48,390 nt of DNA. Source: a virus. Its lineage: Duplodnaviria > Caudoviricetes. Below are positions 1-48,390 of this stretch, piece after piece. The stretch lies in IMG/VR virus record IMGVR_UViG_3300037408_000837, positions 1-48,390 of that record; one strand, given 5' to 3'. The notes beneath the pieces were generated by a model. That model did no database searches and was not told where the DNA came from. It saw only the letters and a list, made by a program, of their open reading frames with translations. Position numbers and translations under genes: made by a program. Within the stretch, counting starts at the first letter, position 1; every line of letters starts with the position of its first letter.

Positions 1-48
1 GCCCCGGATGCGCAGACGAATCTGAGCCGATCGAGGTGGGGCAAATGA
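1..48 (+). CDS. 3' end of a DUF6948-like protein (partial)
   Basis: Frame 1 reads APDAQTNLSRSRWGK*, matching the C-terminus ADAERNLSAAVWSK* of 47943-48230; stop overlaps the next ATG (ATGA). Confidence 0.65.
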   Translation, partial: APDAQTNLSRSRWGK

Positions 49-302
49 TCGGCTACGGCTACGGCTACGGCTCCGGCTCCGGCTCCGGCTACGGCGACGG
101 CTCCGGCTCCGGCTCCGGCGACGGCTACGGCTACGGCTCCGGCTCCGGCTCCGGCGACGGCTCCGGCGACGGCTACGGCTACGGCTACGGCTCCGGCTCC
201 GGCGACGGCTCCGGCGACGGCTACGGCTACGGCGACGGCTCCGGCGACGGCTCCGGCGACGGCTCCGGCTCCGGCGACGGCTCCGGCTCCGGCGACAGCT
301 AG
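45..302 (+). CDS. Gly-X (GS/GD/GY) repeat protein
   Basis: ATG at 45 coupled to upstream TGA; built from GGCTCC/GGCTAC/GGCGAC hexamers. Confidence 0.6.
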   Translation: MIGYGYGYGSGSGSGYGDGSGSGSGDGYGYGSGSGSGDGSGDGYGYGYGSGSGDGSGDGYGYGDGSGDGSGDGSGSGDGSGSGDS

Positions 303-377
303 TGATCTCTCCCCTCTCCTCCCCCTGCGTGTGTGTGTGGGGGGGGTGGGGGGGTAGCTCCTTGCGAGGGGAAGACC

Positions 378-629
378 ATGGCTGCACAGCCCGCATTCAA
401 GCTGCCTGACCCGCCGAGCGAGTACGCCATCGGCGTGAACCGCACCGGCGGCCCCGAGTGGGTCGACGTGGCCCGCGGCTTCCCGGACCTGCACATGGCC
501 GGCGAGGTCGCGCGGCGCGAGCTGGGCGACTCGACCCTCAGCACCTGCCCGATCGACGCCCTCTCCTACCACGACCGCGCCATCGCGCGCCGCGGCCGTG
601 TTGTCGTGGCTCCGCTCCCGAGACGCTGA
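378..629 (+). CDS. Hypothetical protein
   Basis: GAGGGG RBS, ATG 378, high GC3, stop overlaps next ATG. Confidence 0.7.
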   Translation: MAAQPAFKLPDPPSEYAIGVNRTGGPEWVDVARGFPDLHMAGEVARRELGDSTLSTCPIDALSYHDRAIARRGRVVVAPLPRR

Positions 630-1468
630 TGGCCCGCTCCCAGGTCCTATACGCGAAGGTCGCCCGGAAGATCCGCAGCGATCGCAAGTACCGATCGCTC
701 TCGCTTCACGCGGCGTACGCCTGGGACGGCCTGCTCACCAGCGAGCACCAGAATGGCCTCCCGGGCTTCTGGCGTGCGAGCGAGTCCGTGCTCCTCGCGG
801 ACGACCTGCCCCACCTCTCACGCGACCAGTGGCAACAGGCGCGCGCCGAGCTCGAGGCGGCCGGCATGCTGCGCATCGACGACGCCGAGCGCCTGGTGTG
901 GCTCGTGAACGCTGTCCGCGCCGAGTACAACTCGCCAGACAACGTCAACATCGCCCGCTCGTGGGCCCGCAAGCTGAGCCAGTACGACACCAGCTCCATG
1001 CTCGTCGAGTACCTCAAGGCGTTGATCTTGGCGTCCGAGCACTGGGCGCGGGAGACGCGAGCTGCCTTCTACACCACGCTCGAGGAGTTCGGCATCGACA
1101 CTGCCGACCCGGAGACCCGACGCCCCGTGCTCCTCTCGCCAGAGGCGCCTACGCCCAAGCCGATCCGTGAGGTGTTCGACCACTGGGTCCAGGTCATGCA
1201 ACACCCGGGTGCGTTCCTGGACAAGAAGCGCGAGCGGGTGATCCGCGCCGCGCTCAAAGAGCGCTCGGTCGAGGACTGCAAGCGCGCCATCGACGGGTGC
1301 AAGGCGTCGGCCTTCCACATGGGCGAGAACGACCGCGGCAAGGTCTACGACTCGCTCGGGCTCATCTTCCGCGACGCCGAGCACACCGAGCGCTTCCTCG
1401 GCTACCTCACCGACCCGTCCGGCAATCCCGCCGACAGCGGCTCCGACCTCTACCGGTTCGACGAGTGA
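629..1468 (+). CDS. Phage replication initiator / replisome organizer
   Basis: N-terminal wHTH-like region; C-terminal EVFDHW...AIDGCKASAFHMGEND...SLGLIFRD typical of phage replisome organizers; directly upstream of DnaB. Confidence 0.75.
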   Translation: MARSQVLYAKVARKIRSDRKYRSLSLHAAYAWDGLLTSEHQNGLPGFWRASESVLLADDLPHLSRDQWQQARAELEAAGMLRIDDAERLVWLVNAVRAEYNSPDNVNIARSWARKLSQYDTSSMLVEYLKALILASEHWARETRAAFYTTLEEFGIDTADPETRRPVLLSPEAPTPKPIREVFDHWVQVMQHPGAFLDKKRERVIRAALKERSVEDCKRAIDGCKASAFHMGENDRGKVYDSLGLIFRDAEHTERFLGYLTDPSGNPADSGSDLYRFDE

Positions 1469-2892
1469 CCGACTCGACCATCACCGGGCGGGTGCCCCCG
1501 AGCAACCTCGACGCGGAGGCGTCGGTCCTCGGCGCCATCCTGCTGCGCAACGACGCGCTCGACGAGGTATGCGACCGCGGGGTCACCATCGCCGACTTCT
1601 ACCACGCGGCGCACCAGCTCGTGTTCGAGGCGATGATTGACTTGCACGTCGAGCGCGAGCCCATCGACGTGCTCACCGTCGCCGAGCGGGTCAAGGCGCT
1701 GCCGTCTGGTCGGCGTGGTGCGATCTCCGAGACCCTGCTGGCTGAGCTCGCCGCGCGCGTACCGACCGCGGCGAACGTCGGGCACTACGCCGCTATCGTG
1801 CACGACAAGGCGCAGCGGCGCGGGCTCATCGCGACGTGTGCGGAGATCACAGGCGAAGCCTTCGGCGACGTCGTCGACACGGATGACCTGGTCGACAAGG
1901 CCCAGGAGCGCATCATGGCCCGCGAGCAGGCCAAGGCGCGCATCGTGTCGGCGGCCGAGCTGGTCGCGGCGAGCACGAAGCGGCTCCGTTCGACCGACCG
2001 CCGCGAGCGGCCGATCCCGACCGGGTACAAGGACATCGACGCCAAGGTGGGCGGGCTGCTCCGGCGCCGGCTGTTCGTTGTCGGCGGGCGCCCGAAGGTT
2101 GGCAAGAGCACCTTCGCGCAGGGCATCGTCGACAACCTCACCGCGGCCGGCGTGCCGGTGGGCGTGGTCTCGCTCGAGGAGGAGGGACCGGACTACCTGG
2201 ACGCGCAGATCGGCCGCATGGCCGAGCTGGACTCGTTGAAGGTGCTTCACGGGGGACCCTTCACGCCGAGCGAAAACCGAGCCTGGGACAACGCCGCGCG
2301 GGTGTGGGCGAAGCGGCCCCTGCACGTCTGCGACGAACGGCGCCTCACCATGCGCGACGTGTGCCGGATCGCGCGGCAGATGAAGCGGCAGCACGGCATC
2401 GAGGTGCTCAAGATCGACTACCTCGGGCAACTCCGACGCGCTGGCAAGCGCAAGGAGCACGAGGAGATCGAGGACGAGCTCTCCGAGCTGTTCGCCTGCC
2501 TGCAGGCGCTCAACATCGCCGGGCTCCTGGTCGTGCAGATCAACCGCGGCGCCGAGTTGGTCACGGGCCGGGACAAGCGGCCGCGCATCCACCAGCTCCA
2601 GGGCGCCGGGGCCATCGAGCAGTGGGCCTACTGCATCCTGATGATCTACCGCGAGTGCATGCACAACCCGAAGGCCGACGGGAACATCGCGGAGATCCTG
2701 ATCGGCGGCGTGAAGCGCGGCGAGAGCAACCGCGCCGTCCGCATGCTGTGGGTGTCGCACCTCCCGGCCGTGCGCGACCTGCCGGAGGACTACGTGTCTC
2801 CGGTGTCCGAGGCGGCCGCGAAGAAGGTGCAGCGGTCGCGCCAGGGAACGCTGCCGATCGATGGGCGCGCACGGGCCGCGGGGGACGCATGA
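1465..2892 (+). CDS. dnaB: Replicative DNA helicase, DnaB family
   Basis: N-terminal PPSNLDAEASVLGAIL, DFYHAAHQLVF; Walker A GGRPKVGKS; IDYL; QINR; GAIEQ motifs. Confidence 0.93.
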   Translation: MTDSTITGRVPPSNLDAEASVLGAILLRNDALDEVCDRGVTIADFYHAAHQLVFEAMIDLHVEREPIDVLTVAERVKALPSGRRGAISETLLAELAARVPTAANVGHYAAIVHDKAQRRGLIATCAEITGEAFGDVVDTDDLVDKAQERIMAREQAKARIVSAAELVAASTKRLRSTDRRERPIPTGYKDIDAKVGGLLRRRLFVVGGRPKVGKSTFAQGIVDNLTAAGVPVGVVSLEEEGPDYLDAQIGRMAELDSLKVLHGGPFTPSENRAWDNAARVWAKRPLHVCDERRLTMRDVCRIARQMKRQHGIEVLKIDYLGQLRRAGKRKEHEEIEDELSELFACLQALNIAGLLVVQINRGAELVTGRDKRPRIHQLQGAGAIEQWAYCILMIYRECMHNPKADGNIAEILIGGVKRGESNRAVRMLWVSHLPAVRDLPEDYVSPVSEAAAKKVQRSRQGTLPIDGRARAAGDA

Positions 2893-3113
2893 CCCGCCCA
2901 CGCCGCACGCCCGGCGCTGCCCGCGCGCGCGAGGAGGCTCTGTGCGAGCAGATCGACATGCTCCGCGCCGAGATCCGAACCCTCAAGTCGTACCTCGCCG
3001 ACCGAGACGAGCAGCTCCGGCGCTACGAGGTCGGGGCCGAATGGGAAAAGTCGCGCGCGAGCGCACAGGACAACGCACCACCTATTGAGGAGACCGACCA
3101 TGTTCAACGGTGA
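2889..3113 (+). CDS. Hypothetical coiled-coil protein
   Basis: ATGA overlap with dnaB stop. Confidence 0.6.
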   Translation: MTRPRRTPGAARAREEALCEQIDMLRAEIRTLKSYLADRDEQLRRYEVGAEWEKSRASAQDNAPPIEETDHVQR

Positions 3114-3612
3114 ACCCCTGCAGCTCAAGGTGAAGGGCCAGAAGTTGCGCGTCGACGGCGAGCTGCGGATCTGCGACATCCGCCTCGAGGCCGAGATCAC
3201 GGACGACGTCGCCGGCGGCCTGCCGAACGGGCACGCCATCTACCAGTCGCTCGAGAGCGGGGCGCTCAAGCGTACCGTGCTCGACACCGGGGCGCTCGAC
3301 TTCGAGCTCGTCATGTCCAGCCCCTCGCGCGACGCAAACGGCAAGGGCAAGCCGGACATCTTCAAGGCGAAGAACGTCCGCGTGCTCGAGGTGCCGCTGG
3401 CGCGCAAGGACTCGGAGGAGGGCGGAAGCGCGGAGATCGTCGCGCGGCCGCTGGTGAGCCTGCTGGTGAGCGACGAGCTGATGCTCTACCTTGCGCACCA
3501 CTTCGCCGACTCGGACCTGACCTTCAAGCTCACCAAGTCGCAGACCGGGTTGCCGTTCGAGGGCGACGCGGCGAAGGGCAACGGCAAGAAGCAGAAGCCG
3601 GCGGAGTCGTAG
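3100..3612 (+). CDS. Hypothetical protein
   Basis: GAGGAG RBS, strong GC3 bias. Confidence 0.75.
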   Translation: MFNGEPLQLKVKGQKLRVDGELRICDIRLEAEITDDVAGGLPNGHAIYQSLESGALKRTVLDTGALDFELVMSSPSRDANGKGKPDIFKAKNVRVLEVPLARKDSEEGGSAEIVARPLVSLLVSDELMLYLAHHFADSDLTFKLTKSQTGLPFEGDAAKGNGKKQKPAES

Positions 3613-3614
3613 CC

Positions 3615-4076
3615 GTGGCCGGCGCCGTCTCGGTCTGGATCGCCGGCGAGCCGAAGCCGCAGCCCCGGGTGCGGGCCTGGACGCGGAAGCTACCGACCGG
3701 CCAGGCCATCGCCCGGGTCTACGACGCCAGGACGGCGGAGGGCTGGAAGGGCGCGGTCGCGCTCGCGGTGAAGTCGCAGCTCCCGGCGGCTCCGCTCGAA
3801 GGCCCGCTCGCGGTAGAGATCCGCTTCGTGCTCCCGCGGCCGCAGTCGCTGATGCGCCGCAAGGACCCGGACGGCGAGATCTGGCACACCGGCGCCGGGG
3901 ACTGCGACAACTTCGCGAAGGCCGTCCTCGACGCGCTGACGCAGCTCGGGCTCTGGCGGGACGACCGCCAGGTCGCCTTTCTCCACGTCACCAAGTTCTA
4001 CGCCTCGAAGACCGGCCGCTCGGGCGCCGCGCTGACCGTGTGCGCCCTCGAGCCGGTCGAGAAAGGAATGCCATGA
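3615..4076 (+). CDS. rusA: RusA-family Holliday junction resolvase
   Basis: GEPKPQPRVR...F.LPRP...DCDNFAKAVLDAL...W.DD.QV...K.Y motif set. Confidence 0.9.
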   Translation: MAGAVSVWIAGEPKPQPRVRAWTRKLPTGQAIARVYDARTAEGWKGAVALAVKSQLPAAPLEGPLAVEIRFVLPRPQSLMRRKDPDGEIWHTGAGDCDNFAKAVLDALTQLGLWRDDRQVAFLHVTKFYASKTGRSGAALTVCALEPVEKGMP

Positions 4077-4315
4077 AGGCGGAGTCCAGCCCCTCCGACG
4101 CATTCGGAGTTCTCAGCGGCATCGACGCCAACAACGACGCGGAGGTGACCTTCATGTCGGTAGTGAAAGACGGGCAACCGCTCATTTCCGTCGAGACCGA
4201 TGGGCTGGTCCTGCTCGACGCTCACTACATGAACGTACTGATCGACGACCTGAGAAGCGCGATGCGGGCTGCCAAGAGGGAAGCCCAGCTCGCCGCAAGA
4301 GGAGGAAAGGCATGA
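4073..4315 (+). CDS. Hypothetical protein
   Basis: AAGGA RBS, ATGA overlaps on both sides. Confidence 0.65.
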   Translation: MKAESSPSDAFGVLSGIDANNDAEVTFMSVVKDGQPLISVETDGLVLLDAHYMNVLIDDLRSAMRAAKREAQLAARGGKA

Positions 4316-6012
4316 CGACCAAGACGAAGACCGAAGCCGACTCCCCCGGCGCCATCGCCGGTACCCCGCGCCTCGAGTCGCTGGCGCAGATCAAGCCGGC
4401 GGCGTGGAACCCGCGGCAGATCCGCGACGCGAAGGCCGACGCCGAGCTGCTCGAGTCGGTGAAGGCGAAGGGCGTGCTGCAGAGCCTGCTCGTGCGCCCG
4501 GTCAACAGCCACTACGAGGTCGTGTGCGGGACGCGCCGCTACGACGCGGCCCTCGAGGCCGGCATGGTCGCGGTCCCGGTCATGGTCCGCGAGCTGGACG
4601 ACGTTGAGGTTCTGGAGCTGCAGACCATCGAGAACAGCCAGCGCGCGGACGTGCACCCGCTCGAGGAGGCCGAGGCGTACCGCAAGCTGCACGAGGAGCA
4701 CGGCCAGGCGCCCGAGCAGATCGCGGCGAAGGTCGGGAAGAGCCGGACCTGGGTCTACGGCCGGATCAAGCTGTGCGCCCTGGGCGACACGGCGCGGAAG
4801 GCGTTCCTCGACGGCAAGCTGGACGCCTCGACGGCGCTGCTGCTGGCGCGCATCCCGGACGCCGAGCTGCAGAAGAAGGCGTGCATCGAGCTGACGCGGC
4901 AGAACCACGACGGCTCCCTGATGAGCTACCGCCAGGCCGCCGAGTTCGTGCAGAGCCACTACATGCTCAAGCTGGCGGAGGCGGGCTTCAAGACGACGGA
5001 CGCGGACCTGCTGCCGACGGCGGGGCCCTGCACGACGTGCCCGAAGCGGACGGGGACGCAGAAGGAGCTGTTCGCGGACGTGAAGTCAGCAGACGTCTGC
5101 ACCGACCCGAAGTGCTACACGGCGAAGCAGGACGCGGCCTGGACGCAGCGCGCGGCCGCGGCGGAGGCCCAGGGGCAGCGGGTGCTCGCCCCGGCCGAGG
5201 CGGCGAAGGTCTTCACGAAGTACAACCCGGAGCAGATCGAGCGCAACTCCGGCTTCGTCGACCTCGACGACGAGGAGTGGATCGGCGACAAGAACAAGAA
5301 GTGGCGCGCCATCCTCGGCAAGCAGGCGCCGACGCCGGTGCTGGCCCGGGACGCGCGCGGCAACATCCACGAGCTCGTGCCCAAGGAGGCGGCCGCCGAG
5401 GCGCTCAAGGCGACGGGCAAGAAGGCGGGGGCGCTCAGCACCACGCTCGAGCCGCGCAGCCGGGGCCTCTCGGCCAGCGAGAAGAAGCAGCGCGACGAGC
5501 AGAAGCGCAAGCGCGAGGTGACCATCTACGTGCTGAGCCAGGTCGCGGCGGCCGCGGCCAGGTTCTACACGAACACGGTGGGCAAGGACCTCGACCTCGA
5601 CGACCTCTTCCGGTTCATCGGCGAGGGCTTCCTCGAGGGGGGCTGGCACGACACGCTCGCCGAGGTGGCGAAGCGGCGCGGCATCGAGGCCAAGAAGAAC
5701 AAGGGCGCGTATGCCAGCGGATACGACATCGCCGGAGCGATCCGCAAGGAGATGCAGCTCGCCCAGGGCGGTGACCTGAGCGGCCTGATCATCGAGATCA
5801 TCGCCACGCGCGGCGCCTTCTGGAGTTTCCAGGGCGGCTCGGCAACCACGCTGCTCGACAAGGCGTGCAAGCTGCTCGAGCTCGACCGCAAGGCGCTCGA
5901 GGCGCAGGCGCGCAAGGAGATCTCCGCGAAGGAGAAGCCCGCGAAGAAGCCGGCTCCGGCGAAGGCCAAGCCCGCGGCGAAGAAGCCGGCGAAGAAGGGC
6001 AGCCGGAAGTGA
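4312..6012 (+). CDS. ParB/RepB/Spo0J-family protein with Cys cluster and basic tail
   Basis: NPR...EL.ESV...GVLQSLLVRP...YEVVCGTRR..AA; IENSQRADVHPLEEAEAY; HTH; CTTCPKRT...CTDPKC. Confidence 0.88.
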   Translation: MTTKTKTEADSPGAIAGTPRLESLAQIKPAAWNPRQIRDAKADAELLESVKAKGVLQSLLVRPVNSHYEVVCGTRRYDAALEAGMVAVPVMVRELDDVEVLELQTIENSQRADVHPLEEAEAYRKLHEEHGQAPEQIAAKVGKSRTWVYGRIKLCALGDTARKAFLDGKLDASTALLLARIPDAELQKKACIELTRQNHDGSLMSYRQAAEFVQSHYMLKLAEAGFKTTDADLLPTAGPCTTCPKRTGTQKELFADVKSADVCTDPKCYTAKQDAAWTQRAAAAEAQGQRVLAPAEAAKVFTKYNPEQIERNSGFVDLDDEEWIGDKNKKWRAILGKQAPTPVLARDARGNIHELVPKEAAAEALKATGKKAGALSTTLEPRSRGLSASEKKQRDEQKRKREVTIYVLSQVAAAAARFYTNTVGKDLDLDDLFRFIGEGFLEGGWHDTLAEVAKRRGIEAKKNKGAYASGYDIAGAIRKEMQLAQGGDLSGLIIEIIATRGAFWSFQGGSATTLLDKACKLLELDRKALEAQARKEISAKEKPAKKPAPAKAKPAAKKPAKKGSRK

Positions 6013-6215
6013 GCCCGCGGGATCTGCTGATCGACCTGGGCCTGGCCGTGCTCGGGCTCGCCGTGCTGGCCATGCCGTGGTGGGTGCCGCGGTACCACCG
6101 CTGGCTCGACGCACGGACGGTCCGCAAGGTCAACGCGCGCCGGGCGCAGTTTCACGCGGTGCACTTCCCGGCCGAGGACGAAGAGCGCCGCCGCGAGGCG
6201 CAGCGCTGGAACTGA
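6009..6215 (+). CDS. Small single-TM membrane protein
   Basis: GTGA overlap; hydrophobic LLIDLGLAVLGLAVLAMPWW. Confidence 0.6.
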   Translation: MSPRDLLIDLGLAVLGLAVLAMPWWVPRYHRWLDARTVRKVNARRAQFHAVHFPAEDEERRREAQRWN

Positions 6216-6227
6216 GAGGAGGGGAGC

Positions 6228-6419
6228 ATGAAGATCGTGAGGCTGGCGAAGGAGAGCAACACACAGGCGGACGGTGAAAACTTCCCGACGCGCTGGGCTC
6301 ACTGGCTGGTAGTCGACAGCGAGCAGCGCGTGGTCGGAGAGTTCCGGGTCCACACCTACGAGGATCCGGAGGTGGTCGAGGAGCCGACGACGGCGCAGAA
6401 CGGAGAGTCGACCCCATGA
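6228..6419 (+). CDS. Hypothetical protein
   Basis: GGAGGGGAG RBS; coupled to next gene. Confidence 0.65.
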
Positions 6420-6739
6420 CCGCGACCATCCTGGAGAGCATCGGCAGCATGCGGGCCAGCCTCGACGAGCTGGAGACCGCCTACCACACCGCGGCGGTGA
6501 GCCACTACAACGAGGTCGCCGGGCGGCTGGCGCAGCGCCTGGGCGCGCCGCAGTTGCCCGAGCTGCTCGCGCTCCCGGCGCTGAGGGCCCTGCAGCGGCG
6601 TGGTGCCGCGGCGCGCGACGGGCGGCCGAAGCACCGCAAGGAGCACCGGGCCATGGGAGCGCTCGACGTCGAGGGCCTCGAGGAGCTGGACGCGGGCCAC
6701 ACCGTGGCGGTGCGGGCCGGCGTCGGAGTCGAGGAATGA
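6416..6739 (+). CDS. Hypothetical protein
   Basis: ATGA overlaps, GC3 bias. Confidence 0.7.
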
Positions 6740-7245
6740 TGATGCCGGAGCAGGGAGGGAACGGCGTGTGCCGCAACAGACCCTACGTGCGGCGCAGCGC
6801 ACCGCGGGCGCGCACGCTGATCCTCTACGGCCGGCGGCTGTACGCGATGGAGTACACCTACGGCCCGAGCGGAGAGATCACCGGGCAGGCGCGGCGCCTG
6901 GCGGCGAAGGTGCCCAGGTCGGCGACGCTCCTGCCGCGCTCCCTGCCGGCGACGCGGGCCGAGTGCGAGGACGGGCCGCGGCCGTGCCCCTACGTGAGCT
7001 GCAAGCACCACCTGTACCTGGACGTGAACAAGTCCGGGTCGATCAAGATGAACTTCCCCGAGATCGAGCCAGGGGAGATGCTCGAGAGCTGCGCGCTCGA
7101 CGTGGCCGCGCGGGGCGGCGCGACGCTCGAGGAGGTCGGCGCAGCGATGAGTCTCACCCGGGAGCGGGTGCGTCAGGTCAAAGTGCGCGCAATGGCGAAG
7201 ATGAAGCGCGCGGGCGTGCCCTCGCTGCCGGGATCCGAGGACTGA
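6736..7245 (+). CDS. Zn-binding sigma-70 region 4 HTH protein (myxobacterial type)
   Basis: C...[16 protein letters not shown]...[25 protein letters not shown] (sigma 4.2 recognition helix). Confidence 0.85.
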
Positions 7246-7247
7246 CC

Positions 7248-7472
7248 ATGTCCCTGCTCGCGCTCTGCGACGCCTGCCCGGAACTGGTCAGCATGGAGGG
7301 CGCGGACGCCGATCGTCTGCCGGCGGGCTGGGCGTGGCGGATCGCGCCGGTGGGGCGGAAGGTGCTCTACTGCCCGGCCTGCCTCAAGGTGATCGACGCG
7401 GCCGGGCGCGAGTTCGACCGCGAGCTGAAGGCCCGGGGCTGGAAGCGCAAGGGGCAATGGGGGCAGGCATGA
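7248..7472 (+). CDS. Small Zn-ribbon hypothetical protein
   Basis: CDAC...LPAGW...YCPAC. Confidence 0.65.
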   Translation: MSLLALCDACPELVSMEGADADRLPAGWAWRIAPVGRKVLYCPACLKVIDAAGREFDRELKARGWKRKGQWGQA

Positions 7473-7870
7473 GGAAGCCACAACGACACGAGCACCACGG
7501 CGCCGGCGTGCGCGTCGTCCACATCCTGCGCTGGTTCGACGGGCGCCCGGCCTGCGGCGCGGCGGTCGAAGCTGGCGTGCGGCGACCTGTTCGACTGGAG
7601 CAAGCCGTGAAAACCCACGAGCTGAAGACCTGGCCGGGCGTGTTCGAGGTGATGTGGCTCGGGCGCAAGGCGTTCGAGCTGCGGCGCAACGACCGCGACT
7701 TCGCCGAGGGCGACGTGCTGCGGCTGCGGGAGTGGTCCGAGGAGGACGACTACACGGGCCGGGAGATCCTCGCCAAGGTGTCCTTCGTCCTGCAAAACGT
7801 CCCCGAGTGGGGACTGAAGCCGGGCTTCTGCATCATGGCGCTCCACGACCTGCGCAAGGTGCCCAGGTGA
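7469..7870 (+). CDS. DUF3850 / ASCH-PUA domain protein (alternative start GTG 7607)
   Basis: HELKTWP..F.....G.K.FELR.NDRDF..GD.L.LREW....YTGR. Confidence 0.82.
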   Translation: MRKPQRHEHHGAGVRVVHILRWFDGRPACGAAVEAGVRRPVRLEQAVKTHELKTWPGVFEVMWLGRKAFELRRNDRDFAEGDVLRLREWSEEDDYTGREILAKVSFVLQNVPEWGLKPGFCIMALHDLRKVPR

Positions 7871-8148
7871 CCCGGGCTCGGCGAGTCATCGCCTCGGGCC
7901 TCGCGGCCGCCCTGGGGGCCCCCGTGCCGGCCGAGGAGTCTCACGAGGCGGGTCGCGTTGGTGAGCGCATCGTGTACGCCGAGGTCTGGCACTCGGCGGC
8001 GCTGGTGGTCCTCGAACAGCGCGCTATGCGCCTGGGAGAGCCCGAGGTGCGGCTCACGATGACGCCGTTCGAGGCCCGGAAGCTTGGCGGGATACTCATC
8101 AAGGCGGCAGCCGACGCCGAGCACTACGCCAAGGGAGGCATTCCGTGA
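7867..8148 (+). CDS. Hypothetical protein
   Basis: GTGA overlaps with both neighbours. Confidence 0.6.
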   Translation: MTRARRVIASGLAAALGAPVPAEESHEAGRVGERIVYAEVWHSAALVVLEQRAMRLGEPEVRLTMTPFEARKLGGILIKAAADAEHYAKGGIP

Positions 8149-8822
8149 GCGACGACCTCGACGAGCGCGACGAGCACGGTGACCTGACCGACTGGGCGCT
8201 GGCCTGCGCCGCCCTGGCCTCGGTGCTCTCCGGCAGCGCCGCCCTGGCGCCCGGGACGACGGCCCCGCGCGTGGCGCCCCAGCGGCCGGCGCACAGCCAG
8301 CCGGCCTCCCAGCAGGCCACCAGGCTGCGCCCCGTGCCCCAGGATCGATTTGACCACGCTCCGCCGACCTCCCAGCCGTCCCTGGAGCAGCGCGCCTACA
8401 GGGCCACGCAGCGCGGCCCCTACGCGCTGACCATCGCGGCCGCGGCTGACCGCTGGAAGCATGACCCGTTCGTCCTCGACCGCCTCCTCTGGGTCGAGAG
8501 CCGCCACCAGTCCGGCCGGGTGAATCGGCGGACCGGCGCGGCCGGCATCGCCCAGTTCACCCGCTCGGGCGCGGCCGCCGTGGGCCGCCTGCAGCGCCAG
8601 CGGGGCGTCCGGCGCACCTTCACCTACCGGCAGGCCCTCGACCCCGAGCTGGCCATCTGGGCGGCGGCGGAACTGCTGGCCCACCTAGTCGACCACTGCC
8701 AGGGCTCGCTGGCACGGGCCATCGGCGCATACAACACGGGGAGATGCATGGTCAATGACTTCGCCCGCCGGGTGATGCGAATGGCCGAGTGGTTGCGTAT
8801 GCAAGAGGAGCCGCGGACGTGA
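8145..8822 (+). CDS. Lytic transglycosylase (SLT domain) with N-terminal hydrophobic segment
   Basis: Catalytic VES; GAAGIAQF; LDPELAI..AA..L; A.GAYN.G. Confidence 0.85.
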   Translation: MSDDLDERDEHGDLTDWALACAALASVLSGSAALAPGTTAPRVAPQRPAHSQPASQQATRLRPVPQDRFDHAPPTSQPSLEQRAYRATQRGPYALTIAAAADRWKHDPFVLDRLLWVESRHQSGRVNRRTGAAGIAQFTRSGAAAVGRLQRQRGVRRTFTYRQALDPELAIWAAAELLAHLVDHCQGSLARAIGAYNTGRCMVNDFARRVMRMAEWLRMQEEPRT

Positions 8823-9127
8823 GCGACGAGCACGGGCTAATACTGGAGTGGGAGGACTGGCGCGCGGAGCACGGCCACCTCTACCGGCAGACCACCGAGG
8901 CCATCAACGCCTTCCTTGCCGACCGCCGGCCGCAGGGGTCCGACGACGACTACCCCTATTGCTCGCGGCACAACGTGGCCGACTGCGCCGAGTGTCGCGG
9001 GGGGAGCACGCCGGAGATGCCGCCCGCGCCGAAGCCGAGGCCGACGGACGGGCCAGCGGGCTGCCCGAGTGGCCGGGAGGGAAGCGATGACCACGACGCT
9101 CGACATGATGTCTTCGATGGAGCATGA
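8819..9127 (+). CDS. Hypothetical protein
   Basis: GTGA overlap; CSRH...CAEC. Confidence 0.5.
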   Translation: MSDEHGLILEWEDWRAEHGHLYRQTTEAINAFLADRRPQGSDDDYPYCSRHNVADCAECRGGSTPEMPPAPKPRPTDGPAGCPSGREGSDDHDARHDVFDGA

Positions 9128-9437
9128 GATCGCCCGCCTGCGCGCGGACAACCTGCGGCTGGTCGACGCTCTGGAGGCCGAGCGCGTGCGGCTGGGGATG
9201 CTGCGCGCCGACCTCTCCCGCGTGACCGAGGACGCGGCCAAGGAGTGCGGGCGCCTGCGCGCGGACCTGCGACGCCTGCACGCCGAGCTGGACGCGCTGT
9301 GTGGGGCTGCCCTGGCCATACACGATTGCGACGTGATCAGGCCACCGAGGTCGTCCGATGCCTCGGTGCTGGAGAAGTGGCGTGGCCTCTTTGCCGCCGT
9401 CGACGCCGCCGTCGACAAAACCATCTGGGAGAGGTGA
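9087..9437 (+). CDS. Hypothetical coiled-coil protein
   Basis: GGAGG RBS; heptad pattern. Confidence 0.65.
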   Translation: MTTTLDMMSSMEHEIARLRADNLRLVDALEAERVRLGMLRADLSRVTEDAAKECGRLRADLRRLHAELDALCGAALAIHDCDVIRPPRSSDASVLEKWRGLFAAVDAAVDKTIWER

Positions 9438-9439
9438 GC

Positions 9440-9667
9440 ATGAGCGATCTGCAATGGGCATTTGATCAGGCCAACGCCGAGTCCAAGCGGCTGACTGCCG
9501 ACCTCGCCCGCGTGACCGAGGAGCGGGATGCGCTGCGGGCGGCGGCGCAGGCCGTGCTGGACTACGCCACGATCGTCGAATGCCACAATGTCACAAAGGT
9601 GGAGTGCCAGTGTCACGAGTGCGCGACCCTACGCGCCCTCCGCGCCGCCGTGGAGGCGTGCAAATGA
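9440..9667 (+). CDS. Hypothetical protein
   Basis: GAGGTG RBS; coiled coil plus CQCHEC. Confidence 0.65.
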   Translation: MSDLQWAFDQANAESKRLTADLARVTEERDALRAAAQAVLDYATIVECHNVTKVECQCHECATLRALRAAVEACK

Positions 9668-9984
9668 GCGCGGAGATGGGCTCCGCTGCTCGCATCGCTC
9701 GCGTGTTCCCGCGCCGCACGGTCGTGGACCACTACGTCGTCGCCGTCGCCTACCGCACCCGCTGGGAGGGCGAGGTCGATCACTACTCGGCCGAGGTCTG
9801 CGCCGATCCGCAGGCCGTCGCCGACTACCTCTGCGGCTACGACCCCACCGCCTACCTGCTGGGCCTCCCACCGAGCGAGCACTACCGCGAGCGCGCCGAG
9901 CGCATGCGCCGCGAGCTGCGCCTCCGCTACGAGGCGGCGGTCTCTGAGGTCCTCGCCGTGCTCGAGCCCGAGCGCATCTCCTAG
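9664..9984 (+). CDS. Hypothetical protein (last gene of + arm)
   Basis: ATGA overlap; strong GC3. Confidence 0.7.
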   Translation: MSAEMGSAARIARVFPRRTVVDHYVVAVAYRTRWEGEVDHYSAEVCADPQAVADYLCGYDPTAYLLGLPPSEHYRERAERMRRELRLRYEAAVSEVLAVLEPERIS

Positions 9985-10130
9985 CCCACCCATCCTGAAC
10001 CCCCGTCGAGAACCGTCGCACCCTCCGAGATATGCGCCTGACCGCCGTCGGAGGTATCGTGATCTACACCGACTCGCCAACCGGCTGCGAATCGAGGCCG
10101 GTCTGCCGCCGCTCACGAAGAACCCACCGC

Positions 10131-10799
10131 CTACGCAGCAGCCCGCATCTCGCGCAGCGCTCGCATCTTCATGAACCAGAACGAGCCCCCGGCCTGCAGG
10201 CCAAGATCGGCCGCTACCTGCGCTTCCGTCGGGTCGTCGCCCACGAGGAACATCCGCTCGATTACTCGCCGGTCAACGGGTCGAGCGTGCGACAGCAGCC
10301 GTTGCACGTCGATGCCGGCCTCGAGGCGGCGCTGCCAGTCGGGCGCCTCCAGGCTGTCGATTAACCGCGTCTTACTGCCGAGTCGCACGGGATCGTACAG
10401 CGAGCCGACCGTCGGGTACCCCGGCAGCGTGCCGGCCTTCTTCTGGCACCGACCCCGAGCGTCCTGCCTCAGCGGACCAGAGCCCCGTCGGATCGTGATG
10501 GTCGTGCGCTGCGTGTTGGCGAACTCGGCGATCCGGTTGCGCACCCAGTCGAAACAGTAGCTCGGGAAACTCGAACCGCCGTCGGGACGCCACCGCTGCA
10601 CCGCGATCATGATTCCGACCTGGCCCTCGGCCTCGAGGTCCTCGCTCTCGGGCCACTGGCGCTCTCGGTGATAGCGCTTGGCGAGTTGCTTCACCATGCC
10701 CTGGTTGGCCAAGACCAGCTCGGCGAGGGCTCGCTGGTCGCCGTGGTCACGCCACGCGGTCACCCGTGCGGCCTGCTCGCTGTGGGAAAGGGAAAGCAT
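10131..10799 (-). CDS. Phage sigma-70-family sigma factor
   Basis: Region 2: LVLANQGMVKQLAKRY...DLEAEGQVGIMIAVQRWRPD.G.SFPSY..DWVRNRI; region 3 SLYDPV; region-4-like VIERMF...TEAQVAADLG. Confidence 0.82.
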   Translation of the reverse strand: MLSLSHSEQAARVTAWRDHGDQRALAELVLANQGMVKQLAKRYHRERQWPESEDLEAEGQVGIMIAVQRWRPDGGSSFPSYCFDWVRNRIAEFANTQRTTITIRRGSGPLRQDARGRCQKKAGTLPGYPTVGSLYDPVRLGSKTRLIDSLEAPDWQRRLEAGIDVQRLLSHARPVDRRVIERMFLVGDDPTEAQVAADLGLQAGGSFWFMKMRALREMRAAA

Positions 10800-10812
10800 C
10801 TAGTCCCGCGGT

Positions 10813-11832
10813 TCATGCCATGGGCAGAACATAACCACTACAGCAAATCCCAGGGATGTTGCTGATGTTCGCGTTGTAGAAGTCGGCTCTAGTCCCGTCG
10901 GAACTGAGGCGAACGTGCGTGGTAGGGAAGGTTCCATACCAGTGGTCCCACACGTTGCCCAAGCCGTCGAGGCACAGGTGCCCAATCCCTTGTGACGAGA
11001 CGTCCCACTCCTCGTTGTAGTCTGAGATCCTCCACTTCTTCACGCGCGAGTTGCTGCTGCCAGTCATGTAGAGGTATGTGTCGTCAGAGACAATGCTGCC
11101 GCCGTTGGCCCAGCCCGTGCCAATGTGCGTGTTTGTAACGGAGCCACCGAGCAGGCCCACCCTCGTCAGGTACTCCTCGGTGTTCATTCCGACGGTCCTG
11201 GTGAGAAAGTACACGTAGTTCCCTGCGACTGTCCCAGGAGTCAAAGTCCGTGAGAACGGACCTCCGGTGCTGTAATACGAAACGTTCCCTGACCCAGCGT
11301 TGACCCTGACGACTCGCGTATCGTAGTTGTCGCAAACGCCCCACAGAGAGCCGCGCCCGTCGTAGGCCAGCCCCCGGGCCATGCTCCACGTGCCGCCGAG
11401 CGTCTTGTTCCCGGTGTCGAGCACGAAGGTGCCGCCGCGGTCGAAGCAGACAGCGCTCACATTCGCGTCGTTAGTGATCCAGAGATTGGTCCCGTCGAAG
11501 GCGATCTGATTGTACCCGGAAGCGTTCCCGTGGTAGTAGGTGCCGAGGATGGCAAGCGAGACAGGATCGATCTTCAGAATCTTGGTCGGGTTGGCAGCGT
11601 TGTGCGCCCAGATGTACTCACCATCGAACGTCAGCCCACGGACGCCACCCGGGAGCGACACGTCAACGTAACCGAGCACCGAGCCGTCAGAGATTGCTAC
11701 CTTGACCACCTTGTCAGACCCGGCGAAGTACGACGCTGGTGGGACGACGTACGGCACGACCACCGACCCGATGCGAGGCCCCACCAGGCGCTGGCTCCCC
11801 ACCCCGAACGGTCGTCGGCTGGTTGCTCCCAT
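10813..11832 (-). CDS. Beta-propeller (YncE/Vgb-like) repeat protein, possible receptor-binding/virion protein
   Basis: Repeats GLTFDGEYIW, IAFDGTNLWI, GLAYDGRGSLW, SDDTYLY, LDGLGNVW; lower GC than genome; ATG overlaps upstream TGA. Confidence 0.7.
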   Translation of the reverse strand: MGATSRRPFGVGSQRLVGPRIGSVVVPYVVPPASYFAGSDKVVKVAISDGSVLGYVDVSLPGGVRGLTFDGEYIWAHNAANPTKILKIDPVSLAILGTYYHGNASGYNQIAFDGTNLWITNDANVSAVCFDRGGTFVLDTGNKTLGGTWSMARGLAYDGRGSLWGVCDNYDTRVVRVNAGSGNVSYYSTGGPFSRTLTPGTVAGNYVYFLTRTVGMNTEEYLTRVGLLGGSVTNTHIGTGWANGGSIVSDDTYLYMTGSSNSRVKKWRISDYNEEWDVSSQGIGHLCLDGLGNVWDHWYGTFPTTHVRLSSDGTRADFYNANISNIPGICCSGYVLPMA

Positions 11833-12179
11833 CAGGTGATCGAGCCCCCGTCCATCGGGGTGAGCCACGCCGTGAAGTTATCAGTGTAGGTCGCGTCACG
11901 GATGACGCTGACCCCCGTGGCTCCGGCCGGGATGATGATGTGCCCTCCATCTGAGCCCATGCACGGCGCGTCGTTGGCGTCCGGGGTCACCCCGTCGCTG
12001 CGGTAGTGGCAGCACACCACATCTCCCTCCGTGTTGGGCAGGATGCGCAGCTCGTAGATATACCCTCCCTGGAGAGTTCCGAGGGCATGAACATCGCCAT
12101 CCGTCACGGACACCGCCGTGGCCCCGTTCCCTGGAGCCCGGATACAGGACTTGGCGATCAGGATGTCGATGGCCGCCAT
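11832..12179 (-). CDS. Hypothetical beta-rich protein (paralog A)
   Basis: Clear similarity to 12183-12656. Confidence 0.75.
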   Translation of the reverse strand: MAAIDILIAKSCIRAPGNGATAVSVTDGDVHALGTLQGGYIYELRILPNTEGDVVCCHYRSDGVTPDANDAPCMGSDGGHIIIPAGATGVSVIRDATYTDNFTAWLTPMDGGSIT

Positions 12180-12182
12180 GGA

Positions 12183-12656
12183 CTACGCCTCCGACGTGAT
12201 GGCGCCCCCATTCAGGGGGTAGAGGTATGCCGTGAAGTTGTTGGTGTAGGTCGTGTCACGGATGACGCGGACCGCCCCGGCGACGGCGAGCTGGATGATA
12301 TGCTCCGGATCCCCTCCCGAGATGGGGGTGTCGTTGTTGTCCGGGTCCACCGTGTCCGTCCGGTAGTGCCCCAGCACGGTCTCCCCATCGGTGGATGCGA
12401 GGATCCGCAACCCGTAGGGGGTGTTGGCCTGGATGGTCCCGAGGCTGTGAACGGCAGCGTCGGCAACCGCGGCAGAGACCCCGTTTCCTGGGGTCCGCAC
12501 GCAGGAGCGCGCCATCAGGAGAGCAATGCCTGCCTCCAGCGCAGCATCGGAGGCAGCCAGAACCAGCGCCTCATTCCTGGCGAGTCGCGCCATCGCCTCG
12601 GCCGTGCGCGCGATCAGGTACGTCTGATCGAGGGTCTTGTTTATCACCGACGCCAC
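12183..12656 (-). CDS. Hypothetical beta-rich protein (paralog B)
   Basis: GGAGG RBS before GTG 12656; SC.R.PGNG...LRIL...HYR.D...VIRD.TYT.NFTA.L.P..GG.IT shared with paralog A. Confidence 0.75.
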   Translation of the reverse strand: MASVINKTLDQTYLIARTAEAMARLARNEALVLAASDAALEAGIALLMARSCVRTPGNGVSAAVADAAVHSLGTIQANTPYGLRILASTDGETVLGHYRTDTVDPDNNDTPISGGDPEHIIQLAVAGAVRVIRDTTYTNNFTAYLYPLNGGAITSEA

Positions 12657-12667
12657 GGCGAACCTCC

Positions 12668-13048
12668 TCAGATGCTCTGTGGTGGCCTGGTCAGCCGCAC
12701 GTACAGATCGACGGGATGAGACGGCTCGTGGTCGGTGGTCACGATGGTCAGGTCCGGCACTGTGAGCGGACCAGTGGTGACGATCTCCGGGTAGCGCACG
12801 AACTCGCCACCCTGCACGCCGACCGTCACCTCGTGCCCCTTGCAGCCGGGGCTCGCCTCGAACATCACCGGAACCTGGATGCCGGGCAGGTCCGGCCGCA
12901 CGTCGCGAAGCCGCGTCATGCGCGCGCCGGGCGGCGGTGCCAGCAGTCGTACCGTGCACTCGCCGAGGCGGTCAACGCCTGGCTCCACCGGGGCGGGCCC
13001 TCGCGAGCATCCGATCAGCGACAGCGCCAGCAGCGTCATGGCGCGCAT
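12668..13048 (-). CDS. Predicted lipoprotein
   Basis: MRAMTLLALSLIGC lipobox-like signal. Confidence 0.6.
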   Translation of the reverse strand: MRAMTLLALSLIGCSRGPAPVEPGVDRLGECTVRLLAPPPGARMTRLRDVRPDLPGIQVPVMFEASPGCKGHEVTVGVQGGEFVRYPEIVTTGPLTVPDLTIVTTDHEPSHPVDLYVRLTRPPQSI

Positions 13049-13557
13049 GCGGCCCCCACCGTGCACGGGAACACCTCGTACGGGTAGCTCGGCGGGATCT
13101 TCTCGTCGGCCTTCCCTCGGTTGCACCAGCAGAACGTGATGATGGCGTCGGTGTTGAAGACCTTGGCCATGCCTCCGTCGGGCAGCGGGATGACGCCGGC
13201 GTCGGGATTCTCCTTCTCGTAGTCGCAGGAAATCCTCGCGCCAGCGTCTGAGCGGTAACATGAGACAGCCCCTGCGTCCGTTGCCAGGATGCACGATTTC
13301 GAGTAGGTTCCGGCGTCCAGCTTCTGCCTCTTCTGACACCCAAACCGATGACTACTGCCCCATGCCCGGATCAGGTTGTGCTCGACCGGCCGGCTCTTGA
13401 GCGTGCGCGGCTGCGTCCACTCCAGGGTGAGGCTGGCGCGGTTGGTCGCCGTTGCCGTGAGATCCGTCGGCGACGGTATGGCGTCGTACGGCCCCTGGTA
13501 CATCCAGGTAGCAGCGATCACGGCGACCAGCGTCCCGGCCGTGGCCGCCACGGACAC
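13036..13557 (-). CDS. Secreted/membrane-anchored Cys-rich hypothetical protein
   Basis: GGAGG RBS before GTG; hydrophobic N-terminus; FN3-like start PTDLTAT...SLTLEWT; several Cys. Confidence 0.55.
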   Translation of the reverse strand: MSVAATAGTLVAVIAATWMYQGPYDAIPSPTDLTATATNRASLTLEWTQPRTLKSRPVEHNLIRAWGSSHRFGCQKRQKLDAGTYSKSCILATDAGAVSCYRSDAGARISCDYEKENPDAGVIPLPDGGMAKVFNTDAIITFCWCNRGKADEKIPPSYPYEVFPCTVGAACAP

Positions 13558-13610
13558 GGTCCTCCCGGGGATGAGCTTCCCGTTGGCATTCACGAACCAG
13601 TTGGTCACGA

Positions 13611-13931
13611 CTACACCCAGCGCGCTGAGAGCCGCGCCGTCGGCGTACCTGAGACGTAGACGTACGTCTCCATTCGGATGCGGGCCCATGAGCCGAAGAT
13701 GCTGATCGGCAGGTTGTCCGTCGAGCCGGTGATCGGGTCGGCGATGACGGTCCAGTCGTCGTCACCGGTCTCGAGCTGCGAGCCGAGGATGCGAATGGTG
13801 TTGTCAGCGTGACCGGCGTTGGCCACGATCACCGTGTCTCTGTAGTGGATGGAGGAGCACGCCGCGCCGCGGTTCTCCCCCTCGGCCTGGGACTGCTTCA
13901 CCTCGAGTACTTCTGTGACATAGCCAAGCAT
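13611..13931 (-). CDS. Hypothetical beta-sandwich protein
   Basis: AAGGGAG RBS; ORF fills the gap in the operon. Confidence 0.65.
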   Translation of the reverse strand: MLGYVTEVLEVKQSQAEGENRGAACSSIHYRDTVIVANAGHADNTIRILGSQLETGDDDWTVIADPITGSTDNLPISIFGSWARIRMETYVYVSGTPTARLSARWV

Positions 13932-13943
13932 GAACGATCTCCC

Positions 13944-14567
13944 TTATCTGAGCGGTGGGGTGTCTTGCCCGTCCGGAGTGGCCTGTCGGTCGCTCGGCTT
14001 TGCCAGCCGTTTGGCGATGTTGAACGACCCGGCCGCGGTCGCCGACGCCAGCACGCCGTCGATGAGGAGCTGCGGATCAAACTTCCCGCCTGCGACCATG
14101 CCGTTGACGACCACGGTCAGGACCCCCGTCGCGAGCGCGAGCGTCGCTCCTCCCCTGTCGGAGTGGACCCACGCCGCCGCTCGGGCGGGTAGAAAGCCGG
14201 CTAGCCTCCGCAGGAGCAGCACTGACAGCAGGAGTCCCGCGACCACGACCAGCCGCCAGTTGCTCGTGCGCATGGCGTCGCGGACCACGTTGGCCGTGCC
14301 CTGCACGTCCTCCGGCTGCACCTGCGCCGCGACCACCGCGGGACGCGAGCTCGGCTGCGAGGTCGCCACGAGGGCGCGGACGTCCACGTAGGCCATGGAA
14401 GCCGGAACGCCAACCTCGAGCTTGGCAACCTTCGCCACGGCGACCTTCTTGGCCTCAACCTGCGCGCCGGCCTGGGTCGGCGCGAACGCTCCCACGAGGA
14501 TCATGCCGCAGGCCAGACCCATCGCCGCGGCCCAGGGACACCAGAACATCTTCGCTTTGCGATTCAT
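13944..14567 (-). CDS. Multi-TM membrane protein, holin candidate
   Basis: N-terminal hydrophobic segment plus 2-3 TM helices; in amidase cassette. Confidence 0.6.
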   Translation of the reverse strand: MNRKAKMFWCPWAAAMGLACGMILVGAFAPTQAGAQVEAKKVAVAKVAKLEVGVPASMAYVDVRALVATSQPSSRPAVVAAQVQPEDVQGTANVVRDAMRTSNWRLVVVAGLLLSVLLLRRLAGFLPARAAAWVHSDRGGATLALATGVLTVVVNGMVAGGKFDPQLLIDGVLASATAAGSFNIAKRLAKPSDRQATPDGQDTPPLR

Positions 14568-14989
14568 GGCTTGTCTCCTGCCGCGGTTGGCGGCTCGAGG
14601 GTCAGTTCGTCGGACACGTCGTCGGACTGCATCACCTGCGACGGTGGGCCGTTGATCGACTCGCAGCGCCACCTGATGAAGTCGAGGGACCGCTGCAACT
14701 GGCGCACGGCGCGGAACAGTTGCGTCAGGTTCTTGCGGAGCTGCTCGGCCGCGCTCTCGACGGAGTGGTAGCGCTGGCTCACCTCGTGGTCGACCTCGTC
14801 GGGGACGCCGTCGGCCTTGCCCTCGAGCGTGAGCAGCCGGCGCTCGTGGTCGACTCCACGCTGCCTCTCAGCGCCGAACATGACCGCCAGCTTGAGCGCG
14901 CCGATGACGAATCCCATGACGACGCCGACCGCCCCCACGGAGCCCCACGGGAACGTCGACCACCACGGCACGGAGGCGAGCAGGATCAC
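14564..14989 (-). CDS. TM + coiled-coil protein (holin/antiholin or spanin-like)
   Basis: One TM then coiled coil; directly after amidase, GTGA overlap. Confidence 0.55.
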   Translation of the reverse strand: MILLASVPWWSTFPWGSVGAVGVVMGFVIGALKLAVMFGAERQRGVDHERRLLTLEGKADGVPDEVDHEVSQRYHSVESAAEQLRKNLTQLFRAVRQLQRSLDFIRWRCESINGPPSQVMQSDDVSDELTLEPPTAAGDKP

Positions 14990-15654
14990 TCCACGACCTC
15001 CGCCCGGGTACGCTCGAGGTGCGCCTTGACCGGGCCATCGAGGTAGGCGCGGAGCTCGGGCCCGGGGTCGATGTGGCTCGAGTCCGGGTCCACGTCGTGA
15101 TGGCCGCGGAGGCAGTCGTCCACGTCGGCCCGGGTCCACCGCTGCCACGCTTCGGCTAGCTCGAGGATCGCCGAGTTCTGCGGCTCCGTCAGCATCTGCC
15201 AGAGGAGCGCCCCGTGCGCGCGGTAGTCCTCCCGCTCCGGGTCGACCTCGAAGCCCGGGGCCTTGCCGTTGGTCCGGCAGTACGCCGCGTTCGAGACCTC
15301 GATGCCGTTCGAGATCCGGTTCGTCTCCTGCCCGCGCCAGCGCCCGGCGACGTGGATCGCGCTCCGGGTGAACGGCAGCACCTGGAACAGCATCCCATCC
15401 CGTCCCAGGTAGCCGTGGGCGTAGTAGCGCGCGCTCCCCGCGGCCACCCGCTTCGCCATGCCCTCCGTGCCGTCGCGCTTCGAGTCGTTGGCCCCGAAGG
15501 GCACGCGATGGCCGGTCAGGTGCCAGACCAGGATCTCCGGCTTGGCGTCGGGCGTCTTCAGTGGGCCGAAGTCCGAGCCGCGCATGAGGTGCTCGACCCC
15601 GAGCACATCACCCTGCTCGCTCCACAGCAGCCCGTTGCGGTCGACGTAGGCCAT
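14986..15654 (-). CDS. Endolysin, N-acetylmuramoyl-L-alanine amidase (Amidase_2)
   Basis: LVWHLTG; AHGYLGRDG.LFQ; AIHVAG; N..SNGIE; GHHDV; DPG. Confidence 0.85.
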   Translation of the reverse strand: MAYVDRNGLLWSEQGDVLGVEHLMRGSDFGPLKTPDAKPEILVWHLTGHRVPFGANDSKRDGTEGMAKRVAAGSARYYAHGYLGRDGMLFQVLPFTRSAIHVAGRWRGQETNRISNGIEVSNAAYCRTNGKAPGFEVDPEREDYRAHGALLWQMLTEPQNSAILELAEAWQRWTRADVDDCLRGHHDVDPDSSHIDPGPELRAYLDGPVKAHLERTRAEVVE

Positions 15655-15658
15655 GGCC

Positions 15659-16009
15659 CTACTTCACGAGGAGCACGAGCGCCTTGACGAGGTTGATCAT
15701 GTCGGGGCCGAAGATGGCCGCGAGCTGCGCCCAGTCCTCCGGGAGGACGTGGCGCTCGCCCTTCGTGAAGACGGCCTTCGCCGCCTTGAACGCGAGGTCG
15801 AGCTTCGCGGGGCCGTCCTTGAGCCCGTCGTTGTAGACGTGGATCGCATCCTGCACGTCGCTCTTGGGCCCCTGGGTGAGGTCCTGGCCGATGACGTCGC
15901 CGGCCTCGCGCTGCACCTCGTCGTCGGTCGCGTTCTCGCCAATCACGTCCAGCTTGCCGCCGTAGATCGGCATTCGCTCGTTCACGGTCTTCGGGTCGTT
16001 GTCGCCCAT
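15659..16009 (-). CDS. Hypothetical protein
   Basis: AGGAGG RBS; strong GC3. Confidence 0.75.
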   Translation of the reverse strand: MGDNDPKTVNERMPIYGGKLDVIGENATDDEVQREAGDVIGQDLTQGPKSDVQDAIHVYNDGLKDGPAKLDLAFKAAKAVFTKGERHVLPEDWAQLAAIFGPDMINLVKALVLLVK

Positions 16010-16018
16010 GATGTCCTC

Positions 16019-16798
16019 CTACACCACACGCTTCGCCACCTGATGCACGGTGACGTTCACCACCTGCACGTAGTCGCTGGAGCCGCTGGCCTGGTAGGCG
16101 GCGACCTTGAGGATGTCGGTGGAGATGTTCCCGATCTCGACGTCCAGCGAGTACTGCTGCGTCCTGGCCACGGCGCCCGACACCTCGTTGTGCAGAAACG
16201 CCCTGTGCTCGGTCCCACCCACGTCGACGATCAGTGACCTCGCGTATGCCGACGCTGGCCCGTTGACCCACCGGAGCGACACGTCGATGTGATAGATACC
16301 CACTTCGTCGAACTCCAGCGTGGACGCGTTGACGTTCACCCCTTGGCCGGTGATGGTCGGGGTGAAGTCGGAGAACGGCATGTACGTCTTCGTGGCGGTG
16401 ACGATCTCCAGCGGTGAGCTGTCGTAGTCATGCTCGAAGCCGATGAAGTTCATGATGCACTTGGTGAGATACGCGACGGTGACAGCCTGATTCACGGCGT
16501 CGCTGACCGGCTGCGCGCAGTTCACCGGCAGCAGTGTGGCCGCCTCGTTTGCAACCGTCAGCCCCTCGTCCGGGTCGCCCGTGAGGCGGCAGTCGCTCCC
16601 CATCGTCGGGATGGTGTACGCGTCGAACAGACGATCGTCGATCCAGTCGGTCCAGTCACCCGCGACACCGAGGCTGTCGTTGAGGTACTCGGCCGGCAGG
16701 CCATCCCCTTCGGCGAGCCCGTTGTCCTTCTCGGCCGCGGTCGGCTCGGTGCGTCCCGAGACGCTGGCCCAGCGGAGCACTCTCGTCGGCTTTGCCAT
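16019..16798 (-). CDS. Tail fiber-like protein with C-terminal beta-sandwich (C1q-like)
   Basis: Follows baseplate; N-terminal WA...EPT...KDNG...PAEYLN typical of baseplate-attached fibers; G.Y.IDVS motif. Confidence 0.65.
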   Translation of the reverse strand: MAKPTRVLRWASVSGRTEPTAAEKDNGLAEGDGLPAEYLNDSLGVAGDWTDWIDDRLFDAYTIPTMGSDCRLTGDPDEGLTVANEAATLLPVNCAQPVSDAVNQAVTVAYLTKCIMNFIGFEHDYDSSPLEIVTATKTYMPFSDFTPTITGQGVNVNASTLEFDEVGIYHIDVSLRWVNGPASAYARSLIVDVGGTEHRAFLHNEVSGAVARTQQYSLDVEIGNISTDILKVAAYQASGSSDYVQVVNVTVHQVAKRVV

Positions 16799-16802
16799 CT
16801 GC

Positions 16803-17594
16803 CTATGCCTCCTCTACTCCCGTGAGCTGCCCGATCGTGAAGCTGGCGCTCGACAGCGTGGTCCCCGGCACAACATCGCTCGCCGTCGCGTGGTCCTGCG
16901 CGGTGACCCCGACGAGCACGAACTCCGTCGCGGTCTTGCTCGCGAACTCGACGATCTCCTTCGTGCCGCCGAGGAGCGCGAGATACCCGCTCGCCGGGAA
17001 GCCCGTCGTGTCAGCGACCGTCAGCGTGGCCACGCCCGCGAGGTGCTCACCGTCCAGCGTGGTCCTCACCTGGGTCGTCCCCGTCAGGGTGAGCAGCCGC
17101 CCCGCCTCGCCCGTGTAGTAGACCAGGCGGGCCGCCACGCCCGCGACCTTCGCGCGCTCGAGAAACGACGCGAAGAGCGCCGCGTTGTCGCCGTCGATGG
17201 CGTCGTCGAGGAAGAGCGTCTCGCTGGCCGGCCAGTGCTGGATCAGCCGCTTGGTCCCGCCGGGGATCAGCGCGTCGAACACCGCGAGGATGTCGGGCAC
17301 CGTGCCGCTCGAGCGCAGCATTCGGATCCGCGCCGCGAGGGCGAGCGCGTACTGCGCATCCTCGAGCGCGCCACGGGGCTCGAGGAGCACCGCGCCCAGT
17401 CGGTCGAGCTGCCAGCCCACCGCGGCACCGAGGTACTGCTCCGTCATGAGCTGCCAGAGCGCGTCCTCGGCGGCCTGCTTCTGCGCCGCGTGCGCGGAGA
17501 TCTGACCCTCGATGCGCGGCTTTGAAACGTACTGCTGCAGCACGCGCGCAAGCGCCAGCTCAGCGTGGGTCGTGATGTGCTCGGGCTTCGCCAC
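16803..17594 (-). CDS. Baseplate wedge protein (DUF2612 / Mu gp48-like)
   Basis: AVGWQLDRLGAVL..PRG...D..Y...L.ARI....SSGT; follows baseplate J. Confidence 0.75.
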   Translation of the reverse strand: MAKPEHITTHAELALARVLQQYVSKPRIEGQISAHAAQKQAAEDALWQLMTEQYLGAAVGWQLDRLGAVLLEPRGALEDAQYALALAARIRMLRSSGTVPDILAVFDALIPGGTKRLIQHWPASETLFLDDAIDGDNAALFASFLERAKVAGVAARLVYYTGEAGRLLTLTGTTQVRTTLDGEHLAGVATLTVADTTGFPASGYLALLGGTKEIVEFASKTATEFVLVGVTAQDHATASDVVPGTTLSSASFTIGQLTGVEEA

Positions 17595-18778
17595 TACGGA
17601 TCTCCCGCGGCGCTCGTGACCGTGATCCGGCTGCTGTCGAAGTCCGCGATCTGGCGCGCGGTGATCGTGACGCTCGCGCTGGCCGGCGGGCTGGTCGTCC
17701 CGACGAGCACCGTCGCCGAGAGGATGCCGGGGATGTCCTTCAGCGCCATGATCAGGCGCGAGGCCTGCACGTCGCGCCCCATGGTGTACGTGCTGCCGTA
17801 GGTCAGCAGCGCGTCACGAACCAGGGTGTCGCCGTCCGCCGGGTACTCGGTCGCGTCGTAGGTGAGGTCGCACGACACGTAGATGTCGATGGAGGCCGCC
17901 TCCGAGAAGCAGACCGGCTGCAGCGTACCGGCCGAGTCTTCGACGGTGCCCTCGTTGCTGCCGTACGACTGGATGCCTCCGCCTACCGCCGCGAACACGG
18001 CCGACCGCACCTCTTCCTCGTCGGCCCCTGCCCCGAGGAGCACGACCACCTCGACCGAGTGCGGCGGCAACCCGTCGCCGTCGGTGGCGTCCGTGCAGTT
18101 CTGGAACACGACGCAGGCCTCGACCTGGTCGGTCAGTGTGAGCACCCGCGCGCGAATGGCCTCGTGCGCCGCGTTGCTCGCCGTCCGCATCTCCTCCTCG
18201 CGGCGCACGCGCAGGTCGGTATCCGTCTCGACATCCTGGCCGACGTCGGCGTTCTCGAGGTTCTCGGCCGTGTCCCAGCCGGCCACCGGGGTCTCGATGG
18301 TGAGCGCTCCGGCGAGCGCGACCAGCGGCCCGGTCTCCTCGGCCTGGAAGACGATGTCCGCGTACTCGTCGCTCGGGAACACCGCGATGGTGCCCTCGGC
18401 GATGCTGGCGAACCTCACGCCCGTGCTCACCACGCTGACCACGCGGCCGACCGGGAGCACGGTCCCGGGCGTGCCGTAGCAGCGCACGGTCATCGTCGAG
18501 TAGGTCGCGCCCTCGCGGATGGTCCCGGTGATGCGGCACACGCCGTCGAGCTGATCGTCCTCGGCGTTCGCGGGCTCGAACGCATCGTAGAGGGCCTGGG
18601 CCAGGGCCCACACCGCGGCCTCGCGCTCGGCGTCGATGGCGATCTGCTGGCCGTAGGGCGAGCTCTCGTCGAGGTCGATGTCCTGCCCGAAGGTGCTCCG
18701 GTAGGACTCCTCGAGCTCGAGGATGATGTCGTCGATCGTTTTCGGGATGAAGCCCGCCGCAGTCAGTCCGTAGGCCAT
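17594..18778 (-). CDS. Baseplate J / gp47 family protein
   Basis: YGLT..GF; SPYGQ; LD....TG..R; G.D.ETD..LR.R; DGLPPHS.EVVV. Confidence 0.9.
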   Translation of the reverse strand: MAYGLTAAGFIPKTIDDIILELEESYRSTFGQDIDLDESSPYGQQIAIDAEREAAVWALAQALYDAFEPANAEDDQLDGVCRITGTIREGATYSTMTVRCYGTPGTVLPVGRVVSVVSTGVRFASIAEGTIAVFPSDEYADIVFQAEETGPLVALAGALTIETPVAGWDTAENLENADVGQDVETDTDLRVRREEEMRTASNAAHEAIRARVLTLTDQVEACVVFQNCTDATDGDGLPPHSVEVVVLLGAGADEEEVRSAVFAAVGGGIQSYGSNEGTVEDSAGTLQPVCFSEAASIDIYVSCDLTYDATEYPADGDTLVRDALLTYGSTYTMGRDVQASRLIMALKDIPGILSATVLVGTTSPPASASVTITARQIADFDSSRITVTSAAGDP

Positions 18779-19152
18779 CAGACCAGCTCCTCGTCCTCAA
18801 CCGCGACGTCTTCGCCGGTGGAGGCCTTCGCGTGGAAGCTCACGGCGACCGAGCGCGCGGCGTTGTCCAGCGTCACGGTGACCGCGCCGCACGAGACGAT
18901 GTCCGGGCTCGCCAGGATCTCGCGGCGCAGGATGCCGCCGACGTCGGTCGTGCTCACGCCCTTGAGCGCAAGGATCTCCTGGAGCCAGGGTACGCCCTTG
19001 GTGGTGTCGGTGAAGACCTCGCCCAGGAACGTGCGCAGCCGCGACAGCAGCGTCTGCTTGATCGCGTCGACACCCTCGAGGATGACCTGGCGACCGTTGA
19101 CGTCGGCGAGGTCGCCGGTGTCGGGGTCGAGCATCACGGTGGTGATCGTCAT
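18778..19152 (-). CDS. Baseplate wedge gp25/gp46-like protein
   Basis: TGDL...Q....RLR.FLGE.F.D...GVPW. Confidence 0.8.
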   Translation of the reverse strand: MTITTVMLDPDTGDLADVNGRQVILEGVDAIKQTLLSRLRTFLGEVFTDTTKGVPWLQEILALKGVSTTDVGGILRREILASPDIVSCGAVTVTLDNAARSVAVSFHAKASTGEDVAVEDEELV

Positions 19153-19676
19153 GGCGGCACGCTGATCGGATTCGAGAACGGTCGCAGGCCCGGAATGAAG
19201 ACCGCGTCACTCAGCGCGTGGTGCCGATCGTCGAGCGGGTCAACGAGGCCGCCCTTCGAGAGCCAGATGTCGAGCGAGTCGTCGGCGAAGACCAGCAGGC
19301 CGGTGTCGCCGACCTCAACGGGCACGACCAGGTCGGCGCCGGCTGGCACGGACGGCCGCACCACTGACCAGGCCAGAGCCTGGGCCTGCAGCCCGTTGAA
19401 GGCCAGCTCGAGCTGGTCGAGGTAGGCCTTGAGCGCCGCGAACGCCGGCGCCGCCGGGTGCATCACGGGCACATTGCAGATCACCGGCGGGACTGGCGCC
19501 TGGCGCGTACCAGTCTCGTCCTCGTACCCGCGTTTGACGAGCGGCTCGATATCCGCGCGCTGCTTGTCCGCGCTCAGGGTCTTGATCCGGCCCGGGCCCG
19601 CCACGCGCAGGTCCGCGCCGGAGGCCGCCAGCCGCTCCGACATCGCCTCACCGGGGCCCGCGACGCGCGCCGTCAT
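19149..19676 (-). CDS. Gp138-like baseplate spike N-terminal domain protein
   Basis: PGRI...ADIEPL...NVPV..P; PV..GD.GLLVFAD..LD.W...G...R.H.LSDAVFIPG. Confidence 0.78.
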   Translation of the reverse strand: MTARVAGPGEAMSERLAASGADLRVAGPGRIKTLSADKQRADIEPLVKRGYEDETGTRQAPVPPVICNVPVMHPAAPAFAALKAYLDQLELAFNGLQAQALAWSVVRPSVPAGADLVVPVEVGDTGLLVFADDSLDIWLSKGGLVDPLDDRHHALSDAVFIPGLRPFSNPISVPP

Positions 19677-20533
19677 ACCGGCACCGCCTCGCAGTCAGAC
19701 ACCCAGTCCTTGCCGCCCTGCGTGTCCCCGGTGTGCTCCACTTTCTGGAGGACGAAGACGCCCTTCGCGTCCTCCGCCTCGAGCTGCACTCGCCCGCCCG
19801 GCACGAGCTGCGCCTGGAGCAACGACTGGAACTTGAGCGTCCGCTTCCCGCCCTTCTTCTCCGGCGACCCCCACTTCGGCGACCCGATGAGCCCGGTCAA
19901 CGGCGTGAGCAGGATCGCCGGCTTCGCCACGTAGCCGACAGCCGGCAGGATCTGGATCGCGCCGCCCTGCACGCTCCAGGTCAGGTGCTCCGCCGCGAGG
20001 ACCTCGGTCAGGGAGCGCTGCACCTGGCCGTCAACCGAGTAGCCGTTGACAGCCTGGCCCGTGAGCGCGTTGTAGTAGTCGGGGGCGTTTCCCGGGTCGA
20101 GCCCGCACTGCGCCACGAGGCGCCGGAGGATGTCCCCTCGCGTCGTGCCGGGAGCGAAGCTCTCCGCTGCCCGCGCATGCTTGTAGGCACGGGCCCCGTC
20201 ACCCAGCTCGAGCTCGAGCAGCGAGTCAGGCTCCTCCCGGCTGGCCTGGGCATAGGTCACGTCACCCTGGAATATCTCGCCCACCGCGCCGATGTAGCCG
20301 GCCGAGAGCCACACCCGCGCGTCCTTACCCGGCGAGAACTGCGCGCGGGTCGCCGGCGCGAGGTTGTAGATCGTGATCTTGGAGTGGCTGGGTTCCTTCT
20401 TCAGGGTCCGCTTGACCTTGAAGACCACCCGCAGCGCCTCGATGCTGATGGCCTGCTGGACGTTCGCCCTATACCCCGTCGGCAACGGCGGGGCGACTTG
20501 CAGCCGCATTTGGCGCTGCCAGGCGAGCGTCAT
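19673..20533 (-). CDS. Baseplate hub protein (gp27/gp44-like)
   Basis: LRV.F.V.R......P....I.IYNL; L.AGY....IF.G; WS.Q.G; TGLIGSP; H.GDT.G..W. Confidence 0.8.
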   Translation of the reverse strand: MTLAWQRQMRLQVAPPLPTGYRANVQQAISIEALRVVFKVKRTLKKEPSHSKITIYNLAPATRAQFSPGKDARVWLSAGYIGAVGEIFQGDVTYAQASREEPDSLLELELGDGARAYKHARAAESFAPGTTRGDILRRLVAQCGLDPGNAPDYYNALTGQAVNGYSVDGQVQRSLTEVLAAEHLTWSVQGGAIQILPAVGYVAKPAILLTPLTGLIGSPKWGSPEKKGGKRTLKFQSLLQAQLVPGGRVQLEAEDAKGVFVLQKVEHTGDTQGGKDWVSDCEAVPV

Positions 20534-20889
20534 GCGTTCTCTTCCATGAGCGCCAGGATGTCCTCGGCGTCGCGGTAGTAGAGCTTCACCCGCCCGCCCA
20601 GGTCGTAGCGTCCGGGCCGGAGGCCGGCGTTGGACGTGTCGGCCGCGGAGAGATGCCCCGGGGGGAGGCGCGAATCACTGTCGCGGAAGCCGCGGAGCAT
20701 GAGCGGCCAATCGATCACGACCTTGCGGCTCGCCGTGATCACGTCGCCCTCGGCCGTCGAGATGTCCAGGTACCAGGCCTCAGCGCGCGCGTTCCAGCGG
20801 AACGTCAGCAACAGCGCCACGCCGTCAAGCGTGACCTGGACGTCGAAGTACGCGTCGACGCTGTCGAGAGGAATCTCGAGGGTGGCCAT
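20530..20889 (-). CDS. Baseplate plug-like protein
   Basis: V.LDG......RWN.R...WY.DI; conserved position. Confidence 0.7.
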   Translation of the reverse strand: MATLEIPLDSVDAYFDVQVTLDGVALLLTFRWNARAEAWYLDISTAEGDVITASRKVVIDWPLMLRGFRDSDSRLPPGHLSAADTSNAGLRPGRYDLGGRVKLYYRDAEDILALMEENA

Positions 20890-20891
20890 CG

Positions 20892-21422
20892 TCAGCCCCC
20901 ACTACTCCGCCACTGGCCAATGAGTGCCGGATTTCTCGTGTAGAAAGCATCACGGAGCTGCGGCGGCGGCTGCGGCGCCTGGTTCACCGCCGTGGTTGAC
21001 TGCGGGCCCTTGCTCTTCTTGCTCGTCGTCCGCTTTACCGCCACGGTCGTCAACTGCAGCTCGACCTGCGTGACACGCCGGAAGGACGCCTTGACGAACA
21101 GCGCCTCGCCGGTCGTGTGGTCTTCGTTGAACTCGAACGTGGTCAGCGAGTAGTTGTCGTAGAAGTCGTACCCCGCGACGATGGTGACGAGCTGCTCGCG
21201 CAGATCGTTGAACTGCTGGTAGGCGGTCTGCGCGCTCCCCGCAATCTCCGCGTCGGTGACCAGCCCCTCGATCTCCAGCTCCTCGGGCTGGCTCGACGCG
21301 TTGTCGGAGATCTTGCCGCCCTTCTCCACGGGCAGCTTCGTCACCTCGACGTCCGCCTTGTACTTGAACTTGAGCAAGGCGTCGAGCTCGATGATCACGT
21401 TGTTGGGTGCCTGGATGAGCAT
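20892..21422 (-). CDS. Tail tube initiator / Dit-like protein
   Basis: VT..PVE.G..ISD.A...P..L.I.G.VTD; follows tape measure. Confidence 0.75.
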   Translation of the reverse strand: MLIQAPNNVIIELDALLKFKYKADVEVTKLPVEKGGKISDNASSQPEELEIEGLVTDAEIAGSAQTAYQQFNDLREQLVTIVAGYDFYDNYSLTTFEFNEDHTTGEALFVKASFRRVTQVELQLTTVAVKRTTSKKSKGPQSTTAVNQAPQPPPQLRDAFYTRNPALIGQWRSSGG

Positions 21423-23068
21423 CAGTAGCTCGCCTGCACTTCCCGCCACATCGACATGTTCGCTTCCTCGACGATGGAGCGAACCTTGTTCTCGTCGGTG
21501 GCGCCGTTGATGACCACCGACTGATTGACGCTGACGTTCTTGTCACCAGGGGGCAGCGACTGCGGGCCCTCCGGGATCGAAGGTGCGGGGATCGATGGCA
21601 TCGGCGCCGCGTAGATCGGCTCGCCGTTGGGACCGCTCGCGACGGGCTGTGGACCCGCCGGACCACCTGCGAGGCCCTGAATCACCGCGGGCAAGCGGAA
21701 CGCGCCGGCGCCGAGGTTCTTCACCAGGTCGAGAATGCCCGTGCTCTGCCCGGTCACTGGGCCAGCCAGGGCGCGCGTGGGACTTTTGCCGCGGGCCATG
21801 GCCATGCCGAGAGGGCCAGCTAGCGGGCCCATGAGGTCGAGCGCCTTCAAGATGAACTCGTCGATGGCCTGGAGCCACGCCTCGACGGGGATGATGGACT
21901 TCATGGCCTGCTCGACGTCGTAGGCCCACTCCTTCAGCTTCTCGGAGGACGTCGTGAACATGTCACCGATGAGCGAGTCGCCACCCTTCGACCAAACCCA
22001 GATACTCTCCAGTACCTCGAATAGAAACTTGAGTGGCGCAACCGATGCCTCAACCGCGGCAATGAACGGCTGCAGCGAGTAGTACGCCAGCTTGAACGCC
22101 CCCGCGATCCCCTCCACCGTCATCTGCACCCGCTGGTCGATGATCTGCTTGTTCGCCTTGTACCAGTCGACGAAGGCCTTCACCGTCTCGTTCAGGAGCG
22201 GCATCAGGTCCTTCGCCAGCATGTTGCGGAAGCCTTCGAGGATCGACGTCGTCCGCGTCCAGTTGTCGTTGAACTCGACCGACGTCTTGATCTGGTCCTC
22301 GCTCATCACGAGGTTGAACTTCGCCGCCTCGTCCCCCGCCTCCTTGAGCCCCTTACCGCCGGCGCTCAGCAGCGGCAACAGGTCTGCCCACGACTTGCCG
22401 ATCTTCTTCGCCACCGCGATGCGCTCCGTCGGCGGCAGCTTGACCAGCCGGTCGGAGATCGTCTCCAGCATCTGCGCCGGCGACTGGCCCTTGAGGTCGC
22501 GCCACGTCAGGCCCAGCGCGCGCAGCGTCTTGATCTGCTCCCCACCCCCCTTGCGCGCGTCCTCGTAGGTGTCCGCCACCTGCTGCAGCGCGGCCTTGAG
22601 ATCCTGGGCCCCGGCGCCCGCCATCTTCCCCGCGTAGGCCAGGCGCTGCCACTCGTCGGTCGAGATGCCCGTGCGCTGCGCCATCTTGTCGGCTTCGTCG
22701 GCGACCTTGGCGCTCGCGAGGGCCAGCTTCGTCAGCCCCGCCGTGATGGCAGCCACGACCGCGACGCCCGCGCCGATCCCGGTGAGCGCGCCGCCCAGGC
22801 CCCCCTTGCCGAGCCCGCCGGCCAGGTCCCCGAGCGAGCCTCCGGCGCCGTCGACCCCGCTCTTGATGCTGTCGAACAGGCCGCCGAACTGCTGCTCGAC
22901 CCGGGCGAGCCCGGAGCTCAGCGACTTGCCCGCGGCCTTCCCAGCGGCAGTCGGCGCGAGGTTCCCCTTGAGGTGCTCGATCGACGCCTCGGCCTGCTTG
23001 AAGCCGGACTTGTCGACCTTGAGGACGAACTTCGCGCTGACTTCGCGGATGGACTTGCCGGCGGCCAT
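21422..23068 (-). CDS. Tape measure protein
   Basis: Ala/Gly-rich helical protein, KMAQRTGIST...QRL.YA; position after chaperones. Confidence 0.85.
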   Translation of the reverse strand: MAAGKSIREVSAKFVLKVDKSGFKQAEASIEHLKGNLAPTAAGKAAGKSLSSGLARVEQQFGGLFDSIKSGVDGAGGSLGDLAGGLGKGGLGGALTGIGAGVAVVAAITAGLTKLALASAKVADEADKMAQRTGISTDEWQRLAYAGKMAGAGAQDLKAALQQVADTYEDARKGGGEQIKTLRALGLTWRDLKGQSPAQMLETISDRLVKLPPTERIAVAKKIGKSWADLLPLLSAGGKGLKEAGDEAAKFNLVMSEDQIKTSVEFNDNWTRTTSILEGFRNMLAKDLMPLLNETVKAFVDWYKANKQIIDQRVQMTVEGIAGAFKLAYYSLQPFIAAVEASVAPLKFLFEVLESIWVWSKGGDSLIGDMFTTSSEKLKEWAYDVEQAMKSIIPVEAWLQAIDEFILKALDLMGPLAGPLGMAMARGKSPTRALAGPVTGQSTGILDLVKNLGAGAFRLPAVIQGLAGGPAGPQPVASGPNGEPIYAAPMPSIPAPSIPEGPQSLPPGDKNVSVNQSVVINGATDENKVRSIVEEANMSMWREVQASY

Positions 23069-23072
23069 CAGA

Positions 23073-23297
23073 TCACTCCTCGGCCGCTTCCTCGAGCGCG
23101 TCGAGCCACTCGTTGTAATCCAGCACGAGGCACATGTCCCACGACCGGTTGATCTCCTCGAGTGAAGCGACTCCCTTCAGCACGAGCCGGTCGACGGGCC
23201 ACGTCGCCGCGAGGCGCTCTACCCCTCGGAGGGGACGGCGGGGTCGACCACTGCTGGCTCGGCTTTGCCTTTGCCGGGCCGTGCGCTGAAAAAACCC
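23073..23297 (-). CDS. Tail assembly chaperone GT extension (reached by -1 frameshift)
   Basis: -1 frame after G GGT TTT is open to TGA 23073-23075: ...WPVDRLVLKGVASLEEINRSWDMCLVLDYNEWLDALEEAAEE. Confidence 0.8.
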   Translation of the reverse strand, partial: GFFQRTARQRQSRASSGRPRRPLRGVERLAATWPVDRLVLKGVASLEEINRSWDMCLVLDYNEWLDALEEAAEE

Positions 23298-23566
23298 GCG
23301 AAGTTCACCTCCAGCGCGAAGGCCAGAACGCTGACCATGTCGCCCATCTTGCCGGAGAGCACCTCGTCGATGACCGGCAGGAGCTGCTCGCCGTCGATCG
23401 TCGCGGTCTCCAGCAGGGTGTCGACCAGGTCCTCGGGCAGGTCGAGCGGAGTCTGAAAGCCGGTCGACCGCCGGAGCTGCTGGATGCGCCCCAGCGCGGC
23501 GAACTGCCGCCGAGCCGGCAGGCGCTGCAGCTCGTACTTTTTCCCGCCGATCACGCGCTCGGGCAT
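23219..23566 (-). CDS. Tail assembly chaperone G
   Basis: MPERVIGGKKYEL...ALEVNFAGFF; between tube and tape measure. Confidence 0.8.
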   Translation of the reverse strand: MPERVIGGKKYELQRLPARRQFAALGRIQQLRRSTGFQTPLDLPEDLVDTLLETATIDGEQLLPVIDEVLSGKMGDMVSVLAFALEVNFAGFFSARPGKGKAEPAVVDPAVPSEG

Positions 23567-23988
23567 CAGACCATGCTCCCGATGGTGCTGTCGGCCGCGA
23601 GGCTCTCGACGGTCCACATGACCTTCGGGTGATCGGTCCCGCGCTCGACCTTCGGCATCTTCACGAAGCGGCAGCGATGTGCCGCCACCTTCGTGGTCCC
23701 CTTGACCTCCTTGAAGAGGCACTCGAACGCGGGCGCCGGGACCGCGCGCTGCACGTTCCGCTTCGCCGACAGGACGTCGTTGTCGGCCGAGTCCCCGCGG
23801 GTCGTGAAGGTGATCTTGACGCCGTGGTCCTTCTGCTTGACCCAGTTGGCGCCCGTGGCCCCGTGGTAGGACTTGAAGTCGTCCTCGTTCGCCTCGATCT
23901 CGATCATGGTGCCGTCGTCGAAGGCGGTGACGCGGTAGCCGTCGATGATGAGGATCGAGTTGTAGGGATCGAATGCGTAGTTCGCCAT
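23566..23988 (-). CDS. Tail tube protein (DUF3277-like)
   Basis: YAFDP....IIDG..VT.F.DG..I; G..G; follows sheath. Confidence 0.8.
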   Translation of the reverse strand: MANYAFDPYNSILIIDGYRVTAFDDGTMIEIEANEDDFKSYHGATGANWVKQKDHGVKITFTTRGDSADNDVLSAKRNVQRAVPAPAFECLFKEVKGTTKVAAHRCRFVKMPKVERGTDHPKVMWTVESLAADSTIGSMV

Positions 23989-24009
23989 GTCCGTGCTCCT
24001 CGCTCCTCG

Positions 24010-25368
24010 TTACAGCGTGACCGTCCCCGACCCGCTGACCGTGTGGATCCCGCTGGAGGTCGTCGCCGTGTAGCCGACGCCGTCCAGGAAGCGCGCCGCC
24101 TTGTCGGCGTCCGAGATGTCGTCGAGGTCCGGCATCACGACCACCGGCTTCGGCTCGGCCAAGAAGAAGCGATCCTCGACCGCCTCGTCGAGCACCTTGG
24201 AGATCGCCGCCTCGACCGTGGCCAGGCCGCCCTCGTCCATCGGGGTCTTGTCCTGCTCGCGGAGGTTGCCGAAGATCTCCTCGGCCATCCTCGCGTGGTA
24301 GTAGTCGAGACCGTGCACCAGGTCGAGCCACGAGGTCCCGGTCCAGCCGCCGAAGACGTTGTTCGTGCCCCCGAGCTGGACGTAGAAGCTGCACCGCTTC
24401 GCCTTCAGGTTGACGATGTGCGAGTCGGTCGGGGCGTCCACCACGACGGTCGCGAGCGTCTTCAGGTGGATGTCGAAGGACCCCGGCGGGTCGGCCGCCA
24501 GGAGCTGCGACATCTCGGCGGCGTCCATCGCCTCGACCGGCGCGGAGTGCGAGGCGACGCCCGTGCGCCGGATGCCGTTGTTGACGATCGACGCGGCGGC
24601 GTCGTCGCCGGCGGCGAGGGTGGTCGTCAGGATCGAGCTGTCGTTGCTGGCCGGCGCGAAGATCTTCTTGTTCGCCTCCGCCCAGTCCGCGATCGTCTCG
24701 ATCTCGTCGGTCGAGTTGAACATGTTGATGATGCCGTACCAGGCCGCCGACTCGAGCTTGATCGCGTCGAGGTCCTCGGTCAGGTAGTCGTTCGACGGCG
24801 TCGCCGGGGCGTCGTGGTTCTGCACGATGCCGAGGAGGGCCAGGTTGTCGACCTGCACCGAGATCCAGGTGCCCGCGGCGTCCGCGGTGATGTTCAGGTA
24901 CTCGGCCCCTGGGTCCCCGGCGGCGGCTGCGGTGTACCCGCTGGCCGGCGCGCCGAGAGCGTTCCAGGCGTCCCGTAGCCCCTCGATGATCTCGTCGTTC
25001 GTGGCGCTGGCGTCCGACGTGTAGGAGCACGTCAGGTCGGTCGTGCCGTTGCTCACGTTGAGCACGTAGGCGCGCTCGTTGGCGACCGCGTACACGTCGA
25101 CGCGGTACCGCTGTGTCGGCGCCGTCCGCTTGCCGACGGCCAGCAGCGACGGGTGGGGGTCCTGCGCGAAGTACGCCGTCGCGTAGAGCACCTCGGGATC
25201 GGTCGACGCGAAGTCGTCCGCCATCGCGGTCGTGCTGGCGTAGAACTTCACCAGCTCCGGGCCCGGGAGGTTCGGCGACAGGAGCAGCCCCGTGTCGAAG
25301 CCCGCGGCCTCGACGCCCTGGGTCTGGTCACTGAGAGCGAAGTTGACGACGAGATCGATCTCGGCCAC
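24010..25368 (-). CDS. Tail sheath protein (DUF3383-like)
   Basis: YASTTAM..DF....PE...A..YFAQ.P.P; K.L..V; D...GLD; K.P..E.G; SGIH.V...GTV. Confidence 0.88.
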   Translation of the reverse strand: MAEIDLVVNFALSDQTQGVEAAGFDTGLLLSPNLPGPELVKFYASTTAMADDFASTDPEVLYATAYFAQDPHPSLLAVGKRTAPTQRYRVDVYAVANERAYVLNVSNGTTDLTCSYTSDASATNDEIIEGLRDAWNALGAPASGYTAAAAGDPGAEYLNITADAAGTWISVQVDNLALLGIVQNHDAPATPSNDYLTEDLDAIKLESAAWYGIINMFNSTDEIETIADWAEANKKIFAPASNDSSILTTTLAAGDDAAASIVNNGIRRTGVASHSAPVEAMDAAEMSQLLAADPPGSFDIHLKTLATVVVDAPTDSHIVNLKAKRCSFYVQLGGTNNVFGGWTGTSWLDLVHGLDYYHARMAEEIFGNLREQDKTPMDEGGLATVEAAISKVLDEAVEDRFFLAEPKPVVVMPDLDDISDADKAARFLDGVGYTATTSSGIHTVSGSGTVTL

Positions 25369-25379
25369 TGGAAACCTCC

Positions 25380-25934
25380 CTAGCTTCCCACCGTGACGTC
25401 GAACGTCTCCGGCGGCGTGATGACGTTGTCAGTGATGCGCACCGTCTCGATTGCGGGCAGCTCCTCGATGACGAGGCCGCGCACGAAGGCGGTGCAGTCC
25501 ATGCTCGCGCGCGGGCCCAGGTCGTTCGCCCCCTGCACGCCGCCGTGCTCCTCGACCTGCTCGAGCTCGCCCAGGCCGACGCCAGCCTCGCGCAGCGCGC
25601 GGCGAATGGACGGCAGCGCCGCCCCGGCCTGCACGGTCAGCAGCAGCGAGGTCGGGTCTTCCCCGCCCCACGCCTGGATGGTGAAGGTGAGCTCGTAGCT
25701 GTTCTCGACCTGCACCTCGAGCGGATACTCCGGCGGATCGGGCTCGGGGTCGAGCGTCACCGTCTGCTGCTGGGGCTGCCCGATCTGGCGCAGCGCGGCG
25801 AGGTGCAGCGTGAAGTACGGCGGCGGCAGACGCAGGCCGATCATCTTCTGGGTCCACACGACCAGCTCGGCGTCCACGCCGCTCGCGGCCACGACCCAGG
25901 CGGAGATCGCCGTCTTGATGGCGGTGAGGTTCAC
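25380..25934 (-). CDS. Neck / tail terminator protein
   Basis: Position before sheath; W..Q....P.PY.TL. Confidence 0.7.
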   Translation of the reverse strand: MNLTAIKTAISAWVVAASGVDAELVVWTQKMIGLRLPPPYFTLHLAALRQIGQPQQQTVTLDPEPDPPEYPLEVQVENSYELTFTIQAWGGEDPTSLLLTVQAGAALPSIRRALREAGVGLGELEQVEEHGGVQGANDLGPRASMDCTAFVRGLVIEELPAIETVRITDNVITPPETFDVTVGS

Positions 25935-26311
25935 TTGCGGACCTTCGACACGAACCAGGTCTTCTTGAGCAGGTTGCCGGTGCGAACCAGCCCCATCTTC
26001 CCGATCATGGCCCGCATGTCGTTCTTGACCTGCAGGCCGAACTCGTCGACGGACGCCTTCAGATCCTTGCCCGCAAGGACCCTGTCCATTGCCTGACCCA
26101 TCTCGGTGACGTAGTCGCCGTGTTTTTCGAGCGTCTCGGTCATGAACGGCCGCTTGCGCATCTTCTTCGTGCCGCTCTCGTGGAACGCCGCGTAGGCATC
26201 ACCGCCGCGCCGGTTCTTCGCCTTGTTGACGACGCGCACGGTCGCGGTCCGCCCAGCGACGTCGCGCAGGCCAGCCCACCCGCGATCCTGGTCGGTGACC
26301 TTGATGGCCAT
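25931..26311 (-). CDS. Neck protein (HK97 gp10-like)
   Basis: D.DRGW; YA.FHE.GT....RPF; TGNL. Confidence 0.7.
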   Translation of the reverse strand: MAIKVTDQDRGWAGLRDVAGRTATVRVVNKAKNRRGGDAYAAFHESGTKKMRKRPFMTETLEKHGDYVTEMGQAMDRVLAGKDLKASVDEFGLQVKNDMRAMIGKMGLVRTGNLLKKTWFVSKVRK

Positions 26312-26616
26312 CAGAGCACCGCCACGGAGCGGCCCAGAGTCCGCAGCAGGCGCCGGAACTCGCGGCCGTAGGAGGTCGCCTCGAGGTCGCCGTTCACGTC
26401 GCGCTTGTGGGTGCCGACCTGCTCGCTCTGGTAGTTCGGGGCGCCGCGGATCGTCCCGAGGTGCGCGGCGAGGAAGGTCTGGCCGGAGGCGAGGCGGGTG
26501 CCCCAGATGGCGGAGGAGAGTTGCTCGGCCACCTGGGCGAGGATCGCCGTCTGAGCCGTCAGCGGGACTGCCGACAGCTCAGGGGCAATGGCGACCACAT
26601 CGGCCCAGGTGACCAT
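26311..26616 (-). CDS. Head-tail adaptor (DUF4054-like)
   Basis: APEL...WG......LAAH...L..T.YG.EF.RL. Confidence 0.78.
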   Translation of the reverse strand: MVTWADVVAIAPELSAVPLTAQTAILAQVAEQLSSAIWGTRLASGQTFLAAHLGTIRGAPNYQSEQVGTHKRDVNGDLEATSYGREFRRLLRTLGRSVAVL

Positions 26617-26628
26617 GGAGCGTCACGG

Positions 26629-27576
26629 CTACGCCGCGGCGGTGATGCCGTCGCCGTACGCCAGACCCTTCGGCCTGTAGCAGCACACGCCGACCGTGCG
26701 CGCCACGCACGCGGTGTAGAACAGGAGGCCGCCGTTGCGGCTCTCCATCGGCAGCGCCTGGAACTCGGCCGGGATGATGTGCTCGAGCACCTCGGGGCTG
26801 CGGCGGTAGGCGACCATGCGCCCCACGCCCGCGTCGCCCGCGTAGTCCGCGGCGACCCAGGGGACCACCGTGCGGATGTACTGCGAGCCCGCCAGGAAGA
26901 CCTCGAGGATCGACCGGCTCTCGTAGTCGTTGAAGGGGGTCGTGTTGATGAGCGCGAAGGCCGTGCTCGGGATGACGAGGGTGTCGGGCTGCTCGACCTC
27001 GTTCGTGTCGGTGATGATCTGCTGCGCGACGCCGTTCATGTCGCGCAGGATCAGCGAGCCCGACTTGGCGGACCACAGCTTCGAAGCGCCCGTGCCGTCC
27101 GCGGGCACCGTGTACGTGCAGGTCCCCGTCTGGTTGAAGAGCCCCCTGAGGGCGTGGTCGGTGTTCCCGGACTGGGCGATCTCGTCGAGGAACTGCTCGA
27201 TGGCGCGCCGCGCGGCCGCGCCCTTGCGCTGGTCGAGCGGGACGCCGGCGTACTGCGCGGCGAGCAGCTCCTGGCGGCTGAAGCTGTACGAGGCGCCGAG
27301 CGAGTACGGCTTGATGGTCGTCTCGGTCGAGGTGGTGTCGACGCTCGGCAGGTCGTTCGCCTTGTCGCCGATCCAGTCGGCCTTCCCCTTGAGGTCGTAC
27401 TGGCGGTACGTGATCGACTCGGCCCCCTCGGGGACCTCGTTGTTGGTCGGGATGAGCTGCCGGCCCTTGAACGGGATGGTGGGCGGCGCGAGCGCCGCGG
27501 CGCGCACGTACTCGAGCTGGCCCGCGACGAAGGCGCTGTCCACGTCGAGGCGAAGGTTCTTGCGGTCCATGGTCAT
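26629..27576 (-). CDS. Major capsid protein (DUF2184 family)
   Basis: QLEYV; P.GA.S.TY; DLP.VD; EL.AA...G.PLD..K..AARRA; GL.N. Confidence 0.9.
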   Translation of the reverse strand: MTMDRKNLRLDVDSAFVAGQLEYVRAAALAPPTIPFKGRQLIPTNNEVPEGAESITYRQYDLKGKADWIGDKANDLPSVDTTSTETTIKPYSLGASYSFSRQELLAAQYAGVPLDQRKGAAARRAIEQFLDEIAQSGNTDHALRGLFNQTGTCTYTVPADGTGASKLWSAKSGSLILRDMNGVAQQIITDTNEVEQPDTLVIPSTAFALINTTPFNDYESRSILEVFLAGSQYIRTVVPWVAADYAGDAGVGRMVAYRRSPEVLEHIIPAEFQALPMESRNGGLLFYTACVARTVGVCCYRPKGLAYGDGITAAA

Positions 27577-27582
27577 GTCTCC

Positions 27583-28098
27583 TTACGCGCTCGGCGTGAC
27601 GGTCGACGCGGCCTGCTTGTTCATGACGTCGATCTCGGCCAGCGCGAGCGAGCCGGCGCCGGTCGCCGCCGTCAGGAACTTGATCTGGGCGCTCGTCTCG
27701 AGCGTCTCGTCGGTGACGTCGGCCTTCAGGATGCGGCCCGGCGCGGTCACGTAGTCGACGTAGCCGCGGTCGCCCACGGCCACGGTCTCGCCGACCACGA
27801 CCCAGACCCGACCCTTGTTGACGATGTTCAGCTCGCGGTCCGCCTTGATGCCCGTGGTCCCGAGGTCGTCGGTCGGGTCGTAGGCGTGCGAGTGGGCGAC
27901 GATGCCGACGAAGGCGTCGTCGCTGGTCGAGGGGAGCAGCGCCCCCTTCTCGGCGGTGCCCTGGACGACGGCGTAGCCGAAGGGGATCTCCGCGCTGGCC
28001 TCCTCGTTGAAGAAGCTGCGGATGTCGGCGACGCCCAGGTCGGCGAGCTGGCCGGCGATGGACGCCGTCATGGTGGTGCTGTAGTCGGTGATCGCCAT
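27583..28098 (-). CDS. Capsid decoration/cement protein
   Basis: AGQLAD...IPFG.AV..G; G.VWV; between DUF2213 and MCP. Confidence 0.78.
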   Translation of the reverse strand: MAITDYSTTMTASIAGQLADLGVADIRSFFNEEASAEIPFGYAVVQGTAEKGALLPSTSDDAFVGIVAHSHAYDPTDDLGTTGIKADRELNIVNKGRVWVVVGETVAVGDRGYVDYVTAPGRILKADVTDETLETSAQIKFLTAATGAGSLALAEIDVMNKQAASTVTPSA

Positions 28099-28100
28099 GG

Positions 28101-29216
28101 TCAGTTCCCCTTCTGCGCGGCGCCGGCCGGGATGGCCTTCCACGCCGCATCGTTCGCCTTGCGGGTGGCCGCGAGTGCGACCTCCTCGCCCGTCTGCCCG
28201 GCGGCGCCCGCCGCGGCGCGCGCGGCCAGGAGGGCCGGGCTGGTCTGCTCGAGCGCCGCGTCGAAGCGCGCCTGGACGTACTCGTCCGACGCCTTCGCGA
28301 GGTCGACGCTCGGGGAGTACTTCTTGATCACCGCCTCGCGCACCTGGCGGTCGGTGAGGCTGTCGAGCGCGAGGTCGGCCGCGACGTGCTTCCGCGCCTC
28401 GGTCTCGAGGGCCACGCGCGCCTTGATGGCCGCCTGGAGCTTGGCCGGGTCGGCCTGCTCGATGGCGGCGTCGGCGCGGGCCTTCGCCTGGTCGCGCTCG
28501 GCGGAGAGCGCGGTGATCTGCTTCTCGGCCGCGTCGACCTTGGTCGTCGCCTGCTCCGCGGCGGTGGTCAGGCTGACCACCTTGCCCTCGAGCTCGACGA
28601 GGTGCTTCCCGACCGCCTCGTCGACCTCGTACTCGTTGCTGCCGATCTTGATCTTCATGTGCGCCCGCTCCTCGTCCTTCGTGTCGATCCGGATCGCCGC
28701 AGCCGGTCCGGCGCGCCCCTGGTCGACGATGGCCAGGTGGTTGCCGCGGATGTTCCGCTGGACGGCGTCGTACCGCTCGCCGCGCCACGCGCCCGGGGTC
28801 TCGTCCAGCTCGGCGTAGTAGCCGACGCTGACCTGATGCTTGCCCGCCTCGACCGCCGCGATGGCCGCCGCGTCGTAGACCACGAGCGACGCCTGCACGA
28901 AATCTCCCGCGCGCTGCACGTTCTCGCCGACCGCCCCGACCGCGTACTGCTTCGCGTTCGCCGGCGTGATCTCCTCGGCCGGATGGTCGACGGTGACGGG
29001 CAGCATTGCCAGGCTGGCCAGCGCGTCCGCGGCGAAGACCTCCTCGGGTAGCCGCAACTCGCGACGCTTGGTGCCGTCGGGGTTGGCGTACTCGAAGATG
29101 CCGGTCCTCGTCAGGAACGCGTCGGCCAGCAGGGAGCCGTTCGGGAGCTTGCGCGGAGACTTGAGGGGCGCGAGGTCGTGGCGGAAGTGCTTCACACGAC
29201 CACGCTGAGTGGTCAA
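28101..29216 (-). CDS. DUF2213 prohead protease/scaffold protein (start TTG 29216 or GTG 29195)
   Basis: G.L......RTGIF.Y; PVT.DHP; S.GY; YDA.QRNIRGNHLA.V..GRAG; coiled-coil C-terminus. Confidence 0.88.
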   Translation of the reverse strand: MTTQRGRVKHFRHDLAPLKSPRKLPNGSLLADAFLTRTGIFEYANPDGTKRRELRLPEEVFAADALASLAMLPVTVDHPAEEITPANAKQYAVGAVGENVQRAGDFVQASLVVYDAAAIAAVEAGKHQVSVGYYAELDETPGAWRGERYDAVQRNIRGNHLAIVDQGRAGPAAAIRIDTKDEERAHMKIKIGSNEYEVDEAVGKHLVELEGKVVSLTTAAEQATTKVDAAEKQITALSAERDQAKARADAAIEQADPAKLQAAIKARVALETEARKHVAADLALDSLTDRQVREAVIKKYSPSVDLAKASDEYVQARFDAALEQTSPALLAARAAAGAAGQTGEEVALAATRKANDAAWKAIPAGAAQKGN

Positions 29217-29302
29217 ATCGACTACCGCAAGCTCCTTGATTTGACCAGCGTGGTCAAAACGGCTGGTTTCGGACGTGTTACCGACGGAGGGGCGTGGTCA
29301 AA
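29209..29302 (-). promoter_or_regulatory. Cluster of TTTGACCAC motifs including palindrome TTGACCA-GCG-TGGTCAA
   Basis: GTGGTCAAA at 29209, 29250 and 29294; inverted copy at 29240. Confidence 0.55.
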
Positions 29303-29320
29303 ACAAAGTTGGACGCCGGC

Positions 29321-30718
29321 TCACGGTTGGAGGCCGCCGGCGCCCTGAACGGTGTCGAGCGGCGGGGTACCGTCCGGGGATTCGCCGTTCGGCGGAATGG
29401 GGGTCGCCGTCGGCGCGCCAGTGGGCTCCGACTTGGCCTCGGGCTCCTCGCCCTCGATCAGCGTCGTGCCGACGGAATACCTGTCGCCGAAGCGCGACTC
29501 GCGCACCTCGAGCGGCGAGAGCACGCGGTTGCTGAGGTAGACCTGGTCGGCGTTCGCCTGGGCGATGTGCATGTTCGCCTGCTCCGGCTCGGTGAGCTGC
29601 CAGAGCGGCCGGAACTGCACGGACCACTGCTCGGGCTCCGTCCCGCCGGCGGCCTGGAAGACCATGCGGACCAGCCGCTCGAGCGGCGGCCGCAGCGTGC
29701 GGTCCTGCCGGTTCTTCAGGTGGTCGTAGTAGAACCGGATGTCGGCGTCGCCCGTCGCGTTGAGCCCGGCCGGCGCCTGGCCGAAGAGCATGCTCACCGG
29801 CATCTCGCTCGCCGCCGCCAGTCTGAACATGAACTTCTCGAGGATCTCCGGCAGACCCGAGACGGGCGTCTGCTGCCGCTCGAAGCTCTCCTCGGAGTCG
29901 ATGAGCACGGCCCGCACCGTCGAGCGCATCAGGTCGACGAGCTGCATGCGCGTGATCAACGCGCTCTCCGCGCCGCTGCCGATGATCTCGGCGAGGCCCT
30001 TGATCTTGTACACGCCCTGCGCGAAGTCGTTCATCAACAACGCCGCGCTGTCCCAGACCACGTCGAAGTCGCGGAGCACGTCCGCGACGCGCACGAAGAT
30101 GCTGTCGCCCCAGCCCTGGTTGAGCTGCAGCATCCGCCGCGACGTGACGTTGCCCTGGAAGGCGAGGATCCGGCTCTCGTGGATCGTGATGCCGCTGGCC
30201 ATGACCGCGTCGGTCTGCGTGTCGGGGCTGAGCAGGTACGTCTTCGGCTGGCCGAAGTTCCGCTCGCGCGGGTCGGTGTAGTAGGTGTCCGCCCGGAGCT
30301 CGCGCGTGGTCAGCGCCGTGAGGTAGAGGATCTCGCGCACCGCGCCGAGGGGCTTGGCCAGGTTGCTCGCCCCGTCGTCGGCGCCGACCAGCACCGCCCC
30401 CCCGCCGTAGGCACGCGCGTAGTAGAGCGCCTCGCGCAGCCGCTCGCCCGCCTCGAGGTCCTCGAGCTGCGCGGCGAGCTCGTCCTGACGAGGCTTGTCG
30501 TTCGGGATGACGACGTCCCATCCCTGCCGGATCATCTCGTCGACCGGCCGCTCGACGATGCGCGCGCCGAGGTCGGAGCCGCGCCAGAGCGCCTCGTTCT
30601 CGTCGTAGGTGAGCACCTTCGCCGCGAAGGTGTGCGAGGTGCGCTTGTCGTAGTCCGTGCCGATCCGGGTGAGAACGTTGCTCCAACCATCTCTCAGCGT
30701 CTTCTTCTTGCGGGCCAT
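29321..30718 (-). CDS. Portal protein (DUF1073 family)
   Basis: DGW.N..T..GT..DK; ARAYGG; IH.SR; GWG.S; P...LFG..P.GLNATG..D...YYD; F.PLW. Confidence 0.9.
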   Translation of the reverse strand: MARKKKTLRDGWSNVLTRIGTDYDKRTSHTFAAKVLTYDENEALWRGSDLGARIVERPVDEMIRQGWDVVIPNDKPRQDELAAQLEDLEAGERLREALYYARAYGGGAVLVGADDGASNLAKPLGAVREILYLTALTTRELRADTYYTDPRERNFGQPKTYLLSPDTQTDAVMASGITIHESRILAFQGNVTSRRMLQLNQGWGDSIFVRVADVLRDFDVVWDSAALLMNDFAQGVYKIKGLAEIIGSGAESALITRMQLVDLMRSTVRAVLIDSEESFERQQTPVSGLPEILEKFMFRLAAASEMPVSMLFGQAPAGLNATGDADIRFYYDHLKNRQDRTLRPPLERLVRMVFQAAGGTEPEQWSVQFRPLWQLTEPEQANMHIAQANADQVYLSNRVLSPLEVRESRFGDRYSVGTTLIEGEEPEAKSEPTGAPTATPIPPNGESPDGTPPLDTVQGAGGLQP

Positions 30719-30733
30719 GGTCGCTCCCCTCTC

Positions 30734-32014
30734 TCACATCTGGGCCATTCGGAGGAGCCGCGCCACGTCGCTCCCCTGGTTGAACTTGTGAATGCACACG
30801 TAGCGCAGGGCGTCGCACAGGTGGTCGTGCTGACCATCCTTGAGCGGCGCCTCCTTGGGCTGGTCTCCGCGGGTGGTCGCGTACGAATACCCGCGCACCG
30901 AGCGGATCATCTCGACGCAGTTGCGCGTGACGAACAGCCTCCGCGTCCCGGCCGCCGACAGCATGAGCGAGCGGACCAGCGCCACGCCCGCGTCGATCTC
31001 CGTCTTCTCGTTGCCGACGAGGTAGCCGAAGCGCTGCACGATCGAAGCCGTGTCCGCATTCGTCGGGTCGACGAACACCTTGCTGACGGAGCGCGGCGCC
31101 AGGCCATGCTTCGCCAGCACGGCGGCCACGCGGTCGAGGACCTGGTGCGTGTCGCACCGCTGCAGGTAGAGCTCGTCGAAGACGGTCACGCGGAGATCGC
31201 GCTGGTTCACACGGTGGTCCTGAGCAGACGGCACCGCGACGAAGACGACCGCGGCCTTCGTCGCGAACCCTGGATCGAGTCCGAGGTAGACGTGGTGCTC
31301 GGCCGCCGTGGGCGAGAACGGCTCGACGATGTTCTCGGCGGAGAAGTCGGGGTACACCTGGCCGGCACGGGTCACGAACTCGGCGGCGAACTCCTGTTGC
31401 CACTCGCGCGGGTCGAGCGTGGCTTTCGCGTCCTCGAGCTCGTCGGCACCCAGGGTCGGGTTGATCCAGGAGGGCCAGTGGAACCGCTGCCAGTTCGCCC
31501 GGGTCGCCGCGTCCTCCCAGAGCCGATGCAGCCAGTTCAGACCGTTCGGCGTCGAGCACAGCACCGCGCGCCCCGCCCGATCGGCGAGCGCCGGTCGCAG
31601 TGCTCGCTTCCACATCGCCTCGGCCACGAACGCCGCCTCGTCGATGACCAGGTCGGTCAGCGCGCGGCCACGCAATGCCTGTTCGGACTCGCTCCCTTTG
31701 AACGTGATCCGGCTCCCATTGCGAAAGCGCACCAGCATCCGCTGTTCGTTCGTGTACTGGATGAGCGGCCGCAGGTCGTCGGACAGTTCCTCTTTGAAGA
31801 CGTCGAATCCAACGTCGCGCGCGTCCGAAAGCGTCGGGCTCACCCACCACGCGTTCACATCGGCAACCGTGAGAGCGCGCTTGACGAGCTCGTGCAGCGC
31901 GCCCAGCGACTTGCCGCTGCGCCGGCCGCCGACGACCAGCTTGAAGCGCGCCGTCGAATCGTGGAACTCCCGCTGATACGGGAAGGGCGAATAGGCGAGC
32001 GTGATGGTCGGCAT
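30734..32014 (-). CDS. terL: Terminase large subunit
   Basis: Q..FH; GGRRSGKS; LRG; IDEAAF; STPNG.NW; QEF.AEF; GLDPG; DHLCDALRY. Confidence 0.93.
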   Translation of the reverse strand: MPTITLAYSPFPYQREFHDSTARFKLVVGGRRSGKSLGALHELVKRALTVADVNAWWVSPTLSDARDVGFDVFKEELSDDLRPLIQYTNEQRMLVRFRNGSRITFKGSESEQALRGRALTDLVIDEAAFVAEAMWKRALRPALADRAGRAVLCSTPNGLNWLHRLWEDAATRANWQRFHWPSWINPTLGADELEDAKATLDPREWQQEFAAEFVTRAGQVYPDFSAENIVEPFSPTAAEHHVYLGLDPGFATKAAVVFVAVPSAQDHRVNQRDLRVTVFDELYLQRCDTHQVLDRVAAVLAKHGLAPRSVSKVFVDPTNADTASIVQRFGYLVGNEKTEIDAGVALVRSLMLSAAGTRRLFVTRNCVEMIRSVRGYSYATTRGDQPKEAPLKDGQHDHLCDALRYVCIHKFNQGSDVARLLRMAQM

Positions 32015-32018
32015 CGCG

Positions 32019-32402
32019 CTACTCGCCCGCGCTGTCCTTCTCGGCGACGGCGGGCGGCGCAGTCGGCGCCGAGCTGCTCCACGTCACCTGCCACCGTTCG
32101 GACGACCGCTCGGCTGCGAGCTTGTCGATGTCGACGAGGTAGCGCAGCAGCGCGTTCTGTTGCGCCGCCTGGCCCGCTTCGGCCTGCTCGATCATGCGGC
32201 GGAAGACGGGGTAGATCGCCTCGCGCAGTAGCTGGTGCGAACGCCGCGCGACCGCGTCGCTGAAGGTGCGCCGCTTCCGCCAGTCGCGCAGTCCCTCCTC
32301 GGTGATGCCGAGGGCCACGGCCACGGCCTCGGGCTTGTCGCCCTGGGCGAGCAGCTCGACGGCTTGCTCGCGGAGGTTAGCCGCTGGCCCGCGTCGCGCC
32401 AT
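32019..32402 (-). CDS. terS: Terminase small subunit (HTH)
   Basis: N-terminal HTH (A.ELLAQG.....VA.ALGI....LRDW); immediately upstream of TerL. Confidence 0.72.
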   Translation of the reverse strand: MARRGPAANLREQAVELLAQGDKPEAVAVALGITEEGLRDWRKRRTFSDAVARRSHQLLREAIYPVFRRMIEQAEAGQAAQQNALLRYLVDIDKLAAERSSERWQVTWSSSAPTAPPAVAEKDSAGE

Positions 32403-32778
32403 CGGCGGTCGCCACCTTCGCCCCGCGAGCCGCCGCCGTCTTCCGTTTCGCCGCCGCCTCGCTCGCCGCGCGCGGGAAGTTCAAGTGCGGCACGGCGCCC
32501 GGCGAACCGTACAGCTCGACGGCCCGCCAGTCGTACTCGCGCGCCGCACGGTCGAGGTATTCGCACGCGCCCGGCGGACCAACGAGCGCAGGCGTCAGCC
32601 GCCGCAGGTAGCGCCAGAGCGAGCACGTCTCGACGGTGCACGTCGTCGAGCAGGGCGCGTCGTAGTACCCGCCGTGCTCCGTCCGGTGGGTCACCGGGTC
32701 GGTGAGCGTGACGCGGAACTTCGCGCGGGCGGGCTCATAGCGCACACCCTGACGACCGCAGTTCGACACTCTCGGCAT
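32377..32778 (-). CDS. AP2-domain DNA-binding protein
   Basis: GVRY......F.V......G.Y...AAREYD..AVELYG......NFP; about 30 aa Cys-containing insertion. Confidence 0.75.
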   Translation of the reverse strand: MPRVSNCGRQGVRYEPARAKFRVTLTDPVTHRTEHGGYYDAPCSTTCTVETCSLWRYLRRLTPALVGPPGACEYLDRAAREYDWRAVELYGSPGAVPHLNFPRAASEAAAKRKTAAARGAKVATADGATRASG

Positions 32779-32784
32779 GCGCCC

Positions 32785-32814
32785 AGTCTACGCACGAACT
32801 GCGCAGGTGGTCAA
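32785..32814 (-). promoter_or_regulatory. Sigma70-like late-arm promoter, probably leaderless
   Basis: TTGACC-N18-TAGACT with the ATG 6 nt after the -10; no SD. Confidence 0.55.
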
Positions 32815-33264
32815 ATCCCTGATGGTTTGTCAGTGGGTGGCGTGACATCCTGCCACTGCGGCATGTCCTACATTGTCCCGCGACCAGGGCGCACGAGTCG
32901 TGTCTAATCGAATCGCGGTCAGCAGAAAACCATATATCTAACCAGGCGCCCTCACTACGGTAAAGTCATTTATGTATTGTCTACCACGTTAGAAAGACGC
33001 CTTCCGAGCGGTGCGTCATACACTCTAACCCCCGGATGGGGATACCAAACGGACGCCCAACGTAAGCTCCACTACTCTGCAATTCTTGCGATTTCTGACA
33101 ATTCGCGGCACTAAGTCAAGCTGTTCTACGCGCACGTAGTGAGCAGGCCTTGCGTGCATGCAGGGCTGGCCCTGACGGCGCTGGTCCCGAGTGCAGACGC
33201 CTACACGAGGCCCCTCTCGTGCACCAGCGGGTGACCGGGGGTGGACCTCGGTGATCGGTGCTCG

Positions 33265-33436
33265 GTGGTGTGTGGTGTGTGGTGTGTGGTGTGTGGTGGT
33301 AGTCGTGCTGGGGAGGATCATGTGGGCCAGTTCACGGCAACCGTTGCCGAACCGTTACCTAACCCTTACCCAAACGGTTACCCAAACCCTTTGGGTAACC
33401 CCAGGATCTCCTGTTCCTGTTCCTGTTCCTGTTACT
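33265..33436. repeat. Origin-like repeat array: (GTGTGGT)n heptamers, TTACC/AACCC iterons, (TCCTGT)n
   Basis: Directly visible short tandem repeats in the largest intergenic region. Confidence 0.7.
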
Positions 33437-33613
33437 GCTTAACTTCAATTACAACCGCGCGTGTGCGCGGGATCCCTGCTAGCAGCGAGCACGCACTACC
33501 AGCACGCGCCCAGCGCACCCTGCAGCTCGGCGTGGAGTCCTCGTGCGAAAAGTGCGAGGAGAGTATGCGAGGGGATTGGACACGAGCGCTGCAGGCGCGT
33601 AGTGGTGTAGAGC

Positions 33614-34597
33614 ATGGCGCCCGGCGTGTTGTGCGTGCTCGAGAGCTTCAGGCGCCACATGGACAACGGGCGCTGGCTGTTCCAGCGGGGTCTGCAGGCG
33701 GCCGGCTGGACGGCGGCTGGCCATGGTCTCCCGGCCGGCGAGGGCCTAGCGACCACGGACGTACTCGAGGCCGTGCAGCAGGCCGGCGCGCGGGCCGTGC
33801 TCCTCTGGCCCCGCTACGAGTGGGACAGCCGCGAGTGGGTCGGCGACGAGGTCAAGCCGGAGCACTGCTTCCGCGGCTGGGACCGCCTGCCTCCCGACGT
33901 GCTGCGTGTCGCCGTGCTGCACGACGCGCGCTCGGCCATGCGCCAGCAGCGGGCGTGGCTGCGGGACTTCAAGCCCGACGTCGTGCTGGGCTGGTACCAC
34001 GCGCAGTCCGTGCTCCCGTTCTGGCCCAGCATCAAGCCCGAGCAGTACGAGCGCACCTACCACATCCTCGACGCCTCCGCAGTGCCGCCGGTCGAGAGCC
34101 GCTCACTTCGCTGCGCCATCTCGGGCGCGCAGAACGAGCAGGTCTACCCGCTCCGCATGCGGGCCAGCCTGGCGGCCTACGCGGGCGAGCTCGGCCCCGG
34201 TGTCGACGTGCCGGCTCACCCGGGCTACGTGCAGACGGGCACGCACAGCAACGACTACGTCGGCACGCTCGCGCGCTACCGGGTGGCGCTGTGCACGGCG
34301 AGCACGTTCGACTTCGCGCTGCGCAAGCTCTTCGAGGCGACGGCCGCGGGCTGCCGCGTGATCACCGACCTGCCGGAGTACGACGTGCTGCCGGCGATCG
34401 ACGGCAACCTGCGCCGCGTGCCGCGCGACATCTCGATCCCGCACCTGCGGCGCCTCATCGACCAGCTCGCCGACACCTGGGACCTGGAGCAGCAGCGGGC
34501 GTGGTCGGCCGCGGTCCGGGAGCGGTACGACTACCGCACCGAGTGCGCGCGGGTGGCCGCGGCGCTCGAGCAGCGAGCAGCCGGGAGAGCCGCATGA
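33614..34597 (+). CDS. Glycosyltransferase (GT-B, CgeB/YkvP-like)
   Basis: YPLR; HPGY; Y...L..Y.VA.CT.S......RK.FEA.AAGC..ITD. Confidence 0.8.
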   Translation: MAPGVLCVLESFRRHMDNGRWLFQRGLQAAGWTAAGHGLPAGEGLATTDVLEAVQQAGARAVLLWPRYEWDSREWVGDEVKPEHCFRGWDRLPPDVLRVAVLHDARSAMRQQRAWLRDFKPDVVLGWYHAQSVLPFWPSIKPEQYERTYHILDASAVPPVESRSLRCAISGAQNEQVYPLRMRASLAAYAGELGPGVDVPAHPGYVQTGTHSNDYVGTLARYRVALCTASTFDFALRKLFEATAAGCRVITDLPEYDVLPAIDGNLRRVPRDISIPHLRRLIDQLADTWDLEQQRAWSAAVRERYDYRTECARVAAALEQRAAGRAA

Positions 34598-35430
34598 TCC
34601 CACCCGGCGAGCAGTGGGCGGTGCAGATCGACGTGACGAACGCCTGCAACCGCAAGTGCAGCAACTGCACGCGCCCCGCGGTGGCGCACTCGGCCGAGCG
34701 CTGGTTCATGTCCGTCGAGCAGTTCCGCGCCGCGGTCGACGCCGTGCGCGACTTCCCTTCGGCCTCACCGCGCGACCGCCTGGGCCGGCCGAAGGTCGTC
34801 GGGATGATCGGCGGCGAGCCGCTGCTGCATCCGCAGTTCGAGCAGCTCTGCGGCGAGATGCTAGCGCTGCCGCTCCACGCTCGTGGGCTGTGGACGGGCC
34901 TCGACTGGAAGCGGACGCGGTGGGCTGGCCTCATCCAGTCGACGTTCGGCCAGGGGTACATCAACAACAACCAGCACTCGACGCCGTGCTTCCACCAGCC
35001 GGTGCTCGCGGCGTCGTGCGACCTCGTGCCGGACGTCGACGAGCGCGCTCGGCTGATCGCCCGGTGCCCGATGCAGGCGGAGTGGGCGTCCAACATCACG
35101 CGGCGCGGGTTCTTCTTCTGCGAGGTGGCCGGGGCGCTGGCCGACGTACTGCCCGGTCCCCCCGGACTGCCGCTTGCGGCGGGCGTGTGGCGGGCACCGC
35201 TCGCGGCGTTCGGCGCGCAGATCGACTACTACTGCCAGCACTGCGGCGTGTGCATTCCGCTGCAGGGCCGGCGCGACGCCGAGGAGACCGACGACATCTC
35301 GCGGTCGAACCTCGAGCTGCTCACCGCGAGCCCACGGGTGCAGGCCGGCGGCTACGTCGTCGCCACGCCGGAGAACGTCCGCACCCGCGACGGCTGGCGT
35401 CCCTGCCGATACCTGCGCCAGGAGGCGTGA
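34594..35430 (+). CDS. Radical SAM enzyme with C-terminal Cys cluster
   Basis: IDVTNACNRKCSNC (CxxxCxxC); GGEPLLHP; FFCE; YCQHCGVC. Confidence 0.88.
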   Translation: MIPPGEQWAVQIDVTNACNRKCSNCTRPAVAHSAERWFMSVEQFRAAVDAVRDFPSASPRDRLGRPKVVGMIGGEPLLHPQFEQLCGEMLALPLHARGLWTGLDWKRTRWAGLIQSTFGQGYINNNQHSTPCFHQPVLAASCDLVPDVDERARLIARCPMQAEWASNITRRGFFFCEVAGALADVLPGPPGLPLAAGVWRAPLAAFGAQIDYYCQHCGVCIPLQGRRDAEETDDISRSNLELLTASPRVQAGGYVVATPENVRTRDGWRPCRYLRQEA

Positions 35431-36077
35431 TGCGCTACGACCCGGACGAGTACCTCGCGCGCGTGCCGAAGAAGCTCGTGGCCGGCGCGATGAACGACTA
35501 CAGCCTCACCGAGGACGACATGCGCGTGGCCGTCGCGCTGTTCCGAGAGCACGGCGTGCGCTACGTGCTCGAGTTCGGCGTCAACGACGGCAACACCGCG
35601 GTGGCGGTCCTGCGCCTCATGCCGGAGGTCGAGCGCTACGTCGGCGTCGACCTGGTCAAAGCGCTGTTCCCCGAGCGCGGCATCGTGCCGATCACTCCCG
35701 GCTGGCGCGCTGACGGCGACCCGCGCTTCATCCCCGTGGCCGTGGACGGCACGCCGGACTGCTTCGGCGGTCACCTGCGGCGGACGCTCGAGCAGCTCGG
35801 GGTGGACGCCTTCGACGCGCTCATCATGGACGCCGACCACGAGGAGAAGCCGACCCAGCGCGACACCGAGCTGTGCTGGCCGTTCCTGCGCCAGGGAGGG
35901 CTGTGTCTGTGGCACGACTACGGGGTCCACTCGCGGCAGCACGACAACGGCAAGGACTTCCCCCTCAAGGCGTACCTCGACAGGCTCATCGCCTCCGGGC
36001 GCCAGATCCACACCCCGGACCAGCAGAGCCGGGACCCGTGGACCTGCGTCTCCGTGGCGTGGGAGGTCAAGCTCTGA
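35430..36077 (+). CDS. Class I SAM methyltransferase (Methyltransf_24-like)
   Basis: VLEFGV..G.T; YVGVD; FD...MDADH; LRQGGL..WHDY. Confidence 0.85.
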   Translation: MRYDPDEYLARVPKKLVAGAMNDYSLTEDDMRVAVALFREHGVRYVLEFGVNDGNTAVAVLRLMPEVERYVGVDLVKALFPERGIVPITPGWRADGDPRFIPVAVDGTPDCFGGHLRRTLEQLGVDAFDALIMDADHEEKPTQRDTELCWPFLRQGGLCLWHDYGVHSRQHDNGKDFPLKAYLDRLIASGRQIHTPDQQSRDPWTCVSVAWEVKL

Positions 36078-36823
36078 GCTTCATCCGCGCCACCTGGTGC
36101 ACGAGCGGCAACGTCGGCGACCGCCTGGCGCCCTGGCTCCTCGAGAAGCTCACGGGCCAGCAGGCGCTGTACGTTGACCAGCGCGACCCGATCCCGAAGA
36201 TCCTCGGGTGCGGTTCCATCCTCGCGTGGAGCTCTGCCACGACCATCGTGTGGGGCTCGGGCCTGCTCACCCGTGACGACCCGGTGCACCCGCTCGCCGA
36301 GATCCGTGCTGTCCGGGGGCCACTGTCGCGTGAGCGCGCCCTTGCCTGCGGCTGCGAGTGTCCGGAGGTCTACGGCGACCCTGGCCTGCTGGCGCCGCGG
36401 GCGTTCCCGCTCGAGCGCGAGCCGACCTACCTGGTGGGAGTGGTCCCGCACTACGTCGACCAGTACCTGCTCGACTTCTGGCACCTGCCCGACGGCTGGA
36501 GGTTCATCTCCGTGTTCGCGGGCGTGGAGGAGTTCATCCGGCAGCTCTGCTCATGCCGGGTGGTGCTCTCTTCCGCGCTCCACGGCCTGGTGCTCGCCGA
36601 CGCCTACGGCATCCCGAACGCGCGGCTGGTCATGGGCGACCGCATCGGCGGGGATGGGACGAAGTTCCTGGACTACTTCGCCAGCGTGAAGCGGGACGCC
36701 GGCCTCGCCATCCCGTGGCGTCACATCGAGCGCGGCATGCAGGCGGCCGACATCGAGGCGCGCTGCCAGGTGGGGGAGCTCGACGTGGCTCCGCTGCTGG
36801 CCGCGCTCAGGGGGAGCCTGTGA
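36074..36823 (+). CDS. Polysaccharide pyruvyl transferase family protein (apparent CTG start)
   Basis: NVGD.L.P; GSIL; VWGSG; AVRGPLS; YGDPGLL; G.VPHYVD; SSALHGLVLADAYGIP; KF.DY..S. Confidence 0.88.
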   Translation: MSFIRATWCTSGNVGDRLAPWLLEKLTGQQALYVDQRDPIPKILGCGSILAWSSATTIVWGSGLLTRDDPVHPLAEIRAVRGPLSRERALACGCECPEVYGDPGLLAPRAFPLEREPTYLVGVVPHYVDQYLLDFWHLPDGWRFISVFAGVEEFIRQLCSCRVVLSSALHGLVLADAYGIPNARLVMGDRIGGDGTKFLDYFASVKRDAGLAIPWRHIERGMQAADIEARCQVGELDVAPLLAALRGSL

Positions 36824-37554
36824 CTGAACGGTTCAAGACCCTCGAGATCGAGATCAACTCGACCTGCGACATGGCGTGCCCGCACTGCGATCGCTTCATC
36901 GACTGCGCGCCTACGAGCTCCATGACCGTCGAGCAGATCGGGCGCTTCGTCGAGGAGTCGCTGGTGCTCGGCTGGGAGTGGGACCGCATCCACATTCTCG
37001 GCGGCGAGCCCACCCTGCACCCGGAGTTGCACAAGGTGGTGGACGCCCTGGTGCGTTACCGCGAGCGCTACCCGAACGTGTTGCTCCGCCTGATCTCCAA
37101 CGGCTCCGGCAAGCTGCTTCGGCACCGTCCATTCCTGGAGCGGATGGGCATTGCCATCAACGTCGAGTCGAAGGGTGGTGGCCTGCCATCGTGGTTCACA
37201 AACGCTCGGCGCGCACCCATCGACGTGCTGGGTAGCAAGGACCCGCTGCCGCCGTGCGCCATCTTCGGGATCTCGGGCTGCGGCATCGGGCTCACGAAGC
37301 ACGGTTTCTTCCTGTGCGGGGCGGGCGCGTCATGCGCTCGCGTGGCGGGACTCGACATCGGCATCCAGCGGCTGGCTGACCTGACCTACGAGGCCGCGCT
37401 CAAGCAGGCCAAGGCCGTCTGCAACATCTGCTCGCACCACAACCTGACACGGGTCCCGGCAGCGCAGGACGCCAGCATCTCGCCCTTCTGGCAGAAGGCC
37501 ATTGCGGCCTACCAGAGGCAGGCTCCCCGCATGACCCTGTACGGTGCCGCATGA
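36820..37554 (+). CDS. Radical SAM enzyme (paralog of 34594-35430)
   Basis: IEINSTCDMACPHC; GGEPTLHP; SNG; CGIGL...GFFLC; VCNIC. Confidence 0.88.
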   Translation: MTERFKTLEIEINSTCDMACPHCDRFIDCAPTSSMTVEQIGRFVEESLVLGWEWDRIHILGGEPTLHPELHKVVDALVRYRERYPNVLLRLISNGSGKLLRHRPFLERMGIAINVESKGGGLPSWFTNARRAPIDVLGSKDPLPPCAIFGISGCGIGLTKHGFFLCGAGASCARVAGLDIGIQRLADLTYEAALKQAKAVCNICSHHNLTRVPAAQDASISPFWQKAIAAYQRQAPRMTLYGAA

Positions 37555-38156
37555 CTCACGTCGAGTGGTTGTGCTCGCTCTTCCCGTCCGGCGGCTTCTT
37601 CGTCGAGGCTGGCGCGCACGATGGCATCGGCGATTCGACGACCTACGCGCTCGAGAAGGCGGGTTGGTTCGGCCTCTGCGTCGAGCCGTCCCGCGCGTTC
37701 GCCGGGTTGAAGCAAAATCGCAAGTGCAAGGTCGACGACCGCTGCCTGTGGAACCGCGACGACGGCCTCGTCGGCTTCATGCACGTCGACGGCAACCAGG
37801 TCGAGTTGTCGGGGATCGTCGAGTGTTTCGGCGACCACTGGAACCGGGCCGGCTACAAGCACAGCATGACCACACGCCCGACGGTGACGTTGACCACGTT
37901 GCTGTACCAGCATCTCGCCCCGGTGCGCATCGAGTTCCTCAGCCTCGACACGGAGGGCTCGGAGTTTCAGATCCTGGACGTCCACGATTTCGACCGCTAC
38001 CGCTTTCTGACCATGTCCGTCGAGCACAACCGCGTTGAAGCCAAGCGGCAAGCGGTGCGGGGACTGCTGTTCTCCAAGGGCTATCGGCTGTCGACGGCGG
38101 TGCCTGCGGATGTCGAGGACTACTTCATCCACGAGTCTGTGCAGGTGCGAACGTGA
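37551..38156 (+). CDS. FkbM-family methyltransferase
   Basis: GFFVEAGAHDG...S.T..LE..GW.GL.VEP; I.FLSLDTEGSE..IL; VEHN. Confidence 0.9.
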   Translation: MTHVEWLCSLFPSGGFFVEAGAHDGIGDSTTYALEKAGWFGLCVEPSRAFAGLKQNRKCKVDDRCLWNRDDGLVGFMHVDGNQVELSGIVECFGDHWNRAGYKHSMTTRPTVTLTTLLYQHLAPVRIEFLSLDTEGSEFQILDVHDFDRYRFLTMSVEHNRVEAKRQAVRGLLFSKGYRLSTAVPADVEDYFIHESVQVRT

Positions 38157-38779
38157 GGGGCATCACCGTCTGCGTCGACTACGCCGACCTGCTCAAGTAC
38201 ACCCTGCCGCGCAACGCGGACCACTTCGACGAGGTCCTCGTCGTGACGGCGCCGCGCGACGAGGAGACGAAGCGCGTCGTCTCGCGGGTGAGCAACGCGC
38301 GCTGCTACGAGACGGAGGCCTTCTACACCCAGGGCGCCAAGTTCAACAAGGGCGCGGCGATGGAGGAAGGCTTCGACGTGCTCGGGCGGCACGGGTGGAT
38401 CTGCATCTTCGACGCGGACACCCTGTTGCCCAACGTGCTGTCGTGGCCCGAGGCGTCCGGCTGCATCTACTCCGCGCACCGCCGGATGTGCGTCGACCCG
38501 ACGCAGGACCTGCAGGCGGTGCTCGCGGAGCAGTGGCAGCAGTTCGCGGTCTGCCCGGATCGAGAGCCAGCCGGCTACTGCCAGATCTTCCACGCGGACG
38601 ATCCGGCGCTCGTCAAGCGGCCCTGGTACGGGACGCACTGGGAAGACGCGCGCGGCTGCGACTCGACGTTCAACCAGCACTGGCCGCGGAAGCGGTGGAG
38701 CTGGCTCCAGTGGCAGGTCTGCCACCTGGGTGAGTGCACGGTGAACTGGGGCGGGCGCGTGTCGCCGAGGGTGCCGTGA
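38153..38779 (+). CDS. Glycosyltransferase (GT-A/GT2-like)
   Basis: ITVCVDY.D.L..TL; VVT...D..T; FNKG; DAD (DxD); GY.Q.F; D..F...W. Confidence 0.82.
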   Translation: MRGITVCVDYADLLKYTLPRNADHFDEVLVVTAPRDEETKRVVSRVSNARCYETEAFYTQGAKFNKGAAMEEGFDVLGRHGWICIFDADTLLPNVLSWPEASGCIYSAHRRMCVDPTQDLQAVLAEQWQQFAVCPDREPAGYCQIFHADDPALVKRPWYGTHWEDARGCDSTFNQHWPRKRWSWLQWQVCHLGECTVNWGGRVSPRVP

Positions 38780-39369
38780 TCTACGTGCTCGGCGAGAGCC
38801 ACGCCGGCTGTACGTTCGCCGGCATCCCGGGGGTTGAGGCGGTGCTCGTCGGCACGCTCACGCTCAAGAGGGTGGGGCTCCCCGGTGACCGCTCGCTGGC
38901 AGACGCGGTGGCCAGGCTCCAGCTCGGGCCCGCGGATGTCGTGCTCTTCATGTTCGGCGAGATCGACGTGCGCAAGCGGCTGAAGCAGCGGCTCGAGCGC
39001 GAGGGGCGCTACCTGCATGACGTGCTGCTCGACAACGTTGCCGCCTACCTCGACGTCATCCGCACGCTGGACCTGCACGGGGCGCGCCGCGGCCTCGTGA
39101 GCGTCATCCCGCCGAACCGCTCGCGCGAAGACAACGCGGACATCATCCTGCCGTCGTGCTCCGACGAGGAGCGGGCCGAGTACACGAGCATGCTCAACTT
39201 CCTGCTCGCGGCCGGCTGCACCGGGTTCGATTTCATCTACGTCGACGTGTACTCCGCCTACAAGGACGAAGACGGCATGCTGCCGCTCGAGTGCTCGCAG
39301 ATCGGCGGCTCGCACGTTTCTGACATCACCAGGGCGCGCGACACCCTCGTGAGCATGGGCCTGCTGTGA
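38776..39369 (+). CDS. SGNH/GDSL-like hydrolase or acyltransferase
   Basis: N-terminal VLGESH (GDSH-like); FGEIDVR; C-terminal His (GGSHV). Confidence 0.7.
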   Translation: MIYVLGESHAGCTFAGIPGVEAVLVGTLTLKRVGLPGDRSLADAVARLQLGPADVVLFMFGEIDVRKRLKQRLEREGRYLHDVLLDNVAAYLDVIRTLDLHGARRGLVSVIPPNRSREDNADIILPSCSDEERAEYTSMLNFLLAAGCTGFDFIYVDVYSAYKDEDGMLPLECSQIGGSHVSDITRARDTLVSMGLL

Positions 39370-40442
39370 ACCGTTGCGCCGGCTCCGATTGGCCGCGTGT
39401 GCTGATCCCTGCGCCGGGCTGCTTCCCGCCGACGGTCGTCCCGCGCCGTGACGAGCGGGTGCTGCACCTGGCCTTCTGGAACGCGGTGTCCGACGGCCGT
39501 GGCCTCATGCGCGCGCTGTCCACCCTCGGCGAGTACCTCAAGATCGACTGGCGCCAGGCCGCCATCGAGCGTGCGCTGGAGAGCCAGGCGCTGCGCGCCG
39601 CGGCCGCCATCCAGCCGACGCTCGTCTTTCTCGAGCTGCGCGGCCCCACCCCTCGCCGCGGCGGGCCCACACCCGCACTGCTCCGGCAGGTGCGCGCCCT
39701 CTGCGATCCCCGCGCTGTCCTCATGGTCTTCTACGGCGACCAGTTCCACGAGCCGGCCGACACGGCGAACGCCTGGCTGCTCGAGCTCGCGCGCGCCGCC
39801 GACGTCTTCCTGGTCTGCAACACCCAGCACCCGGCCGAGTACGCCCGCCTCGGCGTGCCTCACCCGGGCTACCTGCAGGCCGGGTTCGACGCCGAGGTCT
39901 TTCGCCCGGGCGCGCCGGCGGCTGACGCCCCGCCGCTCGCGTTCATGGGCACGCGGCACCGGCAGCCCGCCTACCGCCAGCGCAACGAGGTTGTCGACCG
40001 CCTCGCCGAGGCCTGCCCGGGCGCGCTGCGCTGCTACGGCTTCGGCTGGGAGGCGAAGGGCACCTTCCTCGCGCCGGCCGCCGAGGCCGCGGTCTACGCC
40101 AGCGCGCGGGCGGCGCTGTGCATGTCGATCCGCAACGACCTGCCGCGGTACACGTCCGACCGGCTCTTCCGGGCGCTCGGGAGCGGAGCCGTCGCCCTGG
40201 TCGAGCGGTTCGCTGACTGCGAGGACCTCGGCCTGGTCGACTCGGTCAACTGCTTCGTCTGGCGCGGCTGGGATGAGTTCGGCGGGCTGCGCTCCCTGGT
40301 CGAGGACCTGCAGCGCGGCTACTGGAGCCCGGAGGACCTGCAGGAGCTACGTCGGCGCGCCGCCGCGCTCGCGCACGAGGTGCACACCTGGGGCGCGCGG
40401 ATGGGGGAGCTGGCGGCGATCGTCGAGGCGGTGCGGGGCTAG
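39366..40442 (+). CDS. Glycosyltransferase (GT-B, CgeB/YkvP-like)
   Basis: GFD..VF.P; F.G; YG.GW; Y..A; YTSDRLF..LG.G; HTW..R. Confidence 0.82.
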   Translation: MNRCAGSDWPRVLIPAPGCFPPTVVPRRDERVLHLAFWNAVSDGRGLMRALSTLGEYLKIDWRQAAIERALESQALRAAAAIQPTLVFLELRGPTPRRGGPTPALLRQVRALCDPRAVLMVFYGDQFHEPADTANAWLLELARAADVFLVCNTQHPAEYARLGVPHPGYLQAGFDAEVFRPGAPAADAPPLAFMGTRHRQPAYRQRNEVVDRLAEACPGALRCYGFGWEAKGTFLAPAAEAAVYASARAALCMSIRNDLPRYTSDRLFRALGSGAVALVERFADCEDLGLVDSVNCFVWRGWDEFGGLRSLVEDLQRGYWSPEDLQELRRRAAALAHEVHTWGARMGELAAIVEAVRG

Positions 40443-40723
40443 GCGACGTTCCCGAGGCTCGCCCCGCAGGCGCTGCACACGCGGTAGCGCTGCTTGATGA
40501 GCAGGCCGATCCAGAAGAGCGGCAGGCAGCAGATGAGCAGCACCACGAAGACCACCCACCCCGCGGTGCTGATCTTCGTGAGCTCGACCGGCCGCGCCTG
40601 GCTGCGGCAGAACGGGCACTGCCAGACGGGGACGGGCGGCGCGTACGGCGGCGCGTACGGCGCCGGGTAGCCGTAGGCCGGCGGCGGGTAGGGGTACGAT
40701 CCCGGCGGCGGCCACTGGCTCAA
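40439..40723 (-). CDS. LITAF-like Zn-ribbon membrane protein
   Basis: Pro/Tyr-rich N-terminus, CPFC-hydrophobic segment (ICCLPLFW)-CSAC; TTGA overlap with GAGGTG RBS. Confidence 0.75.
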   Translation of the reverse strand: MSQWPPPGSYPYPPPAYGYPAPYAPPYAPPVPVWQCPFCRSQARPVELTKISTAGWVVFVVLLICCLPLFWIGLLIKQRYRVCSACGASLGNVA

Positions 40724-40974
40724 GGCGTCACCTCGGGCCAGAACTCCACGGTCACGCGGAAGCGACCCCGCGGACCAGGCCGCTCCAGGTCGAGGCTGCG
40801 GTTGTCCAGCCGAGGCGGCAGCGTCTCGTCGGGCAGCATGAGGTCGAGGCCGTAGGCCGACTCGTGCTCGCCGAGGATGTAGAAGTCCTCCGAGCCGTGG
40901 CGGGTCCGCGACCACTCGGCGTGGCCGACAACCTCCGTGACCTTGACGTGCGGCGCGCGCTTGTCGTCGCTCAT
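40720..40974 (-). CDS. Hypothetical protein
   Basis: AAGGAGG RBS. Confidence 0.7.
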   Translation of the reverse strand: MSDDKRAPHVKVTEVVGHAEWSRTRHGSEDFYILGEHESAYGLDLMLPDETLPPRLDNRSLDLERPGPRGRFRVTVEFWPEVTP

Positions 40975-40990
40975 CCCGTCCTCCTTCCCT

Positions 40991-41175
40991 TCACGGCCCT
41001 TCCTCGATCATCACCGCGCACACGTCCCGCGCGTCGAGCAGATGGCGCGACGCCAGCGCGAAGGCTAGCGCCGCACGGTCGGGGTCGCAGGCGTCGAGGG
41101 CGTCGAAGGCGGTCTCGACGTTGCGGAGCGCGTGCTGCGTGGCGACGTACGCCGCGCGGAGCGGGTCTTCGCCTT
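40991..41175 (-). other. Coding segment without a clear start (out-of-frame continuation of upstream ORF)
   Basis: High GC3 frame EDPLRAAYVATQHALRNVETAFDAL... begins where upstream frame loses codon bias. Confidence 0.45.
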
Positions 41176-41523
41176 CGCGCGCTTCTGGAGCTTCGTGAGC
41201 AGCGCGCGGGCCTTGAGGCGGATCGCTCCGGTAGATGCCGATGGTGCGCCCCCTTGGTCGGCCATGGCCGCCGGCTCGCGCCAGTCCATGACCTTCACCG
41301 CGCCGCCCGTGAACCGCTGCAGCGCCTCGGCCAGTTCGAGGCCGGGCACGCCGCGACCCGTGACCCAGAAGGACACGAGCTGCTTGCTGACGTCGAGGGC
41401 GCGCACCACGTCGACTTGACGCCGCTCCGTCGAGTCGAGCCACTGCTCGAGGTCGACGGAGGCCACGCTGCGAGGTTCCGGTGGACGAGGAGGTCGAGGG
41501 ATTCGCGGAATGTGCACCTGCAT
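41065..41523 (-). CDS. Cro/XRE-like HTH regulator
   Basis: L.QWL....RRQ.DV.RAL.VS.Q.VS.W..G...P....A..LQ..TGG.V...DW. Confidence 0.75.
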   Translation of the reverse strand: MQVHIPRIPRPPRPPEPRSVASVDLEQWLDSTERRQVDVVRALDVSKQLVSFWVTGRGVPGLELAEALQRFTGGAVKVMDWREPAAMADQGGAPSASTGAIRLKARALLTKLQKRAKAKTRSARRTSPRSTRSATSRPPSTPSTPATPTVRR

Positions 41524-41529
41524 ACCTCC

Positions 41530-41598
41530 ATATTATCGCGCCCTTGTGAAAAGTCTAGAAAGAATTTCTTGACTGTAAGGCCTGCCCTGGTGTAGAAC
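41530..41598. promoter_or_regulatory. Divergent sigma70-like promoters
   Basis: AT-rich island; + strand TTGACT-N18-TAGAAC; - strand TAGACT-N16-TAATAT then GGAGGT. Confidence 0.55.
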
Positions 41599-41648
41599 CG
41601 ACCCATGCACGGCACACCGCACGGTGCCTCAAACGCCACTGGCTTCCC

Positions 41649-41712
41649 GCCGTCCCCTGCGCTGGCCGTCGAGTCGTGCGGCTTGGTGACCAGCGCGGGG
41701 GCGGCATTTTTC
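41649..41712 (+). terminator. Long GC hairpin with T-tract (intrinsic terminator/attenuator candidate)
   Basis: GCCGTCCCCTGCGCTGG...CCAGCGCGGGGGCGGC followed by ATTTTTC. Confidence 0.55.
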
Positions 41713-41761
41713 GTGGGGGCGCGGCATGCCGGCTGACGGGCGGCTCTTTCCGAAGAAGCAC

Positions 41762-41938
41762 ATGAAACCTGAGACGAAGCAGGCGCTCGAAGCCGCGCGT
41801 CACGAACTGGTGACGCTCGACGGACTGCTGGCTGCGGATGGCTGCGCGCCTCATGAGACGTGGACCATCGACACGAGCGCTGTCGTCGCGCTCATCGACG
41901 CGGCGCTTGCAGCCGGCGATACGCATAGCTGTGCTTGA
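41762..41938 (+). CDS. Small hypothetical protein
   Basis: Short ORF with plausible codon bias; 3' end overlaps KTSC gene end. Confidence 0.4.
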   Translation: MKPETKQALEAARHELVTLDGLLAADGCAPHETWTIDTSAVVALIDAALAAGDTHSCA

Positions 41939-42116
41939 CATGCACGTTGAAGTACTTCCCATGGGAGTCGGCAGCCATCAGCCCCGCGTGGACCGCAGGC
42001 GGGATGTTCGCGTACTCGTAGACGGCGCCCCGCACGAACTCGATCTCCATCACCCTCGTCGTGGGGTCGTAGCCGACGGAGGCGAGGTCACTCGACGAGA
42101 CAGGTGTTCGAACCAT
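41892..42116 (-). CDS. KTSC domain protein
   Basis: PV.SS.L.SVGYD.....MEIEF..G.VY.Y..IP......LM.A.S.G.YFN..V; GGAGGTG RBS. Confidence 0.9.
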   Translation of the reverse strand: MVRTPVSSSDLASVGYDPTTRVMEIEFVRGAVYEYANIPPAVHAGLMAADSHGKYFNVHVKHSYAYRRLQAPRR

Positions 42117-42153
42117 TGCGTCACCTCCAGCGGGGGAGAGGGAGCAGGGGGTC

Positions 42154-43236
42154 ATGGCGAGGTCGAGCGGGCTGCGCGAGCTGGTCAACCAGTTGGTGCG
42201 CGAGGCAGTGACCGCGGAGTTGCGCGGGAGTGCCCCGTCTCCCCTGGCGATCACCGTCTCGACCTACGCGGGGCTGTGGCTGACACAGCGGCGCCAGCTG
42301 AAGCTCGTGAGCGTCGAGGACGACGAGACGAGACTGCGGCGTTACGTGCTTCCCCTGATCGGGACGCTGCCAGCTTGCGAGGTTCGTCCGCGCCACATTC
42401 GGGACATAGTGACCGGGCTGCGGTTGGAGGGGAGGCTGGCACCCCGGACGCAGCGGCGCGTTTACGCGGCCATGTCGGGGATGTTCCGCACGATGGTTGC
42501 GGACGAGGTGATCGCTCTGAGCCCGTGCCACTTGCGACGCGGCGATCTCCCCCCCGACGTGGACAGCAAGCGGTTCGTGCGGTCGCTGGCGATCTTCTCG
42601 CTCGCGGAAGCCGAGCGAGTGGTGAGCGCTCCGGCGATTCCGTTCGAACGACGGCTGCTCTATCTGTGGAAATTGCTCACGGGCTGCCGGCACGGCGAGA
42701 TCAAGTCGCTGGCCTTCGAGCAGATCGAGACGGCCGAGCCGCTCAACCGCATTCGGCTGGAGAAGACGAAGACCAAGCGCCCGCGCGTGGTGCCCATCCA
42801 TCCGACGCTGCAATGGGCGTTCGACGTGTGGCGACTGCGAGGCTGGAAAGAGCGCTACGGACGACCACCGACTCCGAGCGACCTGGTACTGCCCGACGCG
42901 GGTCCCGCATGGAAGGCGCAGAAGCAGTTTCTCCGCGACCTCGCAGCGCTCGGGTTGCGCCACCGTCGGGGGCACGATTTTCGCCGGACGATGATCACGA
43001 CCTACCGCGCGCTGCCCGATGCCCGCGACGAGATGTTGACCGTGATCACGCACGGCCCGCCCAAGTCCGTGCGCGAGGACTACACCTCCTGGCCCTGGCC
43101 GGTGCTGTGCGCCGAGATCCTCAAGCTGCAGTTCGGAGTGCAAGCGCTCGCCGCCGCGCAGCTCGCGTTTGCCTTCCCGCCGGTTGCGTCCAGCCAGCAA
43201 CACCGCGCGTCTCCCCGTCGGCGAGTGACCAAGTAG
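42154..43236 (+). CDS. int: Tyrosine integrase
   Basis: Core-binding region; catalytic R (TGCRHGEI), K (KTK), HDFRR, THG, Y (EDYT); adjacent tRNA fragment. Confidence 0.88.
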   Translation: MARSSGLRELVNQLVREAVTAELRGSAPSPLAITVSTYAGLWLTQRRQLKLVSVEDDETRLRRYVLPLIGTLPACEVRPRHIRDIVTGLRLEGRLAPRTQRRVYAAMSGMFRTMVADEVIALSPCHLRRGDLPPDVDSKRFVRSLAIFSLAEAERVVSAPAIPFERRLLYLWKLLTGCRHGEIKSLAFEQIETAEPLNRIRLEKTKTKRPRVVPIHPTLQWAFDVWRLRGWKERYGRPPTPSDLVLPDAGPAWKAQKQFLRDLAALGLRHRRGHDFRRTMITTYRALPDARDEMLTVITHGPPKSVREDYTSWPWPVLCAEILKLQFGVQALAAAQLAFAFPPVASSQQHRASPRRRVTK

Positions 43237-43251
43237 TCCGTCGGCCACTCC

Positions 43252-43290
43252 TTAAAAGTCCGTTGCTCTACCAATCTGAGCTATGGGCTC
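43252..43290 (-). other. attP core: 5' half of tRNA-Lys(UUU)
   Basis: Reverse complement GAGCCCA TA GCTC AGATTGGTA GAGC A ACGGA CTTTTAA = acceptor 5' strand, D-arm, anticodon 5' stem and loop; 3' half absent. Confidence 0.82.
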
Positions 43291-43378
43291 GGGTTACACG
43301 CTCGCGTCGCTCGCTAGTTTCTAACCTCCACGCCCTCCGTCGGTGCGCCGCCGTTTCGGCGACTGAGGAAGCCTAGCC

Positions 43379-43579
43379 GTGGCCTCCTCGATCGTCAAGC
43401 CGGCGCTCAACTCTCCGACCAACGGATTTCGTGTCCGTTGCCACGACTACGACTGCCCGCCGCCCGCGGACGCCGACGCGCTCGACGCCTACGAGCCGGG
43501 CACCGTGCTCGACCCGCTGGACCGCGAGGTCGTCGAGCTGCTCGCCGAGATCGCGGCGTGGGAGCGGAGTCGCCCATGA
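43379..43579 (+). CDS. Hypothetical protein
   Basis: GAGGA RBS; ATGA-coupled to next gene. Confidence 0.55.
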   Translation: MASSIVKPALNSPTNGFRVRCHDYDCPPPADADALDAYEPGTVLDPLDREVVELLAEIAAWERSRP

Positions 43580-43794
43580 CCATTGGAGTCGGTCACACGG
43601 TCATCCTCACCGACGCTGACGCGGTGCAGGTGTCCACCGCGCGAGCGGCGCGCATCGCCGTCGAGGTGCTGGACACGCTGCGCCGCAACCTGTCGGCGAG
43701 TCCGAGCGACAGCGAGTTGATCGCGTGCGCCAACAACCTCGCCGCGGGCTGGGGCGAGTACGGCCTCGTCGACCCTCTGGAGGATGACCAATGA
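43576..43794 (+). CDS. Hypothetical protein
   Basis: GGAG RBS, ATGA overlaps. Confidence 0.6.
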   Translation: MTIGVGHTVILTDADAVQVSTARAARIAVEVLDTLRRNLSASPSDSELIACANNLAAGWGEYGLVDPLEDDQ

Positions 43795-44057
43795 GCCGCG
43801 TGGCCGACCTGCTCATCACGCTCGACGAGCTGCGGGCGATCCTCGGCACGACGCAGATCGTCCGCGAGCTGGAGCTCCTCGAGCGGGACGACGCGCACGA
43901 GTGCCAGCGCGGCCTGCACCTGACGGAGGCTGCGGACCACCTCGAGCGCGCGGGCTATCTGCGCGCGGCGCTCGCCGGGCTGGACGGCATGGGCGGAGTG
44001 CCCGCGGCGTCGCCCGTAGAGGTCACGGTGCCGGCTAGCGGGACGGGGCACGAGTGA
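43791..44057 (+). CDS. Hypothetical protein
   Basis: GGAGG RBS, ATGA overlap. Confidence 0.65.
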   Translation: MSRVADLLITLDELRAILGTTQIVRELELLERDDAHECQRGLHLTEAADHLERAGYLRAALAGLDGMGGVPAASPVEVTVPASGTGHE

Positions 44058-44689
44058 GCGCGACCGGCCGCAGCGCAGTCCGCGATCCGAGCGACTACTA
44101 CGCGACCCCCGCGTGGTGCGTGCGGAGGCTGCTTGAGGCGGTCGAGCTGCCCGCGGGGCTGTGGCTGGAGCCGTGCGCTGGTGAGGGCGCCATCATCCGG
44201 GCGGTCGAGGAGCACGCGCATGGGAACGTCATCTGGCACGCCATCGAGGCGCGGGAAGAGTGCATCCCGATCCTCGACGTGATCTCGACGTGCCAGACGG
44301 CCGTGCAGGGCAGCTTCCAGGCCGTCCCTGCTGATTCGCGCTACGCCCTGGTGCTCACCAACCCGCCTTACCGCAGTGCCCTGCAGATCGTGCAGCACGC
44401 TCTCAAGTTCGCGCCCATCGTGGTCATGCTGCTCCGGCTCAACTGGCTGGCGTCCGACAAGCGCGTCGCTTGGATCCGCGCGCACACGCCGTCGGTGTTC
44501 GTGCTGCCGGATCGGCCGTCGTTCGTCGGCGAGGGAGGGGACGCCACCGAGTACGCCTGGATGGCCTGGGGTCTCGGCGTGCCGACTGTCTCGATCCTCG
44601 GATCGACGCCGCTTGCCGAGCGCCGCGGGCACGCCGAGCGCACACGCGGGCAGCGCGATCTGTTCAACCAACCTTCGGAGGTCGCCTGA
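44054..44689 (+). CDS. Orphan DNA N6-adenine methyltransferase
   Basis: DYY.TP.W; LEPCAG.GAI (motif I); TNPPY (motif IV); LLRLNWL; YAW. Confidence 0.85.
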   Translation: MSATGRSAVRDPSDYYATPAWCVRRLLEAVELPAGLWLEPCAGEGAIIRAVEEHAHGNVIWHAIEAREECIPILDVISTCQTAVQGSFQAVPADSRYALVLTNPPYRSALQIVQHALKFAPIVVMLLRLNWLASDKRVAWIRAHTPSVFVLPDRPSFVGEGGDATEYAWMAWGLGVPTVSILGSTPLAERRGHAERTRGQRDLFNQPSEVA

Positions 44690-45690
44690 TGCAGCTCCTC
44701 ACCAACAGCCGCGCCAAGGCCGCGCGTGCGTGCCTGCGTCTCCACCAGCTCCGCTACGAGCTCGGCTACCAGTCCGTGCACGAGTCGGCTGCGCTGCGCT
44801 TTGGCACGCTCTGGCACGCCACGCAAGAGGGCTGGTGGAGCGCCGGCCCGGGCTCGGAGGCTCGCCTCGAGGCGGCCCTCGCCCTGCTCGCCAAGGCGGC
44901 CGAGACGGGCGACGTCGACCAGTTCGACCAGGTGCGCGTCGAGGAGCTGCTCCGCGGCTACACCGCGCGCTGGGGCGACGAGGAGTACACAACCCTCGCC
45001 GTTGAGCGAGAGTTCCGCGCGCCGATGCTCAACCCAGAGACCGGCGCCGCGTCCCGTACCTGGGAGCTCGGCGGAAAGATCGACCTCGTCATCGCGGACC
45101 AGTCTGGGCGCTGTCTCATCGGCGAGCACAAGACCTCGAGCGAGGACATCAGCCCCGGCTCCGAGTATTGGCGCCGCTTGAGGCTCGATGGTCAGATCGC
45201 CGCGTACTACAGCGGCGCCGGCTCACTTGGCTTCGACGTGGCGGGCTGCCTCTACGACGTGGTGCACAAGCCGACCATTCGACCGCTCAAGGCAACCCCG
45301 GTCGAGTCCCGTAAGTTCACCAAGACCGGCGACCTCTACGCAAACCAGCGCATGAACGACGAGACGCCCTCCGAGTACGGTGCGCGTCTGCGCGAACACA
45401 TCGCCGAGAACCCGGACGCCTACTACCAGCGCTCCGAGGTGGTCCGGCTCGAAGACGAGATGCGGGACTACCTCTTCGACGCGTGGTCGCTGGGGAGACT
45501 CATCCGCGAGGCCGAGATCGCGCAGCGCTGGCCCCGCAACCCTGATGCCTGCTTGAGGTTCGGTCGGCTTTGTGAGTTCTTCCCCTATTGCACCGGGGAC
45601 ACCGACCTCAGTGACACGACGCTGTACCAGCAGAGCGACGTCGTCCATCCCGAGCTGACGCAGACCACGGCGGCGAGCGATGCCGCGTAG
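44689..45690 (+). CDS. PD-(D/E)xK exonuclease (RecB/Cas4-like)
   Basis: AL.FGT.WH; VE.EF; GKIDLV; EHKT; Q...Y; C-terminal C.....CEF...C. Confidence 0.88.
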
Positions 45691-46300
45691 AGGAGATGTG
45701 CGGAGCCTGGTCGGGCTGCGCTTCGGGAAGCTGGTCGTGCTGGCGCTGAATGGGCGCAGCGCAGCGCGCGCGTCCGAGTGGAAGTGCCAGTGCGACTGCG
45801 GACGTCAGCTCGTCGTGCTGGGGGGCAACCTGAAATCCGGAAACACGACCTCCTGCGGCTGCTATCGCAGCGAGTTCATGTCGCGGACTGCCGCGACGCA
45901 CGGACACGACCGCGTCGGCAAGCGCTCACCCGAGTACCAGTCGTGGTCCTCGATGTGGGCGCGCGTTCGCGGCTCCGGACCCGCGGGCGGACAGAGGGAC
46001 ATCGACTATCGGGCCCGCGGCATCTCCGTCTGCGAGCGATGGAGGGCCTTCGAGGCATTCCTCGAGGACATGGGTCCTCGCCCTCCGCGGACCTCCATCG
46101 ACCGGATCGACAACGACGGCAACTACGAGCCGACGAACTGCAGGTGGGCAACGGCCAGCCAGCAGGTTAGCAATCGACGCTCGCTGGCACGCGCACGCGC
46201 TGACAGAGAGCGGCTCAGGCAGTCCCACCCGGAGCTTTCGGCTCCACCACTCTCGAGAGAGGAGAACGACCATGGCTCAGACAGCACCAGCACCCCGTAA
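45680..46300 (+). CDS. HNH homing endonuclease
   Basis: G.RFG.L.V; W.C.CDCG; SCGC; RGI.VCERW..F..F..DMG; [19 protein letters not shown]. Confidence 0.88.
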
Positions 46301-47288
46301 CGGCAGCACCGCAGTTCCGCCGCCCGTGAAGCGCAAGCTCAGCGTCACCAGCGGCGTCAAGGCGTCGCCGGCGCGCGTGATGCTCTACGCCCCCGAGGGC
46401 CTCGGCAAGTCAACGTTCGCCGCCGAGTCCCCCGCGCCGCTGTTCCTCGACGTGGAGCGCGGCACGAGCCGCCTGGCGGTGGCGCGACTGCTCGACGGTA
46501 CGACCTGGACGTGGCCCGTGCTGCTCGAGACCGTCCGCGACCTGGAGACGGACCCGATCCTCGATGGCTACCAGTCGCTGGTGCTCGACACCATCGACGT
46601 CGCCGAGCAGCTCTGCTGGGCGCACCTCATCGGGCTGCACAAGCCGCGCAGCAAGGAGGGCCTGACCGGCTCGATCGAGAGCTTCGGCTGGGGCAAGGGC
46701 TACACCGTGGCGCTCGAGTCGTGGCAGATCCTGCTCGCGGCGCTCGAGCGCGTGCAGCTCGCGCGGCGCGTGAACGTCATTCTGCTCGGCCACTCCATCG
46801 TCAAGACCTTCAAGAACCCGGCGGGTGAGGACTTCGACCGCTACGTCGCGAAGGTGCACGAGAAGGCCGCCGGCCTGATCAAGGGCTGGTGCGACATCGT
46901 CGCGTTCGGGATGTACGAGACGGTCAAGGACGCCCAGAGCGGGAAGCAGACCGGCACCGGTGCCCGCATGATGCACACGCAGTGGAACGCGGCCTTCGAC
47001 GCCAAGTCGCGCTACGCCATCCCGGCCGAGCTCGCCCTCGACGCGAAGGAGTTCTGGGCGGCCATCGAGGCGGGGCAGGTCGGCCAGCCCGACCACCTGC
47101 GCAACCAGATCGAGCAGGCCCTCGGGCAGATCACCGACCAGGCCCTGGTCACCACGGTGCGCACCACCGTCGCGAAGGCCAAGGACGACACCCCGCAGCT
47201 CGCCCGCATCCTCGACCGGCTGCACGCGAAGCTGCGCGAGCTGGGCGCCGCCGCGTCCGCGCCGACCACGACGGAGGTGGCCTCATGA
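46272..47288 (+). CDS. AAA_24 ATPase, Sak4-like recombinase
   Basis: Walker [10 protein letters not shown]; LVLDTID; GWGKGY; W.D.V.F; AKSR. Confidence 0.85.
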
Positions 47289-47833
47289 TCCCGGCTGGCA
47301 ACTACACCGCGAAGGCGACCGGCTCCTTCGACTTCGGCACGTCCACCGGCGGCACGGAGCAGGTCGCCGTCGAGGTCGAGATCCTCGAAGGGCCCGAGGC
47401 CGGGCGCTGCATGACCTGGTTCGGCTTCTTCACCGACAAGACCACCGAGCGCACCGTCGAGTCGCTGCGCCTGCTCGGCTGGCAGGGCGACGACATCACG
47501 AAGCTCGAGGAGCTCGGCTCGCGGCGCGTCTCGATCGTCGTTGAGCACGAGGAGTACCAGGGCCAGGTCCGCGCCAAGATCCAGTGGGTCAACCGCCTCG
47601 GCGGCCTGGGCGTGAAGCTCAAGGCGCCCATGGACGACGCGGCCAGGCGGAAGTTCGCCGCGCGCATGAAGGGCTTCGCCAAGGCCAAGCCGGCGCTGCC
47701 CCCGGAGGACCCGGCGGTGCTGCAGCGCCAGGGCGCGCCGGCACCCAACGGCGGCAACGGCGAGAGCGCCTACCCGTCCGAGCCGGAGGACGACGGGGCG
47801 CCGCCGCACGACGACTCGGAGATCGGCTTCTAG
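47285..47833 (+). CDS. Single-stranded DNA-binding protein (DUF669-like)
   Basis: IPAG.Y.A; acidic tail ending DDSEIGF; follows Sak4-like gene. Confidence 0.72.
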   Translation: MIPAGNYTAKATGSFDFGTSTGGTEQVAVEVEILEGPEAGRCMTWFGFFTDKTTERTVESLRLLGWQGDDITKLEELGSRRVSIVVEHEEYQGQVRAKIQWVNRLGGLGVKLKAPMDDAARRKFAARMKGFAKAKPALPPEDPAVLQRQGAPAPNGGNGESAYPSEPEDDGAPPHDDSEIGF

Positions 47834-47942
47834 CTGCACGCCGTCCCTGCGCGCTGGGTTCGTGAATCCCCCCCTCACGGGCCCGGCGCCAGGGCGGCGC
47901 CTTCGCGCAGCGAGCAGGGGGACCGCACGAAAGGACATCGAC

Positions 47943-48230
47943 ATGAAGAAGACCGCGAAGCAGTACGTCATCGTCCGCACCTACTCCGCCGGCGTCCACG
48001 CCGGCACCCTCGTGAGCCGTGACGGCAAGGAGGTCGTACTCGAGGACGCGCGCCGCATCTGGTTCTGGAAGGGCGCCAACACCCTGCACGAGATCGCGCT
48101 GCACGGCGTGGGTGTCGGCAGCAAGATCAGCGAGCCCGTCGAGTCGATCACGCTGACCGAGTCCATCGAGGTTATCACCGCGACCGCGGACGCCGAGAGG
48201 AATCTCAGCGCGGCCGTCTGGAGCAAGTAG
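47943..48230 (+). CDS. DUF6948-like protein
   Basis: YVIVRTYSAGVH.G.L......V.L..ARRIW.W.GA.TL.EIA..GV; AAGGA RBS. Confidence 0.8.
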   Translation: MKKTAKQYVIVRTYSAGVHAGTLVSRDGKEVVLEDARRIWFWKGANTLHEIALHGVGVGSKISEPVESITLTESIEVITATADAERNLSAAVWSK

Positions 48231-48390
48231 ATGCCGTCGGGGAAGGGCGACGGCTCCGGCTCCGGCTACGGCTACGGCTCCGGCTCCGGCTCCGGCGACG
48301 GCTCCGGCTCCGGCGACGGCTCCGGCTCCGGCTCCGGCGACGGCTCCGGCTACGGCGACGGCGACGGCTACGGCTCCGGCTCCGGCTCCG
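48231..48390 (+). CDS. Gly-X repeat protein (partial, runs off window)
   Basis: MPSGKGDGSGSGYGYGSGSGSGDG... directly after DUF6948 stop. Confidence 0.6.
   Translation, partial: MPSGKGDGSGSGYGYGSGSGSGDGSGSGDGSGSGSGDGSGYGDGDGYGSGSGS

Follow-up and report, generated by a model that had tools for sequence, protein, structure and literature searches.

Organisation of the locus

The window (the whole stretch of DNA that was analysed, 48,390 nucleotides) is a contig of a temperate myovirus, with integrase, sheath and baseplate genes and a genome GC content of 0.69. Despite a CheckV completeness of 55%, the contig is probably near complete, since each end falls in a Gly-Ser repeat ORF of one and the same type, and the g8 cluster includes another record, 48,384 bp in length. 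Nine co-oriented ORFs at positions 33614-40442 form a cassette which occupies 14.1% of the contig. The cassette and its leader comprise the following:

33411..33608, + strand: non-coding leader
33614..34597, + strand: g1, GT-B glycosyltransferase with a GT4-like fold (model and structure match), core gene
34594..35430, + strand: g2, twitch-type radical SAM enzyme (motif C18/C22/C25; invariant C158, C176, C214, C217), core gene
35430..36077, + strand: g3, class I methyltransferase, PF13578 (Pfam)
36059 (GTG) or 36074 (CTG)..36823, + strand: g4, polysaccharide pyruvyl transferase family, PF04230 (Pfam)
36820..37554, + strand: g5, second twitch-type radical SAM enzyme (profile homology and conserved Cys)
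37551..38156, + strand: g6, FkbM-family methyltransferase (Pfam)
38153..38779, + strand: g7, GT-A glycosyltransferase with an invariant DxD (D87, D89; profile/alignment), core gene
38776..39369, + strand: g8, SGNH-fold protein (Ser8 and His180 conserved)
39366..40442, + strand: g9, second GT-B glycosyltransferase, PF13524 (Pfam)

The sequence-only reading had described nine co-oriented genes, overlapping at every junction, in the family order GT-B, radical SAM, MTase, pyruvyl transferase, radical SAM, FkbM MTase, GT-A, SGNH-like, GT-B, and this was upheld by ORF calls, Pfam and structure models of g1 and g2. All eight junctions overlap by 1-4 nt, except g3/g4, where the overlap is 19 nt if GTG 36059 starts g4. 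Pfam matches were above the curated cut-off for g3 (Methyltransf_24), g4 (PS_pyruv_trans), g5 (Radical_SAM), g6 (FkbM) and g9 (PF13524), and below it for g1 (PF13524, E 0.0027), g2 (Radical_SAM, 2e-5), g7 (GT2-like, 0.0015) and g8 (GDSL, 0.004). The genome share of about 14% and the phage codon bias given in the same reading also held: GC3 was 0.934 in the cassette, 0.925 in structural genes and 0.941 in early genes, and RSCU correlations of 0.988 (structural) and 0.992 (early) indicated phage-like codon use. As had also been noted, the cassette is divergent from the terminase/capsid arm; it adjoins terS, with a gap of ~870 bp to the terS-terL-portal arm, and in this genome it lies near the integrase region. 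The highest 19-residue Kyte-Doolittle mean of each cassette protein was between 0.75 and 1.53, so no clear transmembrane segment is present, in agreement with the earlier claim, and no flippase, GT-C or multi-pass acyltransferase was found in the cassette (Pfam families; hydropathy maximum 1.53).

The leader, which likely contains the cassette promoter, is shared with a close relative, with 12 differences across its 198 nt. A promoter motif common to the late operon and the cassette was sought; the one inverted 12-mer pair obtained was reached in 64 of 200 shuffles and was rejected. The closest cassette homologs carry the name Planctomycetota, and a ParB homolog was found in 1 of 301 genomes from the phylum of a Myxococcota MAG.

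Predicted activities of the encoded enzymes

The g1 model (pLDDT 96) matched 6kih (VIA Z 19.1, rmsd 4.2, 291 aligned), with many GT-B chains tied, which confirmed the GT-B fold. The GT-A protein g7, whose look-alike clusters in Atlas are 77-100% viral, is a candidate initiating enzyme. The second GT-B, g9, showed no detectable relationship to g1; its homologs in locus L211 lie between terminase and portal, and a GT2 partner was present in 13 of the 15 g9 loci listed (five of which built the profile, with duplicates counted). This partner is missing from the window, as are the additional GT families that accompany 31/41 g1 clusters, so the mosaic may be incomplete. Sequence searches of the PDB gave nothing useful for g1, g4 or g9 and weak matches for g7 and g8.

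The radical SAM fold of g2 was confirmed on its model, which matched SpeY (7wzv; VIA Z 16.1, rmsd 3.5, 235 aligned) and BtrN (4m7s/4m7t; Z 11.3) ahead of the next-ranked fold (8.7), at 13-14% identity to both; these two also gave the best profile matches, which were weak (E 0.004 and 0.012 respectively). A CX3CX2C motif, a short barrel and a C-terminal set of auxiliary Cys place g2 in the twitch class. Its best structural matches are cyclitol dehydrogenases and its chromosomal relatives neighbour NDP-sugar enzymes and GT2 genes; fold and neighbours together predict a sugar dehydrogenase or epimerase. In a FastTree phylogeny of 133 rows (hits shorter than 215 aa were excluded, as were three duplicate loci) g2 fell within a 12-row set (support 95) containing 10 viral rows and one Planctomycetota MAG, while most chromosomal homologs (21/24 rows) were on another branch. 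A single-protein search found no close viral relative for g2 or TerL.

The second radical SAM protein, g5, is a full-length distant paralog of g2 (hhalign 97.4%, 220 columns). It was present in 9 of 50 g1 loci, eight of which also had g6, and g6 occurred in those 8/50 loci with g5 present every time. The sole PADLOC match (12 proteins) was a partial one of g5 to the viperin core; a viperin assignment was rejected because the match spans just the SAM core.

Among the remaining genes, g3 is a predicted sugar O-methyltransferase (50-57% identity to genes in loci L002, L005 and L007), homologs of g4 adjoin homologs of g9 in L224, L235 and L241, and g8 is predicted to be an O-acyl transferase or esterase. 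The Asp which precedes His in the g8 family is absent from g8; its relatives occur as fusions with a sulfotransferase, with GTs and with MTases.

The fold matches bear on what we regard as the least probable of the alternatives considered, namely that the product is a small aminocyclitol-like glycoside, diffusible or cytoplasmic, and that no macromolecule is modified. SpeY and BtrN come, presumably, from aminocyclitol antibiotic pathways (PDB titles), and many top GT-B matches of g1 act on small molecules. Against this, the cassette has no precursor synthase, aminotransferase or exporter, and its placement among virion genes is repeated in other phages, as described below.

Recurrence among phages and exchange of the g1-g8 block

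Of 50 viral loci with g1, 43 had all three core genes, g1, g2 and g7 (30/31 of those with long flanks; 36/41 clusters at 90%), and 47 had g7. A six-gene core (g1, g2, g3, g5, g6, g7) was found in L002, L005 and L007 at 45-58% identity and in shuffled order, between terminase and portal in the first two and before portal in the third. An annotated virion or packaging gene lay on the same uninterrupted strand run in 16/41 g1 clusters and 34/72 g2 clusters, counts which are lower bounds because many flanking genes are unannotated; several possible tail genes that precede the trio (L174:2807 family) were left out of the structural count. Cassettes of relatives lie between terminase and portal or among neck/tail genes in at least 16/41 clusters, and the first annotated neighbour was a DNA-metabolism gene or integrase in 8/41 g1 clusters.

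No match for g1, g7 or g9 was found by tblastn (E 1e-3) against 50,697 GenBank phage records, nor for g2 among the same number of records, while 19 records matched g4 and two matched g5 weakly. In bacterial genomes (401 sampled per search) the g1, g7 and g9 families were found in 0, 1 and 0 genomes, the g1 and g9 searches having no positive control. The closest syntenic matches were phage cassettes and not chromosomal O-antigen loci, the origin that would have spoken against the sequence-only reading; recent transfer from a chromosomal O-antigen/EPS locus was not borne out, as g2 groups with viral rows and codon use matches the genome.

The close relative is ~95% identical over terminase-portal and carries 6,437 other bases, a segment known by its length, between 33608 and 39367 in place of g1-g8. 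The match ends at 33608 on the left and resumes at 39367, so that the leader and g9 are kept. The nine genes are a mosaic, since a swappable g1-g8 block is exchanged in this relative while g9 stays. Another sequencing run (X8) yielded pieces of g2, g4 and g5 that differ by 2-6%; runs X4 and X5 are probably DNA.

Replacement of the block at gene borders, the missing partner GT families and the absent Asp of g8 could also describe a recent, partly working chimera, in which g1-g8 came from another phage lineage without an acceptor-specific transferase and g9 lost its GT2 partner. We consider this extremely doubtful: the nine frames are intact and overlapping with motifs kept, codon use matches the genome, and the g2, g4 and g5 variants in run X8 argue against it.

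It is very unlikely that the glycosyltransferases glycosylate packaged DNA bases, with the other enzymes tailoring the sugar. The g1 protein shares its fold with T4 alpha-glucosyltransferase, whose Z of 17.8 is no more than ~1 below the top GT-B rows, and DNA glycosyltransferases of phages are known in both folds, including near structural genes (10.1101/2023.12.21.572611). However, the window contains no thymidylate-synthase-like, C5-MTase or TGT gene, and these were found in 6/47, 1/47 and 0/47 records, respectively (2, 1 and 0 of 17 near-complete records); nor was a DNA polymerase gene present among the 63 window proteins scanned. The earlier statement that the window lacks a hydroxymethyl-base enzyme stood, as PF00303 and PF00145 (dCMP/dUMP hydroxymethylase, C5-MTase) were not found in this genome (G000) by searches in which the controls gave hits. 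PF12851 (TET/JBP) was found in 0/47 records, though no control gave a hit, and PF01702 in 0/47, a model which phage DpdA may escape.

Candidate acceptors, interpretation and known systems

Three proteins of the window are candidate acceptors:

26629..27576, - strand: major capsid protein, candidate acceptor (phrog_264 match over 7-311 of 315, profile 21-321/321)
27583..28098, - strand: capsid decoration-type protein, candidate acceptor (phrog_563 match over 4-164 of 171)
23566..23988, - strand: tail tube, weaker candidate acceptor, assigned by its position after the sheath (Ser at -3)

Four residues follow the PHROG profile match in the capsid protein, the first of them Thr, and four Ser/Thr stand among the last seven residues of the decoration-type protein, past its profile match. 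The last residue is Ala in the window's capsid and decoration proteins and Val in its tube; Ser/Thr occurs at -4, -2 and -3, respectively.

In 62 cassette-selected loci, 23 of 35 distinct C-termini of capsid, cement and tube proteins ended in Ser/Thr, compared to 8/53 for other structural proteins and 146/933 for the remaining proteins. The figure was 7/50 in 17 control loci, which were found with the capsid alignment (the tube alignment being too diverse for a locus search) and in which neither a glycosyltransferase nor a radical SAM protein was detected; their 'no cassette' status covers 10 kb each side. For capsid and cement alone the contrast was 10/15 vs 2/33 (Fisher P = 2e-5); the counts include related phages, which are not independent. 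Within the one matched capsid family it was weaker (7/13 vs 7/50; capsid alone 1/5). Tubes often had a Ser/Thr end even where no cassette was present (5/17; unclassified 10/21). Four more loci selected by capsid, each with one GT-like hit, gave 2/12, and distant g2 loci gave 6/16. Virion glycosylation of tailed phages is reported for mycobacteriophages, where capsid and tail tube are said to be modified (PMC11600133, PMC12619734) and to carry C-terminal glycans (PMC12619734).

On comparative sequence evidence, the cassette probably O-glycosylates virion proteins in the cytoplasm, with tailoring by radical chemistry, methylation, pyruvylation and acylation. The soluble phage enzymes would assemble sugars into a chain O-linked to Ser/Thr close to the C-terminal end of the capsid, decoration or tail-tube protein, drawing on host NDP-sugars as likely donors; no NDP-sugar synthesis gene was seen here. 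The GT-A g7 would add the first sugar and the GT-B enzymes g1 and g9 would extend it, an order which is a guess. On the NDP-sugar or the growing chain, g2 and g5 may oxidise or epimerise a sugar carbon, while g3 and g6 would O-methylate, g4 would add a pyruvate ketal and g8 would add or remove an acyl group; block exchange would then alter the surface chemistry of the particle. Placing the virion first, with DNA or a host glycan as alternatives, as the sequence-only reading had done, fits the comparative evidence. Several observations weigh on the other side: genes expressed in lysogens, too, typically lie near an integrase and diverge from the late operon, neither the capsid nor the tube of the window has a Ser/Thr end, and the Ser/Thr contrast weakens within the matched capsid family.

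That position speaks for lysogenic or infection-time conversion, in which the enzymes modify a host glycan on the cytoplasmic side and so block competing phages; lipid-linked O-antigen, LPS core, an EPS repeat unit or a host glycoprotein could be the target. Pyruvyl transferase, FkbM and PF13524 families are typical of surface-polysaccharide loci, which the cassette matches in this respect. Block swapping is compatible with receptor-driven selection, and the same idea has been proposed for the glycosyltransferases of pelagimyophage islands (PMC7029224). We nevertheless judge conversion unlikely, given the same genes within virion gene runs in relatives, the lack of a membrane component, the Ser/Thr ends on virion proteins and the near absence of the g1, g7 and g9 families from the bacterial genomes sampled.

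More tentatively, and with somewhat less than even confidence, virion glycosylation may take a general form: a portable core of GT-B, twitch radical SAM and GT-A would write a radical-tailored O-glycan on C-terminal Ser/Thr tails of capsid/tail proteins. Widespread across unrelated siphoviruses and myoviruses, this would be an undescribed 'virion serotype' system in which glycan type is switched by enzyme-block swaps at gene borders, like bacterial O-antigen loci. If true, virion glycosylation would be common among uncultured phages of other hosts and would use radical SAM sugar chemistry, on which a literature search found no paper in this setting. Variation by cassette exchange would imply that the particle surface is under selection; suggested pressures are grazers, decay and recognition involving the host surface or defences. 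The C-terminal Ser/Thr signature points to candidate acceptors, and the compact soluble enzymes could be reconstituted without the host.

Among known systems, SpeY and BtrN resemble g2 as its best fold matches, with four conserved auxiliary Cys, but belong to bacterial antibiotic pathways. GtrABC/Oac serotype conversion uses a membrane flippase, GT-C or multi-pass acyltransferase, and the cassette has no such membrane families. Phage DNA glycosylation clusters (C5-MT + 5mYOX + GT; T-even) share the GT-A and GT-B folds, whereas their handle-making enzymes were not found in the window and are rare in relatives. The host recognition cluster of pelagimyophages, which lies among structural genes and varies in content, also includes GTs and radical SAM cassettes; it is an island of ~45 kb in T4-like phages, interpreted by its authors as modifying the O-chain of the host and as changing gradually (PMC7029224), whereas the window has a 6.8 kb operon with block replacement. 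Fibril glycosylation clusters of giant viruses (Mimivirus L136-L143 + R132; Megavirus mg534-539), of clade-specific content, likewise combine virus GTs, a putative pyruvyl transferase and a methyltransferase for virion glycans; these eukaryotic viruses encode NDP-sugar synthesis, and the available text mentions no radical SAM (PMC9614988).

The mycobacteriophage cassettes (Corndog, Che8) are also among the closest systems and share several soluble phage GTs and an O-methyltransferase. In Corndog (cluster O), gp35-38 form an MTase + GT cassette between portal and protease genes (PMC4351075), and in F1 phages GT genes lie near the genome end (PMC11256854). The window differs from them: it is a myovirus, its cassette diverges from the late operon, and its gene set extends to a further MTase, an SGNH protein, a pyruvyl transferase and two radical SAM enzymes. 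In view of these cluster O cassettes (PMC4351075) and the pyruvyl/methyl clusters of giant viruses (PMC9614988), the earlier label of an undescribed system was too strong. The transferases g1, g7 and g9 showed no sequence match to those of Che8/Corndog (tblastn at E 1e-3, 50,697 phage records), which lowers the case for membership of that group and leaves the case for a similar mode of action untouched.

Layout of the genome and cassette

The window is a single IMG/VR record of 48,390 bp from a temperate myovirus (genes seen: terminase, portal, capsid, sheath, baseplate and integrase). Between 33614 and 40442 it is filled by nine ORFs (g1 to g9) which overlap at 8/8 junctions and were assigned by Pfam, in order, as GT-B-like, radical SAM, MTase_24, pyruvyl transferase, radical SAM, FkbM, GT2-like, GDSL and GT-B-like, with 4/9 scoring below the curated cut-off. 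The cassette is real; the sequence-only reading, which had described nine co-oriented, overlapping genes in this family order with phage-like codon bias and no TM segment, was borne out. Codon use matched that of the remaining genome, and hydropathy of the cassette proteins reached a maximum of 1.53 over 19-residue windows. The features discussed are as follows.

33614-40442, + strand: nine-gene cassette
26629-27576: capsid
27583-28098: decoration protein
23566-23988: tail tube
10131-10763 and 6736-7245: two sigma-70-related genes, one of which ends the late arm
33335-33435: iteron-like short repeats with a hexamer run, in the gap that separates the late operon from the cassette
33376-33400: perfect 11-bp hairpin within this gap
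40439-40723: gene of a small protein, rich in Pro and Tyr, that has a LITAF-like zinc ribbon and a hydrophobic segment; the gene converges on g9 and overlaps the end of g9
47943-48390: DUF6948 gene and Gly-Ser/Gly-Tyr repeat ORF at the record end
1-302: tail of a gene similar to the DUF6948 gene and a second repeat ORF at the record start

The last two are a tandem pair where the assembly breaks. CheckV completeness was 55%; because both window ends fall in similar Gly-Ser repeat ORFs and a second record, of 48,384 bp, has the g8 cluster in common with the window, the genome is nevertheless probably close to whole. The sigma-70-related genes are candidates for driving the divergent cassette. 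The repeats and hairpin resemble the origin-bearing linker of lambda-O-type initiators, and the ORF over them had no Pfam match.

The predicted structure of g2 (pLDDT 96) was best matched by the twitch radical SAM dehydrogenase SpeY (Z 16.1, rmsd 3.5, 235 residues), followed by BtrN (Z 11.3) and a next match at Z 8.7. Four Cys residues outside the SAM motif were invariant in 80 homologues, and g5 is a distant full-length paralogue. Chromosomal g2 relatives are mostly longer and many adjoin CDP-glucose dehydratase, epimerase, GT2 and GT2-TPR genes, a neighbourhood which points to a sugar as the putative substrate of g2. The g1 protein has a GT-B fold with many structural matches tied near Z 18-19, so the acceptor cannot be read from the fold. 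The DxD motif is retained in g7, whose look-alikes in the Atlas are viral clusters, while g8 keeps the Ser and His but not the Asp of its family, and its relatives occur as fusions to MTases and GTs.

Recurrence and exchange of the cassette genes

An alignment search with g1 gave 50 viral loci (41 clusters at 90% identity), of which 47 carried g7, 45 carried g2 and 43 both; six of the seven loci lacking the full trio of g1, g2 and g7 were cut by a contig end, and the trio was present in 36/41 clusters. Genes g5 and g6 co-travel (9 and 8 of the 50 loci, 8 shared), and g4, g8 and g9 were found in none of the 50. The g9 family is phage-borne too, lying between terminase and portal in L211 and adjoining g4 homologues in L224, L235 and L241. 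Another GT-A-like family, which has an FQDD motif but no Pfam match (L174:8556-9896, L187:8153-8875, L165:8969-9685) and is often joined to a small Cys-rich domain, accompanies the trio in 22/41 clusters. A metagenome contig (L229:6301-13195) has a g9-family cassette after an amidase that shares 66% identity with the lysin of the window, and probably comes from a phage whose host is related.

That the window holds a partial chimera, working only in part, is highly improbable, even though it lacks the extra GT families found in 31/41 g1 clusters and the GT2 found in 13/15 g9 loci listed.

Modification of a host glycan by the cassette would suit the window itself, where the cassette is divergent and on the integrase side, but the place it takes in relatives, together with the absence of membrane components, makes this unlikely. 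In three viral loci (L002, L005 and L007) six genes of the cassette recur in rearranged order, with 45-58% identity; they immediately precede the portal gene in all three and immediately follow terminase in L002 and L005. An annotated virion or packaging gene lay in the cassette's strand run in 16/41 g1 clusters and 34/72 g2 clusters, lower bounds since these counts take in annotated genes; a DNA gene or integrase came first in 8/41 and 2/72, respectively, and the remaining clusters were assigned to neither group.

The sequence-only reading would have been refuted by a chromosomal O-antigen locus copied recently, and the comparisons did not show one. In the g2 tree (133 rows) the group holding the window also held 10 viral rows and a single Planctomycetota MAG, with 21/28 genome rows on another branch. 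With 401 bacterial genomes covered in each search, the profiles of g1, g7 and g9 matched 0, 1 and 0.

A relative in sequencing run X4 differed from the window at 205 of approximately 4,570 terminase-portal bases. One 7,531-bp contig of this relative agreed with the leader as far as 33608 and with g9 from position 39367 onwards, and the 6,437 letters separating these matches were different ones. Contigs of run X5 ended at the same two points, which lie 5 bases upstream of where g1 starts and at the start of g9; X4 and X5 belong to the same study, on which the block swap rests.

Candidate acceptors and comparison with known systems

Glycosylation of packaged DNA by the cassette is very unlikely: among 47 records (17 near complete) 6 had thymidylate-synthase-like genes, 1 a C5-MTase and 0 a TGT, the window had none of these, and a TET search matched neither the records nor a control. 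Thymidylate-synthase-like domains at L314-L316 lie in 385-474 aa frames in five trio-bearing phages, and one more such domain occupies a frame of 645 aa; these are possibly base-modifying enzymes.

Virion proteins were compared at their C-termini. In 62 loci found through cassette genes, 23/35 distinct capsid, cement and tube C-termini ended in Ser or Thr, the counts for other structural and remaining proteins being 8/53 and 146/933. The control was 80 loci retrieved by capsid alone, with Ser/Thr ends in 7/50 (17 loci that cover the stretch from terminase to tube and in which neither a glycosyltransferase nor a radical SAM enzyme was matched) and 25/114 (unclassified loci). Between lineages that are not independent, cassette and control loci differed for capsid plus cement (10/15 vs 2/33, P = 2e-5) and for tube (13/20 vs 5/17, P = 0.05). 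Against this signature, Ser/Thr ends were seen in 7/13 of the cassette set within the matched family, 2/12 in four loci with one GT-like gene and 6/16 in distant g2 loci, and in the window itself Ser/Thr stands at -4 (capsid), -2 (decoration) and -3 (tube) and not at the last residue. The capsid and decoration residues are in short tails past the PHROG match. In one phage group (L192-L194) capsid and tail tube share a terminal Ser-Pro-Ser tripeptide, a candidate acceptor tag. Both proteins also have Ser or Thr last in L005, as in L192-type phages.

A literature search, thin on subscription journals, found no paper that links glycosyltransferases of phages or virions with radical SAM or twitch enzymes; PMC4351075, PMC12619734, PMC11256854, 10.1101/2023.12.21.572611, PMC13326640, PMC9614988, PMC12582341, PMC7029224 and PMC11600133 were drawn on. 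What is new is a portable core of GT-B, twitch radical SAM and GT-A, terminal Ser/Thr as a signature, and the swap of a block at gene borders. For mycobacteriophages, PMC12619734 (citing Freeman 2023) reports glycans on the C-termini of capsid and tube. We consider it likely that the cassette works as mycobacteriophage virion glycosylation does, the likeness being one of proposed working and not of homology.
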